A stretch of DNA of 64,000 nucleotides. It comes from an uncultured Nitrososphaeraceae archaeon (GTDB lineage Archaea; Thermoproteota; Nitrososphaeria; Nitrososphaerales; Nitrososphaeraceae). The notes beneath the pieces were generated by a model. The model searched no databases, was not told the DNA's origin, and saw only the letters and a list, made by a program, of their open reading frames with translations. The position numbers and the translations under genes were made by a program. Below are positions 1 to 64,000 of this stretch, in pieces. The number at the start of each line of letters is the position of its first letter. The stretch's first letter is position 1. The DNA lies in contig CAVXZB010000038.1 in NCBI GenBank assembly GCA_963765895.1, positions 96,001 to 160,000 on the forward strand. Direction: 5' to 3'.

Positions 1-805
1 GACCGGCCAAAAAGATTGTCATGACTTCGTCTCTTAGCTGAGTGTCAGTCATTCGTTTAATTCCAGCATCTGAATCCTGAGCTTCCAGCAATGTGTACAA
101 TAAATCTGACTTTGATGTCTCATTAGCTGTGTTATTCCGATGTTCCTGAATCATATTGAATACTATAGAGTCTAATCTCTTCTTTGCTTTTTGAAAGCCC
201 TTGTTGATGGGTAGTATAGGAATCTTTTCAATAAGTTCTCCAAATGGCATGAGCAAACGATTAAAGTATTCAGCACACGTCAGCAAGTCATCGCCTACTT
301 GATTCCCTTCAGCTGATTGAATGTCAGAGCCCAGAACGGCTTTACTAATTATAGACGAGGTAAGGTTTATCATACTCTTATGGATGTCTAGCTTCTCTTC
401 ATCTTTCCAATCCCTACACATATTAACAGAATGTGCCGTTACTATCTCCCCATACTTTTTTACAAGATTAGGAAGGAATGCAGGTTGTATTATGCGTCTC
501 TGTCGATCATGATACTCACCTTCACTAGTTACAAGACCCTCTCCTAGCAGGCGCTTAGAAACCTGCAGACCCCTGCTTTTCGTGAAATTTTTATGATTCT
601 TCACTAGTACGTCTTCTATAAATTGCGGATTGTTTAAAAGGTATACATGCTGTCTTCCAAATTTAAAATGAGCGATATCACCATATTTGTTTGTTATAGC
701 CATCAGGGTTTCGGTGGGATTATGAATAAATTCACGCATTAGTTTGTTTGGCAATAACGATGTAGGTCCAGGAGGATATTTGACGGTTCGAACTTTAGGT
801 GACAA
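1..805 (-). CDS. Cytochrome P450, N-terminal part (runs off the left edge; not in ORF track)
   Basis: Manual translation from TTG at 805: ...YPPGP...YGDIAHFKFGRQHVYLLNNPQFIEDVL...LLGEGLVTSEGEYHDRQRRIIQPAF...MTDTQLRDEVMTIFLAG, i.e. the P450 Pro-rich start, C-helix HxxxR and I-helix AG(H). Confidence 0.93.
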   Translation of the reverse strand, partial: MSPKVRTVKYPPGPTSLLPNKLMREFIHNPTETLMAITNKYGDIAHFKFGRQHVYLLNNPQFIEDVLVKNHKNFTKSRGLQVSKRLLGEGLVTSEGEYHDRQRRIIQPAFLPNLVKKYGEIVTAHSVNMCRDWKDEEKLDIHKSMINLTSSIISKAVLGSDIQSAEGNQVGDDLLTCAEYFNRLLMPFGELIEKIPILPINKGFQKAKKRLDSIVFNMIQEHRNNTANETSKSDLLYTLLEAQDSDAGIKRMTDTQLRDEVMTIFLAG

Positions 806-1304
806 TTTTGTCTTTTACTCTTTTGTTCTGGCCAAAATATAAAGCTGTGTGATAACGATCGAAAAGGTGTATGAAAAACATCCATCTGGACCTTTCCCAT
901 CATCAGTCTAGCATGCATAGCCCGAGGACCGGATATTTACCAAACTATCTATTGTTTCTGGACAGGACTAATTGATACTCTAAACACATCATTTACAAAT
1001 TAGATCAAAGCTACATATCGCAATGACAATCAGTCAAGAATTAAATTGTTCCATTGAAGAGGCTTCAAGCTGTCCAACGATGGTCAGTATATTCTTGTAA
1101 ACACAATATAGTCATAGAAAATAATAATCTCTAGACTGAGTCACCCAATTTCAGGCATGTCAGCTTCGGCATATTAATTAGATTAAAATTCGAGGTTCCT
1201 AATGGGGATAATGGGTGCACAAATCTTCAAATCACCTATTGTTAACTACCGTACCTGTATAGCACTTTAGTAAACGTCATAAACTCGATGACAGCAGACA
1301 ATTA

Positions 1305-2267
1305 TTATGGGGCTTCGATTAACGAGCTAACCACTTCTGTCCATCCTTCTGCGATATTCCTCTGATTATAACCTCCACCACCTAGCGCAATTATTCTCCC
1401 GTCGCAATAAATATGCGATAATCGGTGTAATGCATCTGCTGCATATTTATGCGCCTTCGACGTAAATTCCAGATGAGTTATCGGATCTCCTTGAATACCA
1501 TCTGCACCACATTGTAAAATTATTAATTCGGGCTTTGCTGTGTTCTCTATAAACGATTCGATTTTTCTAAAGCTAGCGATAAAATCGTCGTCATTAGACC
1601 TTGGTGCTAATGGTAAATTCATCTTTGAGCCCTTCGCATCTCCGATTCCTGTTTCGTGTTCAGAACCAGTTCCTGGGTATAGATAGTGACCATCTTCATG
1701 TATATCCGCGATAAAGAGCAAGGGATCATTTTCAAATTCATAAAAAACTCCATCACCATGGTGTGCGTCTATATCTACGTACAAAATCCGTCTGATATTA
1801 TACTTCTTTCTTGCTTCCATGATGACTACACCGATGTCGTTAAAAATACAAAAACCACCTGCACACCCTCTCCTTGCATGGTGTAGTCCTCCAATAGGAT
1901 TGAACGCATGTTGAATTCCGTCTTTTCTATCCATAATTAGATTCAATGCTCGTAGGCTAGTGCCAACAATATATGAGGATGCCTCAAATGCACCTACAAA
2001 GGCAGGTGTATCTCCAAGATCTAAATAACCGGTGCCAAGTTTTGAAGCATGTCTAACGAAATCGATGTATGTCAAGTCATGGAATTGCTGTATAGTCTCT
2101 GCAGATGCAATTTCTGGCTGCACTACTTTGATTTGGCCGGAATTTTGAAGTTCTAACTCATTGAATTTTGACCAAAAAGAATACAATCTATTCGAATTAA
2201 ATGGATGTGATTGTCCAAATCCGTATTTTGCAAGCTCTTCCCCGAAAAAAACCGCTGTACTGCACAT
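1305..2267 (-). CDS. Histone deacetylase / acetoin utilization AcuC family Zn-dependent deacetylase
   Basis: GGLHHA, GFCIFND, DIDAHHGDG, QCGADG and GGGGY motifs. Confidence 0.93.
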   Translation of the reverse strand: MCSTAVFFGEELAKYGFGQSHPFNSNRLYSFWSKFNELELQNSGQIKVVQPEIASAETIQQFHDLTYIDFVRHASKLGTGYLDLGDTPAFVGAFEASSYIVGTSLRALNLIMDRKDGIQHAFNPIGGLHHARRGCAGGFCIFNDIGVVIMEARKKYNIRRILYVDIDAHHGDGVFYEFENDPLLFIADIHEDGHYLYPGTGSEHETGIGDAKGSKMNLPLAPRSNDDDFIASFRKIESFIENTAKPELIILQCGADGIQGDPITHLEFTSKAHKYAADALHRLSHIYCDGRIIALGGGGYNQRNIAEGWTEVVSSLIEAP

Positions 2268-2735
2268 AACATCTATAATTAAGATACTAGTGAGAAAATA
2301 AGTATTGTGTAGGATGATTGATCCGTTTTGTTGGCCCAGCCATGACCACTATTCCTGTGGGCTAAGCGATAGTTGTTCCATCTATTCCCTACATATGTGA
2401 ATAGTGATCTATAATATAATAATTAACTCCAGAAGGACAACAGTATACATAATTTGGATCTAATTAACACCAAACCGACAGTCGATGTACCACTGTTCTG
2501 GCTAGCATTAGTTAGGAGACGTCGGCTAAAATTATGATTTATTAATCAAAGGCCTACTACGTAGAATAATTAAGTAATTAATTAAGTAATGTTGGGTTTT
2601 TCAGGATGCAGCAAGGAAAAGACTAACTAGGAAAACTCGAGGGAACTAATTTAAAGTCGAGATTGATGAGTATCAAGTGATTTCAAAAAAAGGCATATTC
2701 TAGTAACTACAAGAATCCAGGCAACTTTCTGAAAT

Positions 2736-3107
2736 CTATTGCGCTGATTGCTTTAGTACATCTTCTCCTCGAACCTTTGAGCTAATATCAAATGCATCAG
2801 AAACGTCCTTCACAAAGATATAACCATGGGCGTGCTTACCTGTTTTCAGATTATTCATAATATCATCGACAATCTCTTTTACTGCCGAGTCAGCCACCAT
2901 AGTTTCCACCTTGGACCTTTTTACGAATTCCGGAATAATCATCTTTCCTGACATGTAAGATCTCACTATCTCAGGTATAGCATCGTGTTTCGTACGGCCT
3001 GAACCCATAACCTCAGAAAAAGTCAAACCCATGACATCATGCTTGTGGAGAATTTCTGTGACCTCAAATAATTTTTCCTGAGGAACATAAATTGTTAATT
3101 CCTTCAT
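2736..3107 (-). CDS. P-II family nitrogen regulatory protein
   Basis: MKELTIYVPQEKL..V..IL...GLTFSEVMGSGR...KVE..V.D...G.IFV..V.DA; likely start is ATG 3107 rather than the ORF-track start 3164. Confidence 0.88.
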   Translation of the reverse strand: MKELTIYVPQEKLFEVTEILHKHDVMGLTFSEVMGSGRTKHDAIPEIVRSYMSGKMIIPEFVKRSKVETMVADSAVKEIVDDIMNNLKTGKHAHGYIFVKDVSDAFDISSKVRGEDVLKQSAQ

Positions 3108-3479
3108 TGCCAGAAGTTGTTTACTAGTAGAAGAAATATAAACATTTACACACTTTCCTTTCAAAGAAGTATATCCATTAAACTATCATATCTATCAATC
3201 TTCTGTCGGTCTAGAATTACTACCGTACCTCGCATGCTAACAAACTCATCCCCAGACTACTCATTGTCATAGGTCGCATCAATGAGTAATTGTGACACGA
3301 GCCAATCTATTCAAAAAATTATATCCTTTTGATGTACTACAAAGCCTTAGGAGTGTCAGTCGGTCTAGTTACTAAGTAAAACCAGTCGTTTATCAGCCAC
3401 TCCTATAATTCGAAATATCCATTATCTGATTCGTAGGAATGCTAAAACAGATTAGAATAGGAACATACTCATCGTGAAT

Positions 3480-4142
3480 TTAGTACACATTTAGTACTAT
3501 CCAGTACAAGCCGAATATAACGAGTAGTACGCTGAAACCCAAGAGAAATATATTATAATATCTTACATCTAAGATATATTTTCCCTTCTGTGCCAAAAAC
3601 GAAGTACCTCCTAGCCAAACATAATCCATCCATATGTGAAAAATAAAAACTGCAAGGCTTCCGAAAACGATACCAAAAAGAAAAATCGAATCAGAAACTA
3701 TTTTTAAACCCACAGTAAACCACCAGACTAGGAAGAATGGATTGAGAAGACTGAATATTATGCCACCAAGAATGGGTTTATTACTTAACGAATATTTGGT
3801 CCTGTCAATAAGATTGCCTGGACTCGTATTATTTTTTTCCCTAATAACAACATTGCAAATTTGTAGTATCGAAAAAATGATGATCGCGATACCACCCAAT
3901 AATCCGATAGATTTCAGGATAGCATTATGCGCAACTGAAGTCCCCGAAAAATGAAAGAGACCAAATGACAGCATGAGAATAATGGGTAGCTCTACGATAG
4001 TGTGGCCAGATGCCATCTTTATTCCTCCACGAAAGCCTTGTCTACTTCCATAAATCAGGTTTGCAAAAAATAGCGGACCAGGAGAGAGAACACCTGACGC
4101 CGATAGGAATATAACCTCTATTGCAAATTCAAAAGTTTTCAC
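3480..4142 (-). CDS. LysE family translocator
   Basis: SGVLSPGPLF, G.GH..VE and LNPFFLVWW motifs; several hydrophobic helices. Confidence 0.88.
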   Translation of the reverse strand: MKTFEFAIEVIFLSASGVLSPGPLFFANLIYGSRQGFRGGIKMASGHTIVELPIILMLSFGLFHFSGTSVAHNAILKSIGLLGGIAIIIFSILQICNVVIREKNNTSPGNLIDRTKYSLSNKPILGGIIFSLLNPFFLVWWFTVGLKIVSDSIFLFGIVFGSLAVFIFHIWMDYVWLGGTSFLAQKGKYILDVRYYNIFLLGFSVLLVIFGLYWIVLNVY

Positions 4143-5055
4143 GTCCTACCGTATAAGAAGATTGGAGATTTAGTACTTAAAAATGTGTTAATTATACTCA
4201 GGTTGATATCCAGAAGCACAACTTGTAAATAGATAAAATCAAGGAGGCTTTGCATTTAGCATTGTAGAGACTTGGATCAAGAAATGAGGTTCTTGTTAAA
4301 TAGATGAGAACGGAAGATTCTACTATTGAGATACCAATCAATCCAGGCTTATTAATCGCAAACCATTCATAATTTTGAACGAGTACTATTCGTGGCAATT
4401 TTGTGGATTGTAACGGCAAGCCCACCTTGGTCTAGAAGTACAATCAGCGATCAGATTATGGGTTGATGCGAGGTTTGATAAAGCTATTGAATTTACAATT
4501 ACAGGTAGGGCAGAATTACAATGTGATGAAAAATTGGTTTTCGAACTATTATAATCGCTCGACAACAGTTATCTCTCATTACCATTAACTTTGCATGGGC
4601 TTCCTCATTTTGGCAGGCAATATTATGAAATGTCATTACAAAATCGTTTCCATAGTTTTCACGGAATGAAGCGCCAGTATTTTAGTATTATCAATTCTCG
4701 TCGTAGTCTAATTCACAGCCGGTGCAAGTATTATACTCTAGATGGAAACAAAATTAGGTCGGACTATAGACAATAAAAATTACATTGTCAGTCTACCAAG
4801 TACGATCAAATTATTCCCTTGTCGGGAAATAAGATGTTTGCCATGTGTGCGTTAGAATGAATATTCTCATGGATAACAAATGTTAAGCATATTTGCCCCA
4901 CTCAAAACCAGAACAAAGCAAGAAAATTAGGCATTAATCCTACAACTTATCAAGATCTCAAAAAATCTATGGGTAAAACATGATAAATCAACTATAGACC
5001 GCGAGTATTAAAACAAGTTTATTAATAAGCTCTGTTATAGCGGAGAATAACATCT

Positions 5056-8025
5056 ATGTCTGGTTCGCGTTCGCAAATAAACTGGTTTGTCCAACTGCTA
5101 ATAGTCTTTTCAGTTTCTGTTATCATATTGATCTCCACTCTCACGAGTAACGGCGTTTACACGATGAGCTTTGCAAAATCTTCTGACCGAAAGATACCTG
5201 GGACTACCTCAGGTATAGGAGAAGATCGAGGATCCAGATCTAGAAATAATCAATTACGAAATGAGACCGGGCCTCCGTCGACATCATCGCCTTCGATACC
5301 TGAGGCACCGACAAAAAGTGGAACTGGTACTCTTACAGTCAAAAAAATTATGATTAATGATGGTGGAGGCACCAAAAGGCCATCAGATTTTACAATTAAT
5401 GTCGATGGAAATAATCCCTCTCCACAATCATTTCCTGGCAGCTCTTCAGGCACATCAGTTGAATTAAACAAAGGCAGATATTCAGTTACAGAAACTGGTC
5501 CATCTGGTTATACTTCAAACCCATCATCAGGATGTTCTGGTTCAATAAATCCAGACCAGGAGAGGAACTGTACGATAACTAATGTGTACAATAAGCCTGT
5601 CCCACCACCTGTAACCACTGGAAAAATAATAGTTACTAAACAGGTGGTTAATGATGGTGGAGGCACCAAAAGGCCATCAGATTTTACAATTAATGTCGAT
5701 GGAAATAATCCCTCTCCACAATCATTTCCTGGCAGCTCTTCAGGCACATCAGTTGAATTAAACAAAGGCAGATATTCAGTTACAGAAACTGGTCCATCTG
5801 GTTATACTTCAAATCCATCATCAGGATGTTCTGGTTCAATAAATCCAGACCAGGAGAGGAACTGTACGATAACTAATGTGTACAATAAGCCTGTCCCACC
5901 ACCTGTAACCACTGGAAAAATAATAGTTACTAAACAGGTGGTTAATGATGGTGGAGGCACCAAAAGGCCATCAGATTTTACAATTAATGTCGATGGAAAT
6001 AATCCCTCTCCACAATCATTTCCTGGCAGCTCTTCAGGCACATCAGTTGAATTAAACAAAGGCAGATATTCAGTTACAGAAACTGGTCCATCTGGTTATA
6101 CTTCAAACCCATCATCAGGATGTTCTGGTTCAATAAATCCAGACCAGGAGAGGAACTGTACGATAACTAATGTGTACAATAAGCCTGTCCCACCACCTGT
6201 AACCACTGGAAAAATAATAGTTACTAAACAGGTGGTTAATGATGGTGGAGGCACCAAAAGGCCATCAGATTTTACAATTAATGTCGATGGAAATAATCCC
6301 TCTCCACAATCATTTCCAGGAAGTTCAGCTGGCTCTACCGTAACACTAAATCCCGGAAATTATAAAGTATTGGAACAGGGTCCAATATCTTCACAATTCG
6401 TGCCTGGTAAGTATACGCCAAACTACTCAGCAGAATGCAATGGAGTTATCAAGGCAGGTGAGACAAGTAACTGCATTATCACGAACAAGTATAATCCATT
6501 CGTTCCAGGCCTGCTATCAAAATTAATAGTCACTAAAAGGGTAATTAATGATGGTGGAGGCACCAAAGGGCCATCAGACTTCACCATTACCGTACATGGA
6601 AATAATCCTTCGCCTAATTCCTTCCATGGAAGTTCGTCTGGAACAAATGTAGAATTGAAGCCTGGTAGGTATAGTGCTACAGAAACTGGTCCTATCTCTC
6701 GTTACAACGCTGACTATTCAAAAGATTGTTCAGGAAATGCTAATGCTAGTCCTAATTCGATCAAGAAGTGCAATATCACAAATGTCTATCAAGAACCAGG
6801 ACCAACTTCGAAATTAATAATTATAAAAAACGTAGATAATAGTCTGCAAGGGTCCTTGAACAAAAGACCATCAGACTTCACCATCACGGTACATGGAAAT
6901 AATCCTTCACCTAGATCATTTGATGGTAAGTCAGATAGTGGCATTTCAGTCTCGATTTACCCTGGCAGCTATAGGGTAACTGAAAAGAGCCAATCAGGAT
7001 ATATCGTAGACTATTCTGCTGACTGTGATGGTAGTATAAAGTCAGGACAAACAAAGGTCTGCATAATAACTAACGAGGGTACATCCAGGTCTTTGCCTAG
7101 TATAGTTACCAGACCATTAGTAACTAATATTACTGGCTTTTCTTCGCCATATGGGGTTACAACAGATACTTCTAGTGGTAATGTCTATGTGACAAACTAT
7201 GGTAGATTCAATTCAACTGGCACTGTGTCAATAATAAATAGCACTACTAACACTATAACAAGTTCTCTTCCTGTAGAAAAGAACCCTCAGGCTGTCGCAT
7301 ACAATTCTGCTAACGGTCTTGCCTATGTCGCTAATCTTTTATCTAATACTTTATCCGTAGTTAACGGTACTGTCAACAAGGTAGTAAATTCTATTCAAGT
7401 AGGCAAATCTCCCGGTAATAGTCCTAGTGGTATAGGCATAAATTCCATAAATAATACGGTGTATACAATCAACACAGGTTCTAACACCGTATCAGTAGTT
7501 AATGGTACCAACAACCAAGTAAAAGGATACCTCTTAGGATTCTTTAACCCGTCTTCTGTATCATACGACCCGGATAACGATGGGATTTATATCAGTAACA
7601 GGGGGACAAATACTATATCTATAATTAATGGTTCGACTAATAGCGCAGTAAAGACAGTGTCTTCGGGCGGAGTTTTGCCATCAGCTTCAGTCTACAACTC
7701 GGCTAACGGGCTAGTCTATGTGAATAACGCCGGTTCAAACACCGTATCTATTCTTAATACGACCACCAATCGTGTAGTAGGCGTAATTCCCGTAGGCGCC
7801 GGGCCCAGCGGCATAGCATACAATCAAGATAACGGCAAAGTATATGTTGCTAACTCTGTATCCGGCACAATTTCTGTGATAAATGGTTCATCGAACACTG
7901 TCACTAATACAATACTGGTAGGAAGAACGCCAATCGGGCTAGCATATAACCCAATAAATAATAGCATATATGTTGCGAACTCTGATTCAAATACGGTCAC
8001 AGTAATTAAAGAGATCAATCCTTAG
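5056..8025 (+). CDS. Secreted surface protein: six prealbumin-like/Ig-like repeat domains plus C-terminal YVTN/YncE beta-propeller
   Basis: N-terminal hydrophobic signal; repeated K.V.NDGGGTKRPSDFTI.V.GNNPSP...C...C.ITN domains; YVTN/YVAN...SNTVSVIN blades. Confidence 0.88.
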   Translation: MSGSRSQINWFVQLLIVFSVSVIILISTLTSNGVYTMSFAKSSDRKIPGTTSGIGEDRGSRSRNNQLRNETGPPSTSSPSIPEAPTKSGTGTLTVKKIMINDGGGTKRPSDFTINVDGNNPSPQSFPGSSSGTSVELNKGRYSVTETGPSGYTSNPSSGCSGSINPDQERNCTITNVYNKPVPPPVTTGKIIVTKQVVNDGGGTKRPSDFTINVDGNNPSPQSFPGSSSGTSVELNKGRYSVTETGPSGYTSNPSSGCSGSINPDQERNCTITNVYNKPVPPPVTTGKIIVTKQVVNDGGGTKRPSDFTINVDGNNPSPQSFPGSSSGTSVELNKGRYSVTETGPSGYTSNPSSGCSGSINPDQERNCTITNVYNKPVPPPVTTGKIIVTKQVVNDGGGTKRPSDFTINVDGNNPSPQSFPGSSAGSTVTLNPGNYKVLEQGPISSQFVPGKYTPNYSAECNGVIKAGETSNCIITNKYNPFVPGLLSKLIVTKRVINDGGGTKGPSDFTITVHGNNPSPNSFHGSSSGTNVELKPGRYSATETGPISRYNADYSKDCSGNANASPNSIKKCNITNVYQEPGPTSKLIIIKNVDNSLQGSLNKRPSDFTITVHGNNPSPRSFDGKSDSGISVSIYPGSYRVTEKSQSGYIVDYSADCDGSIKSGQTKVCIITNEGTSRSLPSIVTRPLVTNITGFSSPYGVTTDTSSGNVYVTNYGRFNSTGTVSIINSTTNTITSSLPVEKNPQAVAYNSANGLAYVANLLSNTLSVVNGTVNKVVNSIQVGKSPGNSPSGIGINSINNTVYTINTGSNTVSVVNGTNNQVKGYLLGFFNPSSVSYDPDNDGIYISNRGTNTISIINGSTNSAVKTVSSGGVLPSASVYNSANGLVYVNNAGSNTVSILNTTTNRVVGVIPVGAGPSGIAYNQDNGKVYVANSVSGTISVINGSSNTVTNTILVGRTPIGLAYNPINNSIYVANSDSNTVTVIKEINP
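5354..6317 (+). repeat. 294-bp intragenic tandem repeat, ~3.3 near-identical copies
   Basis: ttaatgatggtggaggcaccaaaaggcc recurs at 5354, 5648, 5942 and 6236; the only difference noticed is the synonymous C>T at 5814. Confidence 0.97.
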
Positions 8026-8027
8026 TT

Positions 8028-8314
8028 AGTGAACGCCCGCAAGGCTCGCAGCGGAGTACGAGAATGCCCAGAAGCGGATACTTGAGGTATTCCGTAAATG
8101 GAGGGCGTTCGCAAGTTTCAAGATCAAGTCGTTCGTAGTGCGAGTAGGCGAATGGGGTGGCATATGCTAGTTGACTGCGAGGATCCGTTGACCGTTCGCA
8201 AGTTCTGCTCAACGTTCCCAGCCTTTGAATTTCAGGCTCCGCCCGTGATTGCCGTCGAAGATGCTGTCAGAGTAACTTGAAGCTATGGCCTGGCGCGATG
8301 GACTGAGGAGATGA
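8028..8314 (+). pseudogene. DUF3303-like protein remnant, 5'-truncated and frameshifted
   Basis: Joined frames give SERPQGS/AEYENAQKRILEVFRKWRAFASFKIKSFVVRVGEWGG/HMLVDCEDPLTVRKFCSTFPAFEFQAPPVIAVEDAVRV/LEAMAWRDGLRR*; visibly more GC-rich than flanks. Confidence 0.75.
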
Positions 8315-8944
8315 GAGGCTAGGCTAGCCTGTAGCTAGGCACCAATTACAGAGTTAGCCTTAGGAAGACAGCTCTGCCCAAAGATGCGATACACTAGTGT
8401 ATGTAATCCATCGCTGATTGCTAGAAAGACATCAACACGCAATAGGCAGATTGCAACCTCAGAAACCTTCTCAATTGTAACATCAACCTTGTATCACGAA
8501 GGTGCTGATCTTAAATAAATAACAACAATTCAGAAACCGTCTACTAGTTTGTTACTTTTAATCGCAATTCGAGTCTTCTGGATAGTTTAATGACTGGTGA
8601 AGTGTTATGGTTTTGAAAATAGTATCATAAGTATATTTTTGCATATCTAACACTCAGTAATTCTTAGAACACTCGATTTGTTGTTACTGATGATATTACT
8701 TCAGTTTTCTCTTCTTGTTCTTCATCTAACTGATTTTTGTCTTCATCATAATTAGGCTTGTGTGATCCATTATAATGTTCAATGTGATCTCAATAATATG
8801 AGAGTAGGCAACGATAGCTAGAGGAAAATTCATGCTCTATAGTCAAAGGCAATCGCTAATAGTCCCTCTGCATTCAGTTCATACGGCTAGAGACTTGATG
8901 ATCATCAAAATGCTATCACTAGGCTGAAAATCGCTTGACAATCA

Positions 8945-10001
8945 CTAGGTAATCTTAGCGATGATATTAGCTGCCTTCTGAGCTCCATTTTGATCTTCAT
9001 TAAAGCCGGGTCTAACTTTAGCCGTGGTAATTTTGTCTTCTATCAAAGATTCTAATGCAAATATATCCTCATATTTATATCCCATCAATCTCGCATTTTC
9101 TTCCTGTTCAAAATGGTTCTTGATAGGAATGAAAATCCCTGGTGTGCCATAAACGCAGGATTCGTCAATCGTTGACTTTCCTGCAAGGGATATCAAAAGA
9201 TCTGAAGCATAAATATATTCGTGTAAATTTTCAACCAAGCCAACATTCCTGAATTCATCATTTGATTCAATAAGCTTCAAAGAAGGCCCTGAAAAGACAA
9301 ATAAGTCTGTATCAAGTCTTTTTCGGAGCTTTCGGTGAACTGTTATCACTTTATTGATCAAGTATTTACCTGAGTCAGTTCCACCAATGCTGACAGCTAT
9401 GGTCCTTTTATTCATTCCAAATCTTTTTCTTAATTCCGATCTGTCTGGCGTAGTCAAGTTCCTCACTATAGGACCAACATGTGATATATTGTCTTTATCG
9501 TCACCATGACTTGGAATTATGACATGATCACAGCTTTTTATCATATGTTGCATAGACCTATTCATCTTAGACTCCAATAAAGAGAGTAACGGTGTTTTAA
9601 TAAACGAGGTTCTAATTATGTCAGTTATAAAAATTCGTTTCCGTTTCATTTCATTTCCAACTGAAATAGATGCAAAGTCTTCGTCGCTGACTATGAGTCC
9701 CTCATTTAATTGTACAATCCGTCTGGCTATTGATTTGCACCTTCTATAATACCTAACATACTTTAAGATCCATATCAAGGTATTTCGAAGTTTCATGTTA
9801 TCATCTACAGAAAATCCACTAGGATGATAAACGTTGTATGCTTTATATCCAAGTGAAGAAACCATTTTGTATGCATTTAACCCACTGACGGCTAGAGGTT
9901 TACTCATGCCTAAGCGCGGAAGGCATTCCAAAATGGCGATATCTCTAGTTGCATGTCCTAATCCAATTGGACTAATAAAAAATATTGTGATATGTTTTCA
10001 A
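8945..10001 (-). CDS. GT-B glycosyltransferase, MurG/GT28-like
   Basis: In-frame upstream FFISPIGLGHATRDIA, plus VSIGGTDSG, ISLAGKSTIDE and HFEQEENA; the start appears broken by a 1-nt indel near 9997. Confidence 0.82.
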
Positions 10002-10540
10002 ACCTCCGTAATCCCATACTGAACATTAGATAGGGAGTCGAAACTATAATAATTACATACCTAGCTCGATGTCTTTCCTGATAATCCATTCCATACATGT
10101 CGATTAGTCGTTGACTTTCAGGTCTCACTAGGTGTCACTTGCAAGATATCCGCCCAATTTGGTGCACAAACTGGCAGCTAGAATCAACACGAGATTAGAA
10201 CCCACTAGGTTATCTATTATGCGTAAGAGGTATGCAATTGATAGGTTGCCAACTAATGTCCATAGCCTTCGACCGCATTTGACATGAACGTAATCATTTC
10301 TAAAAACTAATGTAAATTTAGATCACCATTTTTGATAAATCGCGATACGACATTATTTAGGGCGTCTTCCTAGTATGAAAAATATCATTAGTATTTAAGT
10401 ATTGTCCATCAGATACAACACAACAGAAACAAGAAAGCATAACAAAATCAAAATGAAAGAGATCCTGATTAATCACTTTATCATTCTCTGTGTTGGAAGA
10501 ATGATTAAGCCCCCTATGTGAGTATAATTAGCGAGGTTAA

Positions 10541-11407
10541 TTGACAACACCAACCGATAACGCTCTAGGTGAGAAACGCATTCGAAAAAAATTTAGAGGA
10601 AAGTTTGTAGTAATAACAGGTGCTTCATCGGGTATTGGACGACAGGTCGCAATAGATTTCGCAAAGGGCGGCGCCTCTAAGATAATCATAATAGCTCGTA
10701 CTGAACCAAAATTGATAGAACTTCAAAGAATGATTGAGCAAACAACATTCCATGGACCAAGAGAAACAGAAGGACCAGACGTAATTCCATATGTATGCGA
10801 TGTCTCTCGAAGGCAGGAGGTAATGGCAATGGGAAGAGATCTGCTGCAAAAATTAGGCAGAATTGACATATTGGTTAATAATGCAGGGTTTGGAGCGCTT
10901 AGATATGTAGGAGCGCAAGAGATAGACGAAATAGAAGCAATCATGCATACAAACTATTTTGGGATGGTGTATTGTACTAAGGTTTTCTTAGATTCTATGC
11001 TGTCCAGGCGTACCGGTCATATAGTAAACATTGCTTCTGTTGCTGCTAGTTTTGGAGTTGCTGGCATGGCTGCTTACTGTGCCTCAAAATATGCTATGTT
11101 AGGTTTTTCTGAATCCCTCCGCCACGAATTGCATGGAACTGGAGTTGGAATAACTGTAGTCAGTCCAATAGGTGTGAAAACTAACTTTTTTAATAACAAA
11201 TTTTTCCCAGGTCGCATCCCAAATTATACCGGGTTAATGCTAAGTCCAAAGACCGTATCGAGAGCTATTATTTCAGCATCGTGCTCCCCACGATTAGAAA
11301 TAGTAGTTCCTTTTTACATTCGAGCTGCGATATGGCTAAAATGTACGTTACCATCTCTTATAAACCCACTAGTTGGAACTCTTTCTAGAAGACAGATGAA
11401 TGTATAA
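10541..11407 (+). CDS. Short-chain dehydrogenase/reductase
   Basis: ITGASSGIG, LVNNAG, catalytic S and YCASK. Confidence 0.95.
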   Translation: MTTPTDNALGEKRIRKKFRGKFVVITGASSGIGRQVAIDFAKGGASKIIIIARTEPKLIELQRMIEQTTFHGPRETEGPDVIPYVCDVSRRQEVMAMGRDLLQKLGRIDILVNNAGFGALRYVGAQEIDEIEAIMHTNYFGMVYCTKVFLDSMLSRRTGHIVNIASVAASFGVAGMAAYCASKYAMLGFSESLRHELHGTGVGITVVSPIGVKTNFFNNKFFPGRIPNYTGLMLSPKTVSRAIISASCSPRLEIVVPFYIRAAIWLKCTLPSLINPLVGTLSRRQMNV

Positions 11408-11851
11408 AAAGTTGAAGCTAGTTAGTATGTACGCAATAACGTACCAGACACTGCTACCTAACAACATAGCTTTTGATCTATGATTTAGTCTAGCCCTATG
11501 ACTGCAATAATTGGTAACTGTTTGTAAATCAAAGTTTGGAACAGGATTCCGGTAGATAAAAGACCATATACTTGCAAACTTGAAGCGGTCAATATCATAT
11601 ATTTATAGTTAAATTCCATTCAATCCTCCTGGCATGTTACCACATGAAGAATTTGAGCTAAACTACGTAAAGACTCTGGTAAGGAGATGAAAAACAGAGA
11701 TAAACAAAATCATTAGTATTAAGAAAATCAATTTGAATATGATACAAAGTTATAGTCTGTCCCAGGATATCATAGACCATTAAAGAATCAACGATATTAT
11801 CGTGGGCTACAATTCACATTTACTTAATAAAACCTTTAGCTATTGGAACGA

Positions 11852-11903
11852 CAAAGGCTATTGAGTCTCAATTTTCAAAGGCTATTGAGTCTCAATTTTC
11901 AAA
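11852..11903. repeat. 24-bp tandem duplication containing a palindrome
   Basis: caaaggctattgagtctcaatttt x2; each unit contains attgag-t-ctcaat. Confidence 0.9.
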
Positions 11904-12797
11904 TCCTCTGCGATACATTATTATTATTTTTCCGTCACTTACGAACTTACGAACTTATCAACAATGATTGCAATATAATAGATTACATGAAGTTCTACTA
12001 AGGAATTACCTCCTCTAAAATGACGTTTGTCATGCCCAGCAACTGTGACCGGTTCTAATACGAGCGTTAGCATCGGAATTGTTCTCGACAATGCGTGTTT
12101 AGTATTGTTTAGGTTTGCAATTGTATGAGAGCAAGCCAAAGCCAGTAAACAACTTCAACTGTCCTGATCTGTACTAATGTATATCTTACCTAAACTAGTT
12201 TAAATGATGAGGAAAGGATCAAAATCTTTACCCTAAGAGGTTATGTGTACTTTATCTTCTTACGATGTGAGAGGCAAATAATATCATCTTATTTTGTCAT
12301 GATATTATAAATATTATAACGGTCGCTGGTTGAAGTTCAGTCGCATACGCAAGGTGGATTGTTGGACTGAATTCAAAAGCCAGCATCGCCAGCGACAGCA
12401 TGAACCTATTGGTTCGTACGTAGGTTACTAAACCGTTATGTTATCTTATATGTCTTTTCTAACCTTGGAATGCTTCAGTTCGCATAAGGTTTGTATTAGT
12501 TCACATGGCCTAGCAAGACCCCCTATTATTCTAAACTATACACATTATTTCGCTAATTGTTAGGACGGACTACTCGTAGTGAATAGGTTAGCTAAATTGT
12601 GAAACCTTGAGTGCTATCATATAGATCTATCATTTATTATGCCAGAACTATTATTTGGTACCCTATCAACTTAGATTATGAATATTGCATTTGAAACCAA
12701 TTGAATATGCGGGAGGAGCCGGATCAATTTCATCTTGCAAAGAATTTATTTATATATCAATTACGTTATAAATACGTCATTTTTTTGGGTTAAGTAT

Positions 12798-13367
12798 CTA
12801 TTTGGATAGCAATTGTTCAATAAAATTCTCAAATTCTGAATGGGTAAAGAGGGATGAACAGGGGATATTATCTTTTATTACATTTCTCGGATCTTGTCGG
12901 TCTACTACGCAAACTACCCCGCTCACTGATGCACCTTGTTCCTTCACAGCATCTATTGCCATTCTGATACTAGCACCTGTAGTCATGACGTCTTCGACTA
13001 TCACAACGGGATCCTGTAATGTTCCTTCAATCTTCTTTTGCAGCCCGTGTTCCTTTATTGATTTTCTTACGTAGAACCCAGATGGACCTCTACGATTAGT
13101 ATAACTAGTATAGCCCAGAGCTACAATGACTGAAATCAATGGAATAGCCCCAACTTCTAATCCTCCTACTGACTTTGGGTTAAACTTCAAAACTTCTGTT
13201 AGTAATAACTCTCCAACTAAATTTAGTCCTTCTCCGTTGAACAATCCCTTTATATCATAATAATAGTAAGTTGTCTCTCCGCTCGATAACGTGATAGATC
13301 GGTCAAGTACTTTGATACATCTTTCTTGAATTAACTGTTTTAGTCTCGATTTCATCTCAACGGTCAT
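12798..13367 (-). CDS. pyrE: Orotate phosphoribosyltransferase
   Basis: LSSG..T.YYYD, GGLEVGAIP, VRK..KEHG..K.IEG and PRPP motif VVIVEDVMTTGAS. Confidence 0.9.
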   Translation of the reverse strand: MTVEMKSRLKQLIQERCIKVLDRSITLSSGETTYYYYDIKGLFNGEGLNLVGELLLTEVLKFNPKSVGGLEVGAIPLISVIVALGYTSYTNRRGPSGFYVRKSIKEHGLQKKIEGTLQDPVVIVEDVMTTGASIRMAIDAVKEQGASVSGVVCVVDRQDPRNVIKDNIPCSSLFTHSEFENFIEQLLSK

Positions 13368-14109
13368 CGATAATCCCCTCCCAGATACTCTGTCCTTCCA
13401 TTTGTATCAGATTCTGTAGGCGGATTAATAATTTATTGTATAACATAGCGAAGGATATGGATCTATTGAATATGATTTCTTATTCTGGAGAATGATATAA
13501 TTATTGCATTCAAATCACATCCAAAATCCATGGGAGCAGTTGAATATTACCTAACTGTCGACCATATATAACAAAACCGTGTTCATACAGATACTTGACA
13601 TTCAACCATTCTAGAATAAATAATAAGCTAATGTTATTAGTAATAAATGACAATTATTAATGAAGGATAATAATGCTCGTTGTGAAGCATAGAGTATACA
13701 GCGCTAAATTTGCCTACACTCAAAAATCTAGTATCCTTATTTATCAAATTCGTTTATTTATTCTCGATGGTTATATTATCAATAGCAATTCCAGGATGTC
13801 CACCTGATGATGTGAACTTCGCCATTGCGAATCTGAGGCATAATCTATTAATCTGCACTGTATACACAAGAATAAAAGAACAACCTTAGAGTAGATGAAA
13901 AATATACAGGAGTCTATCTGGTCTTTTTCTAGTTACCTTACATAGTACTTTACTAGGTGCTGTGATGTTTTTATTTTCTTTGCTTAAATATAGACAGTTC
14001 AAATGCAGCGTCCCACGGTTTCCATGGATATATACAGCTGACTCTTCAATGTGCCTAGAACCTCTCATAATTTATAAGATATTGTAGGATAAAATATGTT
14101 GCATCTCTG

Positions 14110-14457
14110 ATGGAGCCTCTTTCGACATTTATCCTCGACTTTCAAACTCAGTCCATGTATTTCGAAGCTGATTTTTACATCGCCACATCGCTTTTGGCCA
14201 ACTATCAAAAAATATGTAATCTTGAGAGTATGGAAGTCTTTGCGATTGAGCCTCCGCTTACGAGTGCTGGATGGTCATTTGCAAAATTATTTCTTTCTGG
14301 CCAGTTTGTCGAAAAGATCTACGAGTGTAATCCGCAAGGAGTAGATGGATCTAAAGGGAAAAAGTTTGAAGATAAGTTCGTTTCATGGCTGAATACAACT
14401 CTAAAGAATCGCAACTGCAGGGCCCAGTTAAAGATATCCTCCGCCATGCAAAGATAG
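14110..14457 (+). CDS. Hypothetical protein
   Basis: Intact 115-aa ORF with globular composition and AT-rich upstream region. Confidence 0.65.
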   Translation: MEPLSTFILDFQTQSMYFEADFYIATSLLANYQKICNLESMEVFAIEPPLTSAGWSFAKLFLSGQFVEKIYECNPQGVDGSKGKKFEDKFVSWLNTTLKNRNCRAQLKISSAMQR

Positions 14458-14851
14458 GCGCACTATAATGCTAAAAACGATTTGATTGCTGAAATAACAC
14501 ATGACTTACTTATTCGGAGTAATTATCTTGTAATACGAACTTCCCAACGAATAGAGAATACATTTGTACATGTTCTGTACGTGTTATTCAGAATCGATCA
14601 GATGGTGTGGAACTGGATTATCTAAATGTGAAATGAAGTTACAACAGTTCTAATCCTTTAATCTTAATATAACCGATACTAGAATCATAGTTTGATCATT
14701 TTACTCTATTCCTTCCTTTTGCTTGACTATTAGCGCTAAAAATGATATATTGTACAAATTGACATACTACATTACCGATCGAAATTTGCTCACCTCAACA
14801 AATATCAATTTATATTGTCACCCCAGTTCATTAAATTAGCAATGATATAGT

Positions 14852-15575
14852 ATGATAACGAGGAATCCTCCAATACAGATTGAGAATCAGTTAAGAAAAG
14901 AAGCATTGTATGGCTGTATAATTTGTGGCTGTCCTGTTTTGGTGTATGTAGACATTATACAACAGGATAAGGAAGTTTTCATTCCTGAAAACATGGTAGC
15001 GCTTTGTCCAATTCATAGGAACAAGTATCATGATAACGATTTAGAAGAAGATCAACTGCGAATTGCAAAACTCAGTCCTTATAATAAAGAACATCAACTC
15101 GATGCTTTTACAGTACATTTCTTCAGACATCACAGTTAATGTTGGAAAATGCAAATTCGTAAATACTCCACGGATTTTAGTGGTAGATGATTTTGATATA
15201 ATAACAGTTAAAAGAAACTCAGAAGACCACAGGTTCATCTTAATTGATGTTAACTTTTTCGATTCATTGAATAATTTAAAGGCCATGTTGTCTGAAAATA
15301 GCTGGCACAGTGAAAGTGCTGACCTTGATTGGATCGTGCGCTACGAGCCGAGGCACCTATCTATACAAAAGCAATCTGATACCATGTTATTTGATGCAAA
15401 AATTGATAATGATAAAGAAGAAATCACCATACTTATCGATGGTTTCCATTATAACCAATCATTAATACAAATTTCTCAAAATGAAATCTTGGTAGATAAA
15501 GAAGAGATTGCTCAGGATCTTAAGGGTACATCTGTGAAGAATTACGAAGCAGGAATAATGTTTCAAACAAGATAA
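14852..15575 (+). CDS. HNH-like Zn-binding domain protein with beta-rich C-terminal domain, one frameshift near 15120
   Basis: LRKEALYGCIICGCP...ENMVALCPIH resembles HNH proteins; continues in the overlapping frame 15063..15575. Confidence 0.7.
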
Positions 15576-16164
15576 TTAAACCAAGTAATTTGTCAGTAGT
15601 CGTACGATTACAAATGTTTGATGGCCTTAATGGAATATTTGTGGTTGTAAGTTAACATAAGACTTGATTGTTATACCATCTTTGGTAAGACTGTGGTCAG
15701 TTCTATCTTTTGTGTCAGGGCAAATAGATTACAGCTGTTGAAGTTGGTCAGTCGAATTGATTGATTGATAGTCTATATATTAGTCCGGAGATTTCATCGG
15801 CTAGAGTGTCTGATAAAATTATTCAGCGATAAACAGGGAGATTTAATATTTGACTTGAAAACATATTGGGCTATTTTCCAAAGGGAGATTTTCCGAACTT
15901 CTGGATGCAGGCTAATCTTATTCTCTTTTAAAGGTTAGATTCCTTGTACATAATTCTGCATTATCTTATCGCGTGGTGTTAATAAGGTAATAACTACACT
16001 ATATTCTGGAAAACTAGCGCGGATGGCATGCGGAATGCTTTCGCGTCGGTATCCATCTTATGCATTGATTCTTTATGCCTGGTGTATGAATATATTTACC
16101 TAACCGAGAGGACTTTATATAGTCGAAACGGTATAGTATCTTTAGATTTGTAGGGATATCGAGC

Positions 16165-16375
16165 ATGGAAACTAAATCGGCAAACAATGATGCGGTCGAT
16201 AGGTTGAGGATTATTTCGGCAAAGCCCTAAAGAAACATCCAGGTTCGGGGTTGAGCAGTATGGCGACATTTGTTTATGTTCGACATGCAAAGCAAGAGGA
16301 TTTATCCTGGCTCCAGATGAGGATAATATGACCGAGAAGAACTTTATTGAGGAGTGTCCTGACTGTAATAGCTAA
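16165..16375 (+). CDS. Small zinc-ribbon protein (CxxC...CxxC), one frameshift near 16227
   Basis: METKSANNDAVDRLRIISAKP/KETSRFGVEQYGDICLCSTCKARGFILAPDEDNMTEKNFIEECPDCNS*. Confidence 0.55.
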
Positions 16376-16709
16376 AATCGCTCTTCTAACCGTTACTAAA
16401 ACATAAGGTAGATGCCCGTAAGTCAGTTAGCCATCATGACAGCACAACTATAGTTATAACTTATCTTATTTCGTGGTATTAATTTAATTCAGATAAACGC
16501 AAACTCAGGAATGGACAGCTTTCGTTCAAACAACTTTGTGGTATAATAGATAAAACAGTCACACGATTAACTCGAATGACTGCAATATTGCCTATTGAGA
16601 CCTCGCCTGTTTGAGGATATCTAGGAGGTTACTCCAATCATACCAAAAGATAAACTTTCAGTTCCAACTCAAATTCAAAAAATGTCGATAGAATGCTGGA
16701 CTGGGAATA

Positions 16710-18110
16710 TCATCTCCTAAGAGCTTCCAGAGGAGATAATCGAGCAGCCTTCCAAGCCGGGAATATTCCGGATGCTATACTCAAAGTTACAGAAAGAATC
16801 CATACATTCAAAAGTTGATCGGCAACAAAAACTGGGTTAATATGAGGAGCGGGTGCTCCGGGCTGACCTCCTCCTGTACCTGGTCCCCTTGGAGCAAATC
16901 CTGTAGTTAACAAATAGGCTCCGCCCATGCCAGTTACTAGGCCCACACTAGCCCCTATTATACCAATAAGAAGAGCTTCAGACAAAAATAGTATAAGGAT
17001 AAATCGACTCTTTGCGCCTATTGCTTTCATCGTACCAATTTCCTTGGTTCTCTCGCTGACAGACGTGTAAAGAGTGGTAATTATACCAACCGCACCTACG
17101 AGCAAGGCAATAAATGCTATTGCAATTGTAAACGCATTATTTCCGCTTTGGAATCTTTGTATTGTTTGTGAAATTGCTTTAGGAGTGGTAACACCAATAT
17201 TGGTACCATATAGACTAGTAATCTCCCCTTGAACTGTGGCGACGAGATCACCAGAAAGAGCGGCAACTACCATCTGATCATACTTTCCTGACTTATGGAA
17301 AAGCGAATTTCCAGTAGCTTCATTGATTATGACCGACCGGTCTATAAAATTATTTCCCGTGGGCTGGATTACACCGCTAATCACAAAGCTTTTAGACTGC
17401 TCTTTCGTTTTGCCAGTGTTCTGTTCTACATAAGTAAATGTCCCTCTAACGGTCTGGCCTGTGGACACAAAGGGAATTGTCTTTCCTGGAGGATTTGCTA
17501 TGCTGTCTCCTACTAACATTGCAGTAGGATTATTTGGTTGTATGTAAGAGCCATCCACCAACTGTAGTGAGGGCGTCACTAAGTAAATTTTTTGTGGATC
17601 CATCGCAATGATTTGAGCGTTCAAAACGTTCCCCTGGGCGTTAAGCTGCAGCTGACCTTGATATGATGGAACAACTTCTTGAACAAAGGGTAGGGATTTT
17701 ATTCTGTTAACAATTTCGTTACTAAGTACAATGGTTGGCGGACCCTGAGGGCCGCGGAAATTCATTTGCCCTGAGCTAACAAACAAAACATTTGGAGCCA
17801 ACATACTCATCTGTTTGTTCATAAATACAGACTGTCCTGCGCTCATACCATTCAACGCCACCATTAATGCTCCTCCTACCACAACCATGAGGATAGTCAA
17901 GGCAGATCTAGCCTTTCTTTCCCTAAGAGCGTCAAACGATAGGATGATAATTTGCTTATAGTTCTTACGTCTCGAGCCAATTTTCCAGTCGGTTCGCACT
18001 CTCGAGGGAGATACGACATTATTATCAGCAGATATATTTTTTACATTACGATATGCATCCTTGCTAGATGTACTTGACTCATTTTCCTTGCTGAAATCCT
18101 CGATACCCAT
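16710..18110 (-). CDS. ABC transporter permease, MacB/FtsX family
   Basis: RSALTIL, extracellular domain, SVSERTKEIGTMKAIGA and FPAWKAARLSPLEALR. Confidence 0.93.
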   Translation of the reverse strand: MGIEDFSKENESSTSSKDAYRNVKNISADNNVVSPSRVRTDWKIGSRRKNYKQIIILSFDALRERKARSALTILMVVVGGALMVALNGMSAGQSVFMNKQMSMLAPNVLFVSSGQMNFRGPQGPPTIVLSNEIVNRIKSLPFVQEVVPSYQGQLQLNAQGNVLNAQIIAMDPQKIYLVTPSLQLVDGSYIQPNNPTAMLVGDSIANPPGKTIPFVSTGQTVRGTFTYVEQNTGKTKEQSKSFVISGVIQPTGNNFIDRSVIINEATGNSLFHKSGKYDQMVVAALSGDLVATVQGEITSLYGTNIGVTTPKAISQTIQRFQSGNNAFTIAIAFIALLVGAVGIITTLYTSVSERTKEIGTMKAIGAKSRFILILFLSEALLIGIIGASVGLVTGMGGAYLLTTGFAPRGPGTGGGQPGAPAPHINPVFVADQLLNVWILSVTLSIASGIFPAWKAARLSPLEALRR

Positions 18111-18845
18111 ATTACTGTACTATCACAGCTATTCTCCTATGTTATCGTAAATGTCATACCGACTAACCGTCCTTATTATCCTAATACTATCTAGATAAAT
18201 AGATGCGAAATTCATCCAGTGCCTTGAATAACCAGAAGCAACTGTATTCATATGCTTCAGATATATTATCTTAGCTTCCCAACTGATTTATAGTTAGCGT
18301 TTATTTTGCCTGATCTTTATATTCTAAAGTATTGAAACAGGCAAACAACAGGACTGTGTGGTGTTATAAGGGACTGGTGGCCCAACCATATCAACAGCAT
18401 GAACTTGTTACAGAATAAATGAATACAATAATAATCTTCAAGTAATGTTTGATAGACGTAGTAATGTGGCTACAGACAAACTTTGAGCTAGACTACTAAA
18501 ATAGCCCATCCTCAGTAGGAGATATGGCTATCGCATCTTCCAATTCCGTGAATTCAGGATTTGAATAATATAAGAATAGCTTTTGGCAGAGTCAGTAATA
18601 GTAATCTCTATAGTAGAGCCAATAAAATTGACATGGAAGATTCGTAAATTTGTTGATATAACGAATCCCATAATGTTATTTATCTGAATATTAGGCAACT
18701 TCAGTCACTCGGTAAGAGTACTGGAGGCCAATTTATTAAATCAGAATTACTTTCAGAGGTTGAATTAAAAAGGCAAAACTTGAGCTATACTTGAAAACTG
18801 AACCTAGGGGATAATTTAAACCCGTACTTAACTATTACGTATTTC

Positions 18846-19337
18846 TTATAGACTAATGAATTCTGCTTTTCTTCTTTTCGTATCAAAAATTGCAGCAGTT
18901 GCTTTATAGTCAAAGAACCAGCCATTTGCAGTTCCAGGATTTATAAGCAAAGTCTTTCCGATCTGCAGCTCTTCAAGCTTATGTGTGTGACCACAGACTA
19001 GTACGTCGTACTTGCCGGATTGCAATACTAATGACTTTTTTTTGGCATTTGTCCCATGATAAACCGCGATCAGTACATGATCCTGTTCAATTTCACAAAA
19101 GTCGCCTTTAAGTTCACCGCCGATCTTTTGGAAGCTCAATGAAAGTCTTTCCTCTTCAATGTCATTATTTCCGAGAACTCCAATCAACCTAACGCCTTCA
19201 AACGATTTAACTGATTCCGGCCTAACGATGTCGCCAGCATGAATAACAAGATCAATATTTTTATCTCTACATATTTTTACGAATTTCTCAATGTTATAAA
19301 TATTGTCGTGGGTATCTGATATCAGTCCTATGTGCAT
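18846..19337 (-). CDS. Metallophosphoesterase, YfcE/MJ0936 family
   Basis: ISDTH, HAGD, GNND, HG, GHTH and NPG motifs. Confidence 0.93.
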   Translation of the reverse strand: MHIGLISDTHDNIYNIEKFVKICRDKNIDLVIHAGDIVRPESVKSFEGVRLIGVLGNNDIEEERLSLSFQKIGGELKGDFCEIEQDHVLIAVYHGTNAKKKSLVLQSGKYDVLVCGHTHKLEELQIGKTLLINPGTANGWFFDYKATAAIFDTKRRKAEFISL

Positions 19338-19359
19338 CTAGACGATTTAGTCAGTCTCT

Positions 19360-20630
19360 TTACATTTTTATTTGTACCCATCTGTGTCAGTCGTAACTAT
19401 TGATCAATCATATTCAAAATTGCACTTCTGGATTTCCAGGGCATGAAGAGTCTTTGTTTCTCATTGAGAAATTAGTTCCTTGATTGTATTGGGAGAGAAG
19501 TCTGCATTTCGTAAAAATGCTGGGAGACTCGATTTCACTTCTAATTATTCCGGTTACTGATTGGATTTGTGCGCCATAATTTTCAATGAGTTATGTGTAT
19601 TCTTCGCTAATCTTGAAAGTCGATTGACTCTGTCTCAGCATTCGAGTTACTTTCAATAATACGGTAAAGTCTTTCTATGAATCTAATTTGACTGGTAAGA
19701 AATTTTGACATTTTTATCGTGTTCTCATTTTTGTCACTAAACAATATGTCTTTGCCCTGCTTTCAACTTCCGCGATGTTGGAAGGCAGATGTGTGATCTT
19801 CCTAGGATAATTGTGATAATAAAGATGTTTTTATCGTTTTTCAGAGATACATATAATACCTCTCTTACCAGGGTATTGCTAAGTAAACTCCCATCCCAAG
19901 CCAACACTCCATCTTCTATTTCAATCCATGGAAAACCATATATAGGATATCCAGCGCTGGCTAGAATTTGCTTTGCTTCTATACGCACCAAAGGTATTGT
20001 CAAATACCAATGGCTTAGATGTCATAACATTTACTGTAGTTATCATGATACGTAAGACATCTGGTAATTCTTCTTTGGTTGCCGCGAGGTTGAGTTGACT
20101 ATGGTCCACGTATTTATCAAGGTTTTTTGCTAGTGGATAAAGGTCGTACAAATAAGTCCACGTCCTTGGATCAAAATATTTGTATCGTTTGAGACTGTCT
20201 TCCAATTCTGTGGCCATCTAGGGACAAACATCTTTGGGACTCATTGCAGCGTTTGCTGCTACCGAAGAGATCTTTTTGGATCTAAATGTGTTAGAACTTG
20301 TATCATTATCAATAACAAAAAAATCAGGTATTATGCTAGGGCAACCCTCTGCTAGTTCCATCCAAAATTCTTTAATGCCTCTTCTGGATGGTCGCTCTTA
20401 CTTCCAACAATAATTGCCGCATTAACGGCTCCTACGGAAGTCCCAGCTGCGACATCTATTCTGATTCGTTTCTTTACAAATACCTTAAATACCCTCCATA
20501 TGCAAAGGCTTCCTAAGAACCACCGCCCTGCATTGAAAGGACATTTTCGATATTCCTTTTGGTAAATCTCAATCTGCTTGGTGGTGGTGTTTCACTCAAA
20601 ATTTGAGTTTCTTTTTCCAGATTGGCATCC
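19360..20630 (-). pseudogene. Patatin-like phospholipase, multiply disrupted
   Basis: Fragments MQGGGS, AAGTSVGAVNAAII, ASAGYPIYGFPW, WDGSLLSNT and DFSPNTIKELISQ across several frames with stops; boundaries approximate. Confidence 0.85.
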
Positions 20631-21518
20631 GTTATGCTTTGGTATGGGCATCATTACGTATGAATATTTCTATCATCAGAATTTCAGAGGTTGTCCTTAA
20701 GTCGCATCGTAATCTATTGAATAGCTTTGAATCGAGATAAAGATTGTTTCAGTTCACGTTGGCGATTCGATTTATGGTAACTGATACAGTAAGAGTCATT
20801 AGTTGTAATAGAAGTGGATCAGCTTAGACAAGTTACCAGTGTAATGAAAATCTCAGAAGTAACAAACAATGAAAGGGATAGGGCTCGCTATAATTACCAA
20901 AAGTTTTTTTTATAACCATATTAAAAAAACAACTATTGAGACATTTAATGGATCGTTTCCGATTAGAGTACCAACCAACCGAGCAAAATTAGTAATCGTT
21001 TCCTTAGGCTCGTTCCAATTATTAATAGCTTCCATTTTAGTTGCTGCAATGGAATTGCGAATCACAATATCACTTTCCTGCTTTAATGTCAAATTAGTTG
21101 GACTGCGAATAGGATAGGATATCAACATTTACCCTAATGGTTATATCTTTGTCACATTTCATATCATATCCAGTATTAGGATCATTTGGCTTCCCTAAAT
21201 ACCATCAAGTGATTTATATATACGACGGTTATGAAAGAACCGATGCGACTTGGTTTGAGTTGATTAGGGGATACTTATAGACAAGTTTAGCCGTTCCCGA
21301 TATGATTCTGTCTGCTGTCACAGCAGTTTTGCATTCCAAATTGTAGGATGGAGAGATTATTAATACTTGTGACCGTACAGCTGATACAATTATTCCTAAT
21401 TAACCAAATTTTTAGTGCTTGTCATATTTGTAGTCATGAGCCTGGAAGAACGATATAATAGGCCTTCGATACCTGAACAAAGGAATAATATTACAGGTAT
21501 ATTATGTACTGATATCCA

Positions 21519-21866
21519 ATGACTAAATTAGATGAATCAGGTCAGGTTATCTACCTACAATATAAGAATCTGGAAGACATGCTCAAGGTGATTCTCTTTT
21601 CCGCACAATCCGCGCTGGGTTTGACACCCATGCTTTATAGTATAAAACACAACAACAGTAGCATACTGTTTATCCAAACAGGTTTAGCGAATGGTGCAGT
21701 AATTCATTATCTCATTATGCGCAGCGCAAAGCCAGAACAGAAATACATCGAGCTGAAGCGATTAACTGGAGAATTCAAATTTGTTGAGAACATAGGTACC
21801 GATACAATGTCTCTGTATATTCCAGTCCTAGAATTGGAAACGTCCACACTCAAATTTCCCCTATGA
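21519..21866 (+). CDS. Hypothetical protein
   Basis: Intact 115-aa ORF followed by a T-rich stretch. Confidence 0.7.
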   Translation: MTKLDESGQVIYLQYKNLEDMLKVILFSAQSALGLTPMLYSIKHNNSSILFIQTGLANGAVIHYLIMRSAKPEQKYIELKRLTGEFKFVENIGTDTMSLYIPVLELETSTLKFPL

Positions 21867-23781
21867 GCAGCCTCTATTATTTTCTTATCTTGGGTATCTA
21901 GCAAAGTATACCACTTAATGGATAGGATGGATTATGAATTGACCATTATCCGGTGAAATCCTCCTTTAAAAGCAATAGCAGCTCTGAATTAAATGAGATT
22001 CTTATGCATATTATCAAGTAATTTAGTGCTTCACTTAAATTGATTACGTTAGGAAGCGTGGCCGATGATGACCCAACAATGCCGATGAATAAGCCAATAA
22101 GCGAATTCTTTAATCGACATATACTTTGTTAAGCCGAACGAGGGCGAGTTGATATTGGACCTGATTGTCTGATTTTGCCGAATCTATCACCGGGCGAGGA
22201 CTATAGTCTTTAAGAATTACTATACTTAATGACGAACAAAATTCTGCTAAAAAAAGATATTGACTTGTATACTAGTAACGACAGTCATGAAATTGTTATC
22301 AACCGTGCTAATTTTTGCAAAGCATACTCTATGCTAATTTTACAGCACGGCGAATTGGTATAAAACCTACTACTATACATTTTAGGACTAGATTTTTACG
22401 TCAGTCAGTTAAACATTGGGTCAGTTTTTAAATATACATGATCAATTATAATTTCTACATCTTGCTAAAGTGCAGATTTGGCCAGAGACTCATACATCAA
22501 GATTAAATATTGTCTTCCCATTACAAATTCCTAATGAATAGCGAAATAAGAAGATCCTGTAGCAGATGTGACGGACAGATGTTAGGTGAGACCCAGCCAA
22601 TTCCAAAGAAAGTCGCTCTGCCTATACCTCTTAAACCATCGTTTTCGATTGAGAAATATTTGCCAAACATCTATGAAGGAGTATGATTTTTATACCGTAT
22701 TTATTTGTTCTTCGTGCGGCTATCTTGACGTATATTTTACAAAAAATAAATAGCATACCTTCTCTTTCAGTATTTGTCCAACGCTCATTATTGCTAATGT
22801 CTGATCTTGATTATGATACCGATAAATCAGAATCAGCATCCTACAAGAATATCATTATCAGTATTGACAAAGCAACCGTAAACCTATCGTACACCCTTTG
22901 TATACTTTATAAGATTTGGAATGAAGAAAAATATTAACAACCGTTAGAACCTGAATCATTAAAACGAGAAGTCATGTTAGGAGGGCCTATGATTCATCTA
23001 AAGTAAAAGTGGAAATTGATATCTGGTTCGATTGTCGAATACTTCCCACAGATTTTTCATTCTTGAGATTAACGACATTGACGTTAACTGAAAGAAACTG
23101 AAAGAACTAAAGAGTGAACTGAGAAGGCCATAGAAGACTACCAATACATTAGCGAACGAATCAATATGTATATCAAAGAGATTCTTCGACCCTTAATAGA
23201 AAATGTAACTGATAACTTATTTACATTGTTATTAATTAGAATATGAAGTAATAAGACATGAGTACACAAGTATTTAGAACGATCAATAGCATAAATCATA
23301 ACTGTCAAAATAGGGATTATTATTGAATTTGCAATATCTCTGGTTATTTGATGTCAGATCAGTTGTACATAGAGAATAGAACAAGGTTAATTCTACATAT
23401 GTCAGAAAGCAAAAACTCGTAACTGATCAGACCCAGCAAACGCGTTCAATTTATTTTATATACCAAAGATTATTCATACTTCTTAATATTGTTTGGCCTA
23501 TATCTTCACTATATCAAATATACTCTTCACTTTCTTTCTTTCTCATTTTGTTCATGTCTACCCATTCCAGCAGTTCAAATGTTCACTTTGATATTTTCAT
23601 TAGTTAACGATAATACGGTCAGCTAAAACAGCTAACTTATCGATACTATACAAAAGAATGTTAAATAAGATTGTGGATCAGAAAAGGCCCAATTAGAAAA
23701 TCTGATTTGATAGTCTAATCGAATTATTTCTTAATTTTACGATTCCAGAGAAGTAACTATATTTAGCGCAATATAAGAAAA

Positions 23782-24219
23782 TCAACGTCTTGTAGGCTTA
23801 AGTGATATTAGATCGCATACGTTCCGTTTAGGCGAGTACGTTTTAGTTATGTCATCTAGGTATCGGCCAGTGCTGGCAGCAGGTCTGAAGGAAAATCTAT
23901 TTCTCATTTCATCTTCTTGGGTAATGTTCTCACATCCTCGTTGTGCAAGATAGTTTTCGGTAGTTCCAGCATATCTTATCAAGTCTTGTACATCATCATA
24001 TTTGTCGCTCCAATATATTGCAATCCCAGTAAGATAATCTATTCTCCAGAATGACCTTGCCATTTCAAGATCGCTATGCTCATGTGCTGTAACTTCAACG
24101 AATTCAGTATTGATGTCCAGCATTTGCTGTCTAGTGTATGGATCGACAACATATTTTATCTCATTATCAGACACTACTATATACCACCAGTTTATATCTC
24201 GTAAACAATAAGACATCAT
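23782..24219 (-). CDS. Hypothetical protein (true start may be a downstream GTG)
   Basis: 145-aa ORF with protein-like composition; no family recognised. Confidence 0.55.
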   Translation of the reverse strand: MMSYCLRDINWWYIVVSDNEIKYVVDPYTRQQMLDINTEFVEVTAHEHSDLEMARSFWRIDYLTGIAIYWSDKYDDVQDLIRYAGTTENYLAQRGCENITQEDEMRNRFSFRPAASTGRYLDDITKTYSPKRNVCDLISLKPTRR

Positions 24220-25242
24220 TCACAATTAAATCATCTTATTAGATATAGTCACTGAATGACGTAATCAATGAGGTCAAGTCCCTCAGTTTGAGACCATAAG
24301 CTTTATCTTTTTACTTCGTAACCTCAATCTCATCCTTTTTCTATAACTCTCACAGTAGATTTGCTGGTTTAAGGACTAAGCCGTTTTTATCTAATTATTC
24401 TGTAATGGATTCACGCCCTCCTAACATATTATCTATACAATGCTAAATGTATAATTCGTCACAAAGAATAAAATAGAGTATGGATAAATTCCTTTTGCAA
24501 AAGTTAGGTAAAACGACACGTTACCAAGAGAATGGGAGAGATAACGTCCCATATGTACTCCTAGGCTAGTGTCTAAACTGCGTTTGCATTGTCAAACCTA
24601 AAAAATTTTCTCAAATTATTGTATTTCTACTTTTAATTCTCAAAAAGGTGGATATGCTGCAGATATTACTGCCAATGTCCAACTAGTCTACGATTTCTGT
24701 TCACGGTCATGGTTATATGATAGACGATAGCACGTATTATAACGGCCATATCAAATAATGGAAGAAAGTCGAAAAAGCTGTCCAATCTGTAGAAACTGCG
24801 GCTTCAAAAAATTTAGTGTTATAAGCCGATCTGAGAAAATCCACTTGCGATGCCTTGGGTGTGGTCAGATGATGTCAATTTGATGTTAACTTTAGATCGG
24901 CATAAGATTTGTTCATTTTCTCTTTGTAGATAGTATTAAAATGGCCCCAAAATTGAGCTAAATTTGAACACCGGGGTGCTGCCCACTTTATCTACATCGT
25001 CTAATACTCTGTTCCTATTACATTACGTATTGTTCTGACAGCATAATAGATCGCCTATTATGATCATGTCGATGAAAAATATTCTAAAGGCATCATCGTC
25101 CCAATCTTTTTTCTGTTTAACGATGAAACCAGACCACTTAGCTGTTCAGCATATGTCGGATCTATTATCTTATCGACTAAGATGCAACTAAAATACTTCA
25201 TCAAAAAGATAAAAAAATAAATATTGAAAAAATTTCTAATTC

Positions 25243-25293
25243 TTACTTCTTAGATTTTGAACCTTTCTTTGCGGTTTTTTTCTTTGCTGCCAT
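25243..25293 (-). CDS. 16-aa lysine-rich micropeptide MAAKKKTAKKGSKSKK
   Basis: Manual translation; TTATATAT box 25 nt upstream of ATG and T-rich tract downstream on the coding strand. Confidence 0.65.
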   Translation of the reverse strand: MAAKKKTAKKGSKSKK

Positions 25294-25317
25294 TCACTTA
25301 TCGAAGTGATATATGCA

Positions 25318-25325
25318 ATATATAA
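25318..25325 (-). promoter_or_regulatory. Archaeal TATA box for the micropeptide gene
   Basis: TTATATAT on the minus strand with A-rich upstream, at leaderless-transcript spacing from ATG 25293. Confidence 0.55.
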
Positions 25326-26447
25326 GCCTTATTATTTTTGGTTAAGAACGTGGATGATATCTTTCTGAGGAACGAGTAACAAACAATACCTTGTATACTT
25401 ATTCAAGTATACTTTGGTACTAAAAAGTCTACTTATAAATTATGATCTATTAGACTTAGTCCTTGTTTTCAATGAAGGAGATAAAAAAAAGGTGTGAAGA
25501 ACCAAGAAATGGAATAGCTATTAGGTATTCCTCATGTTCCAGCGCGGAATTCTATGGCATATCAGTATATACTTTTGGCAATATTGCTGAATAAGATAAT
25601 TGATATATTGGATAGAAACCGAGTAGTAAAGGTATTGGGAACCATGATAACTCAATATACTGGCGATATATCAGTAAGCTTGGTTTCAGACTTATCTGAA
25701 TGATTAGATAAGAATGCGGAGCTGCCCAATGGTTACACTTTTAATATTAAATTTTTATTACGTATTCGACGTCTTGTCCCTGGGGAAATATGGAGCTTTT
25801 AGCAGTTAGAACGATAAAGTGAAACTTATTTTTTTTGTGGCATCTGTGATTGGATTCGAGATAAAGACTAGACTTTCGTCAGGTCTAGCTGTATATAACA
25901 TGCAGTGCATCATGTTATACCTTGCATGTCAAATCAGGAGAAAATATTGTTAATTCATACAAAATAAATTGCAGCTAGGTCATACCTGATCGAGGATTTA
26001 TCAAGTGACTAGGGTTATTAGTTCCGATCCAGCTATAGTCTAAAAGCTTGACATAGTTCGTGATACCAAGATAGTAAAAAATTGAGATACGGATCTTGCG
26101 GTTTAAACCAAACAGTCGGAGAAAACCCGGTCAAACCGGTAACCAAACAGACACCTATTGCTAACCCTTATTGAAAGTATATTCATTGTAACTAGCAGAC
26201 AATGCCTAATGCATGATCCTAGAGAAGTCTTAATTCCTCAAATGACTATTCTAGAATTATATGATAATGCTTCAGAAATAGGATCATGAAATGGTGACGC
26301 GTAATTGTATAATTCAAGTATCAATTAATTCAGATTAATTGCCAATCAAACCAGATCGAGGTTTACTATTTGAACTGGATCTTTTGAACCAAGCAACCTG
26401 TTTCAACAAGGCTAGATATTTAGATAGATGCACACATACAAGAATAC

Positions 26448-26972
26448 ATGATGAACATCTCCAGAAAAATTATCCAAAAATATATCATTAATGACACAAA
26501 ATGTTGCAAATTCATGTCTAAGGACGGCATAACTACTCAAGAACTTGCCATAGAGAAGGTTGACGGGATTTTTGATAGTATTCAGATGGATGTAAGATCA
26601 GAGAGTACTCTTCCCTTGATTGTAAGGGCTTGTGGGATTCTAAAAAATTTGGATGACTACCAATATATTGTATGTTCCGAAGTTCGAGAGATTCCTGATT
26701 CCAATCCATACAAAAAGATTCTGCAAAAATATAGGGTCACTATAGTGGCTGCATTTGCAAGGTTTATTATGATTATTCATTCAAAAATAATGACCGTACT
26801 ACAGGAATGGACTCATTTTGCCAGGTTATTATTGGAAGTCCTCTCAGATACCCTAGCTAAGGCTAGACTCAATACAGACTTTAAACTGAGTAATGAGCCA
26901 ACCGAATTGATGTTTGACTATTTTGGTATGCCTGAGAAGGAAATTGACGAATTATTAGAAAAGATCTACTAG
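26448..26972 (+). CDS. Hypothetical protein (start uncertain)
   Basis: 174-aa ORF, helical composition. Confidence 0.6.
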   Translation: MMNISRKIIQKYIINDTKCCKFMSKDGITTQELAIEKVDGIFDSIQMDVRSESTLPLIVRACGILKNLDDYQYIVCSEVREIPDSNPYKKILQKYRVTIVAAFARFIMIIHSKIMTVLQEWTHFARLLLEVLSDTLAKARLNTDFKLSNEPTELMFDYFGMPEKEIDELLEKIY

Positions 26973-27490
26973 CAACCAGTGGTCTTCTGTCTAAAGGGGG
27001 AGTCATCATTGATAGTTTTCGGCGGTGCTGAAGTTTATGTTGTACAATTGCTTGTTTGAATCCAACAAGATTTACAATATGACCTTGCAAAGACTACATC
27101 GGCCAATCTGTCGGACCGATCAAACCCATGCCCGATATTTGTTTGAGACAGTATTCTGCTTAATCATAGCCTCAAAAAAATCAGAACTTTAATCCAATGT
27201 CGACTGCCACTAGCTCCAGACCACGATATTCAAAGCTTGTCTTGTTTACCGGTCATATCTTTTGATTTTCGAAGCACGATCAGAGTACTTCAAGATTTGA
27301 ACAATTGGTTCGCCGAATAAACTTTCGCTGTCATTAGCTCAGTGTGTAGGCGTGAAAATCAGCTCAAATACCACCGTAGTCACGGGGATAACTAACAATC
27401 ATGATTTTAAGCAATTAACATTGAGCAGCCACACAATTGGGGCCAGGGTATTTCATACCTCGATTCGACGTCTTCTTGTTCCTCATCTTG

Positions 27491-28060
27491 TTACCTTACG
27501 CGTTTTTTCCTTAACCTTTTCGTTTTTGCTTTTCCAATTTTGGTGACTTTTGCAGTCTGATTTTTAGTAGCAGAAGCGCCCTTTTTAGCAACTCTTCTGG
27601 CTTGGTTAGCAGCTCTTTGCGACACTTTCCGTGCATTTGCCATCCCTTTTTTTACTTGCTTGGTAGTTTTAGGAGCCCTTTTTGGAATTCGCTTAGCAGT
27701 ATCTTTCGTTAACCTTGCTGTTTCATTTGCTACCTCAGCCGTCTCTTCAATGGCACCAGCAGTATCCTCTAAGACATGACTATCTTTTACGTCTCTAGTC
27801 GTTTGATTGATTACATTTGTAGTGTCTCTCGCAGCTAACGAAGCATCATGTACTGCACCTACAAGATCCATAACTGCTCCGCTCTCATGAAACGCTTCAG
27901 CTGTCTCCCTTGCTACTGCAGACGTATGTCGAATATTTTTGGCTACATCTTTTATTAAATCGGCTGCCCTCTTGGCACCTGCACCCAAATCCTGCTTTCC
28001 ACTCGAGGAGTTAGTTTTTGCTCGCTTTGCCCTACTTTTCTTATCTTTTCCCGCGGCCAA
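27491..28060 (-). CDS. Basic low-complexity protein with Lys/Arg-rich tails and Ala/Thr-rich helical core
   Basis: MAAGKDKKSRAKRAK...; AVARETAEA/AARDTT/VANETAR-like repeats; ...KAKTKRLRKKRVR. Confidence 0.7.
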   Translation of the reverse strand: MAAGKDKKSRAKRAKTNSSSGKQDLGAGAKRAADLIKDVAKNIRHTSAVARETAEAFHESGAVMDLVGAVHDASLAARDTTNVINQTTRDVKDSHVLEDTAGAIEETAEVANETARLTKDTAKRIPKRAPKTTKQVKKGMANARKVSQRAANQARRVAKKGASATKNQTAKVTKIGKAKTKRLRKKRVR

Positions 28061-28381
28061 TATCTATCATTACTGTATTTGATATAGTCATATTAAATGG
28101 TTAACACTCAATTCCAGTTTAAGTCACAATCCAATTTGTTTGCAAACGAAAGACTGATCCTGTCACTATTTACTATTTACTATTCACCTGGTTGAACCTC
28201 AATTCCTGAGACTTGGGTCATAACTATGTAAAATCAATGTACTATCTGACAGTCTTGCTATTAAAACCCGCATAATGAGTAAGGAATTAATAAAAATATT
28301 TAATCACTCATTTTGGAGAGGTGACAACTGATTGAAAAAGGCCAAAAAGCGTATATATTTTGTGTATATAATTGGTAATTT

Positions 28382-28901
28382 GATGGATGCAGAGCAGCTT
28401 TCTAACAACATACTTTCACTAGATTCTAATATACGGTTTGCAGGCGTACTAGAAAAATCAGGGCATCTTTACGCTGGGGGTACAAGAGGTGGAGTAACAG
28501 AATATCTCAAGAATAGAGATTCTGAAATTAGTTTTTCTCAGACTGCCTACATAGTTGATCTGAGAAAGATGTTTACACCACATCTGGGTAATCTAGAATA
28601 TATTGTGTATGTCCATAACAAAGTGAAAATCTTTAGCATACCTGTAAAAGATCACATAGTGGTATTTTCTACGAATAGCCAGGCAGTCGACGTAGAGGAA
28701 ATAGCAAAAAGTGTACTGGATTACATAAGATCTGTAGAGACTCAGTTATCGTTGTACCCGCCTTCCAATGTCATTAATCGGGAGAAAAGGGAAACAGTGA
28801 AAAATCTCCATGATTCAGGTATCTCCGAGGAGTTAATTGCTGAACAGCTCGATCTTAACGTTGATACTGTCAAAGTAATAGTTAAGGATACGGGGATGTA
28901 G
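28382..28901 (+). CDS. Roadblock/profilin-like (DUF6659-like) domain fused to a C-terminal HTH
   Basis: ILSLDSNIRFAGVLEKSG...LGNLEYIVYVH.KVKIFSIP, then GISEELIAEQLDLNVDTVK; likely start MDAEQL. Confidence 0.7.
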
Positions 28902-29134
28902 TCCAAATATCCAGTCACAGCACCTGCGAGTCCATGACTTGCAATGCTTGGAAGCAGAGCAATATTATTCACTATTCGACAGTTTTCACTTCCGTCAGTT
29001 GTATCACTCCAGGTAGGTTTTGTAACATCGTCCATCCATGATGTATATGAGGACATGGTTTGGAATCTCGGTTATACCATATAATAGTAATATGACGTGT
29101 ACTAAGGAATATATCCACATGAACTCGTCGATCA

Positions 29135-30118
29135 TTAGCTACCTTGGTTTATTCCATATATTGTTCCTGCCTGAATAACTGTACCTGGCGGGATCTGTCT
29201 ACCTGGCAAGATTATAACCGACGCACCGATCGCGCAATTTTCTCCAACGACCGCACCGAAATGGTCTAGTCCAGTATCCAATAATAACTTCTCTCCAACA
29301 TCATTAATAATTTCATATTTGATATTCTTTCTGCTAAGGAGAACATTTGCGGTCCCAGAATAGCCGCCAAACCAAGCGTTCTCTCCTATTATACTATCCA
29401 GTATAACATTTTGATGAGATATCTTGGCATTACCAGCAAAATAGGATTTCGCGATTTCACAGTTAAACCCTATTTTTGTTTCTTTCCCAAACATACAATT
29501 CCTTATAAGTGAGCTCATGCCTACGTGACTGCCTTTGCTAATATAAGTAGGACCCTTTATCTTGCAAAAGTCATCAATAGTGACATCATCCTCAATTATG
29601 CATGGACCTTCTATGACGGTGGTTCTTGCTACCGATGCGTTCGGTGAAATGATATTACGGGTAACTTCAGCCCTTAGCGTTTTTTGGACAATATTCAGAA
29701 AATCCCATGGGTAGACCACATTATCTACTAGTAGGCCTTGTTCTATTGTATGATATATAAATGAGTTAATCGGGGCTTCAAAATTTTGAAGTCCAGCTAT
29801 AACTGGATTCTGATCAATAAATGGTAAAGTAGATTTTTGACTAGAGACAAGATCATTAGAAATAAAAGAAGTGTCATCGTATTCCTTCACTTTTATAGAG
29901 GGAAAGTTTGTTGCTATTAGATCAATTGTATTGGGAAGGTTAGAAGGTATCAAAACAGTATCAACCGTCATGAATTTTCTTGTTACGTCTACATTTCTAA
30001 CTATCAATGGTTCTCCAAAGAGCTTGAGTGATGACGTGGGACAATTTCCATTATCATAGTCAGCTCTAGACAGTAGAGACTCTAAGTGGTGCACGGAATT
30101 ATGCAATATCAACCTCAA
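29135..30118 (-). CDS. GlmU-like nucleotidyltransferase remnant plus hexapeptide-repeat acyltransferase
   Basis: LKLFGEPLI, YPWDFL, IEGPCII and IKGPTYI left-handed beta-helix repeats, FGAVVGENCAIGASVIILPG. Confidence 0.8.
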   Translation of the reverse strand: MRLILHNSVHHLESLLSRADYDNGNCPTSSLKLFGEPLIVRNVDVTRKFMTVDTVLIPSNLPNTIDLIATNFPSIKVKEYDDTSFISNDLVSSQKSTLPFIDQNPVIAGLQNFEAPINSFIYHTIEQGLLVDNVVYPWDFLNIVQKTLRAEVTRNIISPNASVARTTVIEGPCIIEDDVTIDDFCKIKGPTYISKGSHVGMSSLIRNCMFGKETKIGFNCEIAKSYFAGNAKISHQNVILDSIIGENAWFGGYSGTANVLLSRKNIKYEIINDVGEKLLLDTGLDHFGAVVGENCAIGASVIILPGRQIPPGTVIQAGTIYGINQGS

Positions 30119-31033
30119 AACAATGGCTCACATCATGGAAGAAACAAACAAAAGTATATCTTCGCTTTGTAGCTAATCTCCTTAACATTAATCGTAAATG
30201 TAATTAATTATACAATTAACGTACAATTTTGAAGGAGATTATAGATGTAAATTCACCTATACTATTTGCTAGACATTCTATGCATATCTATTATCAATTC
30301 TATTCATAGGCACGAAGGCACAATAACTTCTGCCTCTATCCAAGGTAATCACAATGTATTCACATCAGAAACTTTCTGCTGAGTTTATGATAAAAAATAG
30401 ATGCAACTCGACTGTCGAATTTGCAGATCCTTGGAAGGCCTCATCAAACAAATTTAGATAGACATCGATATCCTAACGGCCACCTTATAGGAGGTAGAAT
30501 TTCTCCTGTCGATCATACGCATATGATATTCTTTTCTATTAAATTTGCCGGTCAGTATACATTCCACGTTGGTACTGAATCTGGGACCGAATCATACAAA
30601 TATGATAAAATCTAGGATGATGGCTATTCATTTTTTCAAAGATGACAAGGATGAGCGCCTGATTCCTATCAATTACGAGGTGATATCGCGATCTAAGTAA
30701 CGATAATCCTTCTTCAACGCCATTAACATTGAAAGATACTATTAGCATTGAACATTATACTAAGGTGGAGACGGTTCCCGAAAAATTAAGCAAATGTATT
30801 TGAAAGCAATTTATTTAGGATAGAGAATTTGGATCAAATACTATGCTATTCCAGAAGCTAGTCATGACCGCACTAAGTCCGACGTCCGAATGCATACTAA
30901 CTAAGGCTAGGTTCAGTTCAAAGTCTGAGTTTAAGCTAATTGAAATGATTATTCCATTGAGAATAGAATTAAGAACCAAATCAAATTCAGTCCCGGTATG
31001 TATAAGGGGAGAGGCATCCCGGGAATTGTAAAG

Positions 31034-31668
31034 ATGACACTTATTTTGATGATTGTTGCGATTATGGCCTGGCTAGTAATCGGTTGCGGGTTTTTAAATT
31101 ATCCGCATACAATAGTCTGCTCAGACTGCGTTATCCACATTCCAGGACTTGGGCAAAAATATGAAAACATACACTAACGAACAGTACAAATTTGCAATAT
31201 CTTATCCTACTACTTGGGATAAGATCGTCTTTGTGCAAGGTATAACTGAGAGTCGGCCGTCAGATTCTTGTAACATTTCTATCACCGCTCGAAAATCCAT
31301 CTGATTTGTTCAGAGAGTATTTGACAATCGAAGTCGCTAACTTTTCTCCTAGAACAGCAGTTGAAAAGTCAAAGCTCATCCAATATGGCGAAAACCAGGT
31401 CAGTGTCTATAGAAAGTCTTTGCAAGGATTTCATGTCTTGGCAAGATCTGATCAATTCAATAATAGTGTATTAAATATTGGAAATCCAGCTTGCTATAAA
31501 GTGTTATATAATTTTATTGATACCACTGCCGGAAAAATTAATGTACTCGATATTTACTGCGCCAAGGAATCTAAAGTTTATCTCATTTCATTTCAATCTG
31601 ATTCAAATAAGTATTCTCTCTATCTACCAATAATCAAGCTAATGGTTAATTCACTCAAGCTGTCATAA
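31034..31668 (+). pseudogene. PsbP-related secreted protein, frameshifted
   Basis: Hydrophobic N-terminus; KTYTNEQYKFAISYPTTW; VTFLSPLENPSDLFREYLTIEV; KVYLISF...YLPIIKLMVNSLK. Confidence 0.7.
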
Positions 31669-33118
31669 TCCCTCATTGCTGTTTGGAGATAAACACAAGT
31701 TGATTATGCTATACCACAAATACTTCTGGATTTGACTGTCAAATAACGGCGTTTCATACTTTTGGTAGTGGAGGTGAGAGGTGAGACCTATGTTCTGAAT
31801 AAATAAATGAATAAATAACTCTTCGTGTTTGACCGATTGATATTACTGTACTATTTAATTAATGAGATCGTTTCATCTTGCCAACTGATTCGTGCCTACT
31901 TTTGGTAAGTTGGGGCTTTGGGAATTTATCCCTATTTATTCATCTAGAAAAAGAATAACTTAAACATCAGTAATTTACCTTGAGAACATACAAATTACAG
32001 GATTCATTCAACCTTGTAATATCAGTCAATCAAGATGGCTGTTTTCCAGCCATCTAAAGCACAGTCAGATAAGCCCTGCATATTTAGTCCGGACGTAGTA
32101 CGATATCGCCTAAGCGAATCGACTCTTTCCATATATTATTTGATCACCAAAATAATGATTGGTTTTTCCATCATCTAATGGTACTGTGATGATCCCTCGT
32201 ATCGCAATAACAATTTCTACGGGAACTCTGCCACGTCATAAGGTGATTTGTGCCAACATCCATCATTCCTTTGATTGTTACGCTCATATCCGGACCAAGC
32301 TCAATATGATGGTAATTTTCCCCAAAATTGAGAAATTCATTATATGTTAAGCAGTCCGATTATTCCATATCATGTCAGTATTGAAGAATTTAGCACTCCA
32401 TCCGAGACCACCAGAACCAGTTCTCAAAGGTAATTATATGGCAGATCCCATTATATTATGGAATCGATCTTACCATTCCTAATAAAGTCGTTGAGCGAAG
32501 TAACATTTTCGTCTAGATTGAGTGGACTCGCTGCTGAGAGTAATCGTAACTATGTCTAACGAGGATCGGCATTATAGTGTAATTCGTAGGGTGCACCGCA
32601 AAAGCTTAACTACCGATCCTAGAATTATTATTCGTGAAACAATTTCAAATGGCTGTCCTTTAACATATATTTCAAGTGATATTGCAGATAGAACATACAG
32701 TTAGGATATCTAGACCTTGGTCTTGTGGATCCAGATCAACGATCTCTGCTTGCATGGATCACCTCCACTATCGTTTTATATGTATAGAACACGTTGCCTT
32801 CTAATCTATAATATAGGCTTCTGCTGTTTTTACTGATAGATATGGACCTTGTACTTCTAGAAATAGCTTGGATTTGACGACCTCTTATGATCTACCGGCA
32901 ATGTTCTCAATAATGACCTCAAATTTCTAGGTACTAAAGCAAGTATGATGTCGTCGCAAAATACTGGGGAACTACTCTGGAAAATTACCAAAAAATGTTC
33001 AGTAAAATCCGTGTCTACGTGACTCTGCAATACCATAGCGATTGCGATTCTAGGATTTGTAAGATTGAATGCGTCATAGTCTAGGAGGACCAACTACCAT
33101 CATGTGAGATATTTCTTT

Positions 33119-33466
33119 TCATGTCTCATTTTTCGTCATGAAACTACGTATTTTACTGTCAGGATCAAGTATGTTCTGATCTGGGCTAACTATCCTTTCG
33201 AGGAGCTCTCCCCTCTTTTTGGCTGATAATTCTAAACGTATCAAGATTTTTCTATTACCCTCTTCTAGCTTAGTTATTCTATGGAGTATGCTGTCTTGCT
33301 GCTTCGAAGTTTTATTTTGCCGGTTATATATCCACCAGCTAATGAAGCGTCCTACGAACGCACCAGCTATTATTCCCAAATATGTACTTGAGGTATTTGT
33401 CATGTCGACACATTGGTTACTGAGTTCTGGAATGCATCCACATATACCGAGAATTTGAGCCCACAT
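33119..33466 (-). CDS. Hypothetical membrane protein with coiled coil
   Basis: TM segment YLGIIAGAFVGRFISWWIY followed by a heptad-rich region. Confidence 0.6.
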   Translation of the reverse strand: MWAQILGICGCIPELSNQCVDMTNTSSTYLGIIAGAFVGRFISWWIYNRQNKTSKQQDSILHRITKLEEGNRKILIRLELSAKKRGELLERIVSPDQNILDPDSKIRSFMTKNET

Positions 33467-34315
33467 GATACGATGATGTTCTCTACTAACTATAATATTT
33501 TTTTTCCTATTCTATTAAGATATTAGCTAATTGATATACTCTGAATTTACTATTAATTTGATAGATTAATCTATCACGTAGCATCCTGTGTCCTCAAAAT
33601 ATCTCTTCGTTATTATGGTTGACGCAAAGATGGGATTTCATGTATCTGAAGGAATATGATTTCTTTTTTTAGATCAATGTCATGATAATGAACCTAAATT
33701 TATGTACACTTTGTTATCCAGCCATGTCGATTAGTAAAGATGAGGTTTACGCCAGTAATTGGCCTAGTTATATTAATAGTTCTGAGTAGGGGAATAGGCC
33801 GAAAAATTAATGCATATTAAAAGAGTAAGATCCAGTTCTGGGTTTCATTGTAACTAGCATGCTAGTGACATTCTATGATCAAGATTTTCTTTGAAATCCA
33901 ATATATTTAATCCTGAACTTGTAGTTGATCGGATATTGAATTTGAATCAATTAGGACCCTGTCAATCGATCTGGATAAATTAATCACTTCCAGCCTAATA
34001 AGTAATTTACCCTATGAAATAATCCCATCTATGCTTTTGTTTAATTGTATGAGGATAAGCATTGTTAGATATGTTTTCCTACTTTACCCGCTTTAGAATC
34101 GTTGAACAAACAGTTTAAGTATTAAAGGATTTTAACTATCAATAATATTCAATCAATATGTTACGATAGCCAAATACACTTATGTCTTTGTACCTTGAAT
34201 GTTTCTGTAAGTCAGGGTTAGATAGCTTTTCGCAAGAAATTCCGAGACCAATATCCAATGATGTGCCATAATAAGACAACAAATATAGATGAAATCGTAA
34301 CTAGCTCATATTATT

Positions 34316-34684
34316 ATGGAGGAAAGGGCAGTTAGGGAATTTGAATGGTATTTGCGTGATTATCTTTTTCGACAGTATAATCTGAATAACCGACGAATTG
34401 TGTTAAAGCAATTGCCAATGGAAATGATCAACACTTACTTACGTTATAGACACTCTGATCAAACAGATCTTAATCAATATCTGGAAGAAGTCCTTAAGAA
34501 TTTGTTGGCTCGTCACGTCATTAAAGAAACTATGATTGATGGTTCGATTGAACTGCATGATAATCTTTTTAGACTGCAATGTGCAAAATGCTACTACGTC
34601 TCGTATCTAAACCATCTTGAGCCTAGAGAATGTCTGAGATGTGCAAGTACTGATTTGAATGAATTTCCTCGTAGGAATAAATGA
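34316..34684 (+). CDS. Hypothetical protein, winged-helix-like with C-terminal Zn ribbon
   Basis: CAKC...CLRC near the C-terminus; intact ORF. Confidence 0.7.
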   Translation: MEERAVREFEWYLRDYLFRQYNLNNRRIVLKQLPMEMINTYLRYRHSDQTDLNQYLEEVLKNLLARHVIKETMIDGSIELHDNLFRLQCAKCYYVSYLNHLEPRECLRCASTDLNEFPRRNK

Positions 34685-35251
34685 GCACGATATACTGCTA
34701 CCAAATTCTATCCTAATGTCAATCAAACAATAGGTCAATTCTAGGTATGTCCAAACCAGATCTTCTATCATTTTAATCACAACCCTTCTTCTGAATTCAT
34801 AGGTGAAGTCCTCATACACTTACAGAATTGCACTATTCAGACTCATCTTTGTAGTTGATCTAGCCATTTTGACCAATGATCTGATACAAGAATACCACCT
34901 AAAATAAGATATTCTCATATAGCATAACGTTATTAATATTCAATCAAGCGTAATTTGCTGTTCCTCTAATGCAACAAAGAATATACAATTCCACGACATT
35001 GTTATTCATTTGCAGAACTTCTGTGCAGCCACCTCATTTTTTTTACAAGACACACAAACTAATGTAATTAATTAAATAACGATATGTAGAACTTAGAAAA
35101 TATACTAATGGGTTTGACTAAAGTGCGGGGATCCTAGGCATCGGTATATTGGTAGTAAGACCAAGTCAATATTTATTGGATATGGGTATCGCTTCACATT
35201 AAAGATAGATTGAATGGAAGCTCACGATGAGAGTTAAACATATCGAATCGC

Positions 35252-36208
35252 GGCCATGTAGAAATCATCACAAAAATGACAATATTCGTTAGCCTGTGCA
35301 TGTTATAGGCTATGCATCTGAATGATAGTTCCCTGTTCTGTGTTTTTACTAGCCTTGAAGAAATATATTCTCCAAATAGTCGTTTTATGACAGACATTAT
35401 GGTCTCATCCTTGTTTCGTTGATTGTACAATAGTTCGTTATATCCACGTTTCATCTGCTTTCTATATCTGCCATGTGTTCTCCATATCGGTACATGTTCA
35501 TATCGAGCTGGAATAACACTGAATGCATGCAAGGTTTCTCTTACCAACTGATGATTATCTTCATTATCATATCCCTTATCAGCTGTAACTACGGATAGTG
35601 GAAGGGATATTTGACGTCCTTGTTATGATTGGCTTGAAATCTACATTATCATGTCTTGTAGGAGCTCGTCTTATCCTTATGTTGCAGATAATCTGTTGTA
35701 ATACATCGGCTCTAATAGATAATTTCGCATATTTTCTTCTTGCTTCTATTCGTTCATCATAATACTGTGAAGCATGAGTTATCTTAAATCCTGTTGAATC
35801 TATTCCTACAAAGATATGCTTCGTACAGCTAATTACAATGAATGACGAAATTATCTTCTCAAGCAGTGAATTGCTAATTCTGTCTGTCTGTAAACTTTTG
35901 CAATGTTGTAAAATGAGGAATACGTGACAATCGTAGGTACGATCTAAGGTAATATGCCTCGACTAACCACTCGACAAACATCCTATAACTCTTACCTTCG
36001 TACTGTCTTATTGTAAGTAATACTAAATGCTGCCATATCGTAAATGCATGATTGCTCTTTCTGTGAAGAAACAATGGTATCCTTGAATTTCTCAAGACAC
36101 GGTACATAGTATTAGCCAGCCTAACATATCTTGATTCTTTCAACATCCATATTGGATCATACGTCTAGAAAGCTCTAACGGTATTCAGAACATGGTTTCT
36201 ACAGAGCC
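35252..36208 (-). mobile_element. IS5-family-like insertion sequence (957 bp) with frameshifted DDE transposase
   Basis: Terminal IRs ggccatgtagaaa / tttctacagagcc; 8-bp target duplication cgaatcgc at 35244-35251 and 36209-36216; transposase motifs IPHFTTLQKF, GIDSTG, TADKGYD and YNQRNKDETIMSVIKRLFGE...IAYNMHR. Confidence 0.93.
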
Positions 36209-36253
36209 CGAATCGCAAATGATTTAAATATAATAGCATGCATAATCTACTCT

Positions 36254-36457
36254 ATGAACAAGGCTTTTTCAATTGCTTCAGCTATGGTACTCTTAGCATT
36301 GCTGTTAGCGACAGGAGTCGGGCTGATTCATCCTGCCAACGCATGCCCAAATAATCCAAGCGGTACCACAGGTATGAAAGGCAATCCAGCTGCATCATCT
36401 AGTCCTAGTACTCAAATAGCACAACCGTCACAACCTTTGCAGTCCAACTCAGTTTAG
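36254..36457 (+). CDS. Small secreted protein
   Basis: Signal peptide ending in ANA; Ser/Pro/Gln-rich mature part; TTTAAATA box near 36223 and T-rich 3' tract. Confidence 0.7.
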   Translation: MNKAFSIASAMVLLALLLATGVGLIHPANACPNNPSGTTGMKGNPAASSSPSTQIAQPSQPLQSNSV

Positions 36458-36965
36458 ATCAGGCAACAAATTTCCTCTATTTTATTTGTTAGTAAATACA
36501 GATAAGCTAATATTACGAGTGGCTTTTCATAAAATTTGCAACTTACGAGAGTAAGGCGCAGCTGCCTAATCGAATCACACCGGTTAGATGGAGATATTGT
36601 TTTAGAATTAATTGACCTCTATCTAGAAAGTACAGTGGAATACCTTCTTATTCAATAGGCGGGTATCAAATTTGATAGTAAGTACATATGATGCAAATTA
36701 AAGATATTCCCCCAAACATCAAAAATATACAACTAATAAGACCATTTTCAAACTAGTATCAAGTTGAAGTTTCCTGTGTAACGGGTATATCACAGTTGAA
36801 CGTAAAAGTGGTTTTTAATCACTGCACTTAGGTCTACTAATATATGTCCAATGCCTAACCTGGAAGACTATAGAAAAATTTCAAGCTATGTACAGTCAGT
36901 ATTTTGTGATTTGAAAATTTGGGTGACCCTTTATATACAACCAACACGTCTAATTATAATGCCTC

Positions 36966-38190
36966 ATGGATGGTGATGATTCAAATTTTAATGCGTTTCA
37001 CGACAGAGTGATAAAATCCTACAAAAAGGAATTACCGTCAGGAATGGAGGTTTCGGATGAAATATCGTTTTTTGAATATTCTCAACATTACTGCATCTGC
37101 TATATAGATATATCAGAATCTACAAAAACTACAGCCATGATCAAAGATCCTCAAAAGATTAGAGACTACTACTCTACTTTTCTCAATTCTATGGCGGCTG
37201 TAATATCAGAATTTCACGGAAAGATAATCAAGAGGTACTGGTGATGGTATCCTTTACTACTTTCCAAGTACTAGTAATGTGGAAAATGGTTCTGCCTTCA
37301 GCGACGTCCTCGAGTGTGGACTTACTATGATCACTTTAAGATCTGTTATCGGCGCGAGACTAGCAGAAATAGTACCACAAATCAGTTACAGAGTTAGTGC
37401 AGATTATGGCAGAGTAGAGATCGCCAGGTCAGCGGGAAATCCTGAACGAGATGATCTATTCGGTTCTACGGTAAATCTGTGTACGAAGATAAACTCAAAA
37501 GCATCTCCAAATGAAATGGTCATAGGTGGAGATCTTTATCAGTTCCTGAAGAATCCATCTTTTTCATCTCTGAACAGCAAGTATAAATTCAAAGGAACAA
37601 CCGAATATTGTCTGGACGTGAGACATCCATATCCTGTGTATAATGTAGTAAGAAGGGAAAGCATGGATTCTAATGACCTAATGCGTCGATATGATAAATT
37701 CTTCGATGCTATGATTGTGAAAAAACACAAGGTACAGGCTGCAGTTGGTGGTAAATCAGATCAATACCGACTAAATTCACACGGACATTTAGATCAACAA
37801 ATACAAAGTAAGGAGTCCGTCCATAATGTCTTGATAGTCGATGATGAGCCTGATGTTCTGTTAACATATAGGTCTTTCTTGGAGGATGCTGGTTATAACG
37901 TTGAAGCATATTCCGATCCACAGGAATCATTAAAGAGATTCGCGGAACATTCTTCTTCTTACTATGACCTGGTAATCCTTGATATAAGGATGCCGGTTGT
38001 AAATGGTCTACAATTATACAGTAGAATGAAAGCTATTGATGCCGAAATAAAGATTATATTTCTTTCCGCTCTAGACGCTGCAGAAGAATTGTTGACCATA
38101 TTGCCTGGTGTAAAGAATAAGAATACGTTTATCAGAAAACCAGTAGACCTAAGTATGTTTCTTAGTGCAGTTAAGACCGTGCTGAATTAG
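36966..38190 (+). CDS. Class III adenylate/guanylate cyclase fused to a response-regulator receiver, one frameshift near 37235
   Basis: CYIDISEST, TGDGILYYF, DYGRV and DLFGSTVNLCTKI; receiver VLIVDDE, LDIRMP, FLSA and KP. Confidence 0.88.
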
Positions 38191-38769
38191 GCCTTGCTTA
38201 TCATCCTGTGGCCTATATCTTCATGAGAATGTAGTACTGTACTTTCTGTTCGTATTAATTAGAAATCCGCCGCAAAATGTCTTGGCGCCATAGTATTACA
38301 TATTGTTGATTCTGGTTAATGTATGGCAAGGTTTGTCGCTATTTCATATTTTATGTCAGAATATTCGAGTCTATGTGGCTATCTCGTCTTTTGGCCTGAA
38401 CATAATCTCCTCTGGATCACGTTATCAATTTCCTTGCCCCTTACCATAGTACTTTACCAATCTTCAATAGTTATTTCTACAATGTATAATCAAATACCAA
38501 ACATTATCCTACGAATTCCAGATCAATTCCGATCCGAATATATCAATAATAGGTAGAGTCTCTAATAAATAAATAAGCTGGTTTGTATGAATCCTTTTGT
38601 CATTAGCTACTTCTCTGATGTAATGTAAGCTTGTCCGTATAGTCTAATATTAAGATCACTTCTAATGGGAGTAGCAAGTTCATAACCAGTACCATAGTGT
38701 ACGTATAAATATTAGGCTCATGCTCAATTAATCGGTTAGTCAGCAAAACAAATTGAGAACAATCTGGCA

Positions 38770-39094
38770 ATGCAAGCAACTCGATCCAGCAGTCGAATAA
38801 TCAGAAACCTGCAAGAACCTTATCAACAGTTTGGATGGTTAGGTGACCAGACAAGGGTATAAACTGTCAATGCGTCAATTAATGACTTTTCTAAAAATGG
38901 ATAACCATTCTGACTTACCAAAAATAGAAACTTAGAAACTAGAACGTTTGATAAGAGATTGTGTTTATTCATATGCGTAATGATCGCAAGTTATCTCCAG
39001 GTACATATATGTAAGAACCGCAGCAATTGCTCATTTTTACGAAATGAATGATGTAGGCTTGCGATGGAAGAAGCTAAAGAAGTTCAAGGTTTAA
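38770..39094 (+). pseudogene. N-terminal remnant of a tyrosine recombinase/integrase
   Basis: LINSLDG*VTRQGYKLSMRQLMTFLKM.../FIHMRNDRKLSPGT/AAIAHFYEMNDVGLRWKKLKKFK resembles the core-binding domain of thaumarchaeal integrases; no catalytic domain follows. Confidence 0.65.
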
Positions 39095-39312
39095 TTTAGA
39101 AATGTAATAGAAGATAGATCCTACACAAGAGACAACATCAAAAACTAACGGAGGTATAGGAATTCCAAATAATCATGAAAACCAGTAGTAATATATAGAA
39201 GTCAGATTTTTTAGACGCTCGATAACTTTTACTTTTTATTGCTTTAGGTTAGTATTTAGTTAACCTGTAGATTCTGGTAGTTGTAAAATGCCTCGTTCTG
39301 TTATCACAGAAC

Positions 39313-40064
39313 ATGACAAAGAAACGACTACATTGTTATAGTTGGGTTCCTGAACTACTAGATCATAGAGATAATTATTTTCTCACTCCTGTTGAGAAAT
39401 TGCTGGAAAAAGTTGGATTAACAGCAAACTGTCCAGAGGTTGTATATAATCAAGGTGAATTATGTTCAGGCACTGCAAACGCTATTGGGGAATCAATCGA
39501 GTATACTTTAATAAAAGGTAAAAAAGAAGTTTTTGCACCTTCTCGTCTATTCATTTATTATACTGAACGTAGGATAGAAGGGACTATACTCGAAAACCCG
39601 GAGCAATGATTAGAGACGGAATAAAATCGGTAAATAGAGAAGGAGCATGAAAAGAGACAATCTAGCCGGATATTATTGGCGAGTTTACAAAAGAGCTATC
39701 AATAAAATCCCTAGAGATGCGTTACCTCACCCCGATCCTGGCATATCAACGTATAAACAGAAGACTAAACAACTTCAAGTCAGTTCCAGCACTAGGTTTT
39801 CCATTTGTATTCGGGTCACAGTTTACGAATCTTTTATCTCATTACAACTAGCAAGAACAAGATTTAGCCAATGCCTGGGCCATGGGAGCAAGCCTTAACA
39901 GGACACGCGTTGCTGGCAGTAAGATATGGCGACTCTATTCATAGATTCATAGTAAGAAATGCGTGGGGCGAAGCTTGGATAAAAATAGGGATTTCCAATG
40001 CCTTATGATTAGCTACTAGACCCGAACCTTAGCGACGACTTTTGGATAATAAAGATGTAGAATA
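39313..40064 (+). pseudogene. C1 (papain-like) cysteine peptidase, disrupted
   Basis: WVPELLDHRD, VYNQGELCSGTANAIG, PSRLFIYY, MIRDGIKS, GHALLAVRYGD, FIVRNAWG and DDFWII across frames. Confidence 0.85.
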
Positions 40065-40206
40065 ATCATGTATTCTGATTGCATACAATAAGTATCGCCG
40101 CTGGACTCGCCGGGGATGGTACAGAAGTCCATGACGATACTTGACCCGTAATGGGTATGTATAGTGCACAATATTTTATATAAAAATTTACATAAAAAAC
40201 GAAAAA

Positions 40207-40273
40207 TCGCCGTTGAGACTCGTGAAAACAACGTGATCGAAGCATGTTATTAACGGGCGAGTCTCAACAGCGA
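40207..40273. repeat. 67-nt long imperfect inverted repeat/hairpin
   Basis: tcgccgttgagactcg pairs with cgagtctcaacagcga (15/16); inner arms aacaacgtg / catgttatt. Confidence 0.8.
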
Positions 40274-40502
40274 CACACTCGTGTTATTCTTTGTTACACA
40301 ATATTTTATTTAATGAATGCAGAAACCAGTCGTCTGTTTTATTAAGTTATTCTGGGCAAAGACTTTTTAATTATATAAACTGACACTTGTTAGGTTCTTT
40401 AATACGATAGGAGCACACAAAATTTACTAATCCTTTGATATCCTTCTAAAGTTCATAACTGGGCTGATCTATATCTTCCGTAGAGGACAGGAAACATAGA
40501 AA

Positions 40503-41567
40503 ATGATTGATACTAATGGATACGCTGCCAAACAGATCAAACAACCTCTTACTCCATATTCATTTAAAAGACGTAATCCACTCGATAATGATGTCTTAAT
40601 CGACATTCAATACTGCGGCATTTGTCACTCTGATATACATCAGGTACGTAACGAGTGGGGATCTTCCACTTTTCCGATGGTTCCGGGACATGAGATAGTG
40701 GGAGTTGTCTTCACAAGTTGGTTCCAACGTAACTCGATTTAAAGTCGGCGACAGTGTCGCTGTGGGAAACTTTGTGGACTCTTCGGCGAGTGCAAACCGT
40801 GTGTCAACGGACTTGAACAATATTGCGTGAAGGGAGCAACTTGGACCTATAATGCACTCGAAAAATATGAAGGTGAAAGTATGCCGACACAGGGCGGATA
40901 CTCTGATAAAATAGTTGTGAAAGAAAAGTATGTCCTTCACATCCCTAACAACCTTCCTCTGGCTGCGTCAGCGCCGCTCCTCTGCGCAGGCATCACACTT
41001 TATTCGCCTCTTGTCCACTGGAAGGCGGGTCCTGGCAAGAAGGTAGCTATACTTGGATTAGGAGGCATAGGTCATATCGGAGTGAAAATAGCACACGCAC
41101 TTGGGGCTGAAGTCACTGTACTAAGCCATTCATTGAATAAACAAGATGAGGCCATACGAATGAAAGCCGATAGTTTTTATGCAACATCAGATCCAAGTAC
41201 CTTCAAAAAGCTTAGGGGATATTTTGATTTAATAATTAATACGGTCTCAGTACAGATAGACCTGAATAAGTATCTGAAACTATTAAAATTGGACGGTACA
41301 ATGGTCATTGTTGGACTTCCAGAAAAGGAAATACAGTTTAATGCTTTTTCACTTACTAATGCACGTCGTAGTATAGCAGGTTCAGTCATAGGCGGGGTCA
41401 AAGAAACCCAGGATATGCTTAATTTCTGTAGCGAGCGCAACATTACTTGCGATGTCGAACTTATTCCAATTCAACAAGTAAACGAAGCATACGAGCGGGT
41501 TGTAAGCAGTGATGTTCGATATAGATTTGTTATAGACATTTTGAACTCACTTGCGTCCAAGAGTTGA
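40503..41567 (+). CDS. Zn-dependent NAD(P) alcohol dehydrogenase (cinnamyl ADH-like), two frameshifts near 40712 and 40782
   Basis: CGICHSD, PGHEIVG, structural-Zn Cys cluster, GLGGIGH and DVRYRFVID. Confidence 0.9.
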
Positions 41568-41940
41568 TACCTGGTTTTCTACGTAGCACGTTATATTACA
41601 ACATCACAAATCATGTGAGTGACGTAGACAAATCGTAGATATTTTTTGGAGGAAAGTGCTAATTATGAATTTACAAGTTGCCTCAGTTTACTTTATCACT
41701 CAATATCAATACACTCCTGTTTACGTCTAAACATATAGATCACTCCTATATCGAAGGAGAAATAACTAAGCACTAGAATGATATCACTAGGTACATCAAC
41801 AAAATCAAAGCAAAAATATTGATGAGCGTATATCTTAATATGATACACTTTGTTCTAAAGACCTCTATGATAGTTAGCGCGCTTTGTGCCTATAGCATCA
41901 ATATAGCTACTGCATAATTAAAGAAACAAATATAATGTCC

Positions 41941-42948
41941 TTAGATTGACAAGAATTTTTGTGCATCGAAAAAGCTTTTGAGTTCCTTTGAAATCTGATC
42001 GCAGAATATTCCTAAAATCTCAAAGTCGAGAAGGTTAAGTTTCTTTTCACTAAACATAGCAAGAACACCTATTGCATCGTGGTTGTAAATTAGTGGGTAC
42101 CCTGCAAATGATTTCAAATTCTCCCTTTTTGCCCAGTCTTGATATTTTATTCTTGGATCGTTTACGACATCATTTGTAATTACAGGCTTCTTGTTCTTAA
42201 TTATAGGTCCAATCTTGACAGAATCTACGGATACTTTCGAAAATTCTCCGCTAATATTCTTGTATTTCCCGGCACTATATTTTAGTATTAGAAACTTTCT
42301 TTTACTATCAAGAAGCCAGATTCTTGCAAATTTTGCATCGAAATGTTTTACAACACTTTCTGCGGTCAGTTGAAGTTTATCGTTCAGGTTGTCGTATTTC
42401 TGAACCGAGTTCAAAATTCTGTACACCCGAGACTTTCTCTCAATCATGTTGTGTTCATCAAATATTGCGTACGGAGATGCCTTCAAAGTCTTCGACTCAA
42501 ATGACCGATAGTCTAGAATCAGGTCTGCGAATCTATGTAAAAAATTGTTACTTTCTAGCTCATATTGTTCGGTGGATTCAAAAACAAAATGCGACACCCA
42601 ATCAAATTCTCCTCCACTTAATTTAGCCGAGTAAATACAGAATGGGATTTCCTCTACGTAATTCGACAGTCTCTCTATTAGAACGGATGAATTACTTGGA
42701 TACTTGAACTTGAGGATTATCGTTCGGTTTAGTTTTTCAGATACAAGACTTGGATTAAGTATAGCGGAGTATCCTAGAACTATATGGTCGCGTTCCATTC
42801 GCTGGAGTCTGTATCTTATGGCTCTCTCCGTTATTTCATGTCCGATACTTTGGACTGCTTTTCGGATTTCGCTCGATGAGCTGCGGGCATTCTTTCCAAG
42901 ACAAGAAAGCACCACCTTGTCGATGTCATCTAACAAGAGCATACGCAC
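41941..42948 (-). CDS. Lrp/AsnC-type HTH transcription regulator with C-terminal GAF domain
   Basis: LDDIDKVVL..L.KNAR...ITERAIRYRLQRME...GYSAILNP; GAF motifs VITNDVVNDPRI..WA..ENLKSFAGYPL...IGVLAMFS. Confidence 0.88.
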   Translation of the reverse strand: MRMLLLDDIDKVVLSCLGKNARSSSSEIRKAVQSIGHEITERAIRYRLQRMERDHIVLGYSAILNPSLVSEKLNRTIILKFKYPSNSSVLIERLSNYVEEIPFCIYSAKLSGGEFDWVSHFVFESTEQYELESNNFLHRFADLILDYRSFESKTLKASPYAIFDEHNMIERKSRVYRILNSVQKYDNLNDKLQLTAESVVKHFDAKFARIWLLDSKRKFLILKYSAGKYKNISGEFSKVSVDSVKIGPIIKNKKPVITNDVVNDPRIKYQDWAKRENLKSFAGYPLIYNHDAIGVLAMFSEKKLNLLDFEILGIFCDQISKELKSFFDAQKFLSI

Positions 42949-43319
42949 TAGTACCGTTTAGTATTATAATAACTTGCAATAGCCTACTGTCCGGCAAAAA
43001 TAATCAAGATCAGTACGCTTTATCTTCAACTTCCGAAACTTATTCAAGGTCAGAATTAAGTCAGTAACAATTTAGCAGAACAAAGATTACTTTATATAAT
43101 TTTATCAAATCTGAGAATCCTATATAAACTCATTAGCATCATTATCACCAGAATGTACAGGATTGACTGGCTAACCTGTAACCGGTGTCAGGCCTCGTTC
43201 TACCTAAGAGGAGACCTGCAAATGTAAAAAGATTCTCTGATATGTCCAGATTGCTTTTTAGAAGAATATGAATTAAAATGAGGTTAACTAAGTAACGATT
43301 TATCCCTACATCAGTCTCA

Positions 43320-44530
43320 TCAGATAGCTTTCTTATTTTTTGGCAATTCTTTGGAATAGGCTCGCGTGAGCCAGATAGGGGTCACGATTGTAGTAAGTGC
43401 TAGCATTATGATTATTACCATATAGATATCAGATGTTAAAGCACCAGATGTTATACCCACCGCTGCCCACAAGTCCAACCTCTACACTCGATATCATTCC
43501 TATACCTACTTCCATAGACCTGTTTTGTCTCTTAAAAATAGGATTGATGATAATCCGCCCTCTTTCATTTTCGTAATGATGGCAATTGATACGACTATCG
43601 CAGATAGATATAGTACTTCCATATTGATTCCCTTATGTACTTGCGCTCCAATAATAGGAAAGGATAACGGAGCAAATATTATCTCTAGTTTTTGACATAT
43701 TCTCCTATTGTTGATTCCTCTAGTACTTGCCATTGCCATACCAACAGCAAAAGCTCCTACAATTGGTAATAGCCCTACAAACGCTGCTATTCCAGCCGCT
43801 CCAAAAAATGAAGCCGTAACTATATACCTTCGACACTTCCCTTAGATTTCCCAAGTTTTCGACGTGTAATAGTTGTGCAACTAGTACAACAGCGCCTACA
43901 AGCAATACACAAAAATCCTAATATCTTTAAGACTAGAAATATGATATTTGTAATCTCTGGTGTCATTGTTCCTGTTCGAACCATAGTCGTTACTACTAAC
44001 AGTACCGAAATTGATAGTATATCGTCGACTATCTCAGCTCCTAGTATTAATCTGGCACCTTTTAATTGCATTTTCCCTAATTCTGATGGCACTTGAATCG
44101 ATATGACTATACTCATAGCAGTTGGTGCAGTAGCAACAAGCATTGATTCTAGTGCTTATAGTCCGAATGGGGAGAAAAGAATATACGCCATGAAGAATGA
44201 TATGATAACCCTATAGAGCCATCTGTAAATGAGGCTGCCTCGCCTCTTAGAAATTCCCCTGGAGTAATTTCTAGCCCTGCTTTAAACAGATTACTATAGC
44301 AGATAATTCGCCAATATGCTTGATAGTTTCATCAAGATTAACTATGATCTTTCCCCCAAATGATATAAAGAGTTCCTAGTGCAAATGGACCTAGATTATA
44401 CCAGCAAGTAATTCAACTAATACAACTGGTGTTTTTATCTATGAAAAATCTTAGCAAATACACTAGCAGTAAATAATAATATATCCTATGAAATTACTAT
44501 ATGTAAAAATACACTATCCTATATTATTCC
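43320..44530 (-). pseudogene. Cation:proton antiporter (CPA2/KefB-like), heavily disrupted
   Basis: Fragments PVVLVELLAGII, LFKAGLEITP, LILGAEIVDDIL, GLSPIVGAFAVGMA-like, IFAPL and IIMLALTTIVTPIWL in shifting frames; boundaries approximate. Confidence 0.82.
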
Positions 44531-44849
44531 TGTCAGGATCTGTCAATATTATAGTTAATTCGGATTCGGACTTACTTATGGCATTTTGGCTTTAGTGCTG
44601 TTGTCTCTACTCCCTCGTCATAATTGAGTTTTTGCAATTACTACATCAGTGTCTACTTGTTTTTCATCTATTCTTATACCATAACCACATGCGTTACTAA
44701 TTTTTTCCTGATATTGAGGACATGTAGTATTATCACACTTACCACAACTATCTAAACATCTAGATGCTGTCGAGGAATTAAACCAGCAAATCTTCTCCTA
44801 TCCAGCTAGTTACTATGTCAGCTGCACTTACAGTGTTCTTACTAATATT

Positions 44850-45098
44850 TTAAAAATTAAACAGGTCACCAAAAAATCCCCTCCTTCTCCATCTATTATC
44901 ATGATAATCGTCATCATATGCTCCATCGTTGTAATGGTATTTGTTATAATGTTCGTCTTCGTAACTACTTTGGATTTGGGCTATCTTGTCTATCTCTCCT
45001 CTATCTAACCATACTCCCTTACAAGAAGGACAGTAATCAATAAGTGCCTCGTACCTTCGCATTAGCTACATTAGAGCTGAACATTTTGGACATTACAT
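44850..45098 (-). pseudogene. zf-TFIIB-type Zn-ribbon protein with two in-frame stops
   Basis: M*CPKCSALM*LMRRYEALIDYCPSCKGVWLDRGEIDKI...RRRGFFGDLFNF. Confidence 0.8.
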
Positions 45099-45674
45099 AT
45101 CTGAATATATATCGCCTCTCTTGTCATTTTCTAGAGAAAACGTGTCACTTAAGATTAGTGGTTGCTTTGCTTTACATACTTCTACTAGTAAGATAGATTA
45201 GGATTATACAACCATAATTCTTATCTGAAATAGATTAGTGTTTTGAATAATAGGGGATTAAGTTGTTGCATATTCCATTTAATTAAATTGTATATAACAA
45301 TGCAATACACTGAAAACATATTGTCGGTGTGTTACGCACGATCCTTAACTACATAAAAGATTTAGACATGCAGTAGAAAGTTATGAACAGTTCATGATTT
45401 TAAGACTTGACTCATAGTCATTTTGCTAATAACAGATGTGTATAGCGGAGTCAACTTGCCGAAATAATGAGCCCTCCAATAGCTACAGCCGGCCTTCTGT
45501 ATATTAGTTTATTAGTATATTAGGTACCTTGGAGGCAGAACTATACAAGTAAAAGATTGTGGCAAGATAGAGAAGATAAGATTTCAGTTTTAGACACAAT
45601 AATATCAATATCAGAACATGATATCATGCGCAATATCAATTCTAGACCATAAATAAATACCCACCACCGTACCA

Positions 45675-45959
45675 CTAATAACAATCTTCTTTACATTTAT
45701 CCAAACCTTTCCGACTTAATTTAATGTCTTCTAGTGTATCTCTTTCAATGAACCCTTTTTGTATTAGATGTTGTACAATTTCATTTGTTGCTTGATATCC
45801 ATATGATGGTCTTTCATATGCTTCGGGACTGACATTTTTAAAAAAAACCTCAATAGCTTTTACACTATTGTCTAGATTACCATGGGCCATTAAGTACATT
45901 CCGCAAAGAAACTTTTTGGAGTATCTTTGCAGCTCTCCTGATGTAAATATTCCCTGCAA
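45675..45959 (-). CDS. Hypothetical protein with winged-helix-like C-terminus
   Basis: IVQHLIQKGFIER...IKLSRKG motif; start uncertain. Confidence 0.55.
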   Translation of the reverse strand: MQGIFTSGELQRYSKKFLCGMYLMAHGNLDNSVKAIEVFFKNVSPEAYERPSYGYQATNEIVQHLIQKGFIERDTLEDIKLSRKGLDKCKEDCY

Positions 45960-46653
45960 TTGAAGTCTTATTACGTCATATCTAAGACAGATAAATAACT
46001 TTCACATTTAATAATAAAAATTATTTAATGAATGCTAAAGGTAAGACGGATAATGTACATTCTAGTGACATTTTATAGGTTAAAAAAGAGTTAGTTCTGA
46101 GATAGCAATAGAACAACCCGACCTATTTAAAGAATACGGAATAAACCAATTTGCATTTGGAATATTTGAGTAAGCTATCATACTTCAGGTTTCATCATCT
46201 AGACCATGTATGTTACTCACCATAGTACCATGAAAAGATATTCGGAAACTGAAATTGGTGGTGACCAGTCATCAGCCCGAGGTTAATTCCGAACGACCTC
46301 AGCCATGCCATGTCGTATCATGTCGTATATAACATTATCATATGACGCCGTCGTCAGTTTGCAGCTGCAAGTTTTCATATGAAATTGGGGTTTACATGAT
46401 ATCGTTATAAAAATAAATTTGACGTATAGATCGGTACAGGACAAGATAGCAATCAGCACTGATAGGATAGGCTAAGATTCATTTGATTGTTCTAGCCAAG
46501 TCAGTCTCCAGTTGTACGAGTGCATTCCAACTCAATAATCTGGAGATTGATTCCTATCAGCATAGATAATTTAGCTCGTTGGTCTAAATAATAAGCTAAC
46601 TTAGCAGAACCAACCTCTACCTAGAATAGAGGTAATATTGCGGTAAAAGATGG

Positions 46654-46836
46654 TTAGGATTTGCGAATATGAGTCTTTATCTTCTCCACTAAATCTGGCT
46701 TCATTATATCTTCTTCCTTGTAACCATGATCTTTAATTGCATGCTGACCTGCATCTTTCATTAGGTCTTCCTCCGTTTCGCCATTTGCAAGAAAATCGCA
46801 GTCGCATCCTACTTCACGGCATGATACTGTTAACAT
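46654..46836 (-). CDS. DUF1059 small metal-binding protein
   Basis: CREVGCDCDF...GETEEDLM...HA...HG...KIK.HI. Confidence 0.88.
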   Translation of the reverse strand: MLTVSCREVGCDCDFLANGETEEDLMKDAGQHAIKDHGYKEEDIMKPDLVEKIKTHIRKS

Positions 46837-47003
46837 TAACTATACATAAAAATCAGCCCTAATAAACTTAAATTGTCTTGGCATTTATTCACAACACAGA
46901 CTGCCAGAACTATTACTTTTTCACGCGCCTATTTAGAGATGGCCCTCGGCCCCAATGACTAAAATGCTTGAAACTGAATTATTAAGCAAAAAAAGGAACT
47001 TAA

Positions 47004-47424
47004 TCAGTAGACCAGTAGTAGTTTCCATTCCCAAGCTTTTTTAGAGAGATTTCCTTCAGCATCTATAACAACCTCAAAGACTCCAATGAGATTATTAAGT
47101 GATGCCAGTTTACCTTTCGATGATGTGCTATATAATACAGAATCACGCCAGTTTATACTTCTAGAAGGATCAATTCTACCTATGTCTTCACCAACGTAGA
47201 TTGCTAGTTCTGATCCTCCAACCAAGATCGCCCCTAATCCTTTGCCATGGCCTATTCGCTAGTGTTTGTAGGTCTTCCGATGAAGGTTAGTATTTCCTTT
47301 AGTTATGCTCCCTTTAGACTGCCACTCATAGATACAGATGTTTCAATTGAATGACCTTCAGTATCCAGGTCCTCTTTTGGCTCGTAACTTTGCCTTTCAA
47401 TTCTGCAATTTGATCTCCTAACAT
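47004..47424 (-). pseudogene. Conserved hypothetical beta-barrel-like protein, frameshifted
   Basis: MLGDQIAELKGKVTSQ...IETSVS...GKLASLNNLIGVFEVVIDAEGNLSKKAWEWK over several frames. Confidence 0.65.
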
Positions 47425-48021
47425 ACGATAGAGAGAAATGGCTTCTTTGAATATAAGTAATTATTGGAAGGCGCAATTCTTGCAGTTTTGAACTCCAACT
47501 ATGACGTATATTTGCTTAAATTACAGACGCAGGTATCATAGTTACATTTTTTTATGAAATGAGACTGAATCTTATGTAACTGAACATGCATGCAAAACCT
47601 TGTGAATACCTGTGGTTAGTATCGTCATTCAATTTCATATTGTCTAGCATCTGGTCGCCAATGTATTTTTTCTTTAACTCCTTGCTTTGAGGATCTTTCC
47701 ACTAAGCATAGTATTAAGATTCGTGCTTTAGTTCGGACATTTCTTTTCCGACCTTGATATGCTCTTTATAGTTGCATTTACCGGTATTGGCAAGTGCTGT
47801 TTATTCATCTCAACCTAGATAGTGCCAATTGTTTAAGTTATTCTATTCTAGAAATCAGTTCTTTACGCTACATCATTCTCAATGCATTTATAATAAGACC
47901 TGGTGCATACGCCTCCCGATGGTTTTCCAAAATTTATAACTCATGATATGAGGATAGGGGTTGTTGAATAGAATGCAACTGATAACAATAGTAATTATAC
48001 CATATAGTTTGAATAGGTGTC

Positions 48022-49502
48022 ATGAATTTGGGAATACATAGAGCTTTAGTATTTCAAGGAGGGGGTTCACTTGGAGCGTACGAAGCTGGGGCCTACAAAG
48101 GTATGAATGAGGAACTTTCAGGATTCTTCAGAAAAGAAGGAAGGGAAAACGAACCAACATTTCATATAGTCTCTGGGACCTCGATTGGGGCTATAAATTC
48201 TGCTATATTGGTAAGCTTTGTAAAGGAAAATAAAACATGGGAAGGATCAGGCGAAAGATTAGTAGAATTTTGGGAATATCGTATCTAAACAGTCATCGGT
48301 TGATAGCATGCCACATTTTGCAAATTATTGGGATTCTTGGCGTACAGTAAATAGACATATTGCATCAGGAGAATCTGCTAGAAGATATTTCAGGTACTAA
48401 GGAATTTATTTTTAAAGGAGTTCCTAATGTATTTATACCAAAGACGCCTTTACCAGACACTAGATTTTTTGACCCTTCAAATACGTGGTATGTCTATGAT
48501 AATAAACCATTAAAAGCAAGCTTGGAAAGGTTCGCAAAGTTTCCTATTTCCACAAGCTTCGAAAATGATGAACCACGACTCTTGTTGGTTGCCGTAGACG
48601 TACAGGAAGCTACTCCAGTGGTTTTTGATAGTTACGAAAAGGAAGATGGAACAAGGAAGTCAGAATATGGCAAATATGGTAGAATGAAATCAGACGGTTC
48701 TGCAATCGACTCAGAGAATAATGAAGGATTTGAACACGTTATAAGATATAATAATGGAATAACAGCAGACTTCGTATTAGCAAGTTGTTCGGTTCCAGTA
48801 AATTATGATTATACGAGACTAAATGTAGAAAACCACACATTGGACTTACGAAAGCCTGGCCACAACACACAGGCAGAGGGTAATAATGGGCCTTCTTCAA
48901 ACGTCAGTAACAGCTTGCGCTTCTTCTGGGATGGTGGTCTATTAGCTAATACACCTTTAAGGCAGACCATCCTTGCTCACAGACATTATTGGCTTAAAGT
49001 AAAGAAATTGGAAGACAATATACCCAGACTCAAATTTGGTATAATAAATCTTCATCCGGCTAAACAAGAATATGTTCCTTCTGATTACGATAGTGTTGTT
49101 GACAGGAAGAACGATATCATATATCATGATAGAACAGAATTTGATGAATTTGTTGCAGTTCTCGTATCAGATTACGCAATGCTCGCTAAGTCTCTAATTA
49201 AGCTGGCCGAGGACAATGGTGCAGGCAAAGAAGCATTGGAAAAGATTTTGAAGGAGAAAACTAATGCTGTTTTTCCTGCTACTGGTAGGCATGGATTATA
49301 CAGCGATTTGCTAAAGGGTAGAGTTGTTGTTGATTTTGTTGCTCGTTTGGAGCGAAAGAACGATAGTCATACTATTTCAAATAAAACATTTGACTTTTCA
49401 AAGACTACAATCCAACAGCTAATCCAAGATGGATATAAAGAGACCAAGGAACAGATGAAACAAATTCTCACCGATTTAAAAAAAGAACTGTCTGACACAT
49501 AG
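48022..49502 (+). CDS. Patatin-like phospholipase with frameshift(s) around 48280-48390
   Basis: FQGGGSLGAYEAG, GTSIG nucleophile, WDGGLLANTP and DFSKTTIQQLIQDGY. Confidence 0.88.
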
Positions 49503-50087
49503 TGATTTAGTCTGCATCGCAGTAGCCTACACACATCATTTTTCAGGAAGTACATATAGGATGGACAAATAGATAGTTAATTTTAGAAGAGTCTACTTCA
49601 CTGAGACAGAATCTGATGTAGAGATACTCTTGTTCCAATACCAGATGTTCCTATCGATAGGTTAGCATTTACTCCTTTTCTGTTTATCATAAACAAAAAA
49701 TCTGTAGGTCAATGAATAGCCAGTAGTTAGGCTTGACAATCTTTATCCAAGGTTGTGCAGTTTCGTTATATGGTCACAAACCTTCAATCTCATATCAACA
49801 GCTCTGTATGGTGACATCGAGCTTGGTAGGAATCTTACCTATACTTTGCTTTAACTTTTTCTATAACCTGTTACTTTAGAATCAACATAGAAGCGCTGGT
49901 ACAGTATTTGAGAGCCTCTTGATTAGAACGCTGCTAAAAAGTGTGTTCAAATTCTTGAATACATTACGTTTATTTGCAAATTATGGCATGCGGATATAAT
50001 TGGGGCGAGTACTTGTTTTTACTTACAAGTTCCACTTATTTACCATAAATTGTACCCTTGACATTAACATTCTTCGAGAATTTTGGA

Positions 50088-51225
50088 CTATCCTACATAT
50101 GGAGGGGTGATATCTGAACCAAAAATATAGAATAAACCATCGCGGGATCCTATAAACATCATACTATTTGCAATGGCTGCTGAAGAGTCCACCATATTCA
50201 TTGTTGGAAATTTCCAGGTTTGTTTTCCACTATTGATATCTAACCCGTAAATATAAGAGTCGAGGGAACCGAAAAACATTACAGCATCATATTCAGATAT
50301 GGCTGGAGATGACCATATTTTATCTCCTGTTTCGAAATTCCATACCACTGAGCCATCTTTGACCTGAAAACAATATACATTATTATTAGATGTTGCAAAG
50401 AATGCCTTATCCCTTATCGTAGCAGGGGAAGCCATTACAGGTTTTGTTATCTGTTTACTCCATCTAATCTTTCCTGTAGATTGATTCAAACAAAACATTC
50501 CTCCATTATAAGTCCCAATGAATAGTAATGGGCTTTCATCATCGAAGGATAAACACGGTGACGAAGATCTAATCTTGCCATTCAACCTTGTTTTCCATAG
50601 CAGTTTCCCATCTATATCTAAACAATAGAGGAATCCATCATCAGACCCTATAAATATTTCATTTCCGTTAAATGACGGTGAGGACCATACCTGTCCACCG
50701 GTTTCAAACTTCCATCTCACATCCCCACTGACGTCCTTCGAGAGCATAGACAGCATTATCTATGGAACCGACAACTAACATCACGTCATCGACCAAACAT
50801 GGAGAAGAAAAAACTGGACCAGGAATTTCATACCTCCAAATCTCTTTCCCATTATTCGTATCAATTCCAAACACAAAATCTTTTCCTATATGAGATGTAC
50901 CATCAGTCCAGGAATCATAGGTAGCAGTCACTAAAATACTATCATAAACTAAGGGCGACGAAACTAAAGGACTTTTAATATCTAAATGCCATTTTCTTTG
51001 CTTTTTGACAGGATTTAATGCAAGAATTCGCCCTGTTAAAGTTAAAACATATAATGTCCCTTTTGCAAATATAGGAGATGAGACAATCGGTCCGACTTCT
51101 GTTACCCATGAAAGCGAAGGTTTGCGATGTATCCTCGAAGAGGATGCTCCTGTTCGCATGGAGTTTCCTCTGAACATCTTCCATGACTGCTTATCGGATA
51201 TTCCCAATGGTTCTTTCCAGTTCAA
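50088..51225 (-). CDS. PQQ-binding-like (BamB-type) beta-propeller protein, one frameshift near 50740
   Basis: WKMFRGN..RTG N-terminus; repeated W.F.TG..IWSSP...GS.D..Y..D blades. Confidence 0.88.
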
Positions 51226-51496
51226 TATTCTTAACTCTCAATGTCCTATAAGAATACATTGCCAAAGAACATTTACGTAGAGGATTAATCTAACAGTGTA
51301 ACTGTGTGGTCGCATACATTTACTTAATTAACATATGATACCAAATAGCGAAGTGAAAGACACTCGTCAATGTGAACTGATTTTCAACAAACGTCCACAT
51401 CACGTTGTACTCAAACAGTCTTAACTCGTTACATGACTGTCAAAGGTAGAATATGCAAGAAAAGAACACGAGAATATCACGCCAATTTACAAATGA

Positions 51497-52504
51497 TCAT
51501 CCTTTCAGCAGAGCTCTAGTTACAAGCAATGCCAATCCTGCAATCGCGGCGCTAGCCGGGATGGTTATAATCCATGCATAAACAATCCGTTTACCAATCC
51601 CCCATCTGACTGCGGACAATCGCTTAGATGCTCCTGCCCCCATAATAGCTCCGGATATTGCATGTGTGGTGCTTACTGGTATTCCTAGCCAAGCCATCGA
51701 AGTAAGTATTACTCCTCCGCCTGTTTCAGCACAAAATCCTTGAAATGATTTTAGAGTGGTAAGCGAAAACGCCATCGTCTTTATAATTCGCCATCCTCCA
51801 AAGAAGGTCCCTAATGCAATAGCTGCAGCTGAAACTAGAACTACAGAAACAGGAACAACAAAGTTTTTTGAATCTAATAGCCCTGCCGAGATTAGTAGGG
51901 CAGTAATCACACCCATAGTTTTTTGACCATCATTCGCACCGTGAGTGAGAGAAAAGAATGCAGACGATCCTATCTGCAATTTTCCGAACAGTTTATTTAT
52001 AACTGATGGCCTGTTCCTTCGAAAAACTAACATAATACTTATTGTCAGTACAAAAGCAATTACAAAACCCATCACTGGCGAAACTACCATAAATGTCAAC
52101 GTTTTTTCAACTCCTGGAAAAACGATCGCTTTTGTTCCACCTGCCACTAATCCAGCACCAATTAGGCCACCGATCAAAGCATGGCTACTCGATGATGGAA
52201 GGCCAAAGTACCACGTAATTAAATTCCAGCTAATTGCTCCGACTAGCGCCGCTATGATTACGTATACTGTTGAAAATTCTGGCTGTATAATACCTTTACC
52301 AACAGTGGCTGCTACTGCTGTTCCAAAAATGAATGGTCCAATAAAATTTGCTATGGCGGCCATGCTTACGGCATATAACGGTCTTAATACACGAGTTCCT
52401 ACAACGGTTGCTATAGAGTTAGCAGAATCATGGAACCCATTTATAAAATCAAAAAATAGAGCGAAGACTATCGTCCCATAGATTAGGAATAAATTCTCAG
52501 TCAT
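51497..52504 (-). CDS. pit: Inorganic phosphate transporter, PiT family
   Basis: NGFHDSANSIAT, GLPSSSSHAL, HGANDGQK and GIPVSTTH. Confidence 0.95.
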   Translation of the reverse strand: MTENLFLIYGTIVFALFFDFINGFHDSANSIATVVGTRVLRPLYAVSMAAIANFIGPFIFGTAVAATVGKGIIQPEFSTVYVIIAALVGAISWNLITWYFGLPSSSSHALIGGLIGAGLVAGGTKAIVFPGVEKTLTFMVVSPVMGFVIAFVLTISIMLVFRRNRPSVINKLFGKLQIGSSAFFSLTHGANDGQKTMGVITALLISAGLLDSKNFVVPVSVVLVSAAAIALGTFFGGWRIIKTMAFSLTTLKSFQGFCAETGGGVILTSMAWLGIPVSTTHAISGAIMGAGASKRLSAVRWGIGKRIVYAWIITIPASAAIAGLALLVTRALLKG

Positions 52505-52571
52505 TTCCGTTTTAATTTGTGGTAATGCTTATGTCCTCGGTTGTCAAGCTCGTTATGCATATTTACTTCTC

Positions 52572-53231
52572 TTAGCCATATTTTAGGGCAATATCCTCTA
52601 TTATATCCGAGACATCAGCGGTCCTATCTATAGCCCCTTCTAAAGTCTCGTAAATTTCCTTTTGTTTTATAATATTTATGGCATCATGCTCATTTTCAAA
52701 AAGGTCTGCGATTGCAGTTCTATAAAGCTTGTCTCCTTCATGCTCGAAGCCAGTTATCCGAGCAGAATGTTCAATCAGATCCTGAGCGTTCTTAAATTTT
52801 TTCAGCATTACAACCACAAAATGGATCTCTTTCGAGGCGAAATGAAGTACATTGGCCATCTCTAGCATTTTTGGTGTTGGCTTATGAATTTTATAAAGCA
52901 CAAATCTGTCTGCAGTCCCATCAGCATAATCTAATACCTCATCGATAGCGCCTGTTAGTTTTGAGATGTCTTCTCGATCGAAAGGCGTAACAAACGTTTT
53001 GTCGAGAATATCAAATATGTTGTGAGCAATCTTGTCTCCACTGTGCTCTAGATCCTTTATGGCAGACATGCGTTCGTTAATGTTATCATAGGTAGCAATG
53101 AGTTCAACCAAAGCTCCTGTTGCTTTTATTAAATTGGAAGACTGCTTTTCAAGTATATCAATAATTGCTTTATCGTTAGATTTTAACCATGAAAACCAAT
53201 GCAATGTGCTGTTCATTTGATCTATCTTCAC
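52572..53231 (-). CDS. DUF47 (PhoU-like) Pit accessory protein
   Basis: LEHSGD, TFVTPFDREDI, EHEGD and KEIYETLEGAID; directly upstream of pit. Confidence 0.92.
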   Translation of the reverse strand: MKIDQMNSTLHWFSWLKSNDKAIIDILEKQSSNLIKATGALVELIATYDNINERMSAIKDLEHSGDKIAHNIFDILDKTFVTPFDREDISKLTGAIDEVLDYADGTADRFVLYKIHKPTPKMLEMANVLHFASKEIHFVVVMLKKFKNAQDLIEHSARITGFEHEGDKLYRTAIADLFENEHDAINIIKQKEIYETLEGAIDRTADVSDIIEDIALKYG

Positions 53232-54004
53232 TGGGAGGAACTAAATAATATGTATTATCTCGTTATTGATGTTTTAAGATACATAAAATTAGGGTGTTGA
53301 CATGATTTCATCCCAGTTTTTAGGAATTGCATTTATATAAATCAATAACTAAACATTAATGACTAAACTCAGCTTTGTGTATACAAAGAAGGCAATAAGA
53401 GATAAAGTATCTATTTTTTATAAATTATTACTCCAAATTCGGAAAGACTATTATAATGTCATGAATTCGCTAGCAATAAAAAAAATAGCACATGTTTAAA
53501 CAATACAGCAAGATGATATCCTTTCATAGCATAGCAACAATGGTATCTAAAGGATCGTCATGAGAGATATTAAAGAGGAAATTACTACCATTAAGGTAGG
53601 ACTAACTGCACTAGTTCAGAAAACATGTTTGCTGTCCCATATTTTAAATCAATACTTTAAAACGATATCAAGAGCATCCTTCTTGAACAAGTAACTGTAC
53701 ATCGTATTTGCAGACTTGCTGGTTCTTGAGACTGTGCCGTCAAATCAGTTCTCCATTCGAGGAATGTATAATAAGAAATTTAATGATGTGCTGTTTCCAC
53801 ATCTAGAGAGCAGACACATCAGCACAATGTGGCAGCATTTGTTACGATTCATTATAAGACAGCACGATGGCTAGATTTGTAGGATGCTTGATTACTAGTG
53901 TTCGTAAGAGCCGTGTTAGCTAGTAAAACCAGCAATTAGTTGTAACTAGTGGACCTTTGCAGAATAGCTATATAGGGAACTGAACATCAATGTTTATTGT
54001 GAGT

Positions 54005-54080
54005 GGTAAGGACGGTAAGTAGAGGTAAGGACGGTAAGTAGAGGTAAGGACGGTAAGTAGAGGTAAGGACGGTAAGTAGA
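54005..54080. repeat. 19-bp perfect tandem repeat x4
   Basis: ggtaaggacggtaagtaga x4, each unit with two GGTAAG half-sites. Confidence 0.97.
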
Positions 54081-54145
54081 CAGAGAAATATAGTGCGCAT
54101 TAAAAGCTTATTACTCACCATACCGTACGTACCTATAACACTAGA

Positions 54146-54403
54146 TTGGATCATACTTACTCACCATACACAGGAACAAACAAAAAGCAACGCATATGGG
54201 CGCTAGTATCAGATGGTAAATATTCCTCAGATCAGATAGCTTCAATGGTTGGTACTACTATAGAATATGTCTGGAAGGAGACAAGTAGATGTAGAAAATC
54301 TACAACAGCAACTGGCCTTGTTCTTAGTAGGAGGACCACACAGCTATCAAAAAGAAAGGATGCAACATACATCCATCTTTCCAACATAAACATCAAATAT
54401 TGA
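54146..54403 (+). CDS. Small or truncated HTH protein
   Basis: KKQRIWALV..GKYSSDQIASMVGTTIEYVWKETSR is HTH-like. Confidence 0.55.
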   Translation: MDHTYSPYTGTNKKQRIWALVSDGKYSSDQIASMVGTTIEYVWKETSRCRKSTTATGLVLSRRTTQLSKRKDATYIHLSNINIKY

Positions 54404-54416
54404 AGCTATCAAAAGT

Positions 54417-55382
54417 TTAATTGCTACTGTTACTTTCCATTCTTACATAGTCGAGAACTACTTTACCTCTTGGATGGACATCCTTTTGGTAGTCTAGTGC
54501 CTTACCTGCCTCCTCTAGTAAAAATGTCCTGTCTACATTTACTTTTACATTATTTTAATCTACCCACTGTGCCAATTTAGTCAGCCGTTCTCTATCTGCT
54601 TGTGTGAACTGAAATATTGCCTTGACATTATATTGATTCATCAGCTCTGAGTTTGGCTACTTTAGCATAGAGATAATTATGCCACCTTTCTTTAAGACTT
54701 TGAAAGACCTTTTGTATGTGTCACCGCCTACAGTATCAAAGACTGAATCATAGTCATGCAGCAGATCTTCAAAGTTCTGGCTCTTGTAGTCTATGACTTG
54801 ATCAGCTCCCAGTTCTTGGACAAACACCTTGTCATTTGCACTTGCCGTTGTCGCTATGAATGCTCCCAAGTTCTTGGCAAGCTGTATAGCAATTGATCCT
54901 ATACCTCCTGCTCCACCATGAATTAGAATCCGTTGACCATTTGATAATCCAATGTTTTCAACAAGTGCGCGCCATGAACTAACGCCTACAAGTGGTAAGG
55001 CCGCCGCTTCGCCATGGCTTAGCCTCTTTGGTTTATTTGCGATAGTTTCTGTCTTTGCTAAAGCCATTTCTGCAAATGCTCCTGACCCACCAGTTAGCTA
55101 CTCCAGCTTGTCCATATACTTCATCTCCTTGCTTGAAATCTGATAGACACCTCCTCCAATTTCTTTGACAATACCTAGAAAAATCCATACCCAATGTAAA
55201 GGGGAATTGAAGTTGTATCATTTGTTGAAAGTAACCTTCACGAATTTTCCAATCTACAGGATTTAGGCCAGCTGCTTTTACGCTAACTAAAACTTTTCCA
55301 GAAGATAAAGTTGGTTCAGGCGTATTTTGGTTAATCTCAATAACCTCACTGCCTCCGTACTGTTAATTTGAGCAGACTTCAT
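54417..55382 (-). pseudogene. NADP-dependent MDR oxidoreductase (quinone oxidoreductase-like), frameshifted
   Basis: VLVSVKAAGLNPVDWKIREG, EAAALPLVG, ILIHGGAGGIGSIAIQLAK, VFDTVGG and HPRGKVV over several frames. Confidence 0.85.
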
Positions 55383-55863
55383 TGCCATATAATAAATTAT
55401 GAGATATTAAAGAGTGTGCTAAAATGCAAGGTACAGAAGACGTTATGTGGGAACAGAAAATCATGGCGGATATCCTTAAGACGTACAGTGACCATATCAT
55501 ATCATGATGACGAATGTTCCGGAGTGGATTGGACCATAAAAAGCCGATCGCCGATTCTATGTCTTTCATTCTAGCTAGTTCTAACGAATATCGAATTTCT
55601 TGCACGAAATCACCAGATTCTGAAAATGGTAGATTTCGAAAGCTTCCAGAGTAGGAATAACTGAAAATGATATTGGCCTATTCAGATTATTCATTCTCTG
55701 AAGGTTGCATATTTTCGAATACTATAAAATCATTTGCTTCCGGAAATGCTATCTTGTTAGGTAAATTTTAAGTCTATTGATAACTTCTATAAACATAAGG
55801 TTTGAATCCGATATCTTATTCAAAACCAATATTTTTATAACTCCTCTAAAAGTTATTGTTTAC

Positions 55864-56842
55864 TTGGAAACTAGATTAATAATACTTGATGTTCTAGCAT
55901 CACTAATTGTTCTTGCAATTGTATCAAGTATTGTTATATTGCAATTAGAAGCTTATGCTCTATCAAAGGATGTAGTTTAAGGTTCACAGCGGCAATTGAC
56001 AACACTGGCAAATACTTCAGAACTATACTAACAGAAATGATAGCAGAGTATTATCAGATTCTCCTCCTACAAATATTCGTCCTAATATTCAAACAGATTA
56101 TAATCTCAACATGCAACTTCTCCAAGAATATCTAAGTTTGCATATATTGATCCTCTTGCACTTCTTATTGGAGACTATCAGATAGGAAGACTAGTGTTGA
56201 TTGCACCATTTGCGGTATGTAGAAGTGATGAAGGAACGCCTATTCATATTGGAGACTATTCTAATATGCAAGATGGTGTAATTTTACATGCTCTTGAAAC
56301 AACATCATGGTAAGAATATTGATAATAGAATATATTGAGCAGCAGGGATATCTTTTGAAGGGAAATGATACTGGCTATAAGGATGGTTTTGCAATATTTG
56401 TTGGTGATAAGGTTAGTTTAGCACATGGAGTACAGATACACGGGCGGCATTTATTGGAAAGACACATTTGTAGGTATGAATAACTTGATCTTTAATACTA
56501 AAAGTTGGCATAGAGTGGCTATAGGAGATCAGTACGATAACCGAGGTGTTCCAATCCCTGACAATAAATTTACCACCAGGAACGCTTGTAACTACACAAG
56601 CGGTTGCAAATGCTTTATCATCAATAGTTGGAAGCCAATATGGGGAGATAAACGGAGCTGTTCTGCACGTAAATCAAGAGCTTGCAAAAGGATACAATGC
56701 ACAAACCATTCAAAAACTGGCTACAGAGATGGAAGATGTGTTAGAGCAGGAAGAGATGCTTCAAACAGGTAGTCCAACAGGAAACCCAAATGATTTATCT
56801 AGTAATAATAATAACAGTGACCTGTCATACTTGAGGAAGTGA
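55864..56842 (+). pseudogene. Secreted gamma-class carbonic anhydrase (Cam-like), multiply disrupted
   Basis: Signal peptide; AYIDPLALLIGD, RSDEGTPIHIGDYSNMQDGVILHALET, VSLAHGVQIHG and VLHVNQELAKGY; several frameshifts and stops. Confidence 0.88.
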
Positions 56843-57440
56843 AGATGACCAATGGGATAACTAATAATACTTAGATAATAATGGAACATTAGGAAAGACG
56901 ACTTTTAGTGGGCAGCTATAGTCGCAGTAATAGTATTAGCACAGGTGTTTACGCACTTTAGTCTACTATGATAAAAACCATCGATAAAATGTAAAAACCA
57001 ATAGTAGTCAATAGAAAAGTATACTGCTCACAGTCTACTGTCTTTTTATTATACCTGGCTCAAAAAATGTAGTCCTATTATTTCCGGGCGTCATAATTAA
57101 AGTAATCTGCACCTGAACCTCCGTTGCTGGGTTTGTGCCTCCATTACCAAGTAAATTCCACGGCATGCCATTATTCATACCATTAATATATTTGAGCACT
57201 ATCGATTTTCTTCCTTTCTATTACAGTGCTACACTTATGTAATCGAATTGTTAATAAAATAATGGTACTTATTAGTAATAGAAACTGAAAGACGATTCTA
57301 ATATCGAGGGGCGCACATACTCATGTTCCCGTTCATCTATACACGTACATATACAAGATAAGACCAGGATGAGCCCAATAAACGCTAAAACTATCGGCAT
57401 TTCCACTCTGTCGACTCTGTCGACTCTGCAAATTGATGAT

Positions 57441-57625
57441 ATTTGATTCAGGCAATAGCCAGTGAGTGTTAACACATCGGACAGTATAGGATTTTGACAA
57501 GTCCAGTATAATTATATCGGAAAAGTGCCTTCTAATACAGAAGTGCGGCAGGCACGTCAGATTATAAACATTTTCTAAATTGAGGTATCATCTGGAGAGC
57601 CAGACTTCGTTCGATGGGCATAGAT
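57441..57625. repeat. Dispersed repeat copy A (core 57530-57568)
   Basis: Core ttctaatacagaagtgcggcaggcacgtcagattataaa; left ~90 bp homologous to copy C, right ~60 bp homologous to copy D. Confidence 0.9.
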
Positions 57626-57930
57626 GTTGATAGGGACAAAAAGTTTCATGTGTAACTCAATTTATGGCCCTCAAAAATGAATCTCATACCACCAGTAACA
57701 TCAGCTCATCATGTTTTGTTTTCAACTCAAGTATTTTCTATCAAACGCAAGGTATATTGATGCATAAAACTAACCTCGTATTCGTTACCTTCAGGCAAGG
57801 TCATATACCTAAGTTATTGACAACGAAATAGCGCTTCGTTTCTAATCAACTGCGGTTAGAATCTTCTTCATAAAGAATAAGCATAATGTTCAACTATGAC
57901 CAAACGTAGTATCATTGATTGAACTATAAG

Positions 57931-58175
57931 ATGATAATGGCAACAGCAATAATCGCAGCGGCCACGGTAACAGCATTCGGCATACCCAAGGTGGCGCACG
58001 CAGACGGATCAAGTGCAGGAAGTAGAGGGCGGCGCGAGAGGACTTTAGGAACCATGTAGGTTTTCAAGGAAGTTGCGCAGATCACGGATATGATGTGACT
58101 CTGAATCCTGGATGGTGTCTGGACTTTAAGAGCTGATACGCGATTCAGTGGGGGAGTCCTAAGTCTAGGTCAATA
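57931..58175 (+). pseudogene. Small secreted two-Cys protein, frameshifted
   Basis: MIMATAIIAAATVTAFGIPKVAHA|DGS.../REDFRNHVGFQGSCADHGYDVTLNPGWCLDFKS*YAIQW. Confidence 0.55.
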
Positions 58176-58276
58176 AGTAAACAAGTGTTTACGCTTACTT
58201 AAAACAGTCCTAACGTACAGTCTGAGCTTCTACATCAGCAACAGCCTTTACTACAGGGTTGCTGGCTCGTAGCACC

Positions 58277-58516
58277 TTATAGACTGGGTTTATTAAGGCA
58301 ATGATTCTTAATATCATCTTTATAGTCCTTGGCGTTTTTATCTGATTTCTCCACGAGGCACGTTGTTGTGTCTCCCTCGCTACTAGCAAATGGGACCACG
58401 TCCTTAATAGGTTTATTGAGCCCCTCGGCGACAGGGGATATGGTATAAAGACTATGTATTGATAGATTAAACCAACATGAAATAACCAATGCATTGTAAA
58501 CAAATGCATTAACCAC
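58277..58516 (-). CDS. Small hypothetical, possibly secreted, probably disrupted
   Basis: Hydrophobic N-terminus, two spaced Cys and overlapping frames. Confidence 0.35.
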   Translation of the reverse strand: MVNAFVYNALVISCWFNLSIHSLYTISPVAEGLNKPIKDVVPFASSEGDTTTCLVEKSDKNAKDYKDDIKNHCLNKPSL

Positions 58517-58798
58517 TCAAAATAAAAATTGTCGAAGTATAGACTATTGCAATTGTAACGAATTTGAAAAGGCAGTTGACTATTATAATATTCGATATTG
58601 TCGGCTTGAGGACGATAAGTTTAACGCAGTAAAAAAGGGGTTGTTCCCTATTTCCCCTCTTTAGATATAGCGTCCCACTGCTAGTCTGGAGCCTTTCAAG
58701 TATTGTTCATGGTGTACAAAGAAACTAAAGCAACTAAAGAGTGAATAGTTATCCATACCACTTATATCGACCATAGCCCTTAAAATCATACACGAATA

Positions 58799-58978
58799 AT
58801 GCAGCCATACCACATGCTATTTAAGAAGGCCGAAGAGGGAGGCTTTACAGGAAAGTGCTTAGAGTTACCTGGAGCCATTTCTGAGGGAGAAACCATGGAA
58901 GAACTTAGAGAAACAGATAGAAGCACTCTTGTTAGCAAGAGTTATACAAGAAGTAGCAGAACTAAGGTAATGCGCTAG
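58799..58978 (+). CDS. hicB: HicB-family antitoxin (C-terminus probably frameshifted)
   Basis: MQPYHMLFKKAEEGGFTGKCLELPGAISEGETMEELRE. Confidence 0.82.
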   Translation: MQPYHMLFKKAEEGGFTGKCLELPGAISEGETMEELRETDRSTLVSKSYTRSSRTKVMR

Positions 58979-59018
58979 TGAACGAAGTAATCTAACAAAG
59001 TAATTATTGACTGACTAA

Positions 59019-59226
59019 TTGAGTCTACGAAATCATAACTGGCGTGAGGTAGTTAGAGTTCTAAGTCGTCATGGTTTTGATATGGAAAGTTGTGCTTGAC
59101 AATCTCTATAACAATATATCGAAGAGATAAAGGATGATCCAAAATCAACAGATAAAACAGAGTACGTTAAGGGCTATTCTTGACCAGGCTGATATTTCAA
59201 GAGAGCAGTTTCTTAGCGAACTGTAG
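59019..59226 (+). pseudogene. hicA: HicA-family toxin with disrupted centre
   Basis: LSLRNHNWREVVRVLSRHGF...IKQSTLRAILDQADISREQFLSEL*; GSH motif region not recognisable; internal stops. Confidence 0.78.
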
Positions 59227-59312
59227 CGTATAACTAGGATCAGTGTCGCAGACGGCACATGCGGCGTTTACAACGAACCAACTGACACTATTATTTCTTT
59301 TCTATATTTTTT

Positions 59313-59525
59313 ATGTTAAAGAGGCTAACTTCCAGTAAGTAGGCATTAGCTTGGTTTTGCTAATTGTAGGAACCGCCGCACCGACTACAATCTTGACAAT
59401 TCAGCCAGCGCAGGCACAGCACAATCACTGTCGCTTGCCAAACGGGACCATTCCCCAGGCCAAGGAGACCAAGGTTGTCCCCTGGGCTTAATTGATAACC
59501 CAGGGAGCGAACACGCAGGCAACTA
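59313..59525 (+). pseudogene. Small secreted two-Cys peptide, frameshifted
   Basis: VGISLVLLIVGTAAPTTILTIQPAQA|QHNHC.../GQGDQGCPLGLIDNPGSEHAGN*, followed by a poly-T tract. Confidence 0.5.
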
Positions 59526-59609
59526 ACTTTTTTTTATTTTTATTTATAAACTAAACAAACCGCATATTTTTCATTTATATAGTAAAAAATCTCTGGCGAT
59601 TTCACGAGG

Positions 59610-59844
59610 GAATTTATGAACTCCTTTTTGGTTTTAGTACACCACGGACAGAACCGAAAGGGGGCCAGCGACGCTATAGGCCTATCAAGACGCCGTAGGC
59701 CTATAAAATTGTGCATCATTGCATATACCAACCGTCTTTTGTTATAGCGTTATAGGAATTCTCCTTAGCCTTGTAGTAACAGACATCATATTCCACGCTT
59801 TTTTCAAATTTGCGACAACAATATTCTCCAGCCAATATAGTCAT
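59610..59844 (-). pseudogene. Small CC...FCPWC Zn-binding protein (DUF6980-like), frameshifted
   Basis: MTILAGEYCCRKFEKSVEY...DGWYM/...PFRFCPWC; ATG overlaps the upstream stop as TAATG. Confidence 0.55.
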
Positions 59845-60020
59845 TACGAATTATCTGTGACGTCTTTGCTGCCATTGCCATCGCTCTCGCTGTTATTGCT
59901 TTTCATTTTTTTAGTTTTGTTATGTGAATAGACAATAGTCCAGATAGTTGCTACAAAATATGGCAACATTATCAGTATTGCTACTACAGGTGTAACTTCA
60001 GTTGGAATGACTGTGACCAT
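59844..60020 (-). CDS. 58-aa single-pass membrane protein
   Basis: MVTVIPTEVTPVVAILIMLPYFVATIWTIVYSHNKTKKMKS...; manual translation. Confidence 0.55.
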   Translation of the reverse strand: MVTVIPTEVTPVVAILIMLPYFVATIWTIVYSHNKTKKMKSNNSESDGNGSKDVTDNS

Positions 60021-60027
60021 AATTTAA

Positions 60028-60192
60028 TTATCTCTCTTCAGTAACTTCTCCTTCTTCAACAATGAGGTTTGATATCTCTGAACCATCGACATGTCTTATT
60101 ATGATATTGTATAAGTGGTCCATGCCTTGATCCCTATTCTCGCACTCGAAAGTTCCAGATATCTTAAAACTATAACGCTTTCTTTCTGTCAA
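60028..60192 (-). CDS. 54-aa hypothetical protein
   Basis: (M)TERKRYSFKISGTFECENRDQGMDHLYNIIIRHVDGSEISNLIVEEGEVTEER; ends 7 nt before the next ATG. Confidence 0.5.
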   Translation of the reverse strand: MTERKRYSFKISGTFECENRDQGMDHLYNIIIRHVDGSEISNLIVEEGEVTEER

Positions 60193-60217
60193 TGAATTCC
60201 ACGTCTCAAGTAACTAA

Positions 60218-60433
60218 TCATTTACCCTTTTTTATCTCATCCGTGGTGTGCTGAAAGATTTTAGTCGTATATGTATTATTACTACTGCTACCGTTACTGG
60301 TTGGTGGGTGTGTCGTAAATGTATCATTTCCAAGTGCCTTCACATTTACACTAAGCGAGGCAAGTGAAGCAGATCCTGCCAGGACCATTGTAACTACGAT
60401 GATACTCGCCAGAATAATTTTCTTGGTTAACGT
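60218..60433 (-). CDS. Small secreted protein (start codon apparently ACG or mutated)
   Basis: LTKKIILASIIVVTMVLAGSASLASLSVNVKA|LGNDTF...; manual translation. Confidence 0.5.
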   Translation of the reverse strand, partial: TLTKKIILASIIVVTMVLAGSASLASLSVNVKALGNDTFTTHPPTSNGSSSNNTYTTKIFQHTTDEIKKGK

Positions 60434-60674
60434 TGTTAGTTAGTTTACTAGACCCCCTATTTGATAACTATGTCATTTCTGTCTTTACCTGATATCACTA
60501 GCATAAAGGGTTCCTTAAGATTTCTAATGGGTTGTTTAGACCGTGAGTCAGCGTTTTTATACGACCTTGTGCCTTTACTCGTATAGAGCCCTTAATTAGG
60601 TCAAATTTGATTCACACACCCTTTGGGCCCCAGAAGATATATAGCACTAAGAGGCTAGATGATTTGGATAACAA

Positions 60675-60900
60675 GTAATTATATGAATAAGTCCTTTTTT
60701 TGATGATTGGACGTTCTTTTTGCTAATGGTGCTTTGCTAATGGTGCTTCTTGGTAAACACTTGTTGTAGGTGGATTCGGTCTTTTGCAGTTCAGTAACTG
60801 ATCGATTGTCAAGATTTGGATCTTTGGATACTTGTGTTTCTAGACAGATGATGCATAAGGATCTGTTATTTTAGGTTCCTTTATCATTTTACTTGTCATC
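60675..60900 (-). pseudogene. C-terminal remnant of a DNA methyltransferase-Mrr-like endonuclease fusion
   Basis: MIKE...Y...*KHKYPKIQILTIDQLLNCKRPNPP...YQEAP resembles the conserved YPxIQILTIxxLL tail; contains a 14-bp duplication at 60719-60746. Confidence 0.6.
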
Positions 60901-60999
60901 TCTTATCTGTGCTTCTCTATGATTGATCCCATCATTGATGATGTTCCACCGGTTGTATCCAATTATTAAAATAATAGATAGTAATAATAACAAGAACAT

Positions 61000-61236
61000 C
61001 TAGTGTGAGCGATAATAATGATGGCTGTCGCTAGTTCTCCTCTTATCAAAAGAAGCAGCATTCCGTGGCGGAGGAGGACTATCATTCTCATGTCCTGAAT
61101 GTGTTCTAATATGATTCCAATAGTCTGAACTTGTGATCGCAGTTTTACATACAGGACAATTGGCATACCCACATCTATGATGTCCTATAAAGTTTGGATG
61201 AAGCGTAATGTTACATCTATCACATTTATTTTGCAT
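61000..61236 (-). CDS. Small double zinc-finger protein
   Basis: CDRC..HHRC and C2H2-type CPVC...YWNHIRTH. Confidence 0.65.
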   Translation of the reverse strand: MQNKCDRCNITLHPNFIGHHRCGYANCPVCKTAITSSDYWNHIRTHSGHENDSPPPPRNAASFDKRRTSDSHHYYRSH

Positions 61237-61504
61237 GTCTATTTTATCACTTTTGTCGTTGATAGTAGTATGTGCATATCATAATTAGGATGTATCGAAC
61301 GATTGCACTTATATCACGCTGGATAAGATGAAGCTCCAATTACTATATGAAGTGAGAATAGTTATAGTTATTTCACATGCATTCTGGATATACATAGGCT
61401 AATCAGATAACAGTTTATATATGTCTTAGTCATGGGCATGCTCTAGTACTGGGTGACGCGGTCCCACTACCTATTTCATAAGTAGCGGGCCGTGAATTAT
61501 TATT

Positions 61505-61744
61505 TCCCCTACCGGTGCATTATATCCAGCATGATATCCGGCGCAGTGGTCTGCTGTGTGGTTTACACATACCTCTAGTTCAGGATGATCAAGCATCCGA
61601 AGATCCTTCCGGATATCCATCAATATAGATTATGTTCTTAGGCGTTGGTTCGAATGTACTCACAAATATTCCCTGCTCGTATTCGAAGATATACTCAGCC
61701 GAATGCGCCTGTCTATGAGGGACTATGTATTGATCATAGTACAT
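61505..61744 (-). pseudogene. Small GY-repeat/Cys protein remnant
   Basis: HSAEYIFEYEQG..YIDGYPEGSSDA/ CVNHTADHCAGYHAGYN. Confidence 0.45.
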
Positions 61745-61824
61745 GCATATAATATATTGCCGCCGTAATATCAGGCTCTCACTTCATCGGTACATGATGT
61801 AGATGTCTCTTTAAATCCTGTGTT

Positions 61825-61877
61825 CTCTAATACTGATGTGCCGCATATCAGATTATAAATATCTGCTTAAATTGAGG
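61825..61877. repeat. Dispersed repeat copy B (core 61825-61859)
   Basis: ctctaatactgatgtgccgcatatcagattataaa, then taaattgagg as in copy A. Confidence 0.88.
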
Positions 61878-61933
61878 CGACTCTACAAATGCTGATCTAT
61901 AGGTAGTAGCAAGTGATGGATGTGAACCAGTGT

Positions 61934-62063
61934 ATTTAATTCAGTCAATCACCAGTAAGTTTTAACACATCGGACAGTATCGGATTTTGACACGCCCGTA
62001 TAATTATACCGGAAAAATATCTTCTAATACCGATGTGCGACATGCCAGATTATAAATACTTCT
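61934..62063. repeat. Dispersed repeat copy C (core 62022-62056)
   Basis: ttctaataccgatgtgcgacatgccagattataaa preceded by ttaacacatcggacagtatcggattttgaca...gtataattatac, shared with copy A. Confidence 0.9.
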
Positions 62064-62821
62064 GAAAACAGGCATAGGATGTAATGATCAGTGCCTATGG
62101 GTTATGGCAAAAAACTTATGTACAGGCTGCTCAAGAGGCGCGCCCGCCACACCAAAAAGGAAATAGGAATGTTATGATAATAATGATAATAATATCGTCA
62201 GGCTAGGTTACGTTCGCGCTCCTTCTTCTTCGTCATCTGATTTCCAAATAAAAAATGATGAAATAATGATAAAAATAATACGGCATCTACCACTAGAAAT
62301 ATCAACAATTACTTGAAGCGCAGGGCGGATGAGACAAATGAAATCCTGCTAAGCAGTGATGTTTAAGCTTTGATCTCTAAATGATCTAACTGGATAGTAA
62401 CGTCTGGAAGAGTAGCCTTATCAGATTAATGAGTTTGTATATATCTTCTATTTATTACTGTATCAAAATACGGTAATAAATTTTGCTACTGTTGATTAAT
62501 GCAATTAAGACACCATTGTTGATCTACTGGCAGAGCTTCTGTTCTGGGCTCAGGTACCTCTACTGCTCATACCGCTATTCACGTCCTGTTCAGATATAAC
62601 TCGTACAAGGTATTTTGTATCTTTGCCACATTTGTCACATAGCATATTATTTTTCTTACGATCTATTCGTTTGACATTATATAATAAGAAATCGTCCTTC
62701 AATCCATCAAATAAGAAATTGTAGACAATTCAATTAATCGTTATAATGTAGGCAAATACACTCAAGGATTAAAGAACAACACAGATGGCCCACTTGGTAT
62801 CTACATACAACATGATAACTA

Positions 62822-62923
62822 GGAAAAGTCCCTTCTAATATAGATGTGCCGCACGCCAGATTATAAACATTTGGTAAAGTGGTATCTTATATGGATAGAC
62901 CAGCTTGGTTGAATGCACATAGA
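62822..62923. repeat. Dispersed repeat copy D (core 62833-62867)
   Basis: ggaaaagtcccttctaatatagatgtgccgcacgccagattataaacattt; right flank homologous to copy A. Confidence 0.9.
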
Positions 62924-62950
62924 ACTGAGTAGTTGATACTGCCCCAAATG

Positions 62951-64000
62951 CTAAGTCATGCCCGGCGCGCCAGCAACCTGTCTTCTTTCGATTTCCTGTA
63001 ACCTAGCTGATAATGACACAAGCTGATCTGATAACCGGCTATGGCATCATCCTTTATTTTATCGCGCTGTCTTAGTGATTGATTCAATTCTTCCAATTCC
63101 TCTACCTTAGTCTGTATATCGGCGCCCTGTCTTTCTAGTTGCTGGACATTAAGGAATATAGATAAGGTTCAATTTTACGGAATATCTCAGCTTTTTCCCG
63201 AATCCTTTTTGCGCCAGTATGTAGAACCTGCGTGTCCTATAATATTCCGAGTAATCAGCATAACCTAGGTCAGATATGGTAGTCTTAACAAACCTTCTAA
63301 ATGAATGAAGAGTTATCTGTCTTCGTCGTTCGTTACCATCCTCTCTTGCATCTTTACCTATACGATCTATTGTCATTTGAAAAGACTTTAGCAAGTCGTT
63401 ATAAAGCCACAAATAATTTGGTCTTTCAATATCTTGGTAAACTGCAAATACAAAATCAGTATTAATCATAGTGGGATTTCTATATTCTGAAATGGTTTTT
63501 CCATCTTGCTTGCCTTTGTGGCAGACTCTCCTGGTTCGATATTTATAATCTAGCCATGATTTTAACTGATTGGCGACTTCGTTAGTTAGAAAAATAATTC
63601 TATCTGATCTGGTCTTAGTATATTCACCTCTTATAGATAATTTTGAAGGAGTTGAGTCAAAAATCCAAGTCCTTTACACGTATTGATAAAGCTTCTCCTG
63701 CACGCATACCGGTGGTTGCTAACAACATCGTAAAAGTTTTTAGCATGATGTCAGACGATGGCATTTAATATCTCTACGATATCCTCTTTAGATATCGCCC
63801 TTTATATCTTATTGCTGTGATTTATACCTTTAGTTATCTACGTACTAAAATATATTCATGATACTCAAGAAAGTTTTTTTATCGTTACGACTCGCTGCTT
63901 CAGCGTAATTGTTGAAATCCTGTTTTCACTTGAATATCTAGCATATCTATTGAGAAGAGAGTAAGCATCTTCTTTATTCTTCTGATTTTTGAAATCAAAT
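62951..64000 (-). pseudogene. Tyrosine recombinase/integrase with C-terminal coiled coil, frameshifted; 5' end beyond window
   Basis: LLATTGMRAGEAL (R), EYTKTRSDR (K), TLHSFRRFVKT (HxxR) and IGHAGSTY (H, Y), then QLERQGADIQTKVEELEELNQSLRQRD. Confidence 0.9.

What the first reader, a model, noticed from the sequence alone, without database searches (positions are those of the whole stretch)
57441..64000. Tyrosine recombinase with four co-oriented palindromic sites delimiting blocks of tiny genes: candidate cassette-accretion system
Seen: a ~35-bp core, approximately TTCTAATACNGATGTGCCGCAYRYCAGATTATAAA, occurs at 57530, 61825, 62022 and 62833. All four have the same orientation, and the last lies ~85 bp from the integrase stop. 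The core is an imperfect palindrome (TTCTAAT-a-CNGATGTG / CAYRYCAG-ATTATAA) with one unpaired base. Between copies lie unrelated small genes: HicBA, secreted peptides, Zn-finger proteins and an R-M fragment. Known: tyrosine recombinases act on inverted-arm sites, and integron arrays carry such small cargo and TA pairs. Here the sites lack the attC RYYYAAC/GTTRRRY boxes, lie 3' of the integrase, and the enzyme is not recognisably IntI. Inference: a non-integron, att-site-based array that gains or shuffles cargo in ammonia-oxidising archaea.
Basis: partly seen in the sequence, partly recalled or inferred. Interest (0 to 1): 0.75.

Follow-up and report, generated by a model that had tools for sequence, protein, structure and literature searches.

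The report
Dispersed mobile-element repeat, not cassette sites
The four matching 35-base sites are real, but they are the best-kept piece of a roughly 330-base repeat scattered over a hundred times through this soil archaeon's genome as debris of plasmid-like mobile elements, and nothing shows that the neighbouring dead integrase gene cuts and joins DNA at them.

Summary
The four co-oriented cores exist as described. They are not a local system. Each is the most conserved segment of a ~230-340-nt non-coding module with 118 nhmmer hits on 38 of 88 contigs. The module occurs in 6 of 6 congeners and 0 of 34 genomes of other genera.

The integrase link is weak. Only 7 of 118 hits lie within 2 kb of a PF00589 match. 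All 12 loci of the same integrase family fetched from four congeners lack the module. The window's integrase is a frameshifted pseudogene.

About 18-20 modules sit directly 3' of remnants of a ~790-aa P-loop gene.

In the closest relative, window ~54380-64195 is replaced by 1.17 kb, and no breakpoint falls at a core. The one exactly delimited module-bearing insertion used a tRNA 3' end as its att site, not the core.

Neighbouring modules are strongly co-oriented: 43 same versus 6 opposite within 10 kb. This fits tandem integration of mobile elements followed by decay.

Verdict: a decayed mobile-element array. The cassette and att-site mechanism is not supported.

The parts
57439..57679 (+). 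Repeat copy 1 (model positions 94-327; 5' part internally deleted). Core at 57530-57568.
   Evidence: nhmmer hit C38:153439-153679, E=5e-43; exact half-patterns.
61826..61872 (+). Solo core 2 (model positions 186-232 only), directly abutting copy 3. Core at 61825-61859.
   Evidence: nhmmer E=3e-4. The only window copy that folds into the proposed hairpin.
61876..62150 (+). Repeat copy 3, nearly full length (model positions 36-313). Core at 62022-62056.
   Evidence: nhmmer E=1e-61; 82-92% identical to copies on C38, C60, C40, C19 and C64.
62808..62976 (+). Repeat copy 4, 3' half (model positions 160-331). Core at 62833-62867. Its 3' end overlaps the integrase stop region.
   Evidence: nhmmer E=4e-17. 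The downstream 1.3 kb is 88% identical to C60:3214+.
62956..64000 (-). Tyrosine-recombinase pseudogene. It continues to about window 64163, beyond the window end, and is broken into at least 4 ORF fragments.
   Evidence: ORF lists; PF00589 match at C38:159630-159758 with an internal stop; an intact 411-aa homologue in G006 scores PF00589 55 bits.
54380..64000 (.). Island (to about 64195) present in G000. In the closest relative G004 it is replaced by 1.17 kb holding five short collinear relics.
   Evidence: G004:C190 synteny; blastn breakpoints at L001 379, 4446-4543, 4909-4990, 5082-5152, 6947-6998, 7478-7505 and 10196.
58799..58978 (+). HicB/UPF0150-like ORF fragment (cargo relic).
   Evidence: Pfam PF21748, E=0.0032, 17.8 bits, below the 27.3-bit cut-off.
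61000..61236 (-). 78-aa Cys/His-rich ORF between cores 1 and 2; no family found.
   Evidence: ORF list; 0 Pfam families.

Best explanation
The four cores are copies of the most conserved segment of a ~230-340-nt non-coding module. That segment is an imperfect dyad followed by an AT-rich, TATA-like box. The module belongs to a genus-specific family of plasmid-like integrative elements, whose native arrangement places it directly 3' of a ~790-aa P-loop gene that may encode a primase-helicase-like protein.

These elements insert by site-specific recombination at short att sites. This is shown once, at a tRNA 3' end, where the module lay about 25 nt inside one element end. Repeated insertion into the same spots, followed by deletion and gene decay, would leave co-oriented strings of modules. 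Between the modules lie mixed cargo and gene fragments.

Window 54380-64195 is one such decayed string, with a dead integrase at its edge. The core is not the crossover site. I infer that it works inside the element as a protein-binding or origin/promoter-like site.

Shown: the extent and distribution of the repeat family, its gene linkage, one exact insertion, co-orientation, and the island's absence from a relative.
Inferred: the tandem-integration origin of the arrays, and the core's internal function.
For: - Family size: 33 cores on 23 contigs; 118 module hits on 38 contigs.
- Conservation profile: a sharp 5' edge at -185, a peak at the core, and decay to about +100.
- Distribution: 6 of 6 congeners hold the module; 0 of 34 genomes of other genera do.
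- Gene linkage: about 18-20 copies lie 20-60 nt 3' of, and co-oriented with, C-terminal remnants of the P-loop gene. C75:1719-4074 is nearly full length. Full-length relatives are 786-788 aa. The protein atlas places the protein near DUF5906/primase-helicase clusters; this is a lead only.
- Exact insertion: a 1,983-bp insertion (L014 1879-3860) faces an empty site in G004:C161. It sits at a tRNA (Rfam, 32 bits) and is flanked by an 11-15-bp direct repeat. It carries the module plus an alpha/beta hydrolase gene (PF00561, 81 bits) and no integrase.
- Co-orientation: 43 same versus 6 opposite within 10 kb, p=6e-8.
- The island is absent from G004.
- Tandem re-use of att sites by archaeal integrative elements is described in PMC6563490 (passages read).
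Against: - Only one exact insertion was resolved.
- A search for 11-mer direct repeats between each module's 5' flank and the next 20 kb showed no excess: 43 copies with a match downstream versus 41 upstream, of 79 copies. The att sites of the other copies are therefore unidentified.
- No complete element (integrase + P-loop gene + module + both att sites) was found in G000.
- Within clusters, full and partial copies do not follow the order expected from simple tandem integration.
- Co-oriented pairs include near-identical duplicated segments (C7/C52, C13/C44, C26/C59), so the pairs are not independent.
- The junction at msrA lies at the core's 3' edge, and about 20 copies start just 5' of the core. 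Both hint that some recombination does occur at or near the core.
- The P-loop protein has no Pfam, PHROG, NCBIfam or PDB sequence hit.
Confidence: 0.55

Rival explanations
1. The cores are recombination (att-type) sites for the adjacent tyrosine recombinase or a relative. Segments between cores are cassettes that are gained, lost or shuffled at the cores, by analogy with an integron.
For: - The four window copies are co-oriented, and co-orientation holds genome-wide.
- The consensus has a dyad with a bulged base.
- The arrangement of a core about 90-100 nt from an integrase 3' end recurs at C38, C60, C32 and C24.
- One junction lies exactly at the core's 3' edge.
- Tandem core duplications occur in the window (cores 2 and 3) and on C75.
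Against: - 111 of 118 copies lie more than 2 kb from any PF00589 match, and 61 of 118 are on contigs with none.
- None of 12 loci of this integrase family in congeners has the repeat.
- The four core-plus-integrase copies share 84-88% identical flanks, so they are copies of one composite rather than independent associations. All four are broken or truncated.
- G004 breakpoints at this locus avoid the cores.
- The resolved insertion used a tRNA att site.
- The 13-15-bp spacer between the dyad arms is longer than the 6-8 bp usual for tyrosine recombinases (recalled from memory).
- 3 of the 4 window cores do not form the proposed hairpin.
Confidence: 0.08
2. The module is an autonomous small non-coding mobile repeat (MITE- or REP-like). 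It spreads on its own and is only incidentally found in islands.
For: - More than 100 copies, mostly intergenic.
- Many copies lie near contig ends.
- Many copies have no recognisable element genes nearby.
Against: - The consensus has no inverted repeat of 9 nt or more, and the best terminal match is 10 of 13.
- No target-site duplications were found.
- Conservation peaks in the middle and fades outward in subfamily-specific tails that include coding sequence. This is the opposite of a MITE, where the ends are best conserved.
- Only one TnpB remnant exists in the genome, and it is not near any repeat.
Confidence: 0.15
3. The module is a family of small RNA genes or a structured RNA element. 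The TATA-like box would drive a ~70-100-nt transcript, or the hairpin would act as a terminator.
For: - A TATA-like ATTATAAA is followed about 26 nt later by a conserved NTG-TRTAGAC and a semi-conserved 3' motif CATGAGGCGCGCC.
- One covarying pair occurs in the core dyad.
- One metatranscriptome contig contains a paralogous core plus downstream sequence. DNA carry-over is not excluded.
Against: - No Rfam match at E<=1.
- RNAalifold finds no consensus structure on either strand for 37 copies.
- The downstream 87 nt fold barely better than shuffles (mean z -0.84).
- The 190 nt upstream of the TATA box are as conserved as the putative transcript.
Confidence: 0.07

Closest known systems
Tandem arrays of integrated mobile elements that re-use one att site (tyrosine-recombinase iMGEs, cryptic integrated elements of Thaumarchaeota; PMC6563490, passages read)
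   Same: - Insertion at a tRNA 3' end with a short direct repeat of 11-15 bp. The paper reports a median thaumarchaeal att length of 17 bp.
- Islands absent from relatives.
- Co-oriented units, with integrase genes nearby in some cases.
   Different: - Here a long (~330 nt), highly repeated internal module marks the units.
- There are more than 100 copies per genome.
- Most units are decayed to fragments.
- att sites were identified for only one unit.
Integron cassette arrays (IntI, attI, attC)
   Same: - Co-oriented imperfect-palindrome sites separate small, unrelated genes.
- A bulged base lies in the dyad.
   Different: - The sites are dispersed genome-wide and not adjacent to an integrase.
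- No R/L boxes (GTTRRRY) appear in the consensus.
- Spacing is 1-10 kb.
- The sites are embedded in a 330-nt repeat.
- No strain breakpoint at the sites in this locus.
Dispersed intergenic repeats of prokaryotes (MITE, REP/BIME, ERIC, BOX)
   Same: High copy number, intergenic location, partial dyad symmetry, lineage-specific.
   Different: - No terminal inverted repeats or target duplications.
- The centre is the best conserved part.
- The repeat is physically tied to the 3' end of an element gene in about 18-20 copies.
Replication-origin hairpin region downstream of the primase-helicase gene of small archaeal plasmids such as pRN1
   Same: A conserved non-coding region with a hairpin and an AT-rich tract, immediately 3' of a large P-loop replication-type gene.
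   Different: - The function of the P-loop gene here is only a lead.
- No replication data exist.
- The copies are chromosomal relics.

Membership tests
Integron (cassette array) | Array of sites directly adjacent to the integrase gene that acts on them | tested here: not met
   7 of 118 repeat hits lie within 2 kb of a PF00589 match. None of 12 integrase loci in congeners has the repeat.
Integron (cassette array) | attC-type sites with conserved R''/L''-L'/R' boxes (RYYYAAC / GTTRRRY) | tested here: not met
   The consensus core TTCTAATACAGATATGCGGCGTGCCAGATTATAAATA contains neither box (read by eye).
Integron (cassette array) | Cassettes gained or lost exactly at the sites between strains | tested here: not met
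   G000 versus G004 breakpoints at this locus lie at L001 379, 4446, 7505 and 10196, none within a core. No clean joint from one core to the next was seen among the joints of the four runs laid. This rests on one relative and one locus.
Integron (cassette array) | IntI-specific additional domain in the integrase | not tested
   Only PF00589 and a weak PF02899 hit were seen in the intact homologue.
Tandem array of tyrosine-recombinase integrative elements | Insertion bounded by direct repeats (att) at a tRNA or other target, with an empty site in a relative | tested here: met
   Met for one unit: L014 1879-3860 versus G004:C161, direct repeat GTTTGAAGCGG, tRNA by Rfam at 32 bits. The window's own units were not resolved.
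Tandem array of tyrosine-recombinase integrative elements | Co-oriented units sharing element-internal sequence | tested here: met
   43 same versus 6 opposite neighbour pairs within 10 kb. The pairs are not all independent.
Tandem array of tyrosine-recombinase integrative elements | att copies at every unit boundary | tested here: inconclusive
   The 11-mer direct-repeat scan showed no excess: 43 copies with a match downstream versus 41 upstream, of 79. att sites shorter than 11 bp would be missed.
MITE | Terminal inverted repeats and target-site duplication | tested here: not met
   No inverted repeat of 9 nt or more in the 346-nt consensus; the best terminal match is 10 of 13.
IS200/IS605 ends (TnpA/TnpB hairpin ends, omega RNA) | Association with tnpB or tnpA genes | tested here: not met
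   PF07282 gives one broken match above cut-off in the genome, at C84:370266, away from any repeat.
Known structured RNA family | Match to an Rfam model, or a conserved covarying structure | tested here: not met
   0 Rfam matches at E<=1 in window 56500-64000. RNAalifold energy is 0 on both strands.

The most novel reading that the evidence does not exclude
The ~330-nt module is the boundary and recombination site of a genuine, non-integron gene-accretion system in soil ammonia-oxidising archaea. An unidentified recombinase would recognise the bulged dyad core, perhaps as folded single-stranded DNA as with attC, and string cargo units in one orientation.

The following are consistent with this reading:
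- 43:6 co-orientation of neighbouring modules.
- A junction exactly at the core's 3' edge.
- About 20 copies beginning just 5' of the core.
- Tandem core duplications.
- Mosaic copies whose left and right halves belong to different subfamilies.
Probability: 0.1. Interest if true: 0.8.

Novelty: new member of a known kind. Interest (0 to 1): 0.33.

Why it matters
As proposed (a new cassette system run by a tyrosine recombinase), the finding would have been a notable archaeal parallel to integrons. The evidence here does not carry that.

What remains is useful but modest. A genus of large-genome soil ammonia oxidisers carries more than 100 copies per genome of a conserved non-coding module. The module derives from plasmid-like integrative elements and lies in co-oriented strings inside variable islands.

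- The module is a practical marker for mapping mobile DNA and island boundaries in these fragmented assemblies, because many copies sit at contig ends.
- It helps explain part of the genome inflation to 4.9 Mb.
- It points to an uncharacterised ~790-aa P-loop gene family as the probable replication gene of the elements.

I found no description of this repeat in two literature searches. The supplementary att-site table of PMC6563490 could not be opened and might bear on this.

Tried and rejected
- A gap-free 36-nt pattern found nothing, because copy 1 has a 4-nt insertion. Half-patterns were used instead.
- IS605/TnpB origin: rejected.
- Rfam search, a whole-module RNAalifold fold and folding of the downstream hairpin region gave no convincing RNA.
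- Idea of an SSV-type attP inside the integrase gene, prompted by the inverted right-half match at 63540-63552: a 13-nt AT-rich match with 1 mismatch, not pursued, probably chance.
- Promoter-of-the-downstream-gene idea: the first ORF of 100 aa or more within 700 nt downstream is convergent in 30 cases and co-oriented in 11, so rejected as a general role.
- Change-point mapping of mosaic copies gave only 4 informative pairs. Their breakpoints lay about 133 nt 5' of the core, 22 nt 3' of it and 160 nt 3' of it (two pairs), which is too few to conclude anything.
- The 11-mer att scan was uninformative.
- ARAGORN found no tRNA next to any repeat, and missed the one that Rfam found.
- Metagenome and metatranscriptome contigs: shares of 12% or less, and no joint from one core to the next. 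Loose ends at core edges are explained by paralogous copies. Parts without cover say nothing.
- An over-loose regular expression produced only noise.
- Earlier-findings look-up: empty.
- Synteny searches for C23, C84 and C24 loci gave no usable filled/empty pair. The C19:22500-35000 locus gave no long syntenic flank either, but its msrA junction could still be compared with congeners.

Full report
**Observation.** The window is G000:C38:96001-160000, in a 4.91-Mb, 88-contig, 36.8% GC genome rated 88% complete. The left half-pattern matches exactly at 57531, 61826, 62023 and 62834; with up to 2 mismatches there are 5 matches against 0.67 expected, and 0 of 100 shuffles reached 5. The right half matches exactly at 57558, 61849, 62046 and 62857. 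Core 4 ends about 88 bp from the end of the last integrase ORF fragment. The integrase is a pseudogene split into at least four ORF fragments and runs to about window 64163. An intact 411-aa homologue from a congener scores 55 bits on PF00589.

**The palindrome.** It is weaker than described. Only copy 2 folds as proposed, and copies 3 and 4 fold no better than shuffles. Across 93 distinct cores, 72% of the proposed pair cells can pair, against 26-44% in shifted registers. A column shuffle gives 70.6%, so this is a conserved consensus dyad with one covarying pair.

**The cores are pieces of a long dispersed repeat.** The repeat finder already showed that copies 1 and 3 share 65 + 51 nt upstream of the core.
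- A regular expression finds 33 cores on 23 contigs.
- blastn with the unit between cores 2 and 3 gives 61 anchors.
- A profile built from 33 long copies gives 118 nhmmer hits (E<1e-3) on 38 contigs.
- All-against-all coverage shows a sharp 5' edge 185 nt before the end of the TATAAA. Subfamily-specific tails reach -450.
- The consensus has no terminal inverted repeats, no Rfam match and no RNAalifold consensus structure on either strand.
- By blastn the family is present in 6 of 6 other species of the genus and in 0 of 34 genomes from other genera.

**Link to integrases.** PF00589 gives 24 matches in the genome. Seven of 118 repeat hits lie within 2 kb of one, and three of those are this window's. 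Random placement on the same contigs gives 3.9 (P~0.1). At 10 kb the count is 25 against 16 expected (P=0.002), which indicates co-occurrence in the same islands rather than pairing. The arrangement of a core about 100 nt from an integrase 3' end recurs at C60, C32 and C24. Those copies share 84-88% identical flanks and are all broken or truncated, so they descend from one composite. Twelve of 12 loci of the same integrase family fetched from G001, G002, G005 and G006, several with intact 381-411-aa genes, have no repeat within about 3 kb even at E<=10.

**What the module belongs to.** Upstream alignments show coding sequence ending 20-60 nt before the module. About 18-20 copies follow, in the same orientation, C-terminal remnants of one protein, truncated at varying points. 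C75:1719-4074 is nearly full length, with one frameshift. Full-length relatives are 786-788 aa. They carry a Walker-A-like GEQGSAKST (read by eye) and have no Pfam, PHROG, NCBIfam or PDB sequence match. The protein atlas places them near DUF5906/primase-helicase clusters, which is a lead only. A second subfamily follows a ~55-aa ORF.

**Strain comparisons.**
- *This locus.* G004:C190 is syntenic on both sides. Window ~54380-64195, holding all four cores and the integrase, is replaced there by 1.17 kb that keeps five short collinear relics. No breakpoint is at a core. Soil metagenome contigs show the same deleted form and no joint from one core to the next.
- *C19:141000-148500.* G004:C161 has a clean empty site. 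G000 carries a 1,983-bp insertion at the 3' end of a tRNA (Rfam 32 bits, missed by ARAGORN), flanked by the direct repeat GTTTGAAGCGG. The insert holds the module about 25 nt from one end plus an alpha/beta-hydrolase gene, and no integrase. This is ordinary site-specific integration, and the core is not the crossover.
- *msrA (C19 and C48).* The module is fused to the gene's promoter exactly at the shared ATAAATATTCT, whereas G004 (aligned at the junction) has unrelated sequence upstream and G001 and G002 show no module hit there. This is the one breakpoint at a core edge.
- *C48:36.7 kb.* G004's orthologous copy has a plain 136-nt internal deletion that removes the core.

**Arrays.** Neighbouring modules are co-oriented far more often than chance: 28 versus 5 within 5 kb and 43 versus 6 within 10 kb (p=6e-8). 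Examples are 11 of 11 on C48 and 8 of 9 on C25. Some pairs are duplicated segments and so are not independent. The first ORF of 100 aa or more downstream is more often convergent (30) than co-oriented (11), so the TATA-like box is not a general promoter for the next gene.

**Reading.** The module is an internal, end-proximal part of a family of plasmid-like integrative elements. Repeated integration at the same sites, followed by decay, best explains the co-oriented strings and the mixed, fragmentary cargo. This behaviour is described for archaeal elements in PMC6563490 (passages read). The window segment is one such string. What the core does is not shown. I infer an element-internal protein-binding, origin-like or promoter-like site, by analogy with origin hairpins 3' of plasmid replicase genes (recalled from memory, not checked).

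**Limits of this reading.** The att sites of most units were not found. No complete element was recovered. Some signs of recombination near the core remain. I therefore keep a 10% reading in which the module is itself a recombination boundary.

**Caveats.** The assembly is fragmented and many copies sit near contig ends, so counts are lower bounds. Only one close relative (G004, 420 contigs) gave usable synteny. Supplementary tables of the cited paper were not available.

Noticed in passing
L059 8312-9263 (= G000:C25:18312-19263); also L018 3916-4865, L016 5331-6280 and C38:179060-180008 (outside the window): A ~950-bp element is present at 99-100% identity at 35 or more places in G000, and at 77-89% identity in all six congeners. 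At C19:40.4 kb it is an insertion relative to G004:C300. It looks like a recently active IS or non-autonomous transposon.
   Followed up: partly
G000:C75:1719-4074; proteins P0001, P0002: A ~790-aa P-loop protein family has no Pfam, PHROG, NCBIfam or PDB sequence match. It ends in a conserved Cys/His-rich motif (CCPIIAIK.GYYYCRLHPEIKN..LESIEHHIKYKDP). The atlas suggests a primase-helicase.
   Followed up: partly
L014 3881-3939 (-) = G000:C19:144881-144939: A tRNA gene (anticodon loop read by eye as CCU, Arg) was detected by Rfam at 32 bits but not by ARAGORN, with or without introns allowed. ARAGORN calls only 23-27 tRNAs in the whole genome.
   Followed up: partly
window 63540-63552 (-): An inverted copy of the right half-motif (TAGATTATAAATA, 1 mismatch) lies inside the integrase pseudogene. 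It is probably a chance AT-rich match.
   Followed up: no
L058 4716-4850 versus G004:C56 (alignment A1): The orthologous repeat copy in G004 has a clean 136-nt internal deletion that removes the core, bounded by AAT microhomology.
   Followed up: yes
L001 10711-12120 (-), i.e. about window 64711-66120, just beyond the window end: A 469-aa patatin-like phospholipase gene (PF01734, 78 bits) sits next to the island. It has many 72-91% identical paralogues across the genus.
   Followed up: no
window 54039-54079 (+): A short tandem repeat with unit about GGTAAGGACGGTAAGTAGA lies some 300 bp before the island's left boundary. It was seen only in script output.
   Followed up: no
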